Translations under genes and position numbers: made by a program | The notes under the pieces: generated by a model | Told to the model about the DNA's origin: nothing | What the model saw: the letters and a program-made list of their open reading frames with translations, nothing else | Databases searched by the model: none | Shown here: piece by piece, positions 1 to 1,016 of the stretch | Layout: every line of letters begins with the position of its first letter | Numbering within the stretch: position 1 is the first letter of the stretch | From: Naegleria gruberi | Taxonomy: Eukaryota | Assembly: GCA_000004985.1 (NCBI GenBank) | Contig: GG739616.1 | Length of the DNA stretch: 1,016 nt | Direction: 5' to 3' (one strand)

Positions 1-2
1 CA

Positions 3-143
3 TTCAAACCATATGATCCTAATCATATTCCATCAAAGAATTCAATTAATAAGAGAAATCATTTACCAGTAGTTCAACCAGTTCCTGTTTCCAACACTGT
101 AAAACTAATCTTCAAGCCAAAGAAGAACAATAATAATAAGTGA
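3..143 (+). CDS. Partial CDS (3' end of a gene that starts upstream of the window). Translation: FKPYDPNHIPSKNSINKRNHLPVVQPVPVSNTVKLIFKPKKNNNNK, then TGA at 141-143. Alternatively an exon ending at 139 with a GTGAGT donor at 140-145.
   Basis: Forty-six consecutive sense codons from the window edge in a stop-prone AT-rich sequence. Third positions are strongly A/T-biased and non-random (cca x6 for Pro, gtt/gta for Val, aag/aat), and the tail is Lys/Asn-rich. It ends at TGA 141-143. The context aag|GTGAGTAC is also a textbook 5' splice donor, so termination versus splicing cannot be decided from sequence. I recognise no protein family. Confidence 0.4.
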   Translation, partial: FKPYDPNHIPSKNSINKRNHLPVVQPVPVSNTVKLIFKPKKNNNNK

Positions 144-202
144 GTACTTTTCATCTCTTGATGACTACCGGGAATGAAATTTCCTAATTTGGAAGATGAC
201 TT

Positions 203-250
203 GCTTCAACAACAATAATAACAACATAACAAATACAAACAATAATAAAT
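203..250. repeat. Low-complexity (CAA/AAC/AAT)n-like tract: ttgcttcaacaacaataataacaacataacaaatacaaacaataataaa
   Basis: Imperfect trinucleotide-type simple sequence, read directly. It lies in the presumptive 3' UTR or intron after the 3..143 coding segment. Confidence 0.5.
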
Positions 251-274
251 TGGGTTTATTAATGTTTATTAAAT

Positions 275-292
275 AGTGACCGTTAGGTCACT
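275..292. repeat. Perfect inverted repeat / hairpin: AGTGACC-gtta-GGTCACT (7-bp stem, 4-nt loop)
   Basis: Read directly: 275-281 AGTGACC, 282-285 GTTA, 286-292 GGTCACT. It is GC-containing and embedded in AT-rich flanks. Confidence 0.7.
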
Positions 293-362
293 GATTGTTT
301 ATTGTTAATTAATTATTGATGATGAATAGATACCACTCTGATTGTAAAAATACTTAAAAACT

Positions 363-460
363 CAGAGTAATCACCGTGACGCCAAATTAACATATAATAA
401 TAACACATTATTAATGTACTACCGTGTCGCCAAATTCCTTGATAATTATTCATAACTGTA
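363..460. repeat. Two-unit tandem repeat with a period of 48 bp. Unit cores are accgtgacgccaaatt (373-388) and accgtgtcgccaaatt (421-436).
   Basis: Direct repeat 48 bp apart. It produces the duplicated IWRHG in the track ORF translation. The cores resemble the taccgggaatgaaatttcc core of repeats A and B (taccgtgtcgccaaattcc at 420-438, about 13 of 19 identical). Confidence 0.5.
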
Positions 461-517
461 ACTTCTTGATCTAAAGACACTCGAGCATTTGATTTCACAC
501 AAAACTCTCGTTCATAC

Positions 518-607
518 CATGGGCACCGGGAATGAAATTTCCAAATAAGGAATGACCGATATCATTCAACTATTACTAACTAACACACACTAACAAAACA
601 AATTGAA
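518..607. repeat. Copy B of a diverged direct repeat of about 90-100 bp, contiguous with the tRNA-like unit. On the minus strand it ends with the T-arm/acceptor-like motif GGAAATTTCATTCCCGGTGCCCA.
   Basis: An 18-nt identical core accgggaatgaaatttcc (525-542) is shared with copy A (167-184). The flanks align at roughly 65-70% with indels (…ggaa-gatgac…ttcaac…taac…aacaaa…aaattg…). Confidence 0.6.
595..598 (-). terminator. T4 run (minus strand TTTT) immediately 3' of the T-loop of the tRNA-like unit. It is a potential Pol III terminator that would give a transcript of about 60-65 nt.
   Basis: Minus strand reads ...GGGTTCAATTtgTTTTgtta. Four or more T residues terminate Pol III in many eukaryotes (established knowledge). 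Whether four suffice depends on species. Confidence 0.25.
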
Positions 608-651
608 CCCGGGTCGCCAGAGTGACAGTCTGGAATGCTACCACTATACCA
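601..651 (-). promoter_or_regulatory. Internal Pol III promoter elements of the tRNA-like unit: A box (641-651, TGGTATAGTGG) and B box (601-609, GGTTCAATT, 3' part of the consensus missing)
   Basis: Both match the consensus TRGCNNAGTGG / GGTTCGANTCC at the canonical positions of the tRNA-like sequence. The B box lacks the terminal CC. Confidence 0.35.
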
Positions 652-658
652 CACCCGA
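601..658 (-). pseudogene. tRNA-Asp(GUC)-derived sequence, 5' two-thirds intact (acceptor 5' strand to T-loop), 3' T-stem/acceptor missing or displaced. It is a tRNA pseudogene or the tRNA-related head of a repeat.
   Basis: Minus strand reads TCGGGTG-TG-GTAT-AGTGGTA-GCAT-T-CCAGA-CTGTCAC-TCTGG-CGAC-CCGGG-TTCAATT. The acceptor 5' strand is 7 nt and T8 is present. The D-arm carries an A-box-like TGGTATAGTGG, with one A:C mismatch in the D-stem. The anticodon stem is a perfect 5-bp helix (CCAGA/TCTGG) with a 7-nt loop CTGTCAC, T33, anticodon GTC and A37. The variable region is 4 nt, the T-stem is CCGGG and the T-loop TTCAATT is B-box-like. The next bases are tgttttg instead of CCCGG plus the acceptor 3' strand, so a cloverleaf cannot close. 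The overall primary sequence resembles eukaryotic nuclear tRNA-Asp genes (GTATAGTGGTA...CTGTCAC...GACCCGGGTTC). Confidence 0.55.
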
Positions 659-680
659 TTTCACATAAATTCATCTATCG

Positions 681-688
681 ATATATAT
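681..688. promoter_or_regulatory. TATA-like element (ATATATAT). It lies about -23 to -30 from the 5' end of the minus-strand tRNA-like unit and about 170 bp upstream of the + strand ATG at 856.
   Basis: cgATATATATca at 679-690. Upstream TATA-like elements at about -25 to -35 are typical of tRNA genes in plants, insects and fission yeast (established knowledge). Which transcription unit it serves cannot be decided from sequence. Confidence 0.3.
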
Positions 689-855
689 CATTTGAAAAAT
701 CAACACTGTCAAAGAAAAAGCTTATCGCAAAAAACTTCAATTGAAATTCCCATCCTAAACAAAGATACGTGTTATCCAATGTATAGTAGTGACTTGTAAT
801 TCTCACATCACACTCATCCTCTCATCGGTAGGGCAATAACAGCTATTTCACCACC

Positions 856-1016
856 ATGGAATCTTCACTGACTACCTTTCATTTAAAACTGCAAATATTA
901 CTTTTTTCGCTCCAATTTGTCCAACTTTACATTCTACTTACCACATTTTTCCCTTCTGTCAGCAATCGCAAGGTCAATATTTCGAGTTCATCTGTCGTTT
1001 CATTTTGCTTCAATAA
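856..1016 (+). CDS. Partial CDS (5' end of a gene that continues past the window). N-terminus: MESSLTTFHLKLQILLFSLQFVQLYILLTTFFPSVSNRKVNISSSSVVSFCFN... The hydrophobic segment (residues ~10-32) looks like a signal peptide or signal anchor.
   Basis: ATG at 856-858 sits in a strong initiation context (ttcaccaccATGg: purine at -3, G at +4). The frame is closed by an in-frame TAG at 829-831 just upstream. Fifty-three codons then stay open to the window edge. The N-terminal segment is hydrophobic (LKLQILLFSLQFVQLYILLTTFF). A TATA-like tract at 681-688 lies about 170 bp upstream. No homology is recognisable by eye. Confidence 0.4.
   Translation, partial: MESSLTTFHLKLQILLFSLQFVQLYILLTTFFPSVSNRKVNISSSSVVSFCFN

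Follow-up and report, generated by a model that had tools for sequence, protein, structure and literature searches.

Probable relic of a eukaryote-type tRNA-Asp(GUC) gene, split in its T arm and accompanied by partial local copies

tRNA pseudogenes and locally duplicated relics of tRNA genes are documented for eukaryotic nuclear genomes in the parts of the literature drawn on here (PMC2888827; PMC4981973). SINEs, which can be derived from tRNAs, are defined in SINEBase as interspersed, non-tandem repeats (PMC3531059). T-loop introns are known from nuclear tRNA genes of Cyanidioschyzon merolae, and the bulge-helix-bulge (BHB) motif on which such ectopic introns depend is built, in the section of the source used here, from a 4-bp helix with one or two bulges of 3 nt, flanked at the exon-intron junctions by helices longer than 2 bp (PMC3728597).

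The window, that is, the whole stretch of 1,016 nt that was analysed, holds a cluster (Table 1) that we read, with a probability of roughly 60%, as what remains of a nuclear tRNA-Asp(GUC) gene of the eukaryote type and of partial copies that it left nearby by local duplication, i.e., as decaying, non-functional DNA. As in tRNA pseudogenes, a tRNA body can still be recognised despite disabling lesions, here the split T arm, the fraying of the acceptor stem and a mismatch in the D arm, and as in tRNA gene relics, there are neighbouring partial copies that share its orientation, with comparator contigs carrying intact tRNA-Asp duplicates a few hundred nt apart; unlike the pseudogenes and relics in the portions of those accounts considered, however, the lesion is a clean 70-nt interruption between two T-loop copies, and the duplicated segment comprises the insert and the 3' remnant, not the whole gene (PMC2888827; PMC4981973). 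With tRNA-derived SINEs the locus shares a head that is related to a tRNA and contains an A box, a body of unassigned origin, an overall size near 150 nt and what may be a flanking direct repeat of 13 nt, whereas it differs from them in having no simple-repeat tail, in the clustering of its copies, two of which are seen in the window (PMC3531059), and in a 3' end that resembles the missing tRNA 3' end, not a usual module of SINEs. The intervening T-loop sequence, whose removal restores a cloverleaf, recalls the BHB-dependent introns of C. merolae, but as far as that source goes in the section used, the locus departs from them in its lack of a BHB motif, even a relaxed one, in the defective mature product that it would give and in the length of the insert, 70 nt as compared with 22 nt for an example intron (PMC3728597). 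Unlike such introns, the insert is also conserved in no homologue examined.

Table 1. Positions and strands of the features recognised in the window.
Positions	Strand	Feature	Basis
150-252	-	Repeat unit X, copy A: homologous to 511-605; includes TTCATTCCCGG (178-168) and the acceptor-like TAGTCAT	Smith-Waterman, BLAST, TTCAATTCCCGG search
253-340		AT-rich stretch upstream of copy A; hairpin AGTGACC/GGTCACT at 275-281/286-292; AU-rich hairpin at 296-328	
367-457	-	Tandem pair at a spacing of about 48 nt, with cores at 373-401 and 421-449	Repeat family D2, shuffles
491-503	-	Partner TTTGTGTGAAATC of the 13-nt repeat, 14 nt past the 3' remnant	Repeat family D9
511-605	-	Copy B of repeat unit X, made up of a T-loop remnant, the insert, the tRNA 3' remnant and a trailer of about 8 nt	Smith-Waterman, BLAST
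518-530	-	tRNA 3' remnant: T-stem 3' strand CCCGG (530-526), acceptor 3' strand TGCCCAT (525-519), G (518)	
531-600	-	70-nt insert of unassigned origin, splitting the T arm	ARAGORN, comparators, Rfam
531-600	-	Insert start TGTTTTG; T4 run at 598-595	
536-531	-	Second T-loop copy TTCATT at the insert end, 1 nt shorter	
601-658	-	5' part of a eukaryote-type tRNA-Asp(GUC), 58 nt (tRNA positions 1-60)	Rfam RF00005 and identity
658-652	-	Acceptor 5' strand	
649-635	-	D arm	
633-617	-	Anticodon arm	Anticodon GTC at 626-624
616-613	-	Variable loop CGAC	
612-608	-	T-stem 5' strand	
607-601	-	T loop TTCAATT	
657-669	-	13-nt direct repeat TTTATGTGAAATC, adjoining the tRNA 5' end	Repeat family D9

The best-defined component of the cluster is the minus strand from 658 to 601, which represents positions 1-60 of a tRNA-Asp(GUC). 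Its match to Rfam RF00005 (31.5 bits, E 1.7e-5) is 3'-truncated, spans model positions 1-58 of 71 and passes the gathering score of 29 only when the search is cut at 601; a scan of the whole window returned no tRNA match at E <= 10. The closest sequences are the genuine eukaryotic tRNA-Asp genes L003 and L007 (83% identity over 59-60 nt), and every alignment to tRNA-Asp genes ends exactly at 601. The isotype features are present, namely the 7-nt anticodon loop CTGTCAC on a 5-bp stem, the 4-nt variable loop and a short D loop of the eukaryote type, and on reading the sequence the A box TGGTATAGTGG appears intact. By the same reading, the anticodon stem deviates from the common consensus by two changes of C-G to A-T pairs, and since these keep the pairing, the segment descends from a working tRNA. 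The D stem contains an A12.C23 mismatch, and the D loop is 1 nt shorter than in every comparator. An initial annotation had described two longer tRNA-like copies, A on the left and B on the right; the tRNA-Asp identity proposed for copy B is strongly borne out by the Rfam score, by the identity to real genes and by ARAGORN after joining of the two tRNA parts, and the copy B anticodon hairpin with its GTC had been read correctly.

In the native sequence, ARAGORN yielded nothing credible in its standard, intron, lowered-threshold, mitochondrial and tmRNA modes; lowered-threshold calls with 'introns' of 229-756 nt and a mitochondrial tRNA-Asn call at 237-301 were set aside as artefacts. A tRNA-Asp(gtc) is found only after about 531-600 have been removed in silico, and in the joined cloverleaf the T stem is paired at 5/5 positions below a 7-nt loop TTCAATT, while the acceptor stem consists of three G-C pairs, two G-U pairs and the mismatches U1.U72 and C2.A71. 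A complete contiguous cloverleaf is therefore absent natively, the T arm being split by 70 nt between the two T-loop copies TTCAATT and TTCATT, and the acceptor stays defective even after joining. The initial annotation had overlooked this break, and with it the fact that the insert and the 3' remnant, not the tRNA body, are the duplicated parts. For the 3' remnant, pairing alone carries little weight (with G-U allowed, an equal 3' partner arises in 603/5000 shuffles), and a sequence-based test with TTCAATTCCCGG was therefore used. At <=1 edit this motif is matched at 536->526, with any such match occurring in 16/3000 shuffled windows, and in the window the minus strand alone carries remnants of this kind, at 536->526 and 178->168 and nowhere else (p about 0.005).

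The insert itself gave no match in an Rfam search of 505-600. By eye, a GTC lies in register at anticodon positions 34-36 of the insert. The identity in that register is lower than the mean of the shuffles, and derivation of the insert from a decayed second copy of the tRNA was rejected, the alignments being not significant (167/2000 and 1302/2000 shuffles reach the score). Should the locus instead be a working tRNA-Asp(GUC) gene whose T loop holds an ectopic intron of 70 nt, cut out by the tRNA splicing endonuclease, the spliced product would join ...GGGTTCAATT to CCCGGTGCCCA at the 601/530 junction. Such introns have the C. merolae precedent cited above, in the part of that source used; the cloverleaf accepted by ARAGORN upon removal of 531-600 has a perfect T stem and the 7-nt T loop, and the exons can be joined at more than one point within ATT, an ambiguity often seen at intron borders. 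Ectopic BHB-dependent tRNA introns also occur in Crenarchaeota. An exhaustive scan, however, revealed no BHB motif at the insert: one candidate central helix is compatible with a T loop of 6-8 nt, and it is flanked by no pairs at all, outer (0) or inner (0). The fold constrained to the cloverleaf reaches -20.0 kcal/mol as against a minimum free energy of -33.3, the pre-tRNA fold has a z-score of -0.4, and a second copy of the insert (in copy A) is joined to no recognisable tRNA body. Because no BHB exists, the acceptor is frayed (two terminal mismatches, two G-U pairs), a T4 run follows 2-5 nt (third to sixth base) into the insert and 0 of about 120 related eukaryotic tRNA-Asp genes have an insert at this T-loop position (after TTCAATT), we regard an intron as extremely unlikely.

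Copies A and B of unit X, which lie 358 nt apart in the same orientation, provide the sole significant self-similarity in the window (self-BLAST of 525-605 against 167-252: 74% over 87 columns, E 8e-9). A Smith-Waterman comparison of 511-605 with 150-252 scored 216, a value reached by 0/500 shuffles (101 +/- 13.6), and the alignment comprises 76 matches, 16 mismatches and 14 gap columns, corresponding to 83% identity over ungapped columns. Homology begins almost exactly at the T-loop break. The statement that the two longer units align over about 90 bp thus holds, and the self-comparison proposed along with it extends significantly past the 18-nt core; the idea that the shared part is a 'tRNA-like body' does not, as it consists of the insert and the tRNA 3' remnant. 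The AT-enrichment ascribed to copy A is real (27.8% GC as compared with 43.3% in copy B).

Conservation within unit X is uneven: a 28-nt block (167-194/525-552) is identical at 25/28 positions, the remainder of the unit in 41/61 columns. This contrast, and a TTCC-N6-GGAA inverted repeat kept in both copies while the loop sequences differ, would fit a reading in which the block (TTCC-N6-GGAAATTTCATTCCCGGT, minus strand) or the entire unit is a selected functional element, for example a chromatin site related to TFIIIC and the B box, a site for a transcription factor or a segment of a small RNA, with a tRNA likeness that is historical only. The hairpins are, however, thermodynamically trivial (z-scores -0.2 and +0.4), there is no Rfam match, and the block, as far as its sequence can be read, is devoid of the B-box GG and carries a 1-nt deletion relative to GGTTCAATTCC. 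Moreover, the contrast rests on 28 columns, with gaps concentrating in AT-rich simple sequence, and as there are two copies only, the comparison has no power to detect selection; a functional role of this kind seems improbable to us. The external B box is a dictyostelid-style feature, and an assignment of the block to it was discarded on account of the missing GG and the 1-nt deletion versus the B box. That the T-loop interruption is no damage but a 70-nt intervening sequence, removed independently of a BHB from a gene that supplies tRNA-Asp, or that unit X with its conserved 28-nt block is a selected, Pol III/TFIIIC-related tRNA-3'-half element, we consider highly improbable.

Upstream of copy A, in the AT-rich stretch 253-340, tRNA ancestry is not demonstrable, the alignments being at chance level or marginal. 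With standard gaps the score against the tRNA is reached by 211/1000 shuffles, with cheap gaps by 32/1000, and against a consensus tRNA-Asp by 997/2000; an Rfam search of the stretch returned no tRNA. A decayed tRNA as the body of copy A was rejected on these grounds. Both hairpins and both AGTGGTA segments described in the initial annotation exist at their positions, but the D-arm and anticodon-arm assignments made for copy A have no statistical support, and its 7-bp hairpin has a 4-nt loop and is one of two AT-rich hairpins whose best fold is on the plus strand (z-score -4.2 for plus-strand 270-345, -3.0 for minus-strand 345-253). A C/D box snoRNA on the plus strand of 270-343 was likewise rejected, as DdR17, the best match, stays far under its gathering score of 80 (20.1 bits, E 2.4). 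This segment does contain UGAUGA (317-325) and CUGA (338-341, 291-294), its 5' box reads AUAGUGA as against the canonical C box RUGAUGA (the canonical D box being CUGA), and no terminal stem is evident.

Four copies of a core motif had been listed as one set, and their coordinates were confirmed: ACCGNG-N4-5-AAATT occurs at 167, 373, 421 and 525, all on the plus strand, with 0 matches in 200 shuffles, a post hoc count given that the pattern was derived from the same sequence. The set nevertheless falls into two unrelated pairs, 167/525 and 373/421, as cross-pair alignment scores are reached by 579/1000 and 752/1000 shuffles. The first pair is the T-loop/T-stem 3' remnant. The second belongs to the 48-nt tandem duplication that sits between the two X copies, is 76% identical over 29 nt, reads AATTTGGCG(A/T)CACGGT(A/G) on the minus strand and has a score reached by 0/1000 shuffles. 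A link of 367-457 to the variable-loop/T-stem segment of the tRNA is marginal: the tRNA with its 5' flank aligns to 512-405 at a score reached by 7/1000 shuffles (22/1000 with strict gaps), and the copies may represent a variable-loop and T-stem/acceptor remnant minus the T hairpin.

All pieces of the cluster have one orientation and lie within 500 bp. The satellite-like option that had been offered was not sustained, since Tandem Repeats Finder gives only a 10-nt unit x 1.9 at 254-272. As to a head-to-tail array, the 48-nt duplication amounts to two copies, and unrelated sequence separates the X units. The position of the 13-nt repeat is suggestive, either of a flank resembling a target-site duplication or of the start of the next tandem unit. 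Taken alone, this repeat is at chance level in the self-BLAST (E 3.1). Direct 13-mers with <=1 mismatch are in excess, numbering 7 in the window versus 0.86 +/- 0.92 in shuffles, and speak for the relic reading.

The repeat enters into the proposal that dispersed, tRNA-Asp-derived SINE or retroposon copies are present, copy B at its full length of about 153 nt and copy A 5'-truncated from the T-loop region; copy B would then consist of a tRNA-related head (positions 1-60), a 70-nt body and a tRNA-3'-like end with a short trailer, within a 13-nt target-site duplication. The 83% identity of the head to tRNA-Asp over 59-60 nt may suffice for the identity criterion of SINEBase, its length being borderline (PMC3531059), the A box TGGTATAGTGG is intact, the direct repeat TTTRTGTGAAATC at 669-657 and 503-491 brackets copy B, the abrupt start of A/B homology near the head/body junction is as expected for a 5'-truncated copy, and the region upstream of copy A is not tRNA-like. 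On the other hand, neither copy has an A-rich or simple-repeat 3' tail, and the copies sit close together, in one orientation and inside 500 bp, beside other tRNA-like fragments, whereas SINEBase wants interspersed, non-tandem repeats. The chance-level 13-nt repeat (E 3.1) takes in the first two tRNA bases and its similarity may extend further (7/1000), and copy A has no clear target-site duplication around it. Nor was a related sequence found in viral, metagenome and prokaryote collections, which are poor proxies for the source genome: the exact 29-mer and 33-mer patterns of the tRNA part had no match in viral, prokaryote-genome and metagenome collections, the pattern of the 28-nt 3' block none in viral contigs, and the 18-nt core gave only chance-level matches in the collections scanned. 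We treat a dispersed SINE as an unlikely alternative. BLASTN against phages gave no match, the tail of the left open reading frame has no homologue and is not on record, and the right open reading frame has no viral relative. Relics of prokaryotic integrase att sites (attL/attR) were dismissed, the tRNA being of the eukaryotic type and not restored at the junction, with no prokaryote match.

Among the options offered in the initial annotation (SINE-like, satellite-like, array), a locally duplicated pseudogene array provides the best fit, and a broken tRNA-Asp gene with local duplicates is the reading we prefer. The pseudogene features are U1.U72, C2.A71, the two acceptor G-U pairs, A12.C23 and the D loop short by 1 nt. 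Local duplication of a tRNA-Asp gene is commonplace, as direct duplicates 367-1100 nt apart are present in the comparator contigs L007, L058 and L063. An insertion into the T loop or an internal rearrangement would have inactivated the gene, unequal crossing-over or replication slippage would then have duplicated parts of the locus, and point mutations and AT-rich expansions would later have eroded the copies, copy A most. If Pol III initiated from the intact A box and a partial B box, termination would probably occur in the TTTT stretch that lies 2-5 nt (third to sixth base) beyond the break, and no usable tRNA would result. Against this relic reading, a single duplication of the whole unit predicts that the tRNA body of copy A be preserved as well as unit X (83%), and this body is unrecognisable; the start of homology at the break would be no less compatible with a retroposed copy truncated at its 5' end or with an independent repeat unit; and the better conservation of the 28-nt block (25/28 versus 41/61) could hint at constraint. 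That the relic is a single locus is assumed.

The value of the locus lies mainly in annotation, where it is a clear example of a tRNA gene dying and leaving partial local copies. Because its T arm is split, tRNA finders miss it entirely, and it risks being left unannotated between genes or being taken for a new repeat family. Its importance would be greater only if the insert were spliced or if unit X were dispersed or conserved; the locus would then point to a tRNA gene of unusual structure or to a new mobile element, small and derived from a tRNA, in a poorly sampled AT-rich lineage.

We read this locus, at a probability of about 0.6, as a broken nuclear tRNA-Asp(GUC) gene with an interrupted T loop that was partly copied locally and is now decaying. 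When the search was cut at position 601, the Rfam tRNA model matched 658->601 in the 1016-nt window (33% GC) with 31.5 bits (gathering 29, E 1.7e-5), spanning model positions 1-58 of 71 and flagged as 3'-truncated. ARAGORN, in any mode, and an Rfam scan of the whole window at E <= 10 reported no tRNA in the native sequence because the T arm is broken; when approximately 531-600 was removed in silico, ARAGORN returned tRNA-Asp(gtc) at every junction that restored a T loop of 6-8 nt. The insert is bracketed by two copies of the T loop, TTCAATT and TTCATT.

Components of the tRNA-Asp relic (copy B) and the neighbouring reading frame
Feature	Position	Strand	Sequence or remark
tRNA-Asp(GUC), positions 1-60	658->601	minus	TCGGGTG TG GTAT AGTGGTA GCAT T CCAGA CTGTCAC TCTGG CGAC CCGGG TTCAATT
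Insert, unrelated sequence	600->531	minus	70 nt directly after TTCAATT
T-stem 3' strand	530->526	minus	CCCGG, past the 70-nt insert
Acceptor 3' strand	525->519	minus	TGCCCAT, past the 70-nt insert
Left ORF tail	ends 141-143	plus	TGA

For comparison, we collected 120 loci from a metagenome scan with the pattern CTGTCAC-N6-GACCCGGGTTCAATT, all 120 of which contain eukaryote-type tRNA-Asp genes. In every gene uncut by a contig end, the T-stem 3' strand directly follows TTCAATT, and an insertion at this point occurs in none of them. This strand reads CCCGG except for single-base variants in two genes; next comes the acceptor 3' strand, with a T run after it in most genes. The 12-mer TTCAATTCCCGG stays unchanged across nearly all comparators, two carrying single-base variants. 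BLASTN aligned the window to these loci with 72-88% identity across 50-81 nt (83% across 59-60 nt for loci L003 and L007), and the alignments end exactly at 601 with the sole exception of L093. Together with the Rfam match, this bears out the tRNA-Asp origin that the initial annotation had proposed for copy B. The anticodon stem of copy B (CCAGA/TCTGG) differs from the common consensus CCCGC/GCGGG by two paired changes that keep the pairing, and we therefore conclude that copy B descends from a working tRNA. Its variable loop has 4 nt. Marks of a pseudogene are an A12.C23 mismatch and a D loop whose 7 nt fall 1 nt short of every comparator; the acceptor stem obtained by in-silico joining adds U1.U72 and C2.A71 mismatches as well as two G-U pairs.

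Intact direct tRNA-Asp duplicates, a few hundred nucleotides apart, are present in L007, L058 and L063. The L007 pair (723-796 and 1090-1163, tRNA-Asp(GTC)) belongs to a cluster of seven tRNAs and is directly oriented and identical across the compared stretch; its spacing of 367 nt is similar to that of the two X units in the window, 358 nt (see below). Another metagenome contig, L033 (1-1165), carries eight tRNA genes in 1.1 kb and looks viral or organellar; its tRNA-Asp combines an unusual acceptor stem (GATGCTA/TAGCATC) with the CGAC variable loop of the window relic.

Could the insert be an intron? Ectopic T-loop introns are known from nuclear genes of Cyanidioschyzon merolae and from Crenarchaeota, but they need bulge-helix-bulge motifs, i.e., 3-nt bulges around a 4-bp helix with flanking helices longer than 2 bp (PMC3728597). 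An exhaustive scan yielded one central-helix candidate that fits a T loop of 6-8 nt, with zero flanking pairs. The cloverleaf-constrained fold reaches -20.0 kcal/mol compared to -33.3 kcal/mol for the unconstrained minimum, in which the cloverleaf is destroyed, and the z-score of the fold under this reading is -0.4. Furthermore, a TTTT run is located at 598->595, 2-5 nt inside the insert. Such runs terminate Pol III in many eukaryotes, and this one would probably do so too. An intron is thus highly improbable.

Self-comparison of the window gave one significant match, 525-605 versus 167-252 (E 8e-9, 74% identity, 87 columns), which Smith-Waterman alignment widens to 511-605 versus 150-252 (score 216 versus 101 +/- 13.6; reached by 0 of 500 dinucleotide shuffles). 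This unit, X, begins at the T-loop remnant CAATT, spans insert and tRNA 3' remnant and finishes in a short trailer. The alignment of about 90 bp described previously for the two longer copies is therefore real, but it covers insert and 3' remnant rather than a tRNA body. Identity is 25/28 in a block at 167-194/525-552 and 41/61 in the columns upstream of it. At one edit or less, the window contains two minus-strand matches to TTCAATTCCCGG, 536->526 and 178->168, and no others; as any such match appears in just 16 of 3000 shuffled windows, both X units end in a true T-arm 3' remnant. A third 11-mer of the form TGAAATT(T/C)CC(A/T), repeat family D3, is located at 742-752, upstream of the tRNA and sharing the strand of the two 3' blocks (E 22); it may be a further eroded remnant or chance.

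A tRNA-like body had also been assigned to copy A, the second longer unit. In 253-340, AGTGGTA, ATTC, GTCACT and ACCC..AATTT do follow in tRNA order, yet alignment to the tRNA part of copy B was equalled in 211 of 1000 shuffles with standard gaps (32 of 1000 with cheap gap extension) and alignment to consensus tRNA-Asp in 997 of 2000, and Rfam found no tRNA in this segment alone. These alignments are at chance or marginal level; tRNA ancestry of 253-340 is possible, not demonstrable. The 7-bp hairpin of copy A has a 4-nt loop and adjoins a second, AU-rich hairpin (274-297 and 296-328); for the two together, the best fold is on the plus strand (z = -4.2). On this strand, 270-345 weakly resembles several C/D box snoRNA models, far below threshold (DdR17 20 bits, gathering 80), with UGAUGAUGA at 317-325 and CUGA at 291-294 and 338-341; the first hairpin plus a T-rich run weakly matches bacterial terminator-containing sRNA models. 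A large imperfect AT-rich palindrome with nested inverted repeats (I2, I6, I7, I8; centre ~265) occupies 205-326, downstream of the left ORF.

The copies might alternatively represent a tRNA-derived SINE, which we consider unlikely. The start of homology between A and B very nearly coincides with the head/body junction, as in a 5'-truncated retrocopy, and the 13-nt direct repeat TTTRTGTGAAATC flanks copy B just 5' of the tRNA (669-657) and 14 nt beyond the 3' remnant (503-491). This repeat alone is, however, at chance level (E 3.1) and may be the start of a next decayed tandem unit; a simple-repeat tail is absent, and the copies are clustered, not interspersed. By the criteria of SINEBase (PMC3531059), the tRNA identity of copy B is borderline. 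A sequence resembling ATC.A.AGATGAA comes after the X unit of copy A (150-162) and also before the tRNA 5' flank (670-682). These boundary repeats, each at chance level alone, hint at a longer-period array reaching past 682. Exact scans for the tRNA 29-mer or 33-mer and the 28-nt block in viral contigs, and for the tRNA 33-mer in prokaryote genomes and metagenomes, gave no match; phage BLASTN, protein searches and exact-protein look-up were empty. The 18-nt core had 31 scattered prokaryote matches and one viral match, near-perfect identity never extending beyond ~20-25 nt, as expected by chance. Tandem Repeats Finder detected no satellite.

Direct 13-mers with at most one mismatch are enriched in the window (7 versus 0.86 +/- 0.92 in shuffles). 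The cores at 373-388 and 421-436 form a tandem duplication with 48-nt spacing (76% identity, 29 nt, 0 of 1000 shuffles), reading AATTTGGCG(A/T)CACGGT on the minus strand. They marginally resemble TGGCGAC-CCGG-T of the tRNA, its variable loop and T-stem 3' strand in the state expected had the T hairpin between the two CCGG repeats been lost; shuffles equalled the similarity in 31 of 1000 cases for the tRNA part alone and in 7 of 1000 with the 5' flank (22 of 1000 with strict gaps). To the 167/525 blocks they are no more similar than expected by chance. The four-copy core motif, a pattern defined post hoc with four matches versus none in shuffles, therefore resolves into two unrelated pairs sharing C.CGGT and AATTT.

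Convincing coding sequence was not found between ~143 and 830. Judging from a consensus 5' splice donor, GTGAGT, at 140-145 (plus), overlapping the TGA, and a perfect branch-point-like heptamer, TACTAAC, at 574-580 (plus), the left ORF might continue past an intron that would carry the tRNA relics in antisense. Another plus-strand ORF, of 45 codons (~604-741), runs antisense to the tRNA part and overlaps it.

In the favored scenario, interruption of the T loop would have broken the gene, local copying of break, insert, 3' remnant and trailer would have followed, and the whole locus, with the further small tandem duplication that lies between the two X copies, would now be eroding. The intact direct duplicates among the comparators indicate that the process seeding such clusters is commonplace. 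The locus is thus a further instance of an already known kind of sequence, an ordinary feature whose one mildly curious detail is that the T loop is split cleanly, with a T-loop copy on either side of the split.

Follow-up and report, generated by a model that had tools for sequence, protein, structure and literature searches.

A tRNA-Asp body on the minus strand

The stretch of DNA analysed here (the window, 1,016 nucleotides) has a GC content of 33% and contains two convergent coding fragments with a 780 bp AT-rich spacer between them, in which the unit under study is located. The 46-amino-acid C-terminal ORF fragment had no match in the protein database. A minus-strand segment of 58 nt within the spacer (601..658; standard positions 1-60) is the 5′ part of a tRNA-Asp(GTC), identified with the RF00005 model, a profile of intact relatives and alignment. 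Read from 658→601, it is TCGGGTG-TG-GTAT-AGTGGTA-GCAT-T-CCAGA-CTGTCAC-TCTGG-CGAC-CCGGG-TTCAATT and comprises the acceptor 5′ strand, the D arm, the anticodon arm with GTC, the variable region, the T-stem 5′ strand and a TTCAATT T-loop. When positions 601-672 were searched alone so that truncated matching applied, RF00005 (gathering score 29) returned 31.5 bits (E 1.4e-5) as a 3′-truncated match to model positions 1-58 of 71. The profile built from intact relatives matched the window at 662→601 with an E of 1.7e-20 (nhmmer). Both matches bear out the canonical tRNA-Asp 5′ part that a preliminary description, made from the letters alone, had placed at 658-601, and every other sequence feature listed there was likewise found in its place. 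The unit is best read as a copy of a eukaryotic nuclear tRNA-Asp(GUC) gene. ARAGORN called no gene in the intact window, and RF00005 was not listed for it at E≤10 (Rfam); the contiguous full cloverleaf of a tRNA gene is absent.

Intact relatives of the gene

Intact genes with a nearly identical body are present in metagenome contigs L002, L004, L005, L008 and L011 (metagenome scan; ARAGORN calls). The copy in the window differs from the consensus of these relatives at 5 of 71 positions, three of them in the acceptor stem. The variant nucleotides are U6, G7, U16, A57 and C69; the substitutions at 6, 7 and 69 preserve pairing, that at 16 falls in the D-loop, and position 57 is still a purine, as in L008. 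All five are compatible with function, which counts against regarding the copy as a pseudogene. C69 is derived in this copy, because a neighbouring relic (see below) retains the ancestral TGCTCGAG; the five differences, this one included, would fit drift after duplication. In another related contig, L003, this tRNA has lost 10 nt from its T arm, so pseudogenes of the type do occur.

The surroundings of the relatives yielded little. An ORF in L008 matched its own Logan cluster only, and stop-codon usage in the relatives was uninformative and gave no genetic-code signal. A “fungal” label for the relatives was considered and dropped: a Zn2Cys6 motif seen by eye in L004 was unconfirmed, Pfam giving only F-box-like and TPR matches. 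Searching the prokaryote and phage collections with the 17-mer of the anticodon arm retrieved only chance coding matches and unrelated bacterial or phage tRNA-Asp genes. Viral contigs contained no match to a 31-nt body segment and a single GC-rich chance match (L001) to the 18-nt core of the repeated module described below.

The 3′ part of the gene is displaced by two blocks

The intact relatives end in TTCGATT-CCCGG-TGCTCGA-G followed by TTTT. In the window, the pieces of such a gene match on one strand, in order and each above chance, the minus-strand order being 5′ flank, positions 1-60, a 70-nt block, positions 61-69, an 11-nt block, positions 70-73 and a TTTT trailer. The first block (531..600, minus strand) starts directly after the T-loop with TGTTTTG (600→594), as had been described; its T4 run (598-595) lies 2 nt inside the block, its middle is TG/TA-rich, and it ends in GGAAATTTCATT. 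The junction is ambiguous through the repeated ATT / TTCA(A)TT.

Beyond this block lies CCCGG-TGCC (522..530, minus strand), corresponding to the T-stem 3′ strand and acceptor positions 66-69 and contained in the exact 11-mer ATTCCCGGTGC (533→523), which is common to the intact relatives and occurred in none of 200 shuffles. Given the 3′ ends of the relatives, this downstream piece is the missing 3′ part of the gene. It is the core of the longer TTTCATT-CCCGG-TGCCCAT at 537→519, whose start is 63 nt past the T-loop (70 nt when counted to CCCGG) and which had been singled out in the preliminary description; the relatives’ profile independently matched 535→518 as a T-loop-to-acceptor segment with an E of 0.054 (nhmmer). 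Since the exact 11-mer is shared with intact genes, the parental 3′ end is related to 521-537, in keeping with the split gene that had been proposed.

The second block (511..521, minus strand, 11 nt, CATGGTATGAA) is inside the acceptor 3′ strand. It is followed by CGA (positions 70-72), G73 and the trailer AGTTTTG (500..510, minus strand), a natural gene end with a T4 run at 504-501. The pattern CGAGANTTTTG, built from the 3′ ends of the relatives, matches exactly at 500..510 and in 0/200 shuffles; CGAGAGTTTTG was also found in none of the 200.

Deletion of the 70 nt alone led ARAGORN to call a tRNA-Asp(gtc) at its default threshold. The acceptor stem then contains 3 G-C pairs, 2 G·U pairs and 2 terminal mismatches, in line with the five pairs out of seven, two of them G:U, counted earlier. 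A lone insertion of ~63 bp is insufficient because the two terminal mismatches remain; block 2 must go too. With both blocks deleted, a 71-nt perfect cloverleaf tRNA-Asp results, its acceptor fully paired (5 Watson-Crick and 2 G·U), together with G73 and the usual CGAG-AGTTTTG trailer. Removal of both intervening sequences thus restores a canonical cloverleaf, as is the case with ectopic introns. A flawless tRNA with a normal trailer after double removal is also what a functional interrupted gene is expected to give, and this counts against a pseudogene.

Local repeats and further tRNA-Asp relics

Block 1 together with CCCGGT is a local repeat. Its second copy (copy B, 167..239, minus strand, read 239→167), which consists of block 1 sequence plus TTCATTCCCGGT, has no tRNA body upstream. 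Over ~73-79 nt, copy B aligns with the copy in the gene (copy A) with a Smith-Waterman score of 54, compared with a mean of 20 and a maximum of 35 in the null set. Identity is highest in a 28-nt module core, ACCGGGAATGAAATTTCCNAATNNGGAA (25/28 between 167-194 and 525-552, including 18/18 exact), and lower in the TG-rich part (37/53) and the tail (14/24). The better conservation of the core than of its surroundings could reflect constraint on the motif, a point against the pseudogene reading. Recurrence of the 3′ module without a tRNA body had been noticed before and holds: remnants of a tRNA body upstream of copy B, and elsewhere, were non-significant (p 0.1-0.9; p 0.05-0.4).

Several tRNA-Asp fragments lie on the same strand within 500 bp. 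The 5′ flank of the gene, TTTATGTGAAA plus T1C2 (657..669, minus strand), is one copy of a 13-nt repeat, the other being TTTGTGTGAAATC at 491..503 (minus strand); the two are identical at 12 of 13 positions, with 0.01 such repeats expected by chance. An AAA leader just before T1 is common to the relatives (AA in L004). Three nucleotides (AAA) after the second flank copy comes TGCTCGAG (480..487, minus strand), an exact acceptor 3′ strand of the ancestral type with G73, which is the same as the 3′ end of L002, L004, L005, L010 and L011 and was found in 0/200 shuffles. From this match and its position, TGCTCGAG at 487→480 is read as the relic of a second tRNA-Asp copy that lacks positions 3-65. 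The pattern TGGCGACNCGG has 3 same-strand matches where 0.01 are expected. Two of these are short relics of tRNA positions 41-51, namely TGGCGACACGG (repeat D2b, 422..432, minus strand) and TGGCGTCACGG, which is followed by T-GATTAC-TCTGAG-TTTTT (repeat D2a, 356..384, minus strand; seed at 384→374). The latter possibly represents the 3′ half of a decayed copy together with its terminator; its tail (p 0.07) and an upstream extension (p 0.03-0.06) are both no more than suggestive. Taken together, the flank repeat with TGCTCGAG and the two TGGCGACNCGG relics point to a decaying tandem cluster.

The leading proposal of the preliminary description, a tRNA-Asp gene disrupted in the T-loop by an insertion or recombination, is thus retained as regards the disruption and the displaced 3′ part. 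The single ~63-bp insertion is not, in view of the second, 11-nt interruption, the nature of block 1 as a local repeat and the further tRNA-Asp relics.

One can ask whether there was any insertion at all, since two adjacent partial tandem tRNA-Asp copies could mimic a split gene. In the first copy, a small deletion would have removed the 13 nt at the 3′ end and left the T-loop next to the copy’s own TGTTTTG terminator, and the 5′ two-thirds of the second would have decayed into the TG-rich “insert”, with the 3′ half of the T arm and the acceptor end surviving. TGTTTTG after the T-loop does resemble the trailers of relatives (CTGTTTTG, AGTTTTG), TTGGAAATTTCATTCCCGG can be taken for a complete T arm with C→T changes, block 1 has a weak collinear alignment with the tRNA body, and other partial copies are clearly present at the locus. 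However, block 1 shows no significant similarity to the tRNA body with either scoring (p about 0.3) and was rejected as a decayed second body; moreover, the spacing demands very tightly packed copies, and the 11-nt block is left unexplained. We therefore regard such a juxtaposition as unlikely, while granting it some weight.

The flank repeat could instead be taken for a 13-bp target-site duplication around a tRNA-derived, SINE-like retroposon, a 153-nt unit (656→504) with a tRNA-Asp head, of which copy B would be a 5′-truncated insertion. A significant 12/13 direct repeat does bracket the unit, the A box is intact, and copy B has the 3′ portion only, like 5′-truncated retrocopies. Yet the last letters of the repeat, AAATC, are the conserved leader of the relatives and the genuine T1C2 of the tRNA, and TGCTCGAG stands 3 nt after its second copy, an arrangement predicted by tandem gene copies and not by target-site duplication. 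Furthermore, there is no A-rich or LINE-like tail, the B-box core is imperfect, the two copies are 360 bp apart and undispersed, and no exact match to the module pattern or to a 28-nt body segment was obtained from the metagenome or prokaryote genome collections. Though genuine, the repeat is made of the leader and initial bases of the gene, with the relic of a 3′ end behind it, and was dismissed as a target-site duplication. This flank evidence weakens the SINE head put forward earlier as a second reading, and we consider a retroposon quite improbable.

Promoter elements and the possibility of a retained Pol III unit

The sequence TATATAT is present at 681..687 (minus strand, 687→681), −29 to −23 relative to T1, in AT-rich DNA, and the A-box region TGGTATAGTGG is intact. 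The internal B box, GTTCAATTT, has one core mismatch, the last conserved C (C61; C61/C62) being lost. No conserved counterpart of the TATA was found upstream of the relatives’ genes. The unit had been called promoter-bearing on account of a TATA at about −25; the TATATAT is there, but the label is unsupported, the TATA being unconserved in the relatives and the internal B box having also lost its last conserved C. The external B-box core GTTCRANNC/GTTCRANYC had no exact match in the window, and with one mismatch allowed there were 6 matches against 4.45 expected, the module not among them. Since allowing one mismatch still did not bring out the motif in the module, an external B box was discarded. 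A scan for bacterial-type promoters and terminators stayed at chance level, except for a hairpin at 274-293.

The unit might still be kept as a Pol III unit or TFIIIC-bound site, either producing a ~65-nt RNA of the tRNA 5′ three-quarters that ends at the first T4 or serving as a chromatin element, with the module as a putative protein-binding site. Such a role would suit the preservation of the body, which far exceeds that of the other relics, the TTTT directly after the T-loop, and the module core, which is conserved at 25/28 and holds the palindrome GAAATTTC and a TTCC…GGAA pair. Against it, the B box has lost C61/C62, the module is unlike a B-box core even at one mismatch, and the TATA is unconserved. 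In the relatives, a longer run of T often backs up the T4, an indication that T4 on its own would be a weak stop. Retention of this kind appears very improbable to us.

Tests for removal of the blocks

[quoted passage not shown] A synthetic positive control was detected by the same scan. Nor was the fold more stable than that of shuffled sequences (z +0.31, −0.39). With no valid BHB and no stable fold, a structured intron was rejected, and the low rank that the preliminary description had given to a tRNA intron is supported.

A functional interrupted gene would require precise removal of both blocks to give a normal tRNA-Asp. This could happen in RNA, as with the BHB-independent ectopic introns reported for the Guillardia theta nucleomorph, or in DNA, as with germline-limited sequences of ciliates. 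Its attractions are that the double deletion yields a perfect cloverleaf with G73 and a normal trailer, that every substitution is compatible with function, that short direct repeats (ATT; C) stand at the block borders, and that both flanking ORF fragments end in TGA. The relatives’ stop-codon usage, as noted, offers no help here. The borders share only ATT and C and lack the TA-bounded ends of ciliate internal eliminated sequences, the BHB and fold results are negative, and a T4 run occurs 2 nt into block 1. In addition, copy B repeats block 1 and “exon” sequence, yet its acceptor part is decayed and its body absent, and 70 nt far exceeds the 3-24 nt of nucleomorph insertions (PMC4090602). 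We hold functional removal to be extremely unlikely. The same extremely low standing applies to its specific version, in which 70 nt would be removed from the TΨC loop and 11 nt from the acceptor 3′ strand, and the conserved 28-nt module, located where the larger block ends on its 3′ side, would be the excision signal.

Discussion

The locus is probably a rearranged, non-functional tRNA-Asp(GUC) copy in a small, decaying cluster of tRNA-Asp debris that lies on one strand. Local duplication would have created a short array of tandem tRNA-Asp genes, and decay would have followed through deletions, small insertions and the copying of adjacent DNA at such short repeats as ATT / TTCA(A)TT (block 1) and a lone C (block 2). 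Of the array, the member nearest the 5′ end would have preserved its body and lost its contiguity. As it stands, the DNA would be unable to encode a cloverleaf tRNA; any Pol III transcript would be predicted to stop at the T4 run 598-595 or to continue to the T4 run 504-501, and neither block appears to carry a recognisable signal for its excision. A eukaryotic tRNA gene with an insertion in its D or TΨC arm is generally taken for a pseudogene when it has many synonymous counterparts (PMC4090602). Here, intact homologues exist in L002, L004, L005, L008 and L011, and the copy carries interruptions of 70 nt and 11 nt.

As in other eukaryotic tRNA pseudogenes with TΨC-arm indels, one copy of a multi-copy family is broken in the T arm and cannot be called by the usual programs; intact relatives exist, and L003 represents another lesion of the same tRNA type. 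The present case differs in having two interruptions whose precise removal restores a perfect gene, in that the larger interruption is a local repeat carrying tRNA 3′-end sequence, and in the several further same-strand gene fragments within 500 bp. Ectopic and multiple tRNA introns (Cyanidioschyzon merolae nucleus; cryptophyte and chlorarachniophyte nucleomorphs; Crenarchaeota) are similar in that interruptions occur outside 37/38, including the TΨC loop, that a gene may have more than one of them, and that removal in silico restores the cloverleaf. In contrast to those systems, neither junction here has a BHB or relaxed BHB, and block 1 is 70 nt long with an internal T4. The 780 bp AT-rich spacer is unlike a nucleomorph genome, and the GC content of C. 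merolae is far above the 33% of the window.

Dictyostelium external B boxes offer another parallel: in both cases an AT-rich genome has a T-loop-like motif a few tens of nucleotides 3′ of a tRNA gene, and an orphan copy of the motif elsewhere. In Dictyostelium, the box is ~41 bp 3′ of a complete tRNA gene (PMC3159450), whereas the module here lacks the core GTTCRANNC/GTTCRANYC and the distance from the T-loop is 63 nt. The locus resembles tRNA-derived SINEs in its tRNA-related head containing an A box, in the unrelated body, in the direct repeat that brackets the unit and in having a second, headless copy; it differs in that the repeat is made up of the leader of the gene and its first two nucleotides and precedes a relic 3′ end, that no tail is present and that the copies are adjacent. 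Finally, the tRNA 3′ duplications at att sites of prokaryotic islands and phages likewise consist of direct repeats of the 3′ portion downstream, with crossover-like T-loop junctions. Here, unlike at att sites, the intervals are just 11-360 bp without integrase or cargo, the gene is not regenerated, and the context is eukaryotic.

The analysis also documents a tRNA-Asp type of eukaryotes whose anticodon stem is CCAGA/UCUGG and which occurs in several uncultured eukaryote contigs. Loci of the present kind, if it is indeed a decayed copy, are missed entirely by standard tRNA finders. If both BHB-less blocks were precisely removed after all, ectopic interruption of tRNA genes would extend to a new eukaryotic lineage and mechanism. 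If, as we favour, the cluster is decaying, the locus would be an ordinary example of the decay of tRNA gene copies, in which the steps (tandem copies, internal deletion and copying at 1-7-nt repeats) are unusually legible within 500 bp.

Anatomy of the interrupted tRNA-Asp gene

The minus strand from position 658 to 601 carries the initial 58 nt of a tRNA-Asp(GTC) gene, T-loop TTCAATT included, followed by TGTTTTG. No tRNA was called in the native window by ARAGORN, nor by Rfam at E ≤ 10. When 601-672 was searched alone, which allows Infernal to score a match ending at the sequence edge, RF00005 matched with 31.5 bits (gathering threshold 29, E = 1.4e-5) over model positions 1-58 of 71. The preliminary description, made by reading the sequence alone, of a tRNA-Asp 5′ part at this location is therefore exact; the T run it noted directly past the T-loop is also present.

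Collections of viral, metagenome and prokaryote genome contigs do not contain the window itself. Relatives of the gene were obtained by scanning metagenome contigs for its unusual anticodon arm, TCCAGACTGTCACTCTGGC, which retrieved seven eukaryote-like contigs bearing an almost identical tRNA, five of them intact according to ARAGORN. The F-box-like proteins, TPR proteins and poly-N/Q/H tracts encoded by these contigs mark them as eukaryotic; a fungal label, our initial guess, was not confirmed. Their consensus tRNA is TCGGGCATGGTATAGGGGTAGCATTCCAGACTGTCACTCTGGCGACCCGGGTTCGATTCCCGGTGCTCGAG, with an AAA leader in front and a run of TTTT or longer within the next 10 bases. The window copy differs from it at five positions (C6T, A7G, G16T, G57A and T69C). 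A TATA promoter had also been proposed; TATATAT is indeed found at −29 to −23, but has no conserved counterpart among the relatives.

The downstream piece TTTCATT-CCCGG-TGCCCAT reported earlier is located at 537→519. Because its 11-mer ATTCCCGGTGC (533→523) is identical to the T-loop/T-stem/acceptor segment of the relatives (0 of 200 shuffles) and a relatives-based profile independently picks up the piece (E = 0.054), it is, judging by sequence, the same gene's own 3′ part. The 3′ ends of intact parental genes are thus related to it, and the proposal of a split gene withstood this comparison.

Removal of 600→531 (block 1, 70 nt) was sufficient for ARAGORN to call tRNA-Asp at the default threshold. 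As anticipated, five of seven acceptor positions then pair (three G-C and two G·U), with terminal mismatches T1·T72 and C2·A71 remaining. Eleven bases on, CGAG-AGTTTTG at 510→500 corresponds exactly to the relatives' acceptor end, G73 and trailer; the pattern describing them, CGAGANTTTTG, was matched in 0 of 200 shuffles. When the intervening block 2, CATGGTATGAA (521→511), is removed together with block 1, a 71-nt cloverleaf results, whose acceptor stem is fully paired (five Watson-Crick and two G·U pairs). The earlier idea of a T-loop disrupted by one insertion of about 63 bp holds in that the 3′ part is displaced downstream, but full pairing requires that a second interruption be removed as well.

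Related tRNA-Asp genes in other contigs

The textbook cytosolic tRNA-Asp anticodon stem is CCCGC/GCGGG. A eukaryotic tRNA-Asp(GUC) type with an A-U-containing stem, CCAGA/UCUGG, is present in the metagenome contigs L002, L004, L005, L008, L010 and L011; contigs carrying this type have 35-50% GC and come from several samples. The related metagenome contig L003 (~1040-1100, minus strand) contains the same tRNA-Asp minus 10 nt of the T arm (junction GACCCGG/CGGTGCTCGAG), receives no ARAGORN call and is another pseudogene of this type. The sequence GGGCTCTTAACCCAACGGTCGGGGTT of L002, situated ~110-140 nt 3′ of the tRNA-Asp anticodon arm, resembles part of a different tRNA; it has a CTT anticodon-loop-like stretch, and ARAGORN made no call. 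The 17-nt anticodon arm CCAGACTGTCACTCTGG is also found in bacterial MAGs L017, L033 and L048 and viral contigs L053, L056, L059 and L060; the remaining arms of these bacterial and phage genes are unrelated to the window's tRNA, an apparent case of convergence, not homology.

Block 1 is part of a local repeat

The second 3′ module reported at 161-184 is real (core 18/18 exact, 25/28 overall). The similarity extends over 73-79 nt (602→525 versus 239→167; score 54, null maximum 35) and so takes in block 1 entirely, from immediately behind the T-loop to CCCGGT inclusive. The TG-rich part is 37/53 identical, the core 25/28 and the stretch past CCCGGT 14/24. Both copies share a one-base T-loop loss (TTCATT versus parental TTCGATT) and, in line with the preliminary description, no tRNA body could be discerned ahead of the copy at 239→167. 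Since the similarity spans the block through CCCGGT, block 1 is best described as a local repeat already bearing tRNA 3′-end sequence. That it is instead the decayed front part of a second tRNA-Asp copy is the leading variant of this reading but improbable, its similarity to a tRNA body being not significant (p ~0.3). The module 14-mers TTCCTAATTTGGAA and TTCCAAATAAGGAA (181-194 and 539-552) are mutual reverse complements at 13/14 positions, which looks like a small hairpin-loop inversion between the copies.

A functional, doubly interrupted gene would account for the flawless restoration by the double deletion, the compatibility of all five substitutions with structure and the conspicuous conservation of the 28-nt module core. 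However, a bulge-helix-bulge (BHB) scan that detected a synthetic control found none with correctly placed cuts at either block, and folding of the complete unit was not more stable than that of shuffled sequences (z-scores +0.31 and −0.39), making this reading very unlikely and bearing out the low rank previously given to a tRNA intron. The locus differs in this respect from the BHB-defined ectopic tRNA introns of C. merolae (PMC3728597); those of nucleomorphs are 3-24 nt long (PMC4090602).

We also considered that the unit might be kept as a Pol III or TFIIIC element, which we regard as quite unlikely. The internal B box of the tRNA copy reads GTTCAATTT. The core of Dictyostelium external B boxes, GTTCRANNC (PMC3159450, PMC5391098), is missing from the module even with 1 mismatch allowed, which sets the locus apart from that system.

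tRNA-Asp relics downstream

Right after the trailer, TTTGTGTGAAATC (503→491) repeats the 5′ flank plus T1C2 (669→657) at 12/13 positions (0.01 expected by chance). Three bases past it, TGCTCGAG (487→480) reproduces the ancestral acceptor 3′ strand and G73 exactly (0 of 200 shuffles). We read the two as a second gene copy that would have lost positions 3-65. On the same strand, TGGCGACACGG (432→422) and TGGCGTCACGG (384→374) repeat tRNA positions 41-51, a pattern with three matches versus 0.01 expected. The GATTAC-TCTGAG-TTTTT behind TGGCGTCACGG is suggestive of a 3′ half, a resemblance that is not significant (p 0.07).

The bracketing of the unit by a significant repeat could point to a SINE with a target-site duplication. 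Yet the repeat consists of the relatives' conserved leader and genuine tRNA bases, and a relic 3′ end lies behind it. This arrangement matches tandem copies of the gene rather than an insertion site; the locus fails the target-site-duplication test, and a SINE has little probability.

Surroundings of the locus

The 1016-nt window (GC ~33%) contains a plus-strand coding-like fragment ending with TGA at 141-143 and, at its right edge, the end of another ORF on the minus strand; an AT-rich spacer of ~780 nt separates the two. With read-through of its first TAA, the minus-strand ORF also ends with TGA, at ~879-881. The two TGA ends hint at a ciliate-like TGA-only stop code, two cases being no proof; related contigs gave no stop-code signal. 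A strong 8-bp spacer hairpin on the plus strand (274-293, TAGTGACC-GTTA-GGTCACTG) precedes a T-rich tail. It is one of only two terminator-like matches in the window (0.4 expected) and could be a transcript-end signal of the upstream ORF.

Proposed history

The anatomy of the unit is observed directly; for its history we infer, with reasonable though far from full confidence, a decaying tandem tRNA-Asp cluster whose best-preserved member was disrupted, in both the T-loop and the acceptor strand, by neighbouring cluster sequence. Local duplication would have produced a short tandem cluster, whose decay left one copy without its interior and others as relics of 11-30 nt. The best-preserved copy may have suffered two breaks, one in the T-loop and another in the acceptor strand, when nearby cluster sequence was copied into it or recombined with it; very short repeats, ATT or TTCA(A)TT at block 1 and C at block 2, would have served as junctions. 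Compared with the ancestral TGCTCGAG preserved nearby, the five substitutions of this copy would be consistent with post-duplication drift.

The locus resembles T-arm-interrupted tRNA pseudogenes mentioned for eukaryotes in reviews (PMC4090602) and is a fresh case of this already known phenomenon. Precise removal of both blocks, if true, would raise the significance of an otherwise ordinary locus.
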